Part shown: positions 1-55,344 of the stretch, piece by piece
Layout of the letters: every line of letters starts with the position of its first letter
Position numbering within the stretch: the stretch's first letter is position 1
From: Mustelus asterias
Lineage: Eukaryota
DNA: 55,344 bases
Assembly (NCBI RefSeq): GCF_964213995.1
Contig: NW_027590307.1
Span: forward strand, 434,001 to 489,344
Direction: 5' to 3'
Position numbers and translations under genes: made by a program
Notes under the pieces: generated by a model
The model's input: the letters and a program-made list of their open reading frames with translations, nothing else
Database searches by the model: none
What the model was told of the DNA's origin: nothing

Positions 1-493
1 ATTGGCAGGGTCACATGATGATGTGGTTAATGGCGAGGCTAGGTCTAGAAGAGAGAAATAATTTTCTGGGAATTGTTGAAAGATAGAGGTCTGCAAGCTG
101 CTCTGAAAATCAAAACCTCTCTGAAAGCTTCAAGACTGTCTACACTGAGTAAAGCAAGTATATTTATAGTTGCTAACTGTATTTAAAATGGTTTTTTAGT
201 CTGGAAGAAGAATGTTACTTATTTGGAACTGAAACAGTGATAAGTTAGAAATTAAAGTTGTTCCTTTTCACTTTTGAATATTGTTCAATTGTTAATAGTT
301 GTATCATTTGTTGGAATTATATTTGAACTGTTATTAAATAAAGTTTGTTTTACTATAAATAATCTCTATCTTGTCTGTGGAATTACTCCTGGAGAAAAGC
401 ATTCTACCCTCACAATTATGCCAAAATAAAAAAATTATTGGGGTCGAATCCAGCTTCTAAATGTAATTTTGGGTTTTGTCCAGGGCCCCAACA
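1..493 (+). mobile_element. Possible 3' part of an LTR (solo LTR-like)
   Basis: AT-rich non-coding stretch with AATAAA (~337), ending ...CCCCAACA immediately before a CR1 fragment. Pattern-based only. Confidence 0.3.
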
Positions 494-494
494 A

Positions 495-1030
495 TCGAAT
501 ATCAGAGCAGGGAGGTCATGATGGAGATGTATAAAACACTGGTTAGGCCACAGCTAGAGTACTGTGTGCAGTTCTGGCCGCAACACTATAGGAAGGATGT
601 GGTTGCACTGGAGACGGTGCTGAGGAGATTCACCAGGATGTTGCCTGGGCTGAAGAGTTTCAGCTATGAAGAGAAGCTGCTTAGGCTGGGGATGTTTTCC
701 TCAGAGCAGAGAAAGCTGAGGGGGAACCTCACTGAAATGCACAAAATTATGTGGCACAGAGATAGGGTAGATAGGGAGAAAGTCTTCCCCTTAGTAGAGG
801 GGTCAATAATCAGGGGGTGTAGATTTAAGGTCAGGGGCGGGAGATTTAGAGGGGATTTGGAGAAAAGCCTTTTCATTCAGAGGGTGGTCTGAAAGGGTGG
901 TAGAGGCGGGAATACCTACAGCATTTAAGAAACATTTAGATGGGCACTTGAAACGCTATAGCACACAGCGATATGGACAAAGTGCTGGAAAATGGGATTA
1001 CAATAGATAGGTGCTTAATGGTGCTTTGTG
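495..1030 (+). mobile_element. CR1-clade LINE 3' fragment
   Basis: Peptide YKTLVRPQLEYCVQFW...RRFTRMLPGL, typical of the CR1 ORF2 C-terminus, with an in-frame stop at the usual VWN. Confidence 0.9.
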
Positions 1031-1162
1031 TTTGACCTGATGAGTGCAAGATGAAAAGATTCAGCAAAATATCTCTGCCTTCAAAAGTACCGCAAATCGA
1101 TGTTCAATTGCTTCAAAACTTGTTCAGACCACATTTGGATCACTGTGTACAGTTTTAATCAG

Positions 1163-2066
1163 CGCACTGTCAGAGGGTCAGTACTGAGGGAGTGTTGCAC
1201 TGTCAGAGGGTCAGTACTGAGGGAGCGCTGCACTGTCAGAGGGTCAGTACTGAGGGAGTGTTGCACTGTCAGAGGGTCAGTACTGAGGGAGTGCTGCACT
1301 GTCAGAGGGTCAGTACTGAGGGAGCGCTGCATTGTCAGAGGGTCAGTACTGAGGGAATGTTGCACTCACAGAGAGTCAGTACTGAGGGAGTGCTGCACTG
1401 TCAGAAGGTCAGTACTGAGGGAGTGCTACACTGTCAGAGGATCAGTATTGAGGGAGCGCTGCACTGTCAGAAGGTCAGTATTGAGGGAGTGCTGCACTGT
1501 CAGAGGGTCAGTACTGAGGGAGTGCAGCACTGTCAGAGGGTCAGTACTGAGGGACCGCTGCACTGTCAGAGGGTCAGTGCTGAGGGAGTGCTGCACTGTC
1601 AGAGGATCAGTACTGAGGGAGTGCTGCACTGTCAGAGGGTCAGTACTGAGGGACCGCTGCACTGTCAGAGGGTCAGTGCTGAGGGAGTGCTGCACTGTCA
1701 GAGGATCAGTACTGAGGGAGTGCTGCACTGTCAGAGGGTTAGTACTGAGGGAGTGATGCACTGTCAGAGGGTCAGTACTGAGGGACCGCTGCACTGTCAG
1801 AGGGTCAGTACTGAGGGAGCGCTGCTCTGTCAGAGGGTCAGTACTGAGGGAGTGATGCACTGTCAGATGGTCAGTACTGAGGGAGCGCTGCACTGTCAGA
1901 GGGTCAGTACTGAGGGAGCGCTGCACTGTCAGAGGGTCAGTACTGAGGGAGTGATGCACTGTCAGAGGGTCAGTACTGAGGGACCGCTGCACTGTCAGAG
2001 GGTCAGTACTGAGGGAGCGCTGCACTGTCAGATGGTCAGTACTGAGGGAGTGCTGCACTGTCAGAG
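1163..2066 (+). repeat. 33-bp minisatellite (CACTGTCAGAGGGTCAGTACTGAGGGAGTGCTG), about 27 units
   Basis: Visible tandem repeat; 11-aa periodicity in the translated frames. Confidence 0.97.
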
Positions 2067-2552
2067 GTAAAGCGATGGTGGGACTCTGCGGAGTTGTTTT
2101 AAGTAGAGCAAGGAGGGATATGGACTGGCAGACAGACCCATTGTGATGAATGTTCTCCTGCCTCTATAGCATTGGGGTGGGGGGAGGGCATTGATGTCTG
2201 AGGGGTGGCATCTCAGTTAGGCATTGTTTATTTTTTTCAAGATGGACTAAACGTCTCCCGAAACATTCCGGAATGAGAGATCTCTCTGGATCGCCCATCA
2301 GTCATTCCCAGATCCTAGGACAGCAATGGGCAGCGGCGGACCAGTCTTGGCTCGAGCACAGTTTGGGAATTGCCATTTTCAAGGAGGTCATTAACAAAAG
2401 TGAATATTTTCCATAATGGCATAGAATTTAGTGTCAGAAAATAGATTTAACACACAACCAGAAAATGCAAATTGTTATACTTGACACGAGATCCTCGCAT
2501 AGCTCATCAGCTCACTCACTCTCCACATTGAGAAGACGTGAGTAAAACTTTT

Positions 2553-5500
2553 CTGACCCTCTGACAGTGCAGCACTCCCTCAGCACTGACCCTCTGACAG
2601 TGCAGCACTCCCTCAGTACTGACCCTCTGACAGTGCAGCACTCCCTCAGTACTGACCCTCTGACAGTGCAGCACTCTCTCAGTACTGACCCTCTGACAGT
2701 GCAGCACTCCCTCAGCACTGACCCTCTGACAGTGCAGCACTCCCTCAGCACTGACCTTCTGACAGTGCAGCGCTCCCTCAGCACTGACCCTCTGACAGTG
2801 CAGCACTCCCTCAGTACTGACCCTCTGACAGTGCAGCGCTCCCTCAGTACTGACCCTCTGACAGTGCAGCACTCCCTCAGCACTGACCTTCTGACAGTGC
2901 AGCGCTCCCTCAGCACTGACCCTCTGACAGTACAGCACTCCCTCAGTACTGACCCTCTGACAGTGCAGCACAACCTCAGCACTGACCCTCTGACAGTGCA
3001 GCACTCCCTCAGTACTGACCCTGACAGTGCAGCATTCCCTCAGTACTGACCCTCTGACAGTGCAGCACTCCCTCAGTACTGACCCTCTGACAGTGCAGCA
3101 CTCCCTCAGTACTGACCCTCTGACAGTGCAGCACTCCCTCAGTACTGACCCTCTGACAGTGCAGCACTCCCTCAGTACTGACCCTCTGACAGTGCAGCAC
3201 TCCCTCAGTACTGACCCTCTGACAGTGCAGCACTCCCTCAGTACTGACCCTCTGACAGTGCAGCACTCCCTCAGTACTGACCCTCTGACAGTGCAGCGCT
3301 CCCTCAGTACTGACCCTCTGACAGTGCAGCGCTCCCTCAGTACTGACCCTCTGACAGTGCAGCGCTCCCTCAGTACTGACCCTCTGACAGTGCAGCACTC
3401 CCTCAGTACTGACCCTCTGACAGTGCAGCGCTCCCTCAGTACTGACCCTCTGACAGTGCAGCACTCCCTCAGTACTGACCCTCTGACAGTGCAGCGCTCC
3501 CTCAGTACTGACCCTCTGACAGTGCAGCACCCCCTCAGTACTGACCCTCTGACAGTGCAGCACTCCCTCGGTACTGACCCTCTGACAGTGCAGCGCTCCC
3601 TCAGTACTGACCCTCTGACAGTGCAGCACTCCCTCAGTACTGACCCTCTGACAGTGCCGCACTCCCTCGGTACTGACCCTCTGACAGTGCAGCACTCCCT
3701 CAGTACTGACCCTCTGACAGTGCAGCACTCCCTCAGTACTGACCCTCTGACAGTGCCGCACTCCCTCGGTACTGACCCTCTGACAGTGCAGCGCTCCCTC
3801 AGTACTGACCCTCTGATAGTGCAGCACTCCCTCAGTACTGACCCTCTGACAGTGCAGCACTCCCTCAGTACTGACCCTCTGACAGTGCAGCGCTCCCTCA
3901 GTACTGACCCTCTGACAGTGCAGCACTCCCTCAGTACTGACCCTCTGACAGTGCAGCACTCCCTCAGTACTGACCCTCTGACAGTGCAGCACTCCCTCAG
4001 TACTGACCCTCTGACAGTGCAGCGCTCCCTCAGTACTGACCCTCTGACAGTGCAGCACTCCCTCAGTACTGACCCTCTGACAGTGCAGCACTCCCTCAGT
4101 ACTGACCCTCTGACAGTGCAGCACTCCCTCAGTACTGACCCTCTGACAACGCAGCGCTCCCTCAGTACTGACCCTCTGACAGTGCAGCACTCCCTCAGTA
4201 CTGACCCTCTGACAGTGCAGCACTCCCTCAGTACTGACCCTCTGACAGTGCAGCACTCCCTCAGTACTGACCCTCTGACAGTGCAGCACTCCCTCAGTAC
4301 TGACCCTCTGACAGTGCAGCACTCCCTCAGTACTGACCCTCTGACAGTGCGGCACTCCCTCAGTACTGACCCTCTGACAGTGCAGCACTCCCTCAGTACT
4401 GACCCTCTGACAGTGCAGCACTCCCTCAGTACTGACCCTCTGACAGTGCAGCACTCCCTCAGTACTGACCCTCTGACAGTGCAGCACTCCCTCAGTACTG
4501 ACCTTCTGACAGTGCAGCACTCCCTCAGTACTGACCCTCTGACAGTGCAGCACTCCCTCAGTACTGACCCTCTGACAGTGCAGCACTCCCTCAGTACTGA
4601 CCCTCTGACAGTGCGGCACTCCCTCAGTACTGACCCTCTGACAGTGCAGCACTCCCTCAGTACTGACCCTCTGACAGTGCAGCACTCCCTCAGTACTGAC
4701 CCTCTGACAGTGCAGCACTCCCTCAGTACTGACCCTCTGACAGTGCAGCACTCCCTCAGTACTGACCCTCTGACAGTGCAGCACTCCCTCAGTACTGACC
4801 CTCTGACAGTGCAGCACTCCCTCAGTACTGACCCTCTGACAGTGCGGCACTCCCTCAGTACTGACCCTCTGACAGTGCAGCACTCCCTCAGTACTGACCC
4901 TCTGACAGTGCAGCACTCCCTCAGTACTGACCCTCTGACAGTGCAGCACTCCCTCAGTACTGACCCTCTGACAGTGCGGCACTCCCTCAGTACTGACCCT
5001 CTGACAGTGCAGCACTCCCTCAGTACTGACCCTCTGACAGTGCAGCACTCCCTCAGTACTGACCCTCTGACAGTGCAGCACTCCCTCAGTACTGACCCTC
5101 TGACAGTGCAGCACTCCCTCAGTACTGACCCTCTGACAGTGCAGCACTCCCTCAGTACTGACCCTCTGACAGTGCAGCACTCCCTCAGTACTGACCCTCT
5201 GACAGTGCAGCACTCCCTCAGTACTGACCCTCTGACAGTGCGGCACTCCCTCAGTACTGACCCTCTGACAGTGCAGCACTCCCTCAGTACTGACCCTCTG
5301 ACAGTGCAGCACTCCCTCAGTACTGACCCTCTGACAGTGCGGCACTCCCTCAGTACTGACCCTCTGACAGTGCAGCACTCCCTCAGTACTGACCCTCTGA
5401 CAGTGCAGCACTCCCTCAGTACTGACCCTCTGACAGTGCAGCACTCCCTCAGTACTGACCCTCTGACAGTGCGGCACTCCCTCAGTACTGACCCTCTGAC

Positions 5501-6203
5501 AGTGCAGCACTCCCTCAGTACTGACCCTCTGACAGTGCAGCACTCCCTCAGTACTGACCCTCTGACAGTGCAGCACTCCCTCAGTACTGACCCTCTGACA
5601 GTGCAGCACTCCCTCAGTATTGACCCTCTGACAGTGCAGCACTCCCTCAGTACTGACCCTCTGACAGTGCAGCACTCCCTCAGTACTGACCCTCTGACAG
5701 TGCAGCACTCCCTCAGTACTGACCCTCTGACAGTGCGGCACTCCCTCAGTACTGACCCTCTGACAGTGCAGCACTCCCTCAGTACTGACCCTCTGACAGT
5801 GCAGCACTCCCTCAGTACTGACCCTCTGACAGTGCAGCACTCCCTCAGTACTGACCCTCTGACAGTGCAGCACTCCCTCAGTACTGACCCTCTGACAGTG
5901 CAGCACTCCCTCAGTACTGACCCTCTGACAGTGCGGCACTCCCTCAGTACTGACCCTCTGACAGTGCAGCACTCCCTCAGTACTGACCCTCTGACAGTGC
6001 AGCACTCCCTCAGTACTGACCCTCTGACAGTGCAGCACTCCCTCAGTACTGACCCTCTGACAGTGCAGCACTCCCTCAGTACTGACCCTCTGACAGTGCA
6101 GCACTCCCTCAGTACTGACCCTCTGACAGTGCAGCACTCCCTCAGTACTGACCCTCTGACAGTGCAGCACTCCCTCAGTACTGACCCTCTGACAGTGCAG
6201 CAC
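2553..6203 (-). repeat. Same 33-bp minisatellite in inverted orientation, about 110 highly homogeneous units
   Basis: Reverse complement of the 1163-2066 unit; source of the spurious >1000-aa ORFs. Confidence 0.97.
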
Positions 6204-7960
6204 ATCTCGCCAGACCACACCGAAACCCATGTGATTTTAGTTTTTGTACCAGTCTGCCATGTGGGACCTTTTCAAACACCTTACTAAAGTCCATATAAAC
6301 TACACCCACAGCCCTTCCCTCATCAATTATATCTGGCACCTCTTCAAAAAACTCAATCAAGTTGGTGAGACGTGACCTTCCCTCTACAAAACCATGCTGC
6401 TTGTCACTAACTAGTCCATTTTCCTCCAAATGTGTATATATCCTGTCCCTCAGTATTTTCGCCAAAAGCTTCCCCACCACTGATGTCAGACTCCCCGGCC
6501 TATAATTTCCTGGATTATCCCAGCTTCCTTTCTTAAACAAGGGAACAACATTGGCTATTCTCCAGTCCTCTGGAACCTTGCCTGTGGTCAAAGAGGATGT
6601 GAAGATATCTGTTAAGGCCCCAGCTATTTCTCCCCTTGCCTTCCGCAGAAACCTGGGATTGATCCCATCTGACCCTGGAGACTTATCTACATTAATGCAA
6701 TGTCGGATACTCAATACCTTCTCCTTCGATATATTGACAATATATATTCATTCCAGGGATCATTCTTGTGAAACTCCTCTGGACCCTCTTCAAGGCCAGC
6801 ACATCCTTCCTTAGATACAGTGCTCAAAATTGCCCACAACATTCCAAATGTGGTCTGAGCTTTATAAAGCCTCAGCAGTACATCCCTGCTTTTGTATTCT
6901 AGATCTCTCAAAATAAATGCTAACATTGCATTTGCCTTCCTCACTACCAACTCAAGCTGCAAGTCAAACTTTAAGAGAATCCAGAACCAAAACTCCCAGG
7001 TCCCTTTGTGCTTCTGATTTCTGAACCTGCTCCATTTAGAAAATAGTCTATGCCTCTACTCTTCCTCCCAAAGTGCATAACCTCACACTTTTCTACATTG
7101 TATTCCATCTGCCACTTCTTTGCCCACTCTCCTAACCTGTCCAAGTCCTTCTGCAGCCTCCCCGCCTCTTCAACACTACCTGTCCCTCCACCTATCTTTG
7201 TATCATCTGCAAACTTAGTCACAATGCCCTCAGTTCCTTCATCTAGATCACTGATATATAAAGTGAAGAGTTAAGGTCCCAACATGGACCCCTGCAGAAC
7301 TCCACTAGTCACCAGCTGCCACCCTGAAAAGGACTCTTTTATTCCCACTCTCTGCCTTCTGTCAGTTAATCTGTTATCCATGCTCGCACCTCACCTCTAA
7401 CACCATGGCTTCTTAGTTTACTCAGCAGCGTGACACCTTGTCAAAGGCCATCTGAAAATCCAAGTCAATAACATCCACTGGCTCCCCTTTGTTTAACCTG
7501 CTCCTTACCTCCTCAAAGAATTCTAACAGATTTGTCAGGCATAATCTCCCCTTAATGAAACCATGCTGAGTTCGCCCTATTTGACCATGCACTTCCAAGT
7601 ACTCTGAAATGTCATTCTTAATAATAGGAACTTGGGAACATAGGAATATTGGAGGGAGAGTAGGTAATTCAGCCCTCCAAGCCCATTCCACCATTCTATA
7701 AGATCATGACTGATCTTCATCTCATCCTAACTCCACTTCCCGCTTTTGATCAAATGTTTCTCTATCTCTTTCTTGAATCCATTGATTGATTCTGTATCCA
7801 CTGTACTCTGGGGCAGTGAGTTCCATAGATTCACAACCTCTAGAAGTAGCTGCTCCTTATTTCTGTCTTGAACCTGCCCCCTCTTGCTCTACAACTATGA
7901 CCTCTTGTCCTAGACTGTTCTAGAAGGGGGAACATTTAATTAACATTTACTTCATCAAAC
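6204..7960 (-). mobile_element. Cluster of CR1 LINE RT and 3' fragments
   Basis: Minus-strand peptides KSPGSDGINPR..VPLFKKG..NYRP..KQHGF..YMDFSK and KFADDTKIGG..LQKDLDRL; an older CR1 3' tail at ~7630-7960. Confidence 0.9.
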
Positions 7961-8235
7961 TCGTCTTTTTACCTTTGCGGTTTCATCCACACAGAGTCTA
8001 CATCTTCAGGCCCCGTGCTGGATAGGTGGATTGGCCGTGCTAAATTCACCCTCAGTGAACCCAAACAGGAGCCGGAGCGTGACAACGAGGGGATTTTCAT
8101 AGAAACTTCATTGCGGTATTAATGTAAGCCTACTTGTGACTAATAACTTTACAACATTATTTCTTGTTATCGATTTAATTTCATTTCTTACAAGGCATCC
8201 CTGCCCCCTTTGCCCACCTGCCTGTCATAAAATCT

Positions 8236-8552
8236 TAGCATCCCTACAGTGCAGAAGGAGGCCATTCGGCCCATCGTGTCAGCACCGACCACAATCCCAC
8301 CCAGGCCCTATTCCTGTAACCTCTCATACTTACGCTGTTAATCCCCCTGACACTAGGGTCAATTTAGCATGGCCAATCAACCTAACCCACACATCTTTGG
8401 AGTGTGGGAGGAAACTGGAGCACCCGGAGGAAACCCATGCAGACACGGGGAGAATGTACAGACTCCGCACAGACAGTGACCCGAGGCCAGAATTGAACCC
8501 GGGTCCCTGGCACTGTGAGGCAGCAGTGCTCACGACTGTACCACTGTGCCAC
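8236..8552 (-). mobile_element. HE1-type tRNA-derived V-SINE, next to a CR1 endonuclease fragment (to ~8760)
   Basis: tRNA-like head (GGTTCAATTC B-box), V-domain TTCTCCCCGTGTCTGC..GGGTTTCCTCCGGGTGCTCC, CR1-like tail. The adjacent frame reads YLNVHSIRNK..ITESWL. Confidence 0.85.
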
Positions 8553-9006
8553 TCTTCTGTTTTTGCGATGGGATGTGTATCCTTGGATATTTAGCTCCCA
8601 GCCCTGTTGCCCTTGCAGCCACGACTCTGTGATGTCTACAACATCGTACCCACCAATTTCAATCTGCGCTACAAGTTCATTTACTTTATTCCGTATGCTG
8701 TGCACATTCAGATACAACACCCTCCATCCTGCATTAACCATCCCCTTCTCATTGTCATCCCCTTATCTGCTGTACCGGAAGTTAGATCCCTAACCCTTTC
8801 CAAACAGTCCATCCTATTATTTGCTCCAGAGACTTCAATAACCTCACCTGAGCTCTCCTTCCCTTTTAGTTTTCCCTGCAGCTGAACCTTGCAGGGAGAG
8901 AGACAGACAGACACTGAGGGGAGGAAGAAAAGAGTTGAGGGGAAGGAGGTGATAGAGAGAGACAGAGAAACAGAGAGAGGGAGAGAGAGCTGTGGAGAAA
9001 GAGAGG

Positions 9007-9665
9007 TGATGTGGAAATGCCAGCGTTGGACTGGGGTAAGCATAGTAAGAAGTCTCACAACACCAGATTAAAGTCTAACAGGTTTATTTGGTAGCACAAG
9101 CTACAAGCTTTCGGAGCACTGCCCCTTCATCAGGTGAGAGGGAGTTGTGTTGACAAAGAGGGCATATAAAGACACCAACTCAATTTACAAGATAATGATT
9201 GGAATGCGAGTCTTTACAGGTAATCAAGTCTTAAAGGTAAAGACAATGTGAGTGGAGACAGGGTTAAGCACAGGTTAAAGAGATGTGTATTGTCTCCAGC
9301 CAGGACAGTTAGTGAGGTTTTGCAAGCTCAGGCAAGTCGTGGGGGTTACAGATAGTGTGACATGAACCCAAGATCCCGGTTGAGGCCGTCCTCATGAGTG
9401 CGGAACTTGGCTATCAGTTTCTGCTCAGTGATTTTGCGTTGTTGTGTGTCGTGAAGGCCGCCTTGGAGAACGCTTACTCGAAGATCAGAGGCTGAATGCC
9501 CGTGACTGCTGAAGTGTTCCCCGATTGGAAGGGAACACTCCTGCCTGGTGATTGTCGAGCGGTGTTCATTCATCCGTTGTCGTAGCGTCTGCATGGTTTC
9601 CCCAATGTACCATGCCTCGGGACATCCTTTCCTGCAGAGTATCAGGTAGACAACATTGGCCGAGT
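9007..9665 (-). mobile_element. Penelope-like element 3' part (GIY-YIG endonuclease + terminal repeat), inverted arm
   Basis: Peptide VVYLILCRKGCPEAWYIGET..LRQRMNEHR..GLNRD. Confidence 0.9.
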
Positions 9666-9679
9666 CGCAAGAGTATGCT

Positions 9680-10686
9680 GAAAGACTCATCGATCAACAG
9701 TTCCGACATGCCACAGCGAAGAACCGCACCGACCTCCACAGAAGACAAACACGGGACACGGCGGACAGAGTACCCTTCGTCGTCCAGTACTTCCCCGGAG
9801 CAGAGAAGCTACGACATCTTCTCCGGAGCCTTCAACATGTCATCGATGAAGACAAACATCTCGCCAAGGCCATCCCCACACCCCCACTTCTTGCCTTCAA
9901 ACAACCGCACAACCTCAAACAGACCATTGTCCGCAGCAAACTACCCAGCCTTCAGGAGAACAGTGACCACGACACCACACAACCCTGCCACAGCAACCTC
10001 TGCAAGACGTGCCGGATCATCGACACAGATGCCATCATCTCACGTGAGAACACCATCCACCAGGTACACGGTACATACTCTTGCAACTCGGCCAACATAT
10101 GCTGCAGGAAAGGATGTCCCGAGGCATGGTACATTGGGGAAACCATGCAGACGCTACGACAACGGATGAATGAACACCGCTCGACAATCACCAGGCAGGA
10201 GTGTTCCCTTCCAATCGGGGAACACTTCAGCAGTCACGGGCATTCGGCCTCTGATCTTCGGGTAAGCGTTCTCCAAGGCGGCCTTCACAACACACGACAA
10301 CACAGAGTCGCTGAGCAGAAACTGATAGCCAAGTTCCGCATACATGAGGACGGCCTCAACCGGGATATTGGGTTCATGTCACACTATCTGTAACCCTCAC
10401 GACTTGCCCGGGCTTGCAAAATCTCACTAACTGTCCTGGCTGGAGACAATACACATCTCTTTAACCTGTGCTTAACCCTCTCTCCACTCACATTGTCTGT
10501 ACCTTTAAGACTTGATTACCTGTAAAGACTCGCATTCCAACCATTATTTTGTAAATTGAGTTTGTGTCTTTATATGTCCCGTTTGTGATCAGAACTCCCA
10601 CTTACCCGATGAAGGAGCAGCGCTCCGAAAGCTAATGGCTTTTGCTACCAAATAAACCTGTTGGACTTTAACCTGGTGTTGTGAGA
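9680..10686 (+). mobile_element. Penelope-like element 3' part (RT C-terminal region + GIY-YIG), forward arm
   Basis: ORF 9656-10393 with RVPFVVQY..PPLLAFKQP..CKTC..YIGET; its terminal region is the reverse complement of 9040-9350. Confidence 0.9.
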
Positions 10687-11019
10687 AAGGGAGAGGCAGA
10701 GGCACAGAACGAGCGAGGGACATGGCGAGAGACAGAGACACAGATAATGAGATAACCACACTCAGTGATAGATACTGAGAGAATGAAAAACAGCCCCACC
10801 ACCAGTCCGCAGTAGGTACTGCAGCTTAAGTGTTGGGCCAGAAATAACTTCACTGAGAAATCATAACATTTTAAGCAATAAGACTTTAAATGCATGACTA
10901 GATTTAAAATGATCAGAGACAGACAGATTGTTCTGGAGTGACCTGTTAATCTGATAATGGGGCCTGTAATCATCACAATAGGTGATTGGTGGCATTTACA
11001 CAATGTCCCCTATCCAGAA

Positions 11020-11452
11020 TGTAGAGGGAGCTTTACTCTGTATCTAACCCCCTGCTGTACCTGTCCTGGGAGTGTTTGATGGGGACAGTGTAGAGGGAGC
11101 TTTACTCTGTATCTAACCCCGTGCTGTCCCTGTCCTGGGAGTGTTTGATGGGGGCAGTGTAGAGGGGGTTTACTCTGTATCTAACCTCATGCTGTACCTG
11201 TTCTGGGAGTGTTTGATGGGGACAGTGTAGAGGGAGCTTTACTCTGTATCTAACCCCGTGCTGTACCTGTCCTGGGAGTGTTTGATGGGGGCAGGGTAGA
11301 GGGAGCTTTACTCTGTATCTAACCCCGTGCTGTCCCTGTCCTGGGAGTGTTTGATGGGGACAGTGTAGAGGGAGATTTACTCTGTATCTAACCCCGTGCT
11401 GTCCCTGTCCTGGGAGTGTTTGATGGGGACAGTGTCGAGGGAGCTTCACTCT
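11020..11452 (+). repeat. 69-bp minisatellite (GTGTAGAGGGAGCTTTACTCTGTATCTAACCCCGTGCTGTACCTGTCCTGGGAGTGTTTGATGGGGACA), about 6 units
   Basis: Visible tandem repeat; 23-aa periodicity. Confidence 0.95.
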
Positions 11453-12074
11453 AGATCGCTGGCAGTAACCAAATTCTTCACTTCTGATCCTCCATGTGGT
11501 GAGAGAGGTCACTAATCTCTGTCCCACACTCTTCTGGTGTAACCCCAAGTGTATAAAAGAATCTTAGAATAGAATCTCACTGTTGTCTACGAGGATCAGG
11601 CTCCATCTCATGTTCTTTCTTATTAGGCATAGTCCTTTCTGAAACGTTGTCTTTGCCAGGAAGTTGTCATATTGTTACTGGCCTGTTGCCTGTTGCATAC
11701 TAAATCCAACATTGGGTTGTTTACTGCCTGGAAACATTCATGCCACAAGTCAGTGCGTGCCAGGCAATGACCAAGGCCAACAGGGGAGGATCTAACCATC
11801 GCCCCTTGACATTCGATGGCATTACCATCGCTCAGTCCCCCACTATCAACATCCTGGAGCATAGCTCAAGAGATAGATTATAAAACAGGGAGTAGCGATT
11901 GTATCGAACTTTGGTGAGGCCACAGTTGGAGTACTGTGTGCAGTTCTGGTCATCACATAATAGGAAGGATGTGATTGCACTGGAGGGGGTGCAGAGGAGA
12001 TTCACCAGGATGTTGCCTGGGATGGAACATTTAAGTTACAAAGAGAGGTTGCGTAAGCTTAGGTTGTTTTTGTT

Positions 12075-12975
12075 GAGCGGAGAAGCTACGACATCTTCTC
12101 CGGAGCCTTCAACATGTCATTGATGAAAACAAACATCTCGCCAAGGCCATCCCCACACCCCCACTTCTTGCCTTCAAACAACCGCACAACCACAAACAGA
12201 CCATTGTCCGCAGCAAACTACCCAGCCTTCAGGAGAACAGTGACCATGACACCACACAACCCTGCCACAGCAACCTCTGCAAGACGTGCCGGATCATCGA
12301 CACAGATGCCATCATCTCACGTGAGAACATCATCCACCAGTTACACGGTACATACTCTTGCAACTCGGCCAACATTGTCTACCTGATACGCTGCAGGAAA
12401 GGATGTCCCGAGGCATGGTACATTGGGGAAACCATGCAGACGCTGTGACAACGGATGAATGAACACCACTCGACACTTACCAGGCAAGAGTGATCTCTTC
12501 CTGTTGGGGAACACTTCAGCGGTCATGGGCATTCGGCCTCTGATCTTCGGGTAAGCGTTCTCCAAGGCGGCCTTCACAACACACGACAACACAGAGTCGC
12601 TGAGCAGAGACTGATAGCCAAGTTCCGCAAACATGAGGACGGCCTCAACCGGGATCTTGGGTTCATGTCACACTATCTGTAACCCCCACGACTTGCCTGG
12701 GCTTGCAAAATCTCACTAACTGTCCTGGCTGGAGACAATTCACATCTCTTTAACCTGCGCTTAACCCTCTCTCCACTCACATTGTCTGTACCTTTGAGAC
12801 TTGATTACCTGTAAAGACTCGCATTCCAACCATTATTTTGTAAATTGAGTTTGTGTCTTTATATGTCCCGTTTGTGATCAGAACTCCCACTCACCTGATG
12901 AAGGAGCAGCGCTCCGAAAGCTAATGGCTTTTGCTACCAAATAAACCTGTTGGACTTTAACCTGGTGTTGTGAGA
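12075..12975 (+). mobile_element. Penelope-like element (hybrid copy at the duplication junction)
   Basis: Same sequence as 9800-10686; left junction shared with the 15144 copy, right junction shared with the 10686 copy. Confidence 0.9.
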
Positions 12976-13210
12976 AAGGGAGAGGCAGAGGCACAGAACG
13001 AGCGAGGGACATGGCGAGAGACAGAGACAGAGATACTGAGATAACCACACTCAGTGATAGATACTGAGAGAATGAAAAACAGCCCCACCACCAGTCCGCA
13101 GTAGGTACTGCAGCTTAAGTGTTGGCCAGAAATAACTTCACTGAGAAATCATAAATAATAAAAATGCTGCAAAGCTCTTTGAAAGACATCATATTTCATG
13201 AAGCAACAGG

Positions 13211-13767
13211 CGGTTTGCGTGTCGTACTGTTTGCAGTTTGGGTGACTTTATCTGAGGAAGGATGTCCTTGCTATAGAGGGAATACAGCAAAGCTTTCCTG
13301 GGATGGCAGGTCTGTCATATCAGGACAGACTAAATCGGTTAGGATTATATTCACTGGAGTTTAGGGGAGTGAGAGGGAATCTCATAGAAACTTTATTAAA
13401 TTCTCACAGAATTGGACAGGGTGGATTCAGAAAGAATCTTCCTGATGACGGGGCGTCCAGAACTAGGGGTTATAGTTTGAGGATAAGGGGTAAACCTTTT
13501 AGAACTGAGGTGAGGAGAAATTTCTTCACCCAGAGGGTGGTGAATGTGTGGAATTCACTACCACAGAAAGTAGTTGAGGCCAAAACATTGTCTGATTTCA
13601 ATAAGAAATTAGATTTGGCTCTTGGGGCTAAAGGGATCAAGGGATATGGGGAGGAAGAGGGGGATCAGGATATTGAATTCGATGATCAGCCATGATCATA
13701 ATGAATGGAGCAGCAGGCTCGAAGGGCCGAATGGCCTCCTCCAGCTTCTCGATTCCATTTTCTATGT
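13211..13767 (+). mobile_element. CR1 LINE 3' fragment with AACAGGC target-site duplication
   Basis: LSYQDRLNRLGLYSLEFR..TQRVVNVWNSLP and a CR1 tail; AACAGGC on both sides. Confidence 0.85.
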
Positions 13768-13949
13768 AACAGGCAGCTCTTCAGATATTGACCTAACATT
13801 TTAAGCAATAAGACTTAAAATGCATGACTAGATTTAAAATGATCAGAGACAGACAGATTGTTCTGGAGTGACTTGTTAATCTGATAATGGGGCCTGTAAT
13901 CATCACAATAGGTGATTGGTGGCATTTACACAATGTCCCCTATCCAGAA

Positions 13950-14521
13950 TGTAGAGGGAGATTTACTCTGTATCTAACCCCGTGCTGTACCTGTCCTGGG
14001 AGTGTTTGATGGGGACAGTGTAGAGGGAGATTTACTCTGTATCTAACCCTGTGCTGTACCTGTCCTGGGAGTGTTTGATGGGGACAGTGTGGAGGGAGCT
14101 TTACTCTGTATCTAACCCTGTGCTGTACCTGTCCTGGGAGTGTTTGATGGGGACAGTGTAGAGGGAGCTTCACTCTGTATCTTACCCCGTGCTGTACCTG
14201 TCCTGCGAGTGTTTGATGGGAACAGTGTAGAAGGTGCTTTACTCAGTATCTAACCCCGTGCTGTCCCTGTCCTGGGAGTGTTTGATGGGGACAGTGTAGA
14301 GGGAGCTTCACTCTGTATCTTACCCCGTGCTGTACCTGTCCTGCGAGTGTTTGATGGGAACAGTGTAGAAGGTGCTTTACTCAGTATCTAACCCCATGCT
14401 GTACCTGTCCTGGGAGTGTTTGATGGGGACAGTGTAGAGGGAGATTTACTCTGTATCTAACCCCGTGCTGTACCTGTCCTGGGAGTGTTTGATGGGGACA
14501 GTGTAGAGGGAGCTTCACTCT
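13950..14521 (+). repeat. 69-bp minisatellite, about 8 units
   Basis: Same unit as 11020-11452, in duplication copy 2. Confidence 0.95.
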
Positions 14522-15143
14522 AGATCGCTGGCAGTAACCAAATTCTTCACTTCTGATCCTCCATGTGGTGAGAGAGGTCACTAATCTCTGTCCCACACTC
14601 TTCTGGTGTAACCCCAAGTGTATAAAAGAATCTTAGAATAGAATCTCACTGTTGTCTACGAGGATCAGGCTCCATCTCATGTTCTTTCTTATTAGGCATA
14701 GTCCTTTCTGAAACGTTATCGTTGCCAGGAAGTTGTCATATTGTTACTGGCCTGTTGCCTGTTGCATACTAAATCCAACATTGGGTTGTTTACTGCCCGG
14801 AAACATTCATGCCACAAGTCAATGCGTGCCAGGCAAGGACCAAGGCCAACAGGGGAGGATCTAACCATCGCCCCTTGACATTCGATGGCATTACCATCGC
14901 TCAGTCCCCCACTATCAACATCCTGGAGCATAGCTCAAGAGATAGATTATAAAACAGGGAGTTGCGATTGTATCGAACTTTGCTAAGGCCACAGTTGGAG
15001 TACTGTGTGCAGTTCTGGTCACCACATAATAGGAAGGATGTGATTGCACTGGAGGGGGTGCAGAGGAGATTCACCAGGATGTTGCCTGGGATGGAATCTT
15101 TAAGTTACGAAGAGAGGTTGCGTAAGCTTGGGTTGTTTTCGTT

Positions 15144-16051
15144 GAGCAGAGAAGCTACGACATCTTCTCCGGAGTCTTCAACATGTCATTGATGAAAACA
15201 AACATCTCGCCAAGGCCATCACCACACCCCCACATCTTGCCTTCAAACAACCGCGTAACCTCAAACAGACCATTGTCCGCAGCAAACTACCCAGCCTTCA
15301 GGAGAACAGTGACCACAACAACACGCAACCCTGCCACAGCAACCTCTGCAAGACGTGCCGGATCATCGACACAGATGCCATCATCTCACGCAGCACACCA
15401 TCCACCAGGTACACGGTACATACTCTTGCAACTCGGCCAACGTTGTCTACCTGATACGCTGCAGGAAAGGATGTCCCGAGGCATGGTACATTGGGGAAAC
15501 CATGCAGACGCTGTGACAATGGATGAATGAACACCGCTCGACAATCACCAGGCAAGAGTGCTCTCTTCCTGTTGGGGAGGACTTCGCGGTCACGGGCATT
15601 CGGCCTCTGACCTTCGGGTAAGCGTTCTCCAAGGCGGCCTTCACAACACACGACAACACAGAGTCGCTGAGCAGAAACTGATAGCCAAGTTCCGCACACG
15701 TGAGGACGGCCTAAACCAGGATCTTGGTTTCATGTCACACTATCTGTAACCCCCACGACTTGCCTAGGCTTGCAAAATCTCACTAACTGTCCTGTCTGGA
15801 GACAATACACATCTCTTTAACCTGTGCTTAACGCTCTCTCCACTCACATTGTCTGTACCTTTAAGACTTGATTAGCTGTAAAGACTCGCATTCCAACCAT
15901 TATTTTGTAAATTGAGTTTGTGTCTCTGTATGCCCTGTTTGTGAACAGGACTCCCACTTACCTGACGAGGGAGCAGCGCTCCGAAAGCTAGTGGCGTTTG
16001 CTCCCAAATAAACCTGTTGGACTTTAACCTGGTGTTGTGAGACTTCTTACT
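15144..16051 (+). mobile_element. Penelope-like element inserted in a CR1 fragment
   Basis: GIY-YIG region flanked by duplicated TTGTTTTCGTTG; CR1 sequence resumes at 16052. Confidence 0.9.
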
Positions 16052-16100
16052 TTGTTTTCGTTGGAGCAGAGAAGAGTGAGGGGTGGCCTGATGGAGGTGT

Positions 16101-16870
16101 GGACGGAAAAATAACGGCTACAACAATGATTTCACAACAAGAATGGCAATAGTGGCTTTAAAATGGCTATTCTGGCTGAGAGTGAAGCATGCTGGGAATT
16201 TTGGTCAACGTATAGATTAAAACCAGATGCAGGTCGTAAAGAGGCTCTGGTCTGGGAGCTGTGATCTGAAGCTTCCTGTGTTGGTCAGATCAGGGAAGTT
16301 GTTTACATTAACTGATACATTGTGGCTCCGATTTATGGCTGCTGTGTTTGGGACATGTAAAATGAACTCAAGCATCATGGCTTCGTTCAAAAGTAATTTC
16401 ACTGGATGTTCGAGCCATGTGATAAGTTTCTGGTAACACAATTAGCCGGATGATAGAGAATCTTCCGAAAGCAAGTGGAGAATTGTGGATAAAAGATATG
16501 TGAATCCTTTGTTTGACAGCTATGATTCCAAAGAGAATAACCATCGCAACAAAGCTTGTACCCTGAAGAATGCTTCAGAGAGAAGAAAATTGACTCTACA
16601 GCGAGGATATTTCTTGGCCAAGGTTTTCCTAGCTCGGTAGCATCTATTTTCAGTTCAATAGTTAAAATTGATGTTCAGTTCGAGTTTAAGTGCAGTTTAA
16701 GAGTTAAAGTTCAGTTGAAAGTTGATGTTCAGTTAGAGTCAAAATTCAGTGAAGAGTTGCAACTGATTATGTTTGAGTTGGTACTAGAAGTATTAAATAA
16801 AGGAATAATTGAATTACTGTCTTTGTTTGTCTCTTTAAACTGGAATGCTTGGAAACATGCTTGTATAACA
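16101..16870. mobile_element. Unclassified ~770-bp insertion (LTR-like) splitting a CR1 fragment
   Basis: The CR1 text GAGGTGT|ACAAGATTATGAG is interrupted here. The insert has AATAAA near 16796 and ends ...TATAACA; no clear TSD. Confidence 0.45.
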
Positions 16871-16873
16871 GAC

Positions 16874-17226
16874 TTGTACAAGATTATGAGAGACATGGAC
16901 AGAGTGGATAAGGAGCAGCTGTTCCCCTTAGTTGAAGAATCAGCCACAAGGGGACATAGATTCAAGGTGAGGGACAGGAAGTTTTGGGGGATGTGAGGAA
17001 AAAGGTTTTTACCCAGAGGGTGGTGACGGTCTGGAATGCGCTGCCTGGGAGGGTGGTAGAGGCGGGATGCCTCACATCCTTTAAGAAGTATCTGGATGAG
17101 CACTCGGCACGCCATAACATTCAGGGCTATGGGCCAAATGCTGGCAGATGGGATTGGGAGGGAGTTCAGACTTCACACGTGGCAGTGTGGATCGAAGGGC
17201 CTCTTCTGCACTGTATGATTCTATGC
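16874..17226 (+). mobile_element. CR1 LINE 3' end (continuation of the CR1 at 14930-15143/16052-16100)
   Basis: YKIMRDMDRVD..FTQRVVTVWNALP and tail GGGCCTCTTCTGCACTGTATGATTCTATG. Confidence 0.85.
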
Positions 17227-17227
17227 A

Positions 17228-17860
17228 GGTTACCATTGACCAGAAACTGAACTGGACCAGCCATATAAATACTGTGGCTACAAGGGCAGGTTAGAGGCTG
17301 GGAATCCTGCAGTGAGTAACTCACCTCCTGACTTTCCAAAGCCTGTTCACCATCTACAAGGCACAAGTCAGGAGTATAATTGAATACTCTCCACTTGCCT
17401 GGATGAGTGCAGCTCCAACAACACTCAAGAAGCTCAATACTCAAGCAAACCCACTTGATTGGCACCCCTTCCACAAACATTCACTCCCTCCACCACCAAT
17501 GCACAGTGACAGCCGTGTGTACCATCTACAAGATGCACTACAGGATCTCACCTTCAACAGCACCTTCCAAACCCATGACCATTACTATCCAGAAGAACAA
17601 GAGCAGCAGATACCAGCATACACCACCACCTGGAGATTCCCCTCCAAGTCACTCACCATCCTGACTTGGAAATATATCACCGTTCCTTCACTGTCGCTGG
17701 GTCAAAATCTTGGAAATCCCTCCGTAACAGCACTGGGGGTGTACCTACACCTCAGGGACTGCCGTGGTTCAAGAAAGCAGCTCACCACCACCTTCTCAAG
17801 GTGCAATTAGGGATGGGCAATAAATGCTGACCTAGCCCACATACTGTAAATGAATAAAAA
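17228..17860 (+). mobile_element. 3' fragment of a second LINE family (CR1/L2-like clade)
   Basis: IYKAQVRS..EYSPLAWMSAAPTTLKKL, ending GGGATGGGCAATAAATGCT; same family at 44118-44910 and 47860-48535. Confidence 0.75.
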
Positions 17861-18046
17861 TAGATTCTCTCCTCACTCTGAAATCTAATGGTATGGCACA
17901 CTCACACAGTCACATGGACAAACACTCTCAGGAAAAGTACAATTAATGAGAATAGTGCACCTTTATGGGTTATAAACAAGAAGGAATGTTTCATAATTCA
18001 TTGTCCTGTGCATTTTTAGGCTTGTCGGAAAATGTCTTTGCTCCTT

Positions 18047-18695
18047 AAGAACATAAGAAAATAAGAACTAGGAGCAGGAGTAGGCCATCTGGCCCCTCGA
18101 GCCTGCTCCACCATTCAATAAGATCATGGTTGATCTTTTTGTGGACTCAGCTCCACTTACCCGCCCGCTCACCATAACCCTTAATTCCTTTACTGTTCAA
18201 AAATTTATCTATCCTTGCCTTAAAAACATTCCATGAGGTAGCCTCAACTGCTTCACTGGGCAGGGAATTCCACAGATTCACAACCCTTTGTGTGAAGAAG
18301 TTCCTCCTCAACTCAGTCCTAAACCTGCTCCCCCTTATTTTGAGGCTATGCCCCCTAGTTCTAGTTTCACCCGCCAGTGGAAACAACTTCCTTGCTTCTA
18401 TCTTATCTATTCCCTTCATAATCTTATATGTTTCTATAAAATCTCCCCTCATTCTTCTGAATTCCAATGAGTATAGGCCCAGTCTACTCAGTCTCTCCTC
18501 ATAAGCCAACCCTCTCAACTCCGGAATCAACCTGGTGAATCTCCTCTGCACCCCCTCCAGTGCCAGTATATCCTTTCTCAAGTAAGGAGACAAAAACTGT
18601 ACACAGTACTCCAGGTGTGGCCTCACCAACACCTTATACAGCTGCAACATAACCTCGCTGTTTTTAAACTCCATCCCTCTCGCAATGAAGGACAA
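18047..18695 (-). mobile_element. CR1 LINE 3' end
   Basis: Open 182-aa C-terminal ORF2 frame plus tail with (TTCTTA)-type repeats. Confidence 0.92.
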
Positions 18696-18925
18696 TTAAG
18701 TGCAATTCAGGTCAGTGCAACAGGCCCTGGCCATATTGTGTGCTTCACCACTCGTGGGTTTTTATATGAGGTGGAGTGTGAAATGCAAAGGATATGATTC
18801 ACTCCAGCTTCCCCTCTGCCCTATCCTGATTTTACACTGGGTCGGGCAAGGCCATGGATGTGAAGCCCGCCCTTGCCGCAGTTGAATCCCTGAAGTGACC
18901 AATTCTTAGCTTCTCAAGACTTGTT

Positions 18926-19178
18926 TCATAAAATCCCGACAGAGCAGAAGGAGGCCATTTGGCCCATCGAGTCTGCACCGACCACAATACTACCCAGGCC
19001 CTACCCCCATAACCCCATGTATTTACCCTAACTAGTCCCCCCCTGACACTAAGGGAGAATTTAGCATGTCCAATCCACCTAACCCACACATCTTTGGACT
19101 GTGGGAGGAAACCGGAGCACCCGGAGGAAACCCACGCAGACACGGGGAGAATGTGCAAACTCCACACAGACAGTGATC
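18926..19178 (-). mobile_element. HE1-type V-SINE, 5'-truncated
   Basis: V-domain and tail match the other copies. Confidence 0.85.
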
Positions 19179-19514
19179 CAAACTGGCCAGCCAGTTTCCC
19201 GGCCAGCTTCAATGGTTAGGCTGGCGGGAGGATTGAACTCGTGTGGGGGAAGGCCGAACACCAACAGAGTTTGGTCCCGGGTGGGAATTGATAGTAGAGC
19301 CAGAGGGTGGGGGAATGCCTCATTCAGAAACCCCCTTCTCAAGTTCGGCAGCCCCATCATTCTTAAGGCTCAGTTGCTCCCTTCCCATATCCAGCCTCAC
19401 CCTTGAGATCCAGATCATCCCTCCGCGCCCTCTCCTCCATCTCCCTGTGCCTTCCCTGTCCTCCCTCATCCCTGGGACTCCGTGAGCTTACCCAGGCCTC
19501 CAGTACCCAGCTGG

Positions 19515-20397
19515 ACTTACGGATAGCGAAGAGCATTGTCGGGCAACACAGCAGGATATAGATAGGCTGGAAAATTGGGCGGAGAGGTGGCAGATGGAGT
19601 TTAATCCGGATAAATGCGAAGTGATGCATTTTGGAAGAAATAATGTAGGGAGGAGTTATACAATAAATGGCAGAGTCATCAGGAGTATAGAAACACAGAG
19701 GGACCTAGGTGTGCAAGTCCACAAATCCTTGAAGGTGGCAACACAGGTGGAGAAGGTGGTGAAGAAGGCATATGGTATGCTTGCCTTTATAGGACGGGGT
19801 ATAGAGTATAAAAGCTGGAGTTTGATGATGCAGCTGTATAGAACGCTGGTTAGGCCACATTTGGAGTACTGCGTCCAGTTCTGGTCGCCGCACTACCAGA
19901 AGGACGTGGAGGCGTTAGAGAGAGTGCAGAGAAGGTTTACCAGGATGTTGCCTTGTATGGAGGGTCTTAGCTATGAGGAGAGATTGGGTAAACTGGGGTT
20001 GTTCTCCCTGGAAAGACGGAGAATGAGGGGAGATCTAATAGAGGTGTACAAGATTATGAAGGGTATAGATAGGGTGAACAGTGGGAAGCTTTTTCCCAGA
20101 TCAGAAGTGACGTTCACGAGGGGTCACGGGCTCAAGATGAGAGGGGCGAAGTATAACTCAGATATTAGAGGGACGTTTTTTACACAGAGGGTGGTGGGGG
20201 CCTGGAATGCGCTGCCAAGTAGGGTGGTGGAGGCAGGCACGCTGACATCGTTTAAGACTTACCTGGATAGTCACATGAGCAGCCTGGGAATGGAGGGATA
20301 CAAACGATTGGTCTAGTTGGACCAAGGAGCGGCACAGGCTTGGAGGGCCGAAGGGCCTGTTTCCTGTGCTGTACTGTTCTTTGTTCTTTGTTCTTTA
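19515..20397 (+). mobile_element. CR1 LINE 3' end, young-looking
   Basis: Uninterrupted 240-aa frame FNPDKCEVMHFG..RPHLEYCVQFWSP..WNALP; tail (TTCTTTG)n. Confidence 0.93.
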
Positions 20398-20867
20398 ACC
20401 TGAGATGACCTCCTGCAGTTCTTCCTCCGGCCACCTGCAGCGCTGTTGGGGCTGGCACCAGAGAGCTGCTGGCCAATCAGATTGGTCTCAAAGCTGGGTC
20501 CTCCTCCTGAGTGAGGGGGGAGGGGGGGGGGGGGCAGAGGACCTGCCTGCAGCCACTCGATGCTCACTCGCACATGCGCCAAAAGGCTTCGAGGCACTGG
20601 GAAGGCAGGAAGCAAGTCATGTGAAATATTCACACCAATGTGCTGAAGTGGTTTTTGGAACTCTCCCGAGGAGAAGATAAAACTGGGCAGAATTGTGAGC
20701 TGTGAGGAGGATACGGCCAGGCTTCACAGTGAGTTGGACAAGTTGAGTGAGTGGGAAAACACATGGCTGATTCAGTACAACATGGCCACATTTGAACTTA
20801 TCTACTTTGGTGTGAGAAACAGAAAGGAAGAGTATCATTTAAATGGGGATATATTGGGAAGTGTGGA

Positions 20868-21215
20868 TCATAGAATCCTACATTGGAGAAGGAGGCCATT
20901 CGGCCCATCGAATTTGCACCGACCACAATCCCACTCAGACCGTATTCCCATAACCCCACATATTTACCCTGCTCATCCTGTGACACAGTAAGAAGTCTAA
21001 CAACACCAGGTTAAAGTCCAACAGCACTCAGGTTAATTTTTAGCATGGCCAATCAACCTAACCCGTACATCTTTGGAGTGTGGGGAGAAACCGGAGCACC
21101 CGGAGGAAACCCACGCAGACATGGGGAGAATGTGCAAACCCCATACAGACAGTGACCCGAGGCCGGAATTGAACCCGGGTCCCTGGTGCTGTGAGGCAGC
21201 AGCGCTCACCACTGG
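20868..21215 (-). mobile_element. HE1-type V-SINE containing a ~40-bp Penelope terminal fragment (20986-21024), nested in a CR1 spanning ~20680-21910
   Basis: SINE head, V-domain and tail present; flanking frames LDKLSEWENTW and KANGSLAFIAR..RPHLEYSVQF. Confidence 0.8.
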
Positions 21216-21630
21216 GACCCGGATGTCCTTGTAAACCAATGAATGAAAGTGGAGAGGGTGATCCAGCAAGCAATTAGGAAAGCAAATGGTAGCTTGGCTT
21301 TCATTGCAAGAGAATTTGAGTTCAGAAGTAGGGATGTCTTGCTGCAGTTACACGGGGCCTTGGTGAGACCACACCTGGAGTATTCCGTGCAGTTTAGGTC
21401 CCCCTACCTAAGAAAGGATATACTTGTCATTGAGGGAGTGCAGCAGAGGTTCACTAGGCTGATACTGGGGTTGGCGGCACTGTCCTATGAGGAGAGATTG
21501 GTTTAACCGGGCCTGTATTCACTAGAATTCAGAAGGATGAGAGGAGATCCGATTGAAACGTAGAAATTTCTAACAGGGCTGGACACACTAGATGCTGGAA
21601 GGATGTTTTCCCTGGTTGGGGAATCTAGAG

Positions 21631-21735
21631 TAAGAGGTTTAACAACACCAGGTTAAAGTAAACCTGTTGGACTTTAACCTGGTGTTGTTAAACTTCTTAC
21701 TGTGTTTACCCCAGTCCAACGCTGGCATCTCCACA
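21631..21735. mobile_element. 105-bp palindromic Penelope terminal remnant with 14-bp TSD
   Basis: TAAGAGGTTTAACAACACCAGGTTAAAGT...ACTTTAACCTGGTGTTGTTAAACTTCTTA; TGGGGAATCTAGAG at 21617-21630 and 21736-21749. Confidence 0.85.
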
Positions 21736-22996
21736 TGGGGAATCTAGAGCCAGGGGTCACAGTCTCAGGATACAGGGTAGACCATTTAGGATTGAGCTGA
21801 GGAGAAATGTCTTCACTCAGAGGACAGTGAATGCGTGGAATTCTCTGCGGAGGCCAAGTCACTGAATGTATTCAAGAGATAATTTTTTAGATTTTAATGG
21901 CATCAAGGGTCAGTATAGAAGAGGCCCTTCATCCCATCGAGCCTGCACCAACAAAACTATACTAAATCTACACAAATCCCACTTTCCAGCACTTGGCCCA
22001 TAGCCTTGTGGCTGAATGGTCTACAGAGTTTTAACTTTTAATAAGCTGAAAGAGCTTCAATCAAGCAAACCTGATTTTTGGTTAAAGTTGTTTTTTCACG
22101 ATACTGGGATGTCTTGTGACCTGGAACTTGTTAGAGGACACAGGGTGTCAAGATTTAATGGCCTGTCCTTGGCAGTGAGGAGTTCTTTACAGACGCTTGG
22201 AGCCAATGTTCCTTGGCTGGGCATTGGAATGTAAACAATGTGGACTTAAGGAGCTGACAACACGTGAGGAAGTCTGGAGTGACCAACGCCACGACTCCGC
22301 CTGTATTTGATTGGCCAAATTAAACAGTGCAATTGGGGTTCTGATCAATTCATTGGCTGGTTACCAAGGGACTCTGCTGACACAAAGGAGCCTGTTTAGA
22401 AAGGCAGTGTGAAGAACCCGGGAACCAAGCTCACAAGGAGGGACAACATCCGGAAGGAGAAGAGAACACAACTGATTCCATGTGCCAACAAAATTCTGGC
22501 CAGGTTTTAATTGCAAATGGAAATCAACCTTAAATTAAACAAAGTACCAAGTAGTGAGCATTTGGTTTGTGCAAATATTTACTATTGTTTAAGTAGCTAC
22601 AGAATAAAAGAAACTGTGTTTAAGTATGTAAAGTTGACTTTGTGTCTTTATTCGCTACAGAGGTTAAAACACAAAGTTTTAAACAACAGTCTTGACTGTT
22701 ATGACGTTTCAAGTGCTCGTCCACGTACCTTTTAAAGGTTGTGAAGCATAACCTCGGTCTCTATTGGGTTGCACATCCCTGGACTCTCATTCCACGTTAG
22801 GCCTCAAAAGCTTAGCTGGGGCTATAACTCCCAGTTAGGCAGTAAAATATTCAAGCTCTGGTTAGGCCACAAAGCCTTAGTTCTGTGTGGATTAGGCTGC
22901 ACATCCTGGGACTCCAGTTCTGGGTGAACCTGCACAGCCTGGAGCTGTCATTCTGGCTTAGGCCATAAAGTATGAAGGCTGTTGTTCTGGACCAGG

Positions 22997-24067
22997 CTAC
23001 TTGGGGCTGTCGTTCCAGTTTCTTTTTACCAGCAAATAAACCGCGGCCTCAGGCTCTGGGTTCGACAGAACAGTCTGTGCCTCAGACTGTGGGTTAGGCT
23101 GCACATCCTGGGCCTCAGGCTCCAGGTTTGACAGCACAGCCTGAGCCTCAGGCTCCGGGTTTGACAGCACAGCCTGGGCCTCAGGCTCTGGGTTTGATGG
23201 CACAGCCTGGGCCTCAGGCTCCAGGTTTGACAGCACAGCCTGAGCCTCAGGCTCCGGGTTAGACGGCACGGTCTGGGCCTCAGGCTCCGGATTTGACGGC
23301 ACGGTCTGGGCCTCAGACTCCGGGTTTGACGGCACGGTCTGGTCCTCAGGCTCTGGGTTTGACTGCACAGCCTGGGCCTCAGGCTCCGGGTTTGACTGCA
23401 CAGCCTGGGCCTCAGGCTCCGGGTTTGACGGCATGGTCTGGGCCTCAGGCTCCAGGTTAGAGGGCACAGCCTGGGCCTCAGACTCCGGGTTTGACGGCAC
23501 GGTCTGGGCCTCAGGCTCTGGGTTAGAGGGCACAGCCTGGGCCTCAGACTCCTGGTTTGACGGCACGGTCTGGGCCTCAGGCTCTGGGTTAGAGGGCACA
23601 GCTTGGGCCTCAGGCTCTGGGTTAGAGGGCACAGCCTGGGCCACAGGCTCCGGGATTGATGGCACAGCCTGGGCTTCAGGCTGTGGGTTAGATGGCACAG
23701 CCTGGGCCTCAGGCTCTGGGTTTGACTGCTCGGTCTGGTCCTCAGGCTCTGGGTTTGACTGCACAGCCTGGGCTTCAGGCTCCGGGTTTGACTGCACAGC
23801 CTGGGCCTCAGGCTCTGGGTTTGACTGCACAGCCTGGGCCTCGGGCTCCGGGTTTGACAGCACAGCCTGGGCCTCGGGCTCCGGGTTTGACAGCACAGCC
23901 TGGGCCTCGGGTTCCGGGTTTGACTGCACGGCCTGGGCCTCAGGCTCTGGGTTTGATGGCACGGCCTGGGCCTCAGGTTCCGGGTTTGACTGCACGGCCT
24001 GGGCCGTGGTTTGCTCTGGGTTTGACTGCAGAGAGCAGTGGAGGCTCTTGGAGGTAATTGAATACAT
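22997..24067 (-). CDS. Candidate coding exon/ORF built of about 33 decapeptide repeats (SNPEPEAQAV[P/Q/L]); acidic, Pro/Glu/Ala/Gln-rich, likely disordered
   Basis: 356-codon open frame. Variants among the 30-bp units are largely synonymous in this frame. ATG at 24067, acceptor-like ctccactgctctctgcag|TCA at 24025, minus-strand AATAAA at 22652-22647. Confidence 0.55.
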   Translation of the reverse strand: MYSITSKSLHCSLQSNPEQTTAQAVQSNPEPEAQAVPSNPEPEAQAVQSNPEPEAQAVLSNPEPEAQAVLSNPEPEAQAVQSNPEPEAQAVQSNPEPEAQAVQSNPEPEDQTEQSNPEPEAQAVPSNPQPEAQAVPSIPEPVAQAVPSNPEPEAQAVPSNPEPEAQTVPSNQESEAQAVPSNPEPEAQTVPSNPESEAQAVPSNLEPEAQTMPSNPEPEAQAVQSNPEPEAQAVQSNPEPEDQTVPSNPESEAQTVPSNPEPEAQTVPSNPEPEAQAVLSNLEPEAQAVPSNPEPEAQAVLSNPEPEAQAVLSNLEPEAQDVQPNPQSEAQTVLSNPEPEAAVYLLVKRNWNDSPK

Positions 24068-24105
24068 TCAAGCCAGAATCTTATCGATAAGGGAGTTGAG
24101 GTTTA

Positions 24106-24815
24106 TTGCGGGGGCGGAGGGGTGGGGTTTGGCGGGGGGGGCGGAGCGGTGGGGTTTGGCGGGGGGCGGGGGTGGAGTGGTGGGGTTTGGCGAGGGGGGT
24201 GGAGCGGTGGGGTTTGGCGGGGGGGACGGGGGCGGAGCGGTGGGGTTTGGCGGGAGGGTGGAGCGGTGGGGTTTGGCGGGGGGGACGGGGGCGGAGCGGT
24301 GGGGTTTGGCGGGGGGGGCGGGGGTGGAGCGGTGGGGTTTGGCGGGGGGCGGAGCGGTGGGGTTTGGCGGGGGGGACGGGGGCGGAGCGGTGGGGTTTGG
24401 CGGGGGGGGACGGGGGCGGAGCGGTGGGGTTTGGCGGGGGGGATGGGGGCGGAGCGGTGGGGTTTGGCGGGGGGCGGAGCGGTGGGGTTTGGCGGGGGGG
24501 CGGAGCGGTGGGGTTTGGCGGGGGGCGGAGCGGTGGGGTTTGGCGGGGGGGCGGAGCGGTGGGGTTTGGCGGGGAGGACGGGGGCGGAGCGGTGGGGTTT
24601 GGCGGGGGGGCGGAGCGGTGGGGTTTGGTGGGGGGGGCGGAGCGGTGGGGTTTGGGGTTTGGGGCGGGGGGGCGGTGCGGTGGGGTTTGGCGGGGGGGAC
24701 GGGGGCGGGGGCGGTGGGGTTTGGGGTTTGGGGCGGGGGCAGAGCGGTGGGGTTTGGCGGGGGGACGGGGGCGGAGCGGTGGGGTTTGGGGTTTGGGGCG
24801 GGGAGGGGTGGGCAG
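24106..24815 (+). repeat. G-rich, CpG-rich VNTR (GGGGCGGAGCGGTGGGGTTTGGCGGGGG..)
   Basis: Visible repeat with variable G-runs and many GGGGCGG boxes. Confidence 0.92.
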
Positions 24816-25010
24816 GACTGGAAAGTGGAGTTGACTCAATCGTATCAGACCTGATCTTATTGTGCGGTGGAGCAGGATTGTGGGCCTGTGCGGCCTACTC
24901 TTGTGTATTTGAGCTGCAACATCTGGGGCTGTACTTCCACAAATCAGGCCACACAGTTAACTCACGCAATTCCAGAAGACTCTTTAACAACAGGCTCCTC
25001 TTCAACTCAG

Positions 25011-25243
25011 TTTATTGCAAAATTAGAATTCATGATCCAATCGGAAAGAAGTAAGGGAAACAGAAGTTTATTGAGCAGCAAGCTGTTTGACTGGGTGAGC
25101 CTCGCAGCCTGTGGCATTTTATCACCTTCCTGTACATCTTCTGTCCCCAACCACCCCCCAAATGCCCCTCACTGACTCCCCCCTCCATCCCAATGCAGCT
25201 TCCTCATATAAGGCACCCAAGAGCATCTGAAAAGCATTTTAAT
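25011..25243 (-). terminator. Candidate polyadenylation signals of FCER1G (ATTAAA 25243-25238, AATAAA 25072-25067, AATAAA 25016-25011)
   Basis: Hexamers on the minus strand 450-680 nt downstream of the stop codon. Which one is used cannot be told from sequence. Confidence 0.5.
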
Positions 25244-25277
25244 ACAAATTAATGCCAAAGAAGTTGTCTCGAGAAGT

Positions 25278-25472
25278 GAATGACCTCCTCCTGTTCCTGT
25301 GTAACAGGTTCTAGAGGGGCTGAATGGCCTCCTCCTGTTCCTGTGTTACGGGCTTAAGAGGGGCTGAATGACCTCCTCCTGTTCCTGTGTAACAGTTTCT
25401 AGAGGGGCTGAATGGCCTCCTCCTGTTCCTGTGTAACAGGTTCTAGAGGGGCTGAATGGCCTCCTCCTGTTC
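25278..25472 (+). repeat. 44-bp tandem repeat (about 4.4 units) in the presumed FCER1G 3'UTR
   Basis: Unit GAATGGCCTCCTCCTGTTCCTGTGTAACAGGTTCTAGAGGGGCT. Confidence 0.9.
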
Positions 25473-25692
25473 TCAGAGAGAGGGACCTGACCCTCGGACG
25501 TGTTTTTGACATTTGACGAGATCACACATTGAAAGCGCGGCTGGATTGCTGAAACATGGATACATAGAGGTTGGTGAACCATTGCTGATGTTAGTCTGAC
25601 CAGAGAGTGGCTGGCTCTGACTCACTCCCTCCTGACCCCCGACACTCCACTTCCCAATACTGGGAGGGAGGAGCCAGGGGCAGATCAGCAGC

Positions 25693-25761
25693 TCACTCCG
25701 GCTTGTGAAACTTCTGAGGCTGCAGAGACTCGTAGGTATCAAGCTGCCGTCCTTCCAGACC
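25693..25761 (-). CDS. FCER1G: FcR gamma exon 5 coding part (GLEGRQLDTYESLQPQKFHKPE*)
   Basis: Acceptor ctcatcccatctgctgcag|GGT. Completes the ITAM YTGL-x7-YESL. TGA at 25695-25693. Total CDS 49+92+51+21+69=282 nt. Confidence 0.95.
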   Translation of the reverse strand, partial: GLEGRQLDTYESLQPQKFHKPE

Positions 25762-25777
25762 CTGCAGCAGATGGGAT

Positions 25778-26722
25778 GAGAGAGACAGACAGACAGGTTA
25801 GAGATAATGTTTTACAGAGAGACACAGAGAGGGACAGAGAAAGAGAGGGACAGAGAAAGAGAGAGACAGAGAGAGAGACACACAGAGAGAGAGAGAGACA
25901 GGTTAGAGATAATGTTTTACAGAGAGACAGAGACAGAAAGGGAGAGAGACAGAGAGAAGGACAGAGAGAGAGAGAGAGACAGAGAGAGGGAGGGAGAAGA
26001 GAGAGGGACAGAGACATAGAGAGAGTGAGACAGAGAGAGAGATAAAGACAGGGACAGAGAGAGAGAGAGACAGAGAGACGAGACTAGGGGAGACAGAGAG
26101 AGAGAGATAGACAGGTTAGAGATAATGTTTTACAGAGAGAGACAGACAGAGAGAGAGGGAGAGAGACAGAGAGACAGAGACAGAGAGAGGGACAGAGAGA
26201 AGGACAGAGAGGGGGACAGATGGACAGAGAGAGAGAGACAGACAGACAGGTTAGAGATAATGTTTTACAGAGAGACAGAGACAGAGGGACAGAGAGAGAG
26301 AGTGAGACAGGTTAGAGATAATGTTTTACAGAGAGACAGAGAGACAGAAACAGAGAGGGAGGGAGAAGAGAGAGCGACAGAGACATAGAGAGAGAGAGAC
26401 AGAGAGAGAGATAAAGACAGGGACAGAGACAGAGAGACAAGACGAGGAGAGACAAAGAGAGAGAGAGAGAGAGACAGACAGGTTAGAGANNNNNNNNNNN
26501 NNNNNNNNNNNNNNNNNNNNNNNNNNNNNNNNNNNNNNNNNNNNNNNNNNNNNNNNNNNNNNNNNNNNNNNNNNNNNNNNNNNNNNNNNNNNNNNNNNNN
26601 NNNNNNNNNNNNNNNNNNNNNNNNNNNNNNNNNNNNGGGGGACAGATGGACAGAGAGAGAGAGAGAGACAGACAGGTTAGAGATAATGTTACACACAAGT
26701 GACAGAGGGGCAGAGAGAGAGA
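25778..26722 (+). repeat. (GA/GACA)n-rich repeat with recurring GACAGGTTAGAGATAATGTTTTACAGAGAG motif; contains an assembly gap (N 26490-26636)
   Basis: Visible repeat filling FCER1G intron 4. Confidence 0.9.
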
Positions 26723-26736
26723 ATGAATGTTCTCAC

Positions 26737-26757
26737 CGTGTAGATTCCTTCTTCTTT
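26737..26757 (-). CDS. FCER1G: FcR gamma exon 4 (KEEGIYT), 21-nt exon with the first ITAM tyrosine
   Basis: Acceptor cctcctctcctccctcatacag|AAA, donor ACG|gtgaga. Matches mammalian KSDGVYT in length and sequence. Confidence 0.93.
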
Positions 26758-26892
26758 CTGTATGAGGGAGGAGAGGAGGAGACAGATTAAATTTTGGTAA
26801 ATGCCACCAACACATCTCACACATTCCAATCAATATATTGATCGAGTGGCCAGAGATCATTCAGTACAAGTCTCCAGTAACTGCGGAAAATG

Positions 26893-27545
26893 AAAGCTCC
26901 CTCTACACTGTCCACATCAAACACTCCCAGGACAGGTACAGCACGGGGTTAGATACAGAGTAAAGCTCCCTCTACACTGTCCCCAACAAACACTCCCAGG
27001 ACAGGTACAGTACGGGGTTAGATACAGAGTAAATCTCCCTCTACACTGTCCCCATCAAACACTCCCAGGACAGGTACAGCACGGGGTTAGATACAGAGTA
27101 AAGCTCCCTCTACACTGCCCCCATCAAACACTCCCAGGACAGGTACAGCAGGGGGTTAGATACAGAGTAAAGCTCCCTCTACACTGTCCCCATCAAACAC
27201 TCCCAGGACAGGTACAGCACGGGGTTAGATACAGAATAAATCTCCCTCTACATTGTCCCCATCAAACACTCCCAGGACAGCTACAGCACGGGGTTAGATA
27301 GAGAGTAAAGCTCCCTCAACACTGTCCCCATCAAACACTCCCAGGACAGGTACAGCACGGGGTTAGATACAGAGTAAAGCTCCCTCAACACTGTCCCCAT
27401 CAAACACTCCCAGGACAGGTACAGCACGGGGTTAGATACAGAGTAAAGCTCCCTCAACACTGTCCACATCAAACACTCCCAGGACAGGTACAGCAGGGGG
27501 TTAGATACAGAGTAAACCTCCCTCTACACTGTCCCCATCAAACAC
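26893..27545 (-). repeat. 69-bp minisatellite, left part of an array split by a Penelope insertion
   Basis: Reverse complement of the 69-bp unit; the array resumes at 30411. Confidence 0.93.
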
Positions 27546-29022
27546 GATGTGGAGATGCCGGCGTTGGACTGGGGTAAACACAGTAAGAAGTCTCACAACA
27601 CCAGGTTAAAGTCCAACAGGTTTATTTGGTAGCAAACACCACAAGCTTTCGGAGCGCTGCTCCTTCATCAGGTGAGTGGGAATTCTGTTCACAAATAGGG
27701 CATATAAAGACACAAACTCAATTTACAGAATAATGATTGGAATGCGAGTCTTTACAGCTAAACAAGTCTTAAAGGTACAGACAATGTGAGTGGAGAGAGG
27801 GTTAAGCACAGGTTAAAGAGATGTGTATTGTCTCCAAACAGGACAGATAGTGAGATTTTGCAAGTCCAGGCAAGTCATGGGGGTTACAGTTAGTGTGACA
27901 TGAACCCAATATCCCGGTTGAGGCCGTCCTCATGTGTGCGGAACTTGGCTATCAGTTTCTGCTCAGCGACTTTGCGCTGTCGTGTGTCGTGAAGGGCACC
28001 TTGGAGAACGCTTACCCGAAGATCAGAGGCCGAATGCCCGTGACTGCTGAAGTGCTCCCCAACAGGAAGAGAACAGTCTTGCCTGGTGATTGTCGAGTGA
28101 TGTTCATAGAATCATAGAAACCCTACAGTGCAGAAAGAGGCCGTTCGGCCCATCGAGTCTGCACCGACCACAATCTCACCCAGGCCCTACCCCCATATCA
28201 CTACATATTTTACCCGCTAATCCCTCTAACCTACACATCTCAGGACACTAAGGGGCAATTTTAGCATGGCCAATCAACCTAATCGCACATCTTTGGACTG
28301 TGGGGGGAAACCGGAGCACCCGGAGGAAACCAACGCAGACACGAGGAGAATGTGCAAACTCCACACAGACAGTGACCCAAGCCAGGAATCGAACTCGGGA
28401 CCCTGGAGCTGTGAAGCAGCAGTGCTAACCACTGCTACCGTGCCGCCGTGCTACCGTTCATTCATCCGTTGTCGCAGCGTCTGCATGGTTTCCCCAGTGT
28501 ACCATGCCTCGGGATATCCTTTCCTGCAGCGTATCAGCTAGACAACGTTGGCCGAGTTGCAAGAGTATGTACCGTGTACCTGGTGGATGGTGTTCTCACG
28601 TGAGATGATGGCATCCGTGTCGATGGTCCAGCACGTCTTGCAGAGGTTGCTGTGGCAGGGTTGTGTGGTGCCGTGGTCACTGTTCTCCTGAAGGCTGGGT
28701 AGTTTGCTGCGGACAATGGTCTGTTTGAGGTTGTGCGGTTATTTGATGGCAAGAGGTGGGGGTGTGGGGATGGCCTTGGCGACATGTTCGTCTTCATCAA
28801 TGACATGTTGAAGGCTCTGGAGGAGATGTCGTAGCTTCTCCAGTCCGGGGAAGGGTACTCTGTCCACTGTGTCCCGTGTTTGTCTTCTGAGGAGTTCGGT
28901 GTGGTTTTTCACTGTGGCGCGTCGGAACTGTCGATCGATGAGTCGACCGTCCTTAATGGAGACGCTTGTGTCCAAGAATGCAACCGATTCCGGAGAGTAG
29001 CCCATGGTGAGTCTGATGGTGG
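27546..29022 (-). mobile_element. Penelope-like element, inverted arm (interrupted by a SINE)
   Basis: Reverse complement of the 29023-30410 copy, with an internal deletion. Confidence 0.9.
28108..28455 (-). mobile_element. Full-length HE1-type V-SINE inside Penelope, TSD GTTCAT
   Basis: GTTCAT at 28102-28107 and 28456-28461; tRNA head through tail present. Confidence 0.9.
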
Positions 29023-30410
29023 GCTATAAACTAGATACATCGATGACATTTTCTTCCTTTAGACTCATGGTGAACAATCACTGAAACAACTCTATGATCA
29101 CATCAACAAGTTCCATCCCACCATCAGACTCACCATGGACTACTCTCCGGAATCAGTTGCATTCTTGGACACACGCATCTCCATTAAGGACGGTCACCTC
29201 AGCACCTCACTGTACCGCAAGCCCACGGATAACCTCACGATGCTCCACTTCTCCAGCTTCCACCCTAAACACGTTAAAGAAGCCATCCACTACGGACAAG
29301 CCCTCCGAATACACAGGATCTGCTCGGATGAGGAGGATCGCAACAGACACCTCCAGACACTGAAAGATGCCCTCATAAGAACAGGATATGGCGCTCGACT
29401 CATCGATCGATAGTTCTGACAGCCACAGTGAAAAACCGCACCGACCTCCTCAGAAGACGGGACATGGTGGACAGAGTATCCTTCGTCGTCCAGTACTTCC
29501 CCGGAGCGGAGAAGCTACGACATCTCCTCCGGAGCCTTCAACATGTCATTGATGAAGATGAACATCTCGCCAAGGCCATCCCCACACCCCCACTTCTTGC
29601 CTTCAAACAACCACGCAACCTCAAACAGACCATTGTCCGCAGCAAACTACCCAGCCTTCAGGAGAACAGTGACCACGACACCACACAACCCTGCCACAGC
29701 AACCTCTGCAAGACGTGCCGGATCATCGACACGGATGCCATCATCTCACGTGAGAACACCATCCACCAGGTACACGGAACATACTCTTGCAACTCGACCA
29801 ACATGTCTACCTGATACGCTGCAGGAAAGGATGTCCCGAGGCATGGTACATTGGGGAAACCATGCAGACGCTACGACAACGGATGAATGAACACCGCTCG
29901 ACAATCACCAGGCAAGACTGTTCTCTTCCTGTTGGGGAACACTTCAGTGGTCACGGGCATTCGGCCTCTGACCTTCAGGTAAGCGTTCTCCAAGGCGGCC
30001 TTCACGACACACGACAACGCAGAGTCGCTGAGCAGAAACTGATAGCCAAGTTCCGCACACATGAGGACGGCCTCAACCGGGATCTTGGGTTCATGTCACA
30101 CTATCTGTAACCCCCCACGACTTGCCTGGACTTGCAAAATCTCACTACCTGTCCTGTCTGGAGACAACACACATCTCTTCAACCTGTGCTTAATGCTCTC
30201 TCCACTCACATTGTCTGTACCTTTAAGACTTGATTAGCTGTAAAGACTCGCATTCCAATCATTATTCTGTAAATTGAGTTTGTGTCTTTATATGCCCTGT
30301 TTGTGAACAGAACTCCCACTTACCTGACGAAGGAGCAGCGCTCCGAAAGCTAGTGGCTTGTGCTACCAAATAAACCTTGGACTTTAAACTGGTGTTGTGA
30401 GACTTCTTAC
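29023..30410 (+). mobile_element. Penelope-like element (RT from the YIDD motif through GIY-YIG and terminal repeat), degenerate
   Basis: RYIDDIF at ~29034, FLDTRI..TSLYRKPT, YLIRCRKGCPEAWYIGET; stops and frameshifts present. Confidence 0.93.
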
Positions 30411-30626
30411 CACATCAAAAACTCCCAGGACAGGTACAGCACGGGGTTAGATACAGAGTAAACCTCCCTCTACACTGTCCCCATCAAACACTCTCAGGAC
30501 AGGTACAGCACGGGGTTAGATACAGAGTAAACCTCCCTCTACACTGTCCCCATCAAACACTCTCAGGACAGGTACAGCACGGGGTTAGATACCGAATAAA
30601 TCTCTCTCGACACTGTCCCCATCAAA
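30411..30626 (-). repeat. 69-bp minisatellite, right part of the split array
   Basis: Same unit and orientation as 26893-27545. Confidence 0.9.
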
Positions 30627-30791
30627 CGCAGAAAGCAGATTTAAAACTATTTCTGAGAGTTTTGAGAAAGTAATGGAATTTAAATTACTACTCACTGGCA
30701 TTTCCTTACGAGATTCCACTTTTCCTCTGTTCAGTCCAAGATAAACATCTTTCTGGTGGGCTCGTATTTCCTGTCAAATATATAACTCGCA

Positions 30792-31020
30792 GATATTAAC
30801 CCTCTCACCCACCTCTCCCCATTCACACACACCGGACAGCCTGTTCCCTATCGGAGGGGGATTAACCCTCTCACCCACCTCTCCCCATTCACACACACCG
30901 GGCAGCCTGTTCCCCTATCAGAGGGGGATGAACCCCCTCACCCACCTCTCCCCATCGACTCACACCGGGCAGCCTGTTCCCCTATCGGAGGGGGATTCAC
31001 CTCTCACTCACCTCTCCCCC
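30792..31020 (+). repeat. ~67-bp tandem repeat, about 3.4 units
   Basis: GATTAACCCTCTCACCCACCTCTCCCCATTCACACACACCGG..CCTGTTCCCTATCGGAGGGG repeated. Confidence 0.85.
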
Positions 31021-31254
31021 AGTTATAGGTTGAGGTCTCTCGAGAGGTACAACAGTTTTCAGGGATTCGGCAGACAGCAGGAATTGTGTCTGCTCTTCCT
31101 GGAGTTCAGTGAAGATGAAGTGGAGATTTAATCAAGTCGTCTAATATCATAAATGTGGTAACACTCGCTGTTTCCAGTGACAGGAGGGTCAGTGCCCAGA
31201 GAGACACTGATCGCAGAGTATCGATTGGAGAACCAGAGGGAGAGATGAGGAGAA

Positions 31255-31380
31255 ATGACTGTAACACTCCATTCTGCAATCTCTCCCATCCTCCTCTATG
31301 TACCGTATGCTTTGTCTGTACAGCGTGCAAACAACAATACTTTTCACTGGATACTAATACATGTGACAATAATAAATCAA
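31255..31380 (+). mobile_element. Remnant 3' tail of the Rex1/Babar-like LINE family seen at 41860-42405
   Basis: Its reverse complement resembles 41860-41970 (GTCACATGTATT..CAGTGAAAAGTATTGTT). Confidence 0.6.
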
Positions 31381-31659
31381 ATATTTTTACATGGTATGTT
31401 GTGGTGGAGTTGTCGAAGGAGATGCAAAAGTATAACTTTCAGAGGCAATTAGCCAAACACTTGAAGTGGAACAGTGGCTGATATATTTGAAAGAATGCAG
31501 ACTGGAACTAACTCAATGAATGGATAGCTGTAAGATGTTGCATTGCAAGAAAGGTATGGTTTTGAATTGAATGGAAGAATGTTTGTATCTGGATTGTGTC
31601 GAGTGAAGTTGAATATGAATTTTGGAAAGAAGATTTCACCTGTAAATTGTGTGCAAATT

Positions 31660-33529
31660 GTTTTGGAATAGAGTGGAGTGAGGAGTGTATTTGAATGGAG
31701 TGGAGTGAGGATTGTATTGGAATGGAGTGGAGTGAGGATTGTACTGGGATGGAGTGGAGTAGGGATTGTATTTGAATGGAGTGGAGTGAGGATTGTATTG
31801 GAATGGAGTGGAGTGAGGATTGTATTGGAATGGAGTGGAGTGAGGGTTGTATTGGAATGGAGTGGAGTGAGGATTGTATTTGAATGGAGTGGAGTGAGGA
31901 TTGTATTGGAATGGTGTGGAGTGAGGATTGTACTGGGATGGAGTGGAGTAGGGATTGTATTTGAATGGAGTGGAGTGAGGATTGTATTGGAATGGAGTGG
32001 AGTGAGGATTGTATTGGAATGGAGTGGAGTGAGGGTTGTATTGGAATGGAGTGGAGTGAGGATTGTATTTGAATGGAGTGGAGTGAGGATTGTATTTGAA
32101 TGGAGTGGAGTGAGGATTGTATCTGAATGGAGTGGAGTGAGGATTGTATCTGAATGGAGTGGTGAGGATTGTATTGGAATGGAGTGGAGTGAGGATTGTA
32201 TTTGAATGGAGTGGAGTGAGGATTGTATTTGAATGGAGTGGAGTGATGATTGTATTGGAATGGAGTGGAGTGAGGATTGTATTTGAATGGAGTGGAGTGA
32301 GGATTGTATTGGAATGGAGTGGAGTGAGGATTGTATTGGAATGGAGTGGAGTGAGGATTGTATTGGAATGAAGTGGAGTGAGGATTGTATTGGAATGGAG
32401 TGGAGTGAGGGTTGTATTTGAATGGAGTGGAGTGAGGATTGTATTGGAATGGAGTGGAGTGAGGATTGTATTTGAATGGAGTGGAGTGAGGATTGTATTT
32501 GAATGGAGTGGAGTGAGGATTGTATTTGAATGGAGTGGAGTGATGATTGTATTGGAATGGAGTGGAGTAAGGATTGTATTGCAATGGAGTGGAGTGAGGA
32601 TTGTATTTGAATGGAGTGGAGTGAGGATTGGTTTGGAATGGAGTGGAGTGAGGATTGTATCTGAATGGAGCGGAGTGAGGACTGGATTGGAATGGAGTGG
32701 AGTGAGGATTGTATTGGAATGGAGTGGAGTGAGGATTGTATTTGAATGGAGTGGAGTGGGGATTGTATTGGAATGGAGTGGAGTGAGGGTTGTATTTGAA
32801 TGGAGTGGAGTGAGGATTGTATTGGAATGGAGTTGAGTGAGGATTGTATTTGAATGGAGTGGAGTGAGGATTGTATTTGAATGGAGTGGAGTGAGGATTG
32901 TATTTGAATGGAGTGGAGTGAGGATTGTATTTGAATGGAGTGGAGTGATGATTGTATTGGAATGGAGTGGAGTGAGGATTGGATTGGAATGGAGTGGAGT
33001 GAGGATTGTATTTGAATGGAGTGGAGTGAGGATTGTATTTGAATGGAGTGGAGTGAGGATTGTATTTGAATGGAGTGGAGTGAGGATTGTATTGGAATGG
33101 TGTGGAGTGAGGATTGTATTTGAATGGAGTGGAGTGAGGATTGGAATAGAATGGAGTGGAGTGAGGATTGTATTTGAATAGAGTGGAGTGAGGATTGTAT
33201 TTGAATGGAGTGGAGTGAGGATTGTATTTGAATGGAGCGGAGTGAGGATTGGATTGGAACGGAGTGGAGTGAGGATTGTATTGGAATGGAGTGGAGTGAG
33301 GATTGTATTGGAATGGAGTGGAGTGAGGATTGTATTGGAATGGAGTGGAGTGAGGGTTGTATTTGAATGGAGTGGAGTGAGGATTGTATTTGAATGGAGT
33401 GGAGTGAGGGTTGTATTTGAATGGAGTGGAGTGAGGGTTGTATTTGAATGGAGTGGAGTGAGGATTGTATTGGAATGGAGTGGAGTGAGGATTGTATTGG
33501 AATGGAGTGGAGTGAGGACTGTATTTGAA
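31660..33529 (+). repeat. 27-bp minisatellite (GAATGGAGTGGAGTGAGGATTGTATT[G/T]), about 69 units
   Basis: Visible tandem repeat; 9-aa periodicity in several frames. Confidence 0.97.
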
Positions 33530-33692
33530 GTGAGCAGGGTGGTATTATTGCTTCCATTGAGCTTCTCTCCTGTGTAATGCTGCTGTTCCTGGTTCATTTG
33601 GCCACTGAGAAAGCAGCCCCACCGTCCCCCCGCGCCCCCCCACCCGCCCGCCCCCCACAGCAGCAGTTCGCAGGTGCCTCCATGTTCTTTAC

Positions 33693-33743
33693 CTCGTATT
33701 CCGAGCCCTGAGCAGGTGCCTTTGCTTTCTTGTTCATCTGGAG
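33693..33743 (-). CDS. FCER1G: FcR gamma exon 3 (LQMNKKAKAPAQGSEYE)
   Basis: Acceptor ttctcttctcctattcactcag|CTC, donor GAG|gtaaag, 51 nt, phase 0/0. Basic juxtamembrane segment ending YE, like mammalian IQVRKAAITSYE. Confidence 0.9.
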
Positions 33744-33961
33744 CTGAGTGAATAGGAGAAGAGAATCAATTCACCTTTCAGAGCGAGGCTCAGACTTTGT
33801 CTCCTCCTCCATCCTCTCCTCTGCTGCTTTCTAAAAGACAAGCTACCCCTCCCCACATCCTCCATTCATCAAACTGAATATCCGCAGACAAGCATTGACC
33901 TCATTCCAAAATTGTAGAGGTTTCTCACTCCCAAATAGTGCAACTCACCGATTGAAACCTT

Positions 33962-36900
33962 CTGATGTTAATCCAGCTCCCTCACACTGTCACTCAGTAA
34001 CCCCTCTCCCCCAGCACCCTGTGTTACTGACTGTAAATCCACTGATGTTAATCCAGCTCCCTCACACTGTCACTCAGTAACCCCTCTCCCCCCCGCAGCA
34101 CCCTGTGTTACTGTCTGTATCTCTACTGATGTTAATCCAGTTCCCTCACACTGTCACTCAGTAACCCCTCTCCCCAGCACCCTGTGTTACTGTCTGTATC
34201 TGTACTGATGTTAATCCAGCTCCCTCACACTGTCACTCAGTAACCCTCTCCCCCCCGCAGCACCCTGTGTTACTGTCTGTATCTCTACTGATGTTAATAC
34301 AGTTCCCTCACACTGTCACTCAGTAACCCCTCTCCCCAGCACCCTGTGTTACTGACTGTATCTCTACTGATGTTTATCCAGCTCCCTCACACTGTCACTC
34401 AGTAACCCCTCTCCCTCAGCACCCTGTGTTACTGACTGTATCTCTACTGATGTTTATCCAGCTCCCTCACACTGTCACTCAGTAACCCCTCTCCCTCAGC
34501 ACCCTGTGTTACTGACTGTATCTCTACTGATGTTAATCCAGCTCCCTCACACTGTCACTCAGTAACCCCTCTCCCCCAGCACCCTGTGTTACTGACTGTA
34601 TCTCTACTGATGTTTATCCAGATCCCTCACCCTGTCACTCAGTAACCCCTCTCCCCCAGCACCCTGTGTTACTGACTGTATCTCTACTGATGTTTATCCA
34701 GATCCCTCACCCTGTCACTCAGTAACCCCTCTCCCCCAGCACCCTGTGTAACTGACTGTATCTCTACTGATGTTAATCCAGCTCCCTCACACTGTCACTC
34801 AATAACCCCTCTCCCCCAGCACCCTGTGTTACTGACTGTACCTCTACTGATGTTAATCCAGCTCCCTCACACTGTCATTCAGTAACCCCTCTCCCCCAAC
34901 ACCCTGTGTTACTGACTGTATCTCTACTGATGTTAATCCAGCTCCCTCACACTGTCACTCAGTAACCCCTCTCCCCCAACACCCTGTGTTACTGTCTGTA
35001 TCTCTACTGATGTTCATCCAGCTCCCTCACACTGTCACTCAGTAACCCCTCTCCCCCAGCACCCTGTGTTACGGACTGTATCTCTACTGATGTTCATCCA
35101 GCTCCCTCACACTGTCACTCAGTAACCCCTCTCCCCCAGCACCCTGTGTTACTGACTGTATCTCAACTGATGTTAATCCAGCTCCCTCACACTGTCACTC
35201 AGTAACCCCTCTCCCCCAACACCCTGTGTTACTGACTGTATCTCTACTGATGTTAATCCAGCTCCCTCACACTGTCACTCAGTAACCCCCCTCCCCCAGC
35301 ACCCTGTGTTACTGACTGTATCTCTACTGATGTTTATCCAGCTCCCTCACACTGTCACTCAGTAACCCCTCTCCCTCAGCACCCTGTGTTACTGACTGTA
35401 TCTCTACTGATGTTAATCCAGCTCCCTCACACTGTCACTCAGTAACCCCTCTCCCCCAGCACCCTGTGTTACTGACTGTATCTCTACTGATGTTTATCCA
35501 GATCCCTCACCCTGTCACTCAGTAACCCCTCTCCCCCAGCACCCTGTGTTACTGACTGTATCTCTACTGATGTTTATCCAGATCCCTCACCCTGTCACTC
35601 AGTAACCCCTCTCCCCCAGCACCCTGTGTAACTGACTGTATCTCTACTGATGTTAATCCAGCTCCCTCACACTGTCACTCAATAACCCCTCTCCCCCAGC
35701 ACCCTGTGTTACTGACTGTACCTCTACTGATGTTAATCCAGCTCCCTCACACTGTCATTCAGTAACCCCTCTCCCCCAACACCCTGTGTTACTGACTGTA
35801 TCTCTACTGATGTTAATCCAGCTCCCTCACACTGTCACTCAGTAACCCCTCTCCCCCAACACCCTGTGTTACTGTCTGTATCTCTACTGATGTTCATCCA
35901 GCTCCCTCACACTGTCACTCAGTAACCCCTCTCCCCCAGCACCCTGTGTTACGGACTGTATCTCTACTGATGTTCATCCAGCTCCCTCACACTGTCACTC
36001 AGTAACCCCTCTCCCCCAGCACCCTGTGTTACTGACTGTATCTCAACTGATGTTAATCCAGCTCCCTCACACTGTCACTCAGTAACCCCTCTCCCCCAAC
36101 ACCCTGTGTTACTGACTGTATCTCTACTGATGTTAATCCAGCTCCCTCACACTGTCACTCAGTAACCCCCCTCCCCCAGCACCCTGTGTTACTGACTGTA
36201 TCTCTACTGATGTTAATCCAGCTCCCTCACACTGTCACTCAGTAACCCCTCTCCCCCAGCACCCTGTGTTACTGACTGTATCTCTACTGATGTTGATCCA
36301 GCTCCCTCACACTGTCACTCAGTAACCCCTCTCCCCCAGCACCCTGTGTTACTGACTGTATCTCTCCTGATGTTAATCCTGCTCCCTCACACCGTCACTC
36401 GTAACCCCTCTCCCCCAGCACCGTGTGTTACTGACTATATCTACTGATGTTAATCCAGCTCCCTTACAATGTCTCTCAGTAACCCCTCTCCCCCAGCACC
36501 CTGTGTTACTGACTATATCTACAGATGTTAATCCAGATCCCTCACACTGTCACTCAGTAACCCCTCTCCCCCAGCACCCTGTGTTACTGACTGTATATCT
36601 ACTGATGTCAACCCAGCTCCCACACACTGTCACTCAGTAACCCCTCTCTCCCAGCACCCTGTGTTACTGTCTGTATCTGTACTGATGTTAATCCAGTTCC
36701 CTCACACTGTCACTCAGTAACCCCTCTCCCCCAGCACCCTGTGTTACTGACTGTATCTCTACTGATGTTAATCCAGCTCCCTCACACTGTCACTCAGTAA
36801 CCCCTATCCCCAGCACCCTGTGTTACTGTCTGTATCTCTACTGATGTTAATCCAGCTCCCTCACACTGTCACTCAGTAACCCCTCTCCCCCAGCACCTTG

Positions 36901-37033
36901 TTACTGACTGTATCTCTACTGATGTTAATCCAGCTCCCTCACACTGTCACTCAGTAACCCCTCTCCCCCAGCACCCTGTGTTACTGACTGTATCTCTACT
37001 GATGTTAATCCAGCTCCCTCACACTGTCACTCA
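33962..37033 (+). repeat. 80-bp minisatellite, about 38 units, filling most of FCER1G intron 2
   Basis: Unit CTGATGTTAATCCAGCTCCCTCACACTGTCACTCAGTAACCCCTCTCCCCCAGCACCCTGTGTTACTGACTGTATCTCTA. Confidence 0.97.
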
Positions 37034-37055
37034 TCCATGCCCTGCTTAAACTTAC

Positions 37056-37147
37056 CTTCAGACGGCAATAGAGGGCAGTTAACACAATCCCGTAGACGAA
37101 GAGGACAGCATCCAACACGTAACAGATCTCGGGCGGCTGCAGTGCCT
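37056..37147 (-). CDS. FCER1G: FcR gamma exon 2 (short ectodomain + TM: [31 protein letters not shown])
   Basis: Acceptor ctccttttacacag|AG, donor AAG|gtaagt, 92 nt. The peptide closely matches mammalian [30 protein letters not shown], including the dimer Cys and TM Asp. Confidence 0.97.
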
Positions 37148-37254
37148 CTGTGTAAAAGGAGAGGGGAGATATTAGGACACGTTCCACTGTCAGACCAGCC
37201 ATAGGGACAGAGCTCACAACACTGACTCCCCCCCCACCCCCACCCCACCCCCCC

Positions 37255-37555
37255 ACCCCAGGACAGAGCACCCAGCACTGACCCCACTCCCGGGACAGAG
37301 CACCCAGCACTGACCCCACTCCCGGGACGTTTACCCAGCACTGACCCCACTCCCGGGACGGTTACCCAGCACTGACGCCCCCTCCCAGGACACAACAGCC
37401 AGCATGACCCCCCACCCCCTCCCGGGAGAGAGCATCCGGCACTGACCCCCCCTACCGGGACGGAGCCTCAGCACTGACCCCCTCCCCGCCCCCCCCCAAC
37501 CCTCGCCACCCCCACCCACCCAACTGCCCACCCCTCCAGGGACTGAGCACCCAGT
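37255..37555 (+). repeat. ~32-bp degenerate C-rich tandem repeat
   Basis: CCGGGACAGAGCACCCAGCACTGACCCCACTC repeated with decay. Confidence 0.8.
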
Positions 37556-38825
37556 GCATCGCGAAGATAAAAGTGAATTACTGCAGGTGCCATAATCTGA
37601 AGCAGAAAATTCTGGAACTGAGAATTACGGAGACATGGTTAAAGGAGGGACAGGGACTGGCAGCTTAACATCCCGGGATATCGTAGTTTTAGACGGGACG
37701 GAAGGGGAAACAAAAGGGGTGGGAGAGTTACATTGCTGATTCGGGAGCACATCACTGCTGTGTGAGGGAGGACACATCGGAGGGATCTCACAGTGAGGCA
37801 TTATGGGTGGAGCTCAGGAATAGGAAGGGTGAATCACAATGTTGGGAGTGTACTATAGACCTCCCAGCATCCCGCAGGAGACAGAGGAGCAGATGTGGAA
37901 TCAGCTACTGGAAAGGTGTGAAATAAGCAGGGTATTTGTGATGGCTGACTTTAACTTCCCCCATATTGACTGCGACCCCCTTACAGCCAGGGGCTCAGAT
38001 GGAGAGCAATTTGTTAGATGTGTCCAGGAGGGCTTTTTGATGCAGTACGTTGCCAATCCAACCAGGGAGGGGGTCAAACCAGACTTGGTATTGGGGAATG
38101 AGCCGGGCCAGGAGATCGATGTTTCAGTGGGGGAGCATTCTGGGCTTAGCAACCGTAATTCCATAAGATTTCGGGTAGCCATGGACAAGGACAAGAGTCC
38201 CCCCTCAGTGAGGGAGCTTAACTGGGCAACGGCCAAATACATCCAAATTAAACAGAAACGGGAATGTGGATTGGGAGCGGCTATTTGAGGGCAAATCCAT
38301 GTCTGGCATGGAGGAGGCTTTTAAAGGCCAGTTGATTGAAGTGCAGGACAGCTATGTCCCTGCAAAAAATGAAGGATAGAAATGGCAGGATTCAGGAACC
38401 ATGGATGATGAGGGAAATTGTAAGCTTAGACCAAAGGAAAAAGGAAGCACACGATTAGTCTACGCGACTAAAAACTGACAAAGCCCTTGTGGAGTTTAGA
38501 GAAAGTCGGAAGGAACTTAAACATGGAATTAGGAGGGCTAAAAGGGGCCACGAAATATCTTTAGCACACAGGGTCAAGGAGAATCCCAAGGCTTTTTATG
38601 CATATGTTAGGAGTAAGAGGGTAGCAAGAGAAAGAGTAGGCCCACTCAAGGACAATGGAGGGAAGTTGTGTGTAGATCCTTAATGAATACTTTGTATCAG
38701 TATTCACCAAGGAGAAGGACATGACTGATGTTGAGGTCAGGGATAGGTGTGTGAGCGCTCTAGAGAATGTCAATAAATCGAAGGAGGAAGTGGTGAGTAT
38801 CCTAAATTGCATTAAGGTAGACAAG

Positions 38826-39016
38826 TCCAAAGATGTGCGGGTTAGGTTGATTGGCCATGCTAAAATTGCCCCTTAGTGTCCTGAGATGCGTAGGGTAGAC
38901 GGATTAGCAGGTAAATGTGTAGGGATATGGGAGTGGGGCCTGGGTGGGATTGTGGTCGGTGCAGACTCGATGGGCCGAATGGCCTGTTTCTGCACTGTAG
39001 GGTTTCTATGTTTCTA
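38826..39016 (+). mobile_element. 5'-truncated HE1-type SINE inside CR1
   Basis: Tail half of the SINE; AAGTCC on both sides. Confidence 0.8.
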
Positions 39017-39476
39017 AGTCCCCGGGGCTGGGTGGATCTATCCCAGGTTACTGTGGGAGGCAAGGGGAGAAATAGCTGGGGCCTTAACAAATATCTTCAT
39101 ATCCTCTTTGACCACAGGCAAGGTTTCAAAGGACTGGAAAATAACCAATGTTTCTCACTTGTTTATGAAAGGAAGCAGGGATAATCCAGGAAATTCTGGG
39201 CCAGGGGGCCTAATGTCAGTGGTGGGGAAGCTTTTGGAGAAGATACTGAGGGACAGGATAGATGCACATTTGGAAGAAAATGGACTAGTTAGTGATAGGT
39301 AGCATGGTTTTGTACAGGGAAGGTCATGTCTCACCAAATTGATTGAGGTTTTTGAAAAGATGACGAAGATAATTGATGAGGGGAGGGCTGTGATGTAGTT
39401 TATATGGAGATGGATACAAATACTAAGGGATTCGGAGTGGGCTGGCCAGGTGGATACAGAACTGGCTTGGTTATAG

Positions 39477-40434
39477 GCACGGGGCACGGCGGACAGAGTA
39501 CTCTTCGTCATCCAGTACTTCCCCAGAGCAGAGAAGCTACAACATCTTCTCCAGAGCCTTCAACATGTCATTGATGAAGATGAACATCTCGCCAAGGCCA
39601 TCCCCACACCCCCACTTCTTGCCTTCAAACAACTGCACAACCTCAAACAGACCATTGTCCGCAGCAAACTACCCAGCCTTCAGGAGAACAGTGACCACGA
39701 CACCACACAACCCTGCCACAGCAACCTCTGCAAGATGTGCCGGATCATCGACACGGATGCCATCATCTCACGTGAGAACACCATCCACCAGGTACACGGT
39801 ACCTACTCTTGCAACTCAGCCAAACATTGTCTACCTGATACGCCGCAGGAAAGGATGTCCCGAGGCATGGTACATTGGGGAGACCATGCAGACGCTGCGA
39901 CAACGGATGAATGAACACTGCTCGACAATCACCAGGCAAGACTGTTCTCTTCCTGTGGGGGAGCACTTCAGCAGTCACGGGCATTCAGCCTCTGATCTTT
40001 GGGTAAGCGTTCTCCAAGGCGGCCTTCACAACACACGACAAAGCAGAGTCACTGAGCAGAGACTGATAGCCAAGTTCCGCACACATGAGGACGGCCTCAA
40101 CCGGGATCTTGGGTTCATGTCACACTATCTGTCACCCCCATGACTTGCCTGGGCTTGCAAAATCTCACTAACTGTCATGGCTGGAGACAATACACATCTC
40201 TTTAACCTGTGCTTAACCCTCTCTCCACCCACATTGTCTGTACCTTTAAGACTTGATTACCTGTAAAGACTCGCATTCCAACCATTATTTTGTAAATTGA
40301 GTTTGTGTCTTTATATGCCCTGTTTGTGAACAGAATTCCCACTTACCTGACGAAGGAGCAGTGCTCCGAAAGCTAGTGGCTTTTGCTACCAAATAAACCT
40401 GTTGGACTTTAACCTGGTGTTGTGAGACTTCTTA
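39477..40434 (+). mobile_element. Penelope-like element inside CR1, TSD CTTGGT(T/C)ATAG
   Basis: GIY-YIG frame; TSD at 39466-39476 and 40435-40445. Confidence 0.9.
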
Positions 40435-40510
40435 CTTGGTCATAGAAGACAGAGAGTAGTGTTTTTCAGAATGGAGATCTGTAGCTAGTGGGATCAGTGC
40501 TGGGACCTCT

Positions 40511-40711
40511 AACCAAAAGAGAAAATGCTGGAAAATCTCAGCAGGTCTGACAGCATCTGTAAGGAGAGAAAAAAGTTGATGTTTCTGGGTCATCTGGACT
40601 TGAAACATCAGTTCTTTTCTCTCCTTACAGATGCTGCCAGACCTCCTGAGATTTTCCAGCATTTTCTCTTTTGGTTTCAGATTCCAGCATCCGCAGTAAT
40701 TTGCTTTTATC
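40511..40711. mobile_element. ~200-bp palindromic non-autonomous element with 11-bp TSD CTGGGACCTCT
   Basis: ~73-bp inverted arms (CCAAAAGAGAAAATGCTGGAAAATCTCAG.../...CTGAGATTTTCCAGCATTTTCTCTTTTGG); a degenerate relative lies at ~41688-41860. Confidence 0.85.
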
Positions 40712-41859
40712 CTGGGACCTCTGTTGTTTGTATTATATATAAATGATCTGGAGGAAAATGTGGATGGTCTGATTAGTAAATTAGTAAACTAATGGATGAC
40801 ATGAAGATTGGTGGATTTGCTGATAGTGCCAAGGATTGTCAGAGGATATAACAGGAGGGAGATAGATTTAAGACTTGAGCTCAGAAATGGCCGATGAAGT
40901 TAAATCCAGACAAATGCGAAGTGATGCATTTTGGAGGATCAAATGTAGGTATGAATTATACAGTGAATGGCAGAACCCTTAGAAACATTAACATAGAGAG
41001 GGATCTGGGCATGCAGGTCCACACTTCCCTAAAAGTGGCAACAGAGGTGGCCTAGGTGATTAAGCATACGGCATTCTTGCCTTCATTGGCTTGGGCATTG
41101 AGTACAAGAGTTGGGAAATCATGTTGCAGGTGTATAAAACTTTGATGAGGCCACATTTGGAGTACTGCGTGCAGTTCTGGCCACTACACCACCAGATAGA
41201 CATGGAAGCTTTGGAGAGACTGCAAAAAAGGTTCACCAGGATGTTGCCTGGTCTCGAGGGTTCTGGCTATGAGGAGAGGTTGAATAAACTAGGATTGTTT
41301 TCACTGGAAAGACAGAGGCTGAGGGGAGACCTGATAAGAGGTCTACAAAATTATGAGAGACATAGGCAAGGTCGATAGTCAGAGGCTTTTTCCCAGGGTG
41401 GAAGTGTCAATTAAAAGGTGGCTCAGGTTCAAGGTGAAACGGGGAAAGTTTAAGGGAGATGTGCAGGGGAGGTTTTTCACACAGAGAGGGGTGTGTGCCT
41501 GGAACGCGCTGCCAGAGGAGGTGGTGGAAGCAGGCACATTAGCAATGTTTAGGAGGCATTTAGATGGGTGCATGAATAGGGAGGGAATAGAGGGATACGG
41601 ACCAACTAAGGACAGAGGGGTTATTTTTAGTTTAGTTAGAGCATCATGGTCATGACCTGTTCCTGTGCTGTACTTTTCTTTGTTCTATCTCATCAGATCT
41701 GATAGCCTCTGTGGAGAAAGACTAGAGCTAACATTTCAAATCTGGACAACTCCAGTTAGCAGCTCTGATGAAGGGTCATCGGGACTTTTATCATTGGCCC
41801 AATCTCTCTCCACGGATGCTGATAGACCTGCTGAGATTTTCCAGAAATTTGATTTTATT

Positions 41860-42405
41860 ATCGTCACATGTATTAACCTACAGTGAAAAGTATTGTTTCT
41901 TGCGCGCTATACAGACAGAGCATACCGTTCATAGAGAAGGAAAGGAGAGAGTGCAGAATGTAGTGTTACAGTCAAAGCTAGGGTGTAGAGAAAGATCAAC
42001 TTAATGCAAGGTAAGTCCATTGTAAAGTCTGACAGCAGCAGGGAAGATGCTGTTCTTGAGTCGGTTGGTACGTGACCTCAGACTTTTGTATCTTTTTCCG
42101 GATGGAAGAAGGTGGAAGAGAGAATGTCCGGGGTGCGTGGGGTCCTTAATTATGCTGGCTGCTTTGCTGAGGCAGCAGGAAGTGTAGACAGAGTCAATGG
42201 ATGGGAGGCTGGTTTGTGTGATGGATTGGGCTACATTCACAACCTATTGTAGTTCCTTGCGGTCTTGGGCAGAGCAGGAGCCATACCAAGCTGTGATACA
42301 ACCAGAAAGAATGCTTTCTATGGTGCATCTGTAAAGGTTGCTGAGAGTCATAGCTGACATGCCAAATTTCCTTAGTCTTCTGAGAAAGTAGAGGCGTTGG
42401 TGGAC
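41860..42405 (-). mobile_element. Rex1/Babar-like LINE 3' fragment
   Basis: IIKDPTHPGHSLFHLLPSGKRYKSLRSRTNRLKNSIFPAAVRL, characteristic of Rex1/Babar C-termini. Confidence 0.8.
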
Positions 42406-42820
42406 TTTCCCATTTTTGTCTCTTGCTATTACATTATGTCTCGTGCTTTATTCCGTTCGCTCTCTATATGTCTATCTTTTTCTCTATGTGTGTCTCTCTC
42501 TCTCACTCCCCGTCTCTCAGACTCTCCCTGTCCCCTACACACTCACTTTCTATCTCTCTCTCAACCTTTCTGCCTCCCTCCCCGTCTCTGCCTTCATCTG
42601 TCTGTTCTTCACTCTTTGTCCCTATCTCTTCTCTCGGTTTCTCTTTCACATTGTATCTCTCGCTCTCCCTGATTCTTTCTCTCCTGCTCTCTTTTTTTCA
42701 CTGTCTCTCTCTCTCTCTGTCATGCTCCCTCTCTCTCTTTCTGCCTGTCCCCCTCGCTGTCGTGTTCTGTCCCCCACTCTCACTGTGCCTGTTTCTCTCT
42801 CTGTGTCTCTGTCTCTCTCT

Positions 42821-43098
42821 AGGGTGGTACGGTGGCTCAGTGATTTAGCACTGCTGCCTCATAGCACTAGGGACCTGGGTTTGATTCCCGGCTCGGGTCA
42901 CTGTCTGTGTGGAGTTTGTACATTCTCCCCGTGTCTGCGTGGGTTTCCTCCGCGTGCTCCGGTTTCCTCCCACAGTCTGAAAGATGTGCTGGTTAGGTGC
43001 ATTGACCCGAACAGGTGCTGGAGTGTGGCGACTAGGGGAATTTCACAGTAACTTCATTGCAGTGTTAATGTAAACCTTATTTGTGACAAATAAATAAA
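42821..43098 (+). mobile_element. V-SINE with alternative (non-CR1) tail, within a (CT)n-rich tract
   Basis: Same head and V-domain as the HE1-type copies but tail ACTTCATTGCAGTGTTAATGTAA..TGTGAC..AATAAA; related tails at ~8016-8150 and 48600-48898. Confidence 0.8.
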
Positions 43099-43827
43099 CC
43101 ACTTTTTCTCTCTGTGTCGCTCTCTCTCTGTCTGTCTGTCTTTCTCTCTGGTGTTGGTGATTTCATTTTCGGATACTGACACTTCTTGGACTGAAGGAGG
43201 AAATTTAACAAGGTTACACAAGCACATTGTGAAAAGCCACATGAAACGGCGAGTGAGTGTGGCTGGTCTATTATAGGCTCTGTCTCCTTTGCAAAATTAA
43301 CTTTAACACCAAGGCGCGACTTGCCAATCCAATCGCTCTGACCTCGAGAGGACTGCTGTGGACCCACCTCTCATCCCTGAGGAGGCAGGAGTTCCTCAGG
43401 GTCACATCGGAGGGTGCAGCCATCTTCAGCGACCTCATCAATATCTTCCCTCCATCATAACGTGAGGAGGAAGTTCCAGTAATTCTGGACCAGGTCCAGC
43501 TTCAAATGGGGAAATGAGAACTGGTCAGAACTGGTTTCCCAGTAGAAACTGCCCGTTAATACTGCTAATGATAGCAGCCACACGGGCAGGCGAGGAGGAA
43601 TGCCAGTAATACTGGTGATGTGTCCAGTACTGGTCAAAACTAGTCATTTTCCAGTTTATCTGCAGTTCCTTATAATCTTTTATATTTAACTTTTTTATAT
43701 TTATTTCTTATGCATTTATCTTTCACACTTATTGCTGTTGCAGACTCAACCATCAACTGATGTCAATAATTCACTCTTCCAATGTGTATTTTTGTGCAAG
43801 TTCATTGATGATTGCATAATGTTAGCA

Positions 43828-44117
43828 CCATAGAATCATAGAAACCCTACAGTGCAGAAGGAGGCCACTCGGCCCATCGAGTCTGCACCGACCACAATCC
43901 CACCCAGGCCCTACTCCCACATATTTTACCCGCTAATCCCTCTAACCGACGCATCCCAGGACTCTAAGGGACAATTTCTTTTTTTTAACCTGGCCAATCA
44001 ACCTAAACCCGCACATCTTTGGACTGTGGGAGGAAACTGGAGCACCCGGAGGAAACCCACGCAGACACGAGGAGAATGTGCAAACTCCACACAGACAGTG
44101 ACCCGAGCCGGGAATCA
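43828..44117 (-). mobile_element. HE1-type V-SINE, head truncated
   Basis: Tail CATAGAATCATAGAAACCCTACAGTGCAG and V-domain. Confidence 0.85.
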
Positions 44118-44910
44118 TTCGCGACTCCTCAGATTCTGAAGCAGTCCATGTAGAACTGGACAATATCCAGGCCTGGGCTGACAAATGGCAAATAGCACTC
44201 ACGCCACACAAGTGCCAGGAGATGAGCATCCTTGACATTCAATGGTATTACCACCACTGAATTCCCCATCCTGGGGGTTACCACTGACCAGAAAATGAAT
44301 TGGATTAGCCATACAAATACTGTAGTTACCAGAGCAGGTCAGAGGCTGGGAATCCAGCAGCGAGTAACTCACCTCCTGACTCCCCAAAGCCTATCCACCA
44401 TCTACAAGGCACAAGTCAAGGGTGTGCTGGAATACTCCCCACTTGCCTGGGTGGGTGCAGCTCCAACAACACTCAAGAAGCTCAACACCATCCAGGACAA
44501 AGCAGCCCCCTTGATTGCAACCCCTTCCACTAACATTCACTCCCTCCACCACTGACGCTCAGTGGCAGCCGTGTGTACCATCTACAAGATGCACTGCAGC
44601 CACTCACCAAGGTTCCTGAGGCAGCACCTTCCAAACCTACAACCACTACCATCTAGAAGGACAAGAGCAGCAGATACCTGGGAACACCACCACCTGGAGG
44701 TTCCCCTCCAAGTCACACCATCCTGACTGGGAAATGTATCACTGTTCCTTCACTGCCGCGGGGTCAAAATGCTGGAACTCCCTCCCTAACAGCACTGTGG
44801 GTGTACCTACACCACAGGGACTGCAGCAGTTCGAGGCGGCACCTCACCACCACCTTCAAGGGCAATTAGGGATGGGCAATAAATGCTGGTCTGGCCAGTG
44901 ACACCCACAT
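44118..44910 (+). mobile_element. Second-family LINE 3' fragment
   Basis: ILGVTTDQKMNWISH..IYKAQVKGVLEYSPLAW. Confidence 0.8.
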
Positions 44911-44956
44911 ACAGAGAGTCAGTACTGAGGGAATGCTGCACTGTCAGAGGGTCAGG

Positions 44957-45903
44957 ACTCTGTATCTAACCCCTTGCTGTTCCTGTCCTGGGAGTGTTTG
45001 ATGGGGACAGTGTAGAGGGAGCTTTATTCTGTATCTAACCCCGTGCTGTACCTGTCCTGGGAGTGTTTGATGGGGACAGTGTAGAGGGAGCTTTACTCTG
45101 TATCTAACCCCTTGCTGTACCTGTCCTGGAGTGTTTGATGGGGACAGCGTAGAGGGAGCTTTACTCTGTATCTAACCCCGTGCTGTACCTGTCCTGGGAG
45201 TGTTTGATGGGGGACAGTGTGGAGAGAGCTTTACTCTGTATCTAACCCCGTGCTGTCCCTGTACTGGGAGTGTTTGATGGGGACAGTGTAGAGGGAGCTT
45301 TACTCTGTATCTAACCCCGTGCTGTACCTGTCCTGGGAGTGTTTGATGGGGACAGTGTCGAGGAAGATTTACTCTGTATCTAACCCCGTGCTGTACCTGT
45401 CCTGGGAGTGTTTGATGGGGACAGTGTCGAGGGAGATTTACTCTGTATCTAACCCCGTGCTGTACCTGTCCTGGGAGTGTTTGATGGGGACAGTGTAGAG
45501 GGAGATTTACTCTGTATCTAACCCCGTGCTGTACCTGTCCTGGGAGTGTTTGATGGGGCCAGTGTAGAGGGAGCTTTACTCTGTATCTAACCCCGTGCTG
45601 TACCTGTCCTGGGAGTGTTTGATGGGGACAGTGTAGAGGGAGATTTACTCTGTATCTAACCCCGTGCTGTACCTGTCCTGGGAGTGTTTGATGGGGACAG
45701 TGTAGAGGGAGATTTACTCTGTACCTAACCCCGTGCTGTACCTGTCCTGGGAGTGTTTGATGGGGACAGTGTAGAGGGAGATTTACTCTGTATCTAACCC
45801 CGTGCTGTACCTGTCCTGGGAGTGTTTGATGTGGACAGTGTAGAGGGAGATTTACTCTGTATCTAACCCCGTGCTGTACCTGTCCTGGGAGTGTTTGATG
45901 GGG
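44957..45903 (+). repeat. 69-bp minisatellite, about 14 units, preceded by ~1.3 units of the 33-bp repeat (44913-44955)
   Basis: Visible tandem repeat. Confidence 0.95.
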
Positions 45904-46594
45904 ATGGTGTGATGGAGAATACTGTGTATATAACACGCTCTGTCCCAGTTAATTTGTGTTGTGAGTTAAGCATTTCCGTTCGTTCTCACTCTGTTCTGGA
46001 CACAGCTCTGTCAGTGGAAATGGCGGTGCCCGCCTTGTGGTGAGAGGTAGAGAGTTGGGGAAGATTGTGATCTGAATGGTCACTTCCTCTCCACCCCCGT
46101 TACCCTCTCCTGCCTGCAGCTTCTAATAAACAGGCTCCTCTATGCTGCTGCGGGTGACGCCTCACACATTTCACCCTCTCATCATCACCCCAGTCATCTC
46201 ATCCACTCTGATCCTCTCTCAGCCACTTCACTGCCTCCGATCTCCACCAGGTCCTCACATTCCCTCGCTCCTCTCTGACCTCCTGTCCTCTCTCTTTCCA
46301 GCCTCTCTGCCTCTGTCTGCACCACATATCCCCACTCAGTATCCCCCTCTCCCCCTGTGGGCTCTCTCATTCCCTTTCCCCCTCCCCATTCACACACACT
46401 AAGTTCCCATGAGCAGTGATGTCCCAGTGCGATTTTTGCAATTTTGTCAGTACTCGGGTAGGTATTGATTCCAGCAGTCAGGAGATTACCTCCAACCCCA
46501 ATTACCCCTCACCTATCCAATTTTGGAAGGGTAATTCATTACACCCACCTCAGAAAGCAGACCAGGCCTCCGTTTAACATCTATACCTCATGTT

Positions 46595-47493
46595 ACAGTG
46601 CAGCACTCCCTCAGTACTGATCCTCTGACAGTGCAGCACTCCCTCAGTACTGACCCTCTGACAGTGCAGCACTCCCTCAGTACTGACCCTCTGACAGTGC
46701 AGCACTCCCTCAGTACTGACCCTCTGACAGTGCAGCACTCCCTCAGTACTGACCCTCTGACAGTGCAGCACTCCGTCAGTACTGACCCTCTGACAGTGCA
46801 GCACTTCCTCAGTACTGACCCTCTGACAGTGCAGCACTCCCTCAGTACTGACCCTCTGACAGTGCAGCACTCCGTCAGTACTGACCCTCTGACAGTGCAG
46901 CACTCCCTCAGTACTGACCCTCTGACAGTGCAGCGCTCCCTCAGTACTGATCCTCTGACAGTGCAGCGCTCCCTCAGTACTGACCCTCTGACAGTGCAGC
47001 ACTCCCTCAATACTGACCCTCTGACAGTGCAGCACTCCCTCAATACTGACCCTCTGACAGTGCAGCACTCCCTCAATACTGACCCTCTGACAGTGCAGCA
47101 CTCCCTCAGTACTGACCCTCTGACATTGCAGCACTCCCTCAGTACTGACCCTCTGACAGTGCAGCACTCCCTCAGTACTGACCCTCTGACATTGCAGCAC
47201 TCCCTCAATACTGACCCTCTGACAGTGCAGCACTCCCTCAATACTGACCCTCTGACAGTGCAGCACTCCCTCAATACTGACCCTCTGACAGTGCAGCACT
47301 CCCTCAATACTGACCCTCTGACAGTGCAGCACTCCCTCAGTACTGACCCTCTGACATTGCAGCACTCCCTCAGTACTGACCCTCTGACAGTGCAGCACTC
47401 CCTCAGTACTGACCCTCTGACAGTGCAGCGCTCCCTCAGTACTGACCCTCTGACAGTGCAGCGCTCCCTCAGGACTGACCCTCTTATAGTGCA
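46595..47493 (-). repeat. 33-bp minisatellite, about 27 units
   Basis: Same unit and orientation as 2553-6203. Confidence 0.97.
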
Positions 47494-47859
47494 CTTCATA
47501 AATGCTTAAATTTGGGGGAGAGGAGGTTCAAAGGGGTGCAAGTAAATTAATCTGCTGTAATTTCTATTGGTTTGTGTGATTTCTCACATGTATTTATTCC
47601 CCATCCCTAATTATCCCTGGAGGCGGTGATAGAGAGCCTCGGCGTTGCCCGCTGGCTGCATTCCTGTAGAAGTACTATACACTAACCGAGTGCACCATTG
47701 GAACACACCAAAGTTGGCTGTTTTCATTTCAGTATATTTGTCACTGAATATTTGCATTCAATATGATTTATTGCTAACGGACTGAAAGGTTCCTCATAAA
47801 ATCCCAGTGTGAATTCCACACACGAGGGGGCACATTAGACAAGATCATCGCGGTCCTGG

Positions 47860-48535
47860 ACATGTAGGTACACCCACCATGCTGTTAGGGTGGACGTTCT
47901 AGAATTGTGACCCAGCGACAGTGACGGAATGGTGATATTTCCAAGTCTGATGGTGAGTGACTTGGACGGGAATTTCCAGGTGGTGGTGTTCCCAGGTATC
48001 TGCTGCCCTTGTAGATGGTGGTGGGTTTGGAAGGTGCTGCCTCAGGAACCTTGGTGAGTTGCTGCAGTGCATCTTGTAGATGGTACACACGGCTGCCACT
48101 GAGTGTCGGTGGTGGAGGGAGTGAATGTTTGTGGAAGGGGTGCCAATCAAGCGGGTTGCTTTATCCTGGATGGTGTCGAGCTTCTTGTTGGAGCTGCACT
48201 CATCCAGGCAAGTGGGGAGTATTCCATCACTCTCCTGCCTGTGCCCTGTAGATGGTGGACAGGCTTTGGAGAGTCAGGAGGTGAGTTACTCGCCGCAGGA
48301 TTCCCAGCCTCTGACCTGCTCTGTAGCCACTGTGTTTATATGGTTAGTCCAGTTCAGTTTCTGGTCAATGGTAACCCCCAGTATGTTGATAGTGGGCGAT
48401 TCAGTGATGATAATGCCTTTGAATGTCATTGAGTGATGGTCAGATTCTCTCTTGTTGGAGATGGTTATTGTCTGGCACTTGTTTGGTGTGAATGTTACTT
48501 GCCACGTATCAGCCCAAGCCTGAATATTGTCCTGG
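47860..48535 (-). mobile_element. Second-family LINE fragment
   Basis: IGTPSTNIHSLHHRHSVAAVCTIYKMHC on the minus strand. Confidence 0.8.
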
Positions 48536-48599
48536 TCTTTAATTTGGCAGACATTTTTGGATTTGAGTTGTTAAATGATGAATGGAGAGGGGGCCACTT

Positions 48600-48898
48600 T
48601 AAAGTTTACATATTAGTATCACAAGTAGGTTTACATGAAGTGACCGTGAAAATCCCCTAGTCTCCACACTCGGGCACCCGCCTGTGTTTGGGTACACTGA
48701 GGGAGAATTTAGCATGGCCAATGCACCTAACTATCACGTCTTTCAGAGTGTGGGAGGAAACCGGAGCACCCAGAGGAAACCCATGCAGACATGGGGAGAA
48801 TGCGCAGACTCCACACAGACAGTGACCCAAGCCAGGAATTGAACCCAGGTCCTCAGCGCTGTGAGGCAGCAATGCTAACCAGTGTGCCACCATGCCAC
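48600..48898 (-). mobile_element. V-SINE with alternative tail
   Basis: tRNA head at the 48898 end, V-domain, tail like 42821-43098. Confidence 0.8.
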
Positions 48899-48904
48899 CC
48901 ATGG

Positions 48905-51025
48905 GGTGGGGTAAAATATGGTGTTGGCAAACGAGAAAATGGCTGAGACTTTAGCTAAGTTGTGTGTGTCGGTCTTCACGGTGGAAGACACAAATAGTTT
49001 ACCGAATATTAGAGATCGAGAGTTGGTGGGAGGTGAGGTCCTTAATACAATTACTGTTAAAGAGGTAGTGCTTGGTAGACCAATGGGACTGAAGGTAGAC
49101 AAGTCCCCGGGCCCGGATGGAATGCATCCCAGGGTACTGAAAGAAATGGCTGAGGTAATAGCAGATGCGTTAGTAGTTATTTATCAAAATTCACTGGAAT
49201 CTGGGGTAGTGCCGGTTGATTGGAAAACAGCTACTGTTATGCTGCTGTTTAAAAAAGGAAGTAGACAAAAGGCGGGTAACTACAGGCCGGTTAGCTTAAC
49301 GTCCGTAGTTGGGAAGATGCTGGAGTCCATCATTAAAGAGGAAATAGCAGAGCACCTGGATAAGAATGGTTCGATCAAGCAGACGCAGCATGGATTCATG
49401 AAGGGAAAGTCGTGTTTGACGAATTTACTGGATTTTTATGAAGATGTGACGAGTGCGGTTGACAGAGGGGAACCGGTGGATGTGGTGTTTTTAGATTTCT
49501 AGAAGACATTCGATAAGGTGCCTCATAAAAGGTTACTGCAGAAGATTGGGGTATCATAGAATCCTACAGTGCAGAAAGAGGCCATTCGGCCCATCGAGTC
49601 TGCACCAACCACAATCCCACCTAGGCCCTATCCACATATCTCTACATATTTACCCACTAACCCCTCTAACCTATGCATCCCGGGACACTAAGGGGCAATT
49701 TAGGATGGCCAATCAACCTAGCCCGCACATCTTTGGACTGTGGGAGGAAACCGGAGCACCCGGAGGAAACCCACGCAGACACAGGGAGAATGTGCAAATT
49801 CCACACAGACAGCGACCCGAGCCAGGATTCGAACCCAGGTCCCTGGAGCTGTGAAGCAGCAGTGCTAACCACTGTGCTACCGTGCTGTCCACGGGTACAC
49901 GGAGTTGGGGGTAAGGTGTTGGCGTGGATTGGGGATTGGCTATCTAACAGGAAGCAGAGACTTGGGATAAATGGGTGCTTTTCTGGTTGGCAGTTGGTGA
50001 CCAGTGCCATGCCGCAGGGATCGGTGCTGGGGCCTCAATTGTTTACCATTTACATAGATGATTTGGAGGAGTGTAGGGTATCAAAGTTTGCTGATGACAT
50101 GAAGATGAATGGGAAAGCGAATTGCATGGAGGACGTGGAAAGTCTGCAGAGAGATTTGGATAGGCTGAGCGAGTGGGCGAGGATCTGGCAGATGGAATAT
50201 AACGTTGGCAAATGTGAGGTTATCCACTTTGGAAGAAATAATAGTAAATTGGAATATTATTTAAATGGAGAAAAATTACATCGTGCGACTGTGCAGAGGG
50301 ACCTGGGGGTCCTTGTGCACGAATCGCAAAAACTCAGTCTGCAGGTGCAGCAGGTGATCAAGAAGGCAAATGGAATGTTGGCCTTTATCGCAAAGGGGAT
50401 GGAGTATAAAAGCCGGGAGGTCTTGCTGCAACTGTACAAGGCACTGGTGAGGCCGCAACTGGAATACTGTGTGCACTTTTGGTCCTCGTATTTGCGAAAG
50501 GATATATTGGCCTTGGAGGGAGTGCAGAGAAGGTTCACCAGGTTGATACCGGAGATGAGGGGTGTAGATTATGAGGAGAGATTGAACAGATTGGGTCTGT
50601 ACTCATTAGAGTTTAGAAGGCTGAGGGGTGATCTTATAGAGACATATAAGATAATGAAGGGGCTGGATAGGGTAGAGGTAGAGAGATTCTTTCCACTTAG
50701 AAGGGAAACCAGAACTAGGGGGCGCAGCCTCAAAATAAGTGGGGGCCGGTTCAGAACAGAGTTGAGGGGGAACTTCTTCTCTCAGAGGGTAGTGAATCAC
50801 TGGAATTCTCTGCCCATTGAAGTGGTGGAGGCTACCTCGTTGAATATGTTTAAATCATGGATAGATAGATTTCTGATCGATAAGGAAATTAAGGGATATG
50901 GGGAGCAGGCGGGTAAGTGGAACTGATTCGATTCAGATCAGCCATGATCTTGTTGAATGGCGGGGCAGGCCCGAGGGGCGAGATGGCCTACTCCTGCTCT
51001 TATTTCTTATGTTATGTTCTTATGA
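48905..51025 (+). mobile_element. CR1 LINE RT domain through 3' tail, interrupted by a SINE
   Basis: KSPGPDGMHPRVLKE..NYRPVSLTS..QHGF..LDF, PQGSVLGPQLFTIYIDD..KFADD..WNSLP; tail (TTATG)n. Confidence 0.95.
49554..49892 (-). mobile_element. Full-length HE1-type V-SINE, TSD GGGTA
   Basis: GGGTA at 49549-49553 and 49893-49897. Confidence 0.9.
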
Positions 51026-51399
51026 GGTACAGTAGCCTCCCCCCACTTATATGGAGAGAGGCTACTTCCCCCTCCCCCACCCAACCACCCCACAGTTCTC
51101 CAACCGCATTGACAAACAGATTTCCGCTTCTCACATGTACCATTTCGCAATGGCGGAGCAGTTAAAAACAAAGAGAAGCAGCCATTTTGATGAGCTAACC
51201 CCAGTCACCACATCTCAAAATAAAAAAGTGTCAACTTCCTTATTGAAGCTTGACTCTCGCCTGCATTACCTTCTCTGAGTTTACAACATGCCCGCTTTTT
51301 AAAAATGCATCATCGTGATTCACAATATCTTGCAACCGAGAAAGAGGGCCTGGTTTTTTTACTTCTCTCTCTCGTTGACAGAGCTACCTCTAGCTCCCG

Positions 51400-51790
51400 T
51401 TCCTCCATTCGGCCCATCATGCCTATGCTGGCTCTGAGTTCTCTAATTAATCCAACTCCCCCTCGCTCTTTCTCCCATCTCCCTGCCAGTTCTCCCCTTC
51501 ATGTCTTTCTCCAACTCCCCTATTTGCAAGTTGCTGTTGAATCTGCTTCCACCGCCCTTTCAGGCGGCACCTTCCAGATCACAACAACTTGCTGTGTAAA
51601 AACATTCCTCCTCACCCTCCTCTCTGGTTCTTTACCGATTCTCTTCTTTCTGTGTCCATCTGGTAACCCACCCTCCTGTCACTGGAAACTTTTTCCTCAT
51701 CCACTCCATCCAACACTTCCTGATTTTGAACACCTCAATTCAATGCCCCCCTTAAACTTCCAAGGAGAACAATCCGAGCTTTTCCCGGTC
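51400..51790 (-). mobile_element. Old degenerate CR1 3' fragment
   Basis: CCATTCGGCCCATC tail and TTCCAGATCACAACAAC..TGTGTAAAAACATT (antisense of FTQ.VV.IW). Confidence 0.6.
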
Positions 51791-51859
51791 AAAAATGTAC
51801 ATTTATTTAGTTCCTTTCTGGGCTTTTCATGGAAGGAATTTGGCAAACAAAGTTTGACA

Positions 51860-52670
51860 CAGAACTACCTCAGAAAACATGGTGACCATGGGCTTGGGCA
51901 AAGGAGGAGGGTTTTAAGGAGCGTTTTGGAGGAAACAGAAAGTGAGAGGCCGAGAGGTTTAGGGAGAGAATTTCAGAGGTCAGGTCCCAGGTAGCTGAAG
52001 GCACAGCCGCCAAGGGTGGAACGATGGGAATCGGGCGATGCTCAAGAGACTGGAATTGGAGGAGCGCAGACATCCCACAGGGCTGTCGGCGGTTACAGAG
52101 ATAGGGAGGGCTGTAGGAGGTTACAGAGATAGCGAGTGTTGTAGGGACTGGAGGAGGTTACAGCGATAGGGAGGGTTGTAGGGGCTGAAGGAGGTTAGAG
52201 ATAGGGAGGATTGTAGAGGATGGAGTATGTTAGAGATACTGAGGGTTGCAGGGACTGGAGGTTACAGATAGGGAGTGTTGTAGGGGCTGGAGGAGGTTAT
52301 AGAGATAGGGAAGGTAGTAGGGGCTTGGAGGAGGTTACAGTGATAGGGATGGGTTGTAGGGACTGGAGGTTAGAGATAGTGAGGGTTGTAGGGACTGGAG
52401 GTTACAGATAGGGAGTGTTGTAGAAGCTGGAGGAGGTTACAGAGATAGGGAAGGTAGTAGGGGCTGGAGGAGGTTACAGTGATAGGGAGGGTTGTAGGGA
52501 CTGGAGGTTACAGAAATAGGGAGGGTTGCTGAGGCTTGAGGAGGTTACAGAGATAGGGAGGGTTGTCAGGGCTGGAGGAGGTTACAGAGTTGGGAGGGTT
52601 GTCAGGGCTGGAGGAGGTTACAGAGTTGGGAGGGTGAAAGGGCCGTGGATGGATTTGAAAACTGAGGTGT
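51860..52670 (-). mobile_element. L2-like LINE 3' fragment containing an internal ~34-37-bp tandem expansion (52090-52635)
   Basis: The minus strand reads colinearly VFKSIHG..[PYLCNLL.P.NP]n..LRSSNSSLL..GGCAFSYLGPDL*NSLPKPL, resembling an L2 ORF2 C-terminus. Confidence 0.7.
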
Positions 52671-52918
52671 TGCCGGATGATGAGCCAATAGAGATAAAGG
52701 GTGTGGGCACCAGACACTCCAAACCAAAACTGTAACATAACTGGTGCCTCTTGTGACTGGCACCAACCCAATTAAAACCCCCTTACGAGGGGATAAATTA
52801 GCAGGTTCATTTGGAGGGGATGGGCTGGTGAGATCTGAAAGGAATTTAGCAGGAGAGGCACAGACCACAGTGGGGGATGAAGAAATAGAAATTAAAGAGG
52901 AGGAAATGTGTTACCCAC

Positions 52919-52967
52919 CTGCTGGCATGGCCTGAAGCAGGAAGAGCAGGGCAAGGAGGGACTGCAT
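52919..52967 (-). CDS. FCER1G: Fc receptor common gamma chain, coding exon 1 (signal peptide MQSLLALLFLLQAMPA + G)
   Basis: ATG at 52967 starts a hydrophobic leader. The exon has 49 coding nt ending in phase 1 before a GT donor (G|gtgggt), the size and phase I recall for mammalian FCER1G exon 1. It joins exon 2 in frame (G+AG=E). Confidence 0.85.
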
Positions 52968-53115
52968 CGCTGGCTGCTCAGTGACCTGTCCGAGAGGATA
53001 TATCACACACACTGCACACTGTCAGCTACAGCCTGCCTTATGTGAGCGCAGGAGGAAGTGCTTACACACTGGACCTTACTAACCGAGAGTGTGGTCAGAG
53101 ACGCAGGAAGTAGAG
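52968..53115 (-). promoter_or_regulatory. Putative FCER1G proximal promoter/5'UTR with PU.1/ETS and RUNX motifs
   Basis: GAGGAAGTG (53052-53060), TGTGGTC (53090-53096) and CAGGAAGT (53104-53111) cluster within 150 nt upstream of the ATG in a short unique island. Confidence 0.6.
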
Positions 53116-53189
53116 GGAGAGACAGAGACAGAGAGAGACACTGAGTGGGATCGGGGATGGGAAGGGGGGGAGGGGCAATGAGAAGGGAC

Positions 53190-53285
53190 GGGGGTCCAAA
53201 GAGCGGGGAGGGGGTCCAAAGAGCGGGGAGGGGGCCCAAAGTGCGGGGAGGGGGCCCAAAGAGCGGGGAGGGGGTCCAAAGAGTG
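53190..53285 (+). repeat. 20-bp tandem repeat GGGG(T/C)CCAAAGAGCGGGGAG, about 4.5 units
   Basis: Visible repeat. Confidence 0.85.
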
Positions 53286-53317
53286 GAAGGGAGAGAGCGA
53301 GAGAGAAAATGGGGGGG

Positions 53318-55330
53318 GGGGAGGGAGTGTGGAGGGAGGGAGTGTGGAGGGAGGGAGTGTGGAGGGAGGGAGTGTGGAGGGAGGGAGAAGGAGTGTGGGA
53401 GGAGGGAGACGGAGTGTGGAGGGAGGGAGACGGAGTGTGGAGGGAGGGAGACGGAGTGTGGAGGGAGGGAGACGGAGTGTGGAGGGAGGGAGACGGAGTG
53501 TGGAGGGAGGGAGACGGAGTGTGGAGGGAGGGAGACGGAGTGTGGAGGGAGGGAGACGGAGTGTGGAGGGAGGGAGACGGAGTGTGGAGGGAGGGAGACG
53601 GAGTGTGGAGGGAGGGAGACGGAGTGTGGAGGGAGGGAGACGGAGTGTGGAGGGAGGGAGACGGAGTGTGGAGGGAGGGAGACGGAGTGTGGAGGGAGGG
53701 AGACGGAGTGTGGAGGGAGGGAGACGGAGGGTGGAGGGAGGGAGACGGAGGGGGGAGGGAGGGAGACGGAGGGTGGAGGGAGGGAGACGGAGGGGGGAGG
53801 GGGAGGGAGACGGAGTGGGGAGGGAGGGAGACGGAGGGGGGAGGGAGGGAGACGGAGGGGGGAGGGAGGGAGACGGAGGGGGAGGGAGGGAGACGGAGGG
53901 TGGAGGGAGGGAGACGGAGGGGGGAGGGAGGGAGACGGAGGGGGGAGGGAGGGAGACGGAGGGTGGAGGGAGGGAGACGGAGGGGGGAGGGAGGGAGACG
54001 GAGGGGGGAGGGAGGGAGACGGAGGGGGGAGGGAGGGAGACGGAGGGGGGAGGGAGGGAGACGGAGGGGGGGAGGGAGGGAGACGGAGGGGGGGAGGGAG
54101 GGAGACGGAGGAGGGGGGAGGGAGGGAGACGGAGGGGGGGAGGGAGGGAGACGGAGGGGGGAGGGAGGGAGACGGAGGAGGGGGGAGGGAGGGAGACGGA
54201 GGAGGGGGGAGGGAGGGAGACGGAGGAGGGGGGAGGGAGGGAGACGGAGGAGGGGGGAGGGAGGGAGACGGAGGAGGGGGGAGGGAGGGAGACGGAGGAG
54301 GGGGAGGGAGGGAGACGGAGGAGGGGGGAGGGAGGGAGACGGAGGAGGGGGAGGGAGGGAGACGGAGGAGGGGGGAGGGAGGGAGACGGAGGAGGGGGGA
54401 GGGAGGGAGACGGAGGAGGGGGGAGGGAGGGAGACGGAGGAGGGGGGAGGGAGGGAGACGGAGGAGGGGGGAGGGAGGGAGACGGAGGAGGGGGGAGGGA
54501 GGGAGACGGAGGAGGGGGGAGGGAGGGAGACGGAGGAGGGGGGAGGGAGGGAGACGGAGGAGGGGGGAGGGAGGGAGACGGAGGAGGGGGGAGGGAGGGA
54601 GACGGAGGAGGGGGGAGGGAGGGAGACGGAGGAGGGGGGAGGGAGGGAGACGGAGGAGGGGGGAGGGAGGGAGACGGAGGAGGGGGGAGGGAGGGAGACG
54701 GAGGAGGGGGGAGGGAGGGAGACGGAGGAGGGGGGAGGGAGGGAGACGGAGGAGGGGGGAGGGAGGGAGACGGAGGAGGGGGGAGGGAGGGAGACGGAGG
54801 AGGGGGGAGGGAGGGAGACGGAGGAGGGGGGAGGGAGGGAGACGGAGGAGGGGGGAGGGAGGGAGACGGAGGAGGGGGGAGGGAGGGAGACGGAGGAGGG
54901 GGGAGGGAGGGAGACGGAGGAGGGGGGAGGGAGGGAGACGGAGGAGGGGGGAGGGAGGGAGACGGAGGAGGGGGGAGGGAGGAGACGGAGGAGGGGGGAG
55001 GGAGGGAGACGGAGGAGGGGGGAGGGAGGGAGACGGAGGAGGGGGGAGGGAGGGAGACGGAGGAGGGGGAGGGAGGGAGACGGAGGAGGGGGAGGGAGGG
55101 AGACGGAGGAGGGGGAGGGAGGGAGACGGAGGAGGGGGGAGGGAGGGAGACGGAGGAGGGGGAGGGAGGGAGACGGAGGAGGGGGGAGGGAGGGAGACGG
55201 AGGAGGGGGAGGGAGGGAGACGGAGGAGGGGGGAGGGAGGAGACGGAGGAGGGGGAGGGAGGGAGACGGAGGAGGGGGGAGGGAGGGAGACGGAGGAGGG
55301 GGGAGGGAGGAGACGGAGGAGGGGGAGGGA
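53318..55330 (+). repeat. ~2-kb purine-rich minisatellite (GGAGGGAGGGAGACGGAG[TGT/GGG/GAGGGG]), 21-24-bp units
   Basis: Visible repeat; source of the spurious Pro-rich 748-aa ORF. Confidence 0.95.
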
Positions 55331-55344
55331 ATACTCACCACGGC

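What the first reader, a model, noticed from the sequence alone, without database searches (positions are those of the whole stretch)
23040..24030. The 30-bp repeat behaves like protein-coding sequence, unlike the other minisatellites here
Seen: in the minus-strand SNPEPEAQAV frame, unit variants concentrate at third codon positions. Examples are Pro CCG/CCA/CCC, Ser TCA/TCT, Pro CCT/CCC, Ala GCC/GCT and Glu GAG/GAA. About 33 diverged units carry no frameshift or stop. Non-synonymous changes are mostly limited to two positions (P/Q/L and A/T). Inference: purifying selection on an acidic, Pro-rich disordered polypeptide. If it is not an FCER1G exon, it may be an unannotated gene using ATG 24067 behind the GC-box-rich tract at 24106-24815, or an exon of another gene.
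Basis: partly seen in the sequence, partly recalled or inferred. Interest (0 to 1): 0.7.

Follow-up and report, generated by a model that had tools for sequence, protein, structure and literature searches.

The report
Codon-biased minisatellite behind shark FcR-gamma gene
A single-copy 33-base repeat just past the end of a shark immune-signalling gene (FcR-gamma) mutates with a modest protein-like bias, but it is most likely a non-coding repeat, with about a three-in-ten chance that it is instead an alternative last exon giving the protein a long acidic tail.

Summary
The repeat is real but has a 33-bp period (11 codons, SNPEPEAQAV[P/Q/L]) and 29 copies, not 30 bp and 33 copies. The codon bias is real but modest. 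13 of 27 alleles are synonymous against 8.1 expected after matching CpG and transition classes (p=0.010; 0.019 for the best of four open frames; omega 0.32, CI 0.15-0.71). 1 of 56 control array blocks does as well. Lack of stops and frameshifts is ordinary here. Amino-acid changes hit 10 of 11 positions and are more radical than chance. The 'own gene' reading fails: ATG 24067 and the GC-box tract lie inside one LINE 3' fragment. The array sits 1.7 kb past the stop of a complete six-exon FCER1G; decayed, frameshifted copies continue past the ORF's stop; no homologous protein was found. Best reading (0.55): a non-coding minisatellite, possibly carried in a long 3' RNA ending at a poly(A) signal in an LTR-like insert. 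Live rival (0.30): a TCR-eta-like alternative last exon, because an in-frame acceptor sits exactly at the array's start.

The parts
23045..24025 (-). Core 33-bp minisatellite, about 29 copies; minus-frame unit SNPEPEAQAV[P/Q/L]; single locus in the assembly
22997..24067 (-). Open frame of 356 aa from ATG 24067 to TAG 22999-22997; 342 aa from the acceptor (67 P, 57 E, 49 A, 42 Q, 2 K, 1 R)
24026..24060 (-). Acceptor-like site (12 of 15 pyrimidines + CAG), phase 0 with the SNPEPE frame; the pyrimidine tract is antisense LINE sequence, the CAG is the array's own Gln codon
   Evidence: use as a splice site is untested
24025..24115 (+). First half of a CR1-type LINE 3' fragment; contains ATG 24067 and an AATAAA (24102-24107) on the minus strand
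   Evidence: (L004, 86% over about 50 bases); the CR1 label is from my own knowledge
24108..24789 (+). G-rich minisatellite (the 'GC-box tract', 24 GGGCGG) expanded inside the LINE fragment at its GGGCGG-like motif
24807..24903 (+). Second half of the same LINE 3' fragment, continuing at the next LINE positions
   Evidence: 70-72% to other copies
22750..22995 (-). About seven to eight decayed copies of the unit beyond the stop, with indels and in-frame stops; single copy in the assembly
   Evidence: (score 68, shuffled maximum 30 of 300); copy count read by eye
22006..22687 (+). Dispersed solo-LTR-like element (TG...CA, about 80% to the 40 candidates scored) inserted in a LINE tail; carries AATAAA on both strands
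   Evidence: LTR label inferred from ends
22622..22652 (-). Candidate distal poly(A) site: AATAAA 22652-22647, then 25 bases to 22622 where a contig of run X3 stops just before a genomic AAA, then a U-rich tract
   Evidence: one run, depth 2, kind not on record
25011..25072 (-). Two proximal AATAAA signals of FCER1G (25067-25072, 25011-25016)
25693..25761 (-). FCER1G exon 6 coding part (GLEGRQLDTYESLQPQKFHKPE, stop TGA 25695-25693): second half of ITAM 2
26737..26757 (-). FCER1G exon 5 (KEEGIYT), phase-0 donor; the exon that would be joined to 24025 in the coding rival
30696..30770 (-). FCER1G exon 4 (25 aa), completes ITAM 1
33693..33743 (-). FCER1G exon 3
37056..37147 (-). FCER1G exon 2, transmembrane segment (PF11628)
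52919..52967 (-). FCER1G exon 1 coding part (signal peptide)

Best explanation
The array is a single-locus 33-bp minisatellite lying 1.7 kb past the stop codon of the shark FCER1G gene on the same strand, and it is most likely not translated, its third-position bias being probably a chance result of 27 mutations. Shown: an older, decayed array runs from about 22750 into the core; a LINE fragment borders it at 24025 and a G-rich repeat grew inside that LINE; an LTR-like insert lies beyond it. Inferred: the inner 29 copies were expanded and homogenised by slippage and unequal exchange (alternating two-unit patterns, hairpin-forming units), which keeps the 33-bp register without any selection on protein. 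Inferred, weakly: it is transcribed as a passenger when polymerase passes the proximal FCER1G poly(A) signals and ends at the signal in the LTR-like insert (22622), giving a rare RNA with a 3' tail of about 3 kb that still encodes the normal 118-aa protein; any effect would be on RNA stability or export.
For: Only the 118-aa FCER1G is annotated for this contig, and all 21 longer-than-70-aa relatives found are 87-147 aa. No protein resembling the repeat at 30-194 or 195-623 aa; among 1.84 billion representatives the best 150 hits are 19-52% identical composition look-alikes, and at most 3 windows in any one match 7 of 11 unit residues. Non-synonymous alleles are more radical than random and favour second over first positions. 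14 of 27 alleles change the amino acid, at 10 of 11 positions. Decayed copies with stops and indels continue past the ORF's stop, and one possible copy lies beyond the LINE (1 of 500 shuffles, post hoc). Other 33-bp arrays keep frame equally well. One block of a dispersed 36-bp satellite reached p=0.005 in the same test. Related unit cores seed arrays of 31 and 19 bp elsewhere, which cannot keep a frame. The ATG and the acceptor's pyrimidine tract are LINE sequence.
Against: Omega 0.32 (CI 0.15-0.71, LRT p=0.007, frame chosen after the fact), and the array is the most extreme of 61 blocks tested (p=0.004 in TRF register). All 11 third positions vary against 12 of 22 others (Fisher p=0.007). 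An acceptor-like site as good as that of exon 6 sits exactly at the array's start and in frame; such sites occur at about 1.1 per kb. The best frame, the acceptor, the neighbouring gene and the candidate poly(A) site all share the minus strand. Annotation and databases are weak for low-complexity, rarely expressed exons (own knowledge).
Confidence: 0.55

Rival explanations
1. Alternative last exon of FCER1G, like TCR-eta. Exon 5 (phase-0 donor at 26737) would skip exon 6 and splice to 24025, giving an exon of about 1.4 kb (342 codons, 377-base 3' UTR, poly(A) at 22622). The 438-aa product would keep the transmembrane segment and ITAM 1, lose ITAM 2 (YTGL...YESL becomes YTSN) and gain an acidic, Pro/Glu-rich, probably disordered tail. 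It would act as a damped signalling partner in FcR-gamma dimers, by halving Syk docking sites and perhaps by an acidic effect like LAG-3's EP repeat. The exon would be young, exonised through an antisense LINE acceptor and an LTR-like poly(A) signal.
For: Synonymous excess that survives CpG control. In-frame acceptor at the first base of the array, with donors of exons 2-5 all phase 0. A contig of run X3 covers 22622-23136 without a mismatch and stops 25 bases past a minus-strand AATAAA; one run, depth 2, strand and kind not on record. Precedent in the paralog: TCR-eta replaces exon 8 by exon 9 (PMC8416054, passage) and has 2 motifs instead of 3 (PMC2191483, abstract).
Against: Radical amino-acid changes and second over first positions. 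No such isoform among 21 FCER1G relatives, ten of them sharks and rays, and no homolog. The ORF ends inside decayed repeat rather than in distinct sequence. The acceptor's CAG is the array's own codon and its tract is LINE-derived, so its place at the LINE/array boundary may be incidental.
Confidence: 0.3
2. Fossil: the array was once a translated exon (of FCER1G or of a lost gene) and is no longer used; the bias is a residue.
For: Older decayed copies with the same register flank the core; omega below 1 but with radical changes on top.
Against: The bias is in the young, homogenised core, not in an old layer; no related coding sequence anywhere.
Confidence: 0.1
3. Separate single-exon gene starting at ATG 24067 under a GC-box promoter at 24106-24815.
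For: ATG is in frame; the tract has 24 GGGCGG and CpG o/e 1.42.
Against: ATG, the first 14 codons and both flanks of the tract align to consecutive positions of one LINE 3' end; the tract is a minisatellite grown inside it. A minus-strand AATAAA lies at 24102-24107, between tract and ATG. No homolog.
Confidence: 0.05

Closest known systems
Single-locus GC-rich minisatellites (VNTRs) in or near 3' UTRs (class known from my own knowledge; no paper read)
   Same: Period of 33 bp, head-to-tail copies about 90% like the consensus, interspersed variant units, decayed outer copies, one locus, hairpin-forming unit.
   Different: Shows a third-position bias at the 1-in-50 level and an in-frame acceptor at its start; length variation between individuals was not testable.
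TCR-eta (CD3-eta), the alternative last exon of CD247, paralog of FCER1G (PMC8416054, passage; PMC2191483, abstract)
   Same: In the rival reading: a downstream exon replaces the last coding exon, breaks the last ITAM and gives a new tail.
   Different: Eta is a demonstrated transcript and protein; here no junction is known. The tail here would be a 29-copy acidic repeat of 342 aa. No such isoform of FCER1G appeared.
LAG-3 EP repeat (PMC10768021, passages)
   Same: Acidic Glu-Pro-rich cytoplasmic stretch; the paper says it inhibits CD4/CD8-LCK binding, perhaps by competing for zinc.
   Different: A short EP run in a mammalian receptor, weak or absent in more basal species per that paper; no homology is claimed; only a possible mode of action if the exon is real.
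FCER1G / FcR-gamma (PF11628; XP_078060620.1, named by NCBI for Mustelus asterias)
   Same: The gene upstream is this protein: its peptides map to six minus-strand exons in the window and its contig has the length of C275, 489344 bases.
   Different: The annotated protein ends at 25693 and does not include the repeat.

Membership tests
Non-coding single-locus minisatellite | Tandem units of 10-100 bp with variant interspersion | tested here: met
   33 bp x 29.1, 86% matches, 0% indels; unit table
Non-coding single-locus minisatellite | One locus, not a dispersed satellite family | tested here: met
   only itself at 100%; next 70%, a 31-bp array; the search skips simple repeats, so a lower bound
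Non-coding single-locus minisatellite | Mutations blind to codon structure | tested here: inconclusive
   Synonymous excess p=0.019 after frame choice, 1 of 56 controls as extreme; but radical replacements and second over first positions
Non-coding single-locus minisatellite | Not translated | not testable with these tools
   No ribosome or peptide data
Non-coding single-locus minisatellite | Copy number varies between individuals | not testable with these tools
   Only contigs of one study, laid on the flanks
TCR-eta-like alternative last exon of a zeta-family gene | Lies downstream of the normal last exon, same strand | tested here: met
   Exon 6 ends coding at 25693; array starts at 24025
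TCR-eta-like alternative last exon of a zeta-family gene | Acceptor in the phase of the upstream donor, open frame, stop and poly(A) signal | tested here: met
   Phase 0, 12 of 15 pyrimidines + CAG; 342 codons; AATAAA 22652-22647. Anatomy only
TCR-eta-like alternative last exon of a zeta-family gene | Spliced transcript joining the penultimate exon to it | tested here: inconclusive
   could not decide: contigs only, depth about 2
TCR-eta-like alternative last exon of a zeta-family gene | Protein isoform detected or annotated, or seen in other species | tested here: not met
   21 of 21 relatives are 87-147 aa; no repeat homolog. Database level only
Independent gene with CpG-island/GC-box promoter | Start codon and promoter in unique, non-transposon sequence | tested here: not met
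   ATG 24067 and both flanks of the tract align to one LINE 3' end
Independent gene with CpG-island/GC-box promoter | Transcription start upstream of the ATG | not testable with these tools
   No CAGE or raw reads available

The most novel reading that the evidence does not exclude
A shark has built an eta-like isoform of FcR-gamma from junk: an antisense LINE supplies the acceptor, a 33-bp minisatellite supplies a 342-aa acidic EP-rich tail under purifying selection, and a solo LTR supplies the poly(A) site, giving a 438-aa adaptor with one ITAM instead of two that damps Fc-receptor or T-cell-receptor signalling.
Probability: 0.3. Interest if true: 0.68.

Novelty: new member of a known kind. 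Interest (0 to 1): 0.33.

Why it matters
On the best reading it is an ordinary minisatellite, and a useful caution: in shark genomes 33-bp arrays keep long open frames routinely, and about 1 array block in 50 shows this much codon bias by chance. If the rival holds, it would be an eta-type isoform of FcR-gamma (none turned up in my database searches), an independent parallel to TCR-eta, and a clean case of a new coding exon assembled from a LINE, a minisatellite and an LTR. One RT-PCR decides between the two.

Tried and rejected
Expression: no RNA holder listed (4 runs of one study, kind not on record). Run X3 has no cover at 24006-24107 and no loose end at 24026; at depth about 2 this says nothing either way. 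X3's share of words (0.56) would fit cover from 22622 to somewhere between about 23500 and 23930, a rough estimate. A plus-strand, LTR-driven reading of the X3 contig was considered; the contig runs past the plus-strand AATAAA at 23035, which fits it less well, but contigs give no strand. Plus-strand coding frames (TAWASGSGFDG, QPGPQAPGLTA): 2 and 7 stops, p=0.41 and 0.71; rejected. Second open minus frame (RQTRSLRPRLC): 6 of 27 synonymous, p=0.88; rejected. An apolipoprotein-like 11-mer gene (human APOA2 neighbours FCER1G, recalled) was considered; no frame looks amphipathic by eye and no family search was run for it. Synteny: NDUFS2-like exons lie on another contig, C676; 100 kb downstream of the window is mostly tandem arrays and LINE pieces, with no gene recognised by eye among the ORFs listed (no Pfam scan run). 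Protein search of the own genome: only itself above 50% identity among the 150 rows listed of 171. No structure was predicted: the sequence is low-complexity and has no alignment. Earlier findings: nothing near or by sequence; 8 listed of 156 genome notes were on other loci and did not change the reading. Paper searches (listings only, except PMC4016189 and PMC10768021) showed no paper on shark FCER1G isoforms; subscription papers are not covered and no supplements were read.

Full report
What is there. Tandem Repeats Finder gives one array at 23045-24005 with period 33, 29.1 copies, 86% matches and no indels. On the minus strand it reads as 11-codon units, SNPEPEAQAV followed by P, Q or L, inside an open frame 22997-24067. 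A DNA search of the assembly finds only this locus at full identity; the next match is 70% and is a 31-bp array, and another is a 19-bp array with a similar core. That search skips simple repeats, so 'single locus' is a lower bound.

The codon bias. In 28 in-register units there are 27 distinct alleles: 5, 9 and 13 at codon positions 1, 2 and 3 of the SNPEPE frame; 13 are synonymous and 14 are not. Drawing alleles within the observed classes (6 CpG transitions, 9 other transitions, 12 transversions) expects 8.1 synonymous, p=0.010; allowing the best of four open frames gives 0.019. A likelihood estimate gives omega 0.32 (CI 0.15-0.71), and 0.30 without CpG alleles. As an empirical control I ran the same test on 60 blocks from other arrays of this genome (355 kb of C275, 60 further stretches of up to 10 kb and nine search loci; blocks needed period 18-90, at least 10 units and 10 alleles, at most 3% indels; several blocks share a family and many periods are not multiples of 3). 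Of the 56 with a stop-free frame, 1 reached p at or below 0.0096 and 4 reached 0.05; the target was the most extreme. So the bias is real at about the 1-in-50 level, which a genome scan will meet often.

Results against protein selection. The 14 replacements hit 10 of 11 codons and include N to I, E to V, V to E and A to D. Their mean BLOSUM62 score is -1.29 against -0.49 for class-matched random draws; 99.3% of draws are as mild or milder. Second positions vary more than first, the reverse of the usual coding pattern (own knowledge). No stop allele is expected with probability 0.27 by chance. A second minus frame is open end to end, and the window's other 33-bp arrays hold open frames of up to 1251 aa with no indels. 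Past the stop, decayed copies continue to about 22750 with indels and stops (score 68 against a maximum of 30 in 300 shuffles).

The neighbourhood. The gene upstream is FCER1G. An annotated 118-aa protein (XP_078060620.1, named for Mustelus asterias) lies on a contig of the same length as C275 and maps to six exons at 52967-52919, 37147-37056, 33743-33693, 30770-30696, 26757-26737 and 25761-25693. Two AATAAA signals follow at 25067 and 25011. The array begins 1.7 kb after the stop. Between them, 24025-24115 and 24807-24903 align to consecutive positions of a LINE 3' end, and the G-rich tract is a minisatellite grown inside it. One possible decayed unit lies just beyond the LINE (1 of 500 shuffles, chosen after looking), which would mean the LINE inserted into an older array. 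Downstream, a 680-bp dispersed element with TG...CA ends and about 80% identity to other copies (40 of 766 candidates scored) carries AATAAA on both strands, shared by 3 of 3 copies aligned.

The acceptor. The array's first base, 24025, follows a pyrimidine tract (12 of 15) and CAG, comparable to the annotated exon 6 acceptor (11 of 15). Sites of this grade occur at 1.1 per kb in non-tandem window sequence (78 in 71 kb). It is in phase 0 with the SNPEPE frame, as are the donors of exons 2-5. I noticed it after the fact, and its tract is antisense LINE, but it is the main reason the coding rival stays alive.

RNA. Four runs of one study hold the stretch; none is on record as RNA. Run X3 (117,621 contigs, 56.5 million letters) looks unlike genomic DNA: a high-copy element reads about 50 times the unique depth in X3, against about 9,500 in X1 and 5,700 in X4, so I infer it is a transcriptome. 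One X3 contig of 515 letters, depth 2, matches from 22622 without a difference and stops 25 bases past the minus-strand AATAAA, just before a genomic AAA and ahead of a U-rich tract. Contigs cannot show strand or ends, and this is one run, below the tool's own bar for a weak hint. If it is a poly(A) end, it fits a long 3' UTR and an alternative last exon equally.

Relatives. No protein at E 0.001 among about 8,000 candidates each at 195-623 aa and 30-194 aa. Full HMMER over 1.84 billion representatives gave 209 hits; the best 150 are 19-52% identical look-alikes with unrelated flanks where read. All 21 FCER1G relatives longer than 70 aa (of 45 candidates) are 87-147 aa. Other shark genomes could not be searched as DNA, so orthology is untested.

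Mechanism and odds. Most likely (0.55) the array grew by slippage and unequal exchange, kept its register for mechanical reasons, and is at most a passenger in a rare long FCER1G 3' RNA. The rival (0.30) is an eta-like last exon: exon 5 joined to 24025 would give 96 + 342 = 438 aa, keep ITAM 1, break ITAM 2 and add an acidic tail. TCR-eta does this in the paralog (PMC8416054, passage; PMC2191483, abstract), and LAG-3's EP repeat offers a way such a tail could inhibit (PMC10768021, passages). A fossil exon (0.10) and a separate gene (0.05) are the rest. These odds are my judgement, not a computed figure.

Verdict. Observation partly confirmed, interpretation partly supported. A new member of a known kind on the best reading; interest 0.33, carried mostly by a cheap, decisive test of the eta-like rival.

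Noticed in passing
window 30696-33743 and 25693-26757 (minus); alignment A1: Shark and ray FcR-gamma has two ITAM-shaped motifs (YEEI-x7-YLGL and YTGL-x7-YESL); the 25-aa exon 4 that completes the first is missing in annotated short isoforms of a catshark and a caecilian. Mammalian FcR-gamma has one (own knowledge). PMC4016189 (passages) reported no FcR-gamma in sharks in 2014; searches listed no paper on this.
   Followed up: partly
window 22006-22687: Solo-LTR-like family with AATAAA on both strands about 45 bases apart, kept in 3 of 3 other copies aligned: a possible two-way poly(A) cassette spread through the genome.
   Followed up: partly
window 24108-24789 and 25277-25472: The G-rich minisatellite arose inside a LINE 3' end; the 44-bp array in the FCER1G 3' UTR resembles the 47-bp satellite filling L069, L087 and L098 and by eye also the LINE tail.
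   Followed up: partly
L018 (G000:C17:72917226-72917312): The second PF11628 locus, reading NDPKWCYILDGILFVYG, probably CD247.
   Followed up: no
L006 1415-1744 and L007 1315-1743: Single 18-bp and 30-bp arrays with periods divisible by 3 beside exon-like sequence; possible true coding repeats.
   Followed up: no
G000:C275:134001-434000: Mostly giant satellites (49-bp x 1908, 70-bp x 549, 39-bp x 794); the 100 kb next to the window showed no recognisable gene by eye, and NDUFS2-like exons lie on C676.
   Followed up: partly
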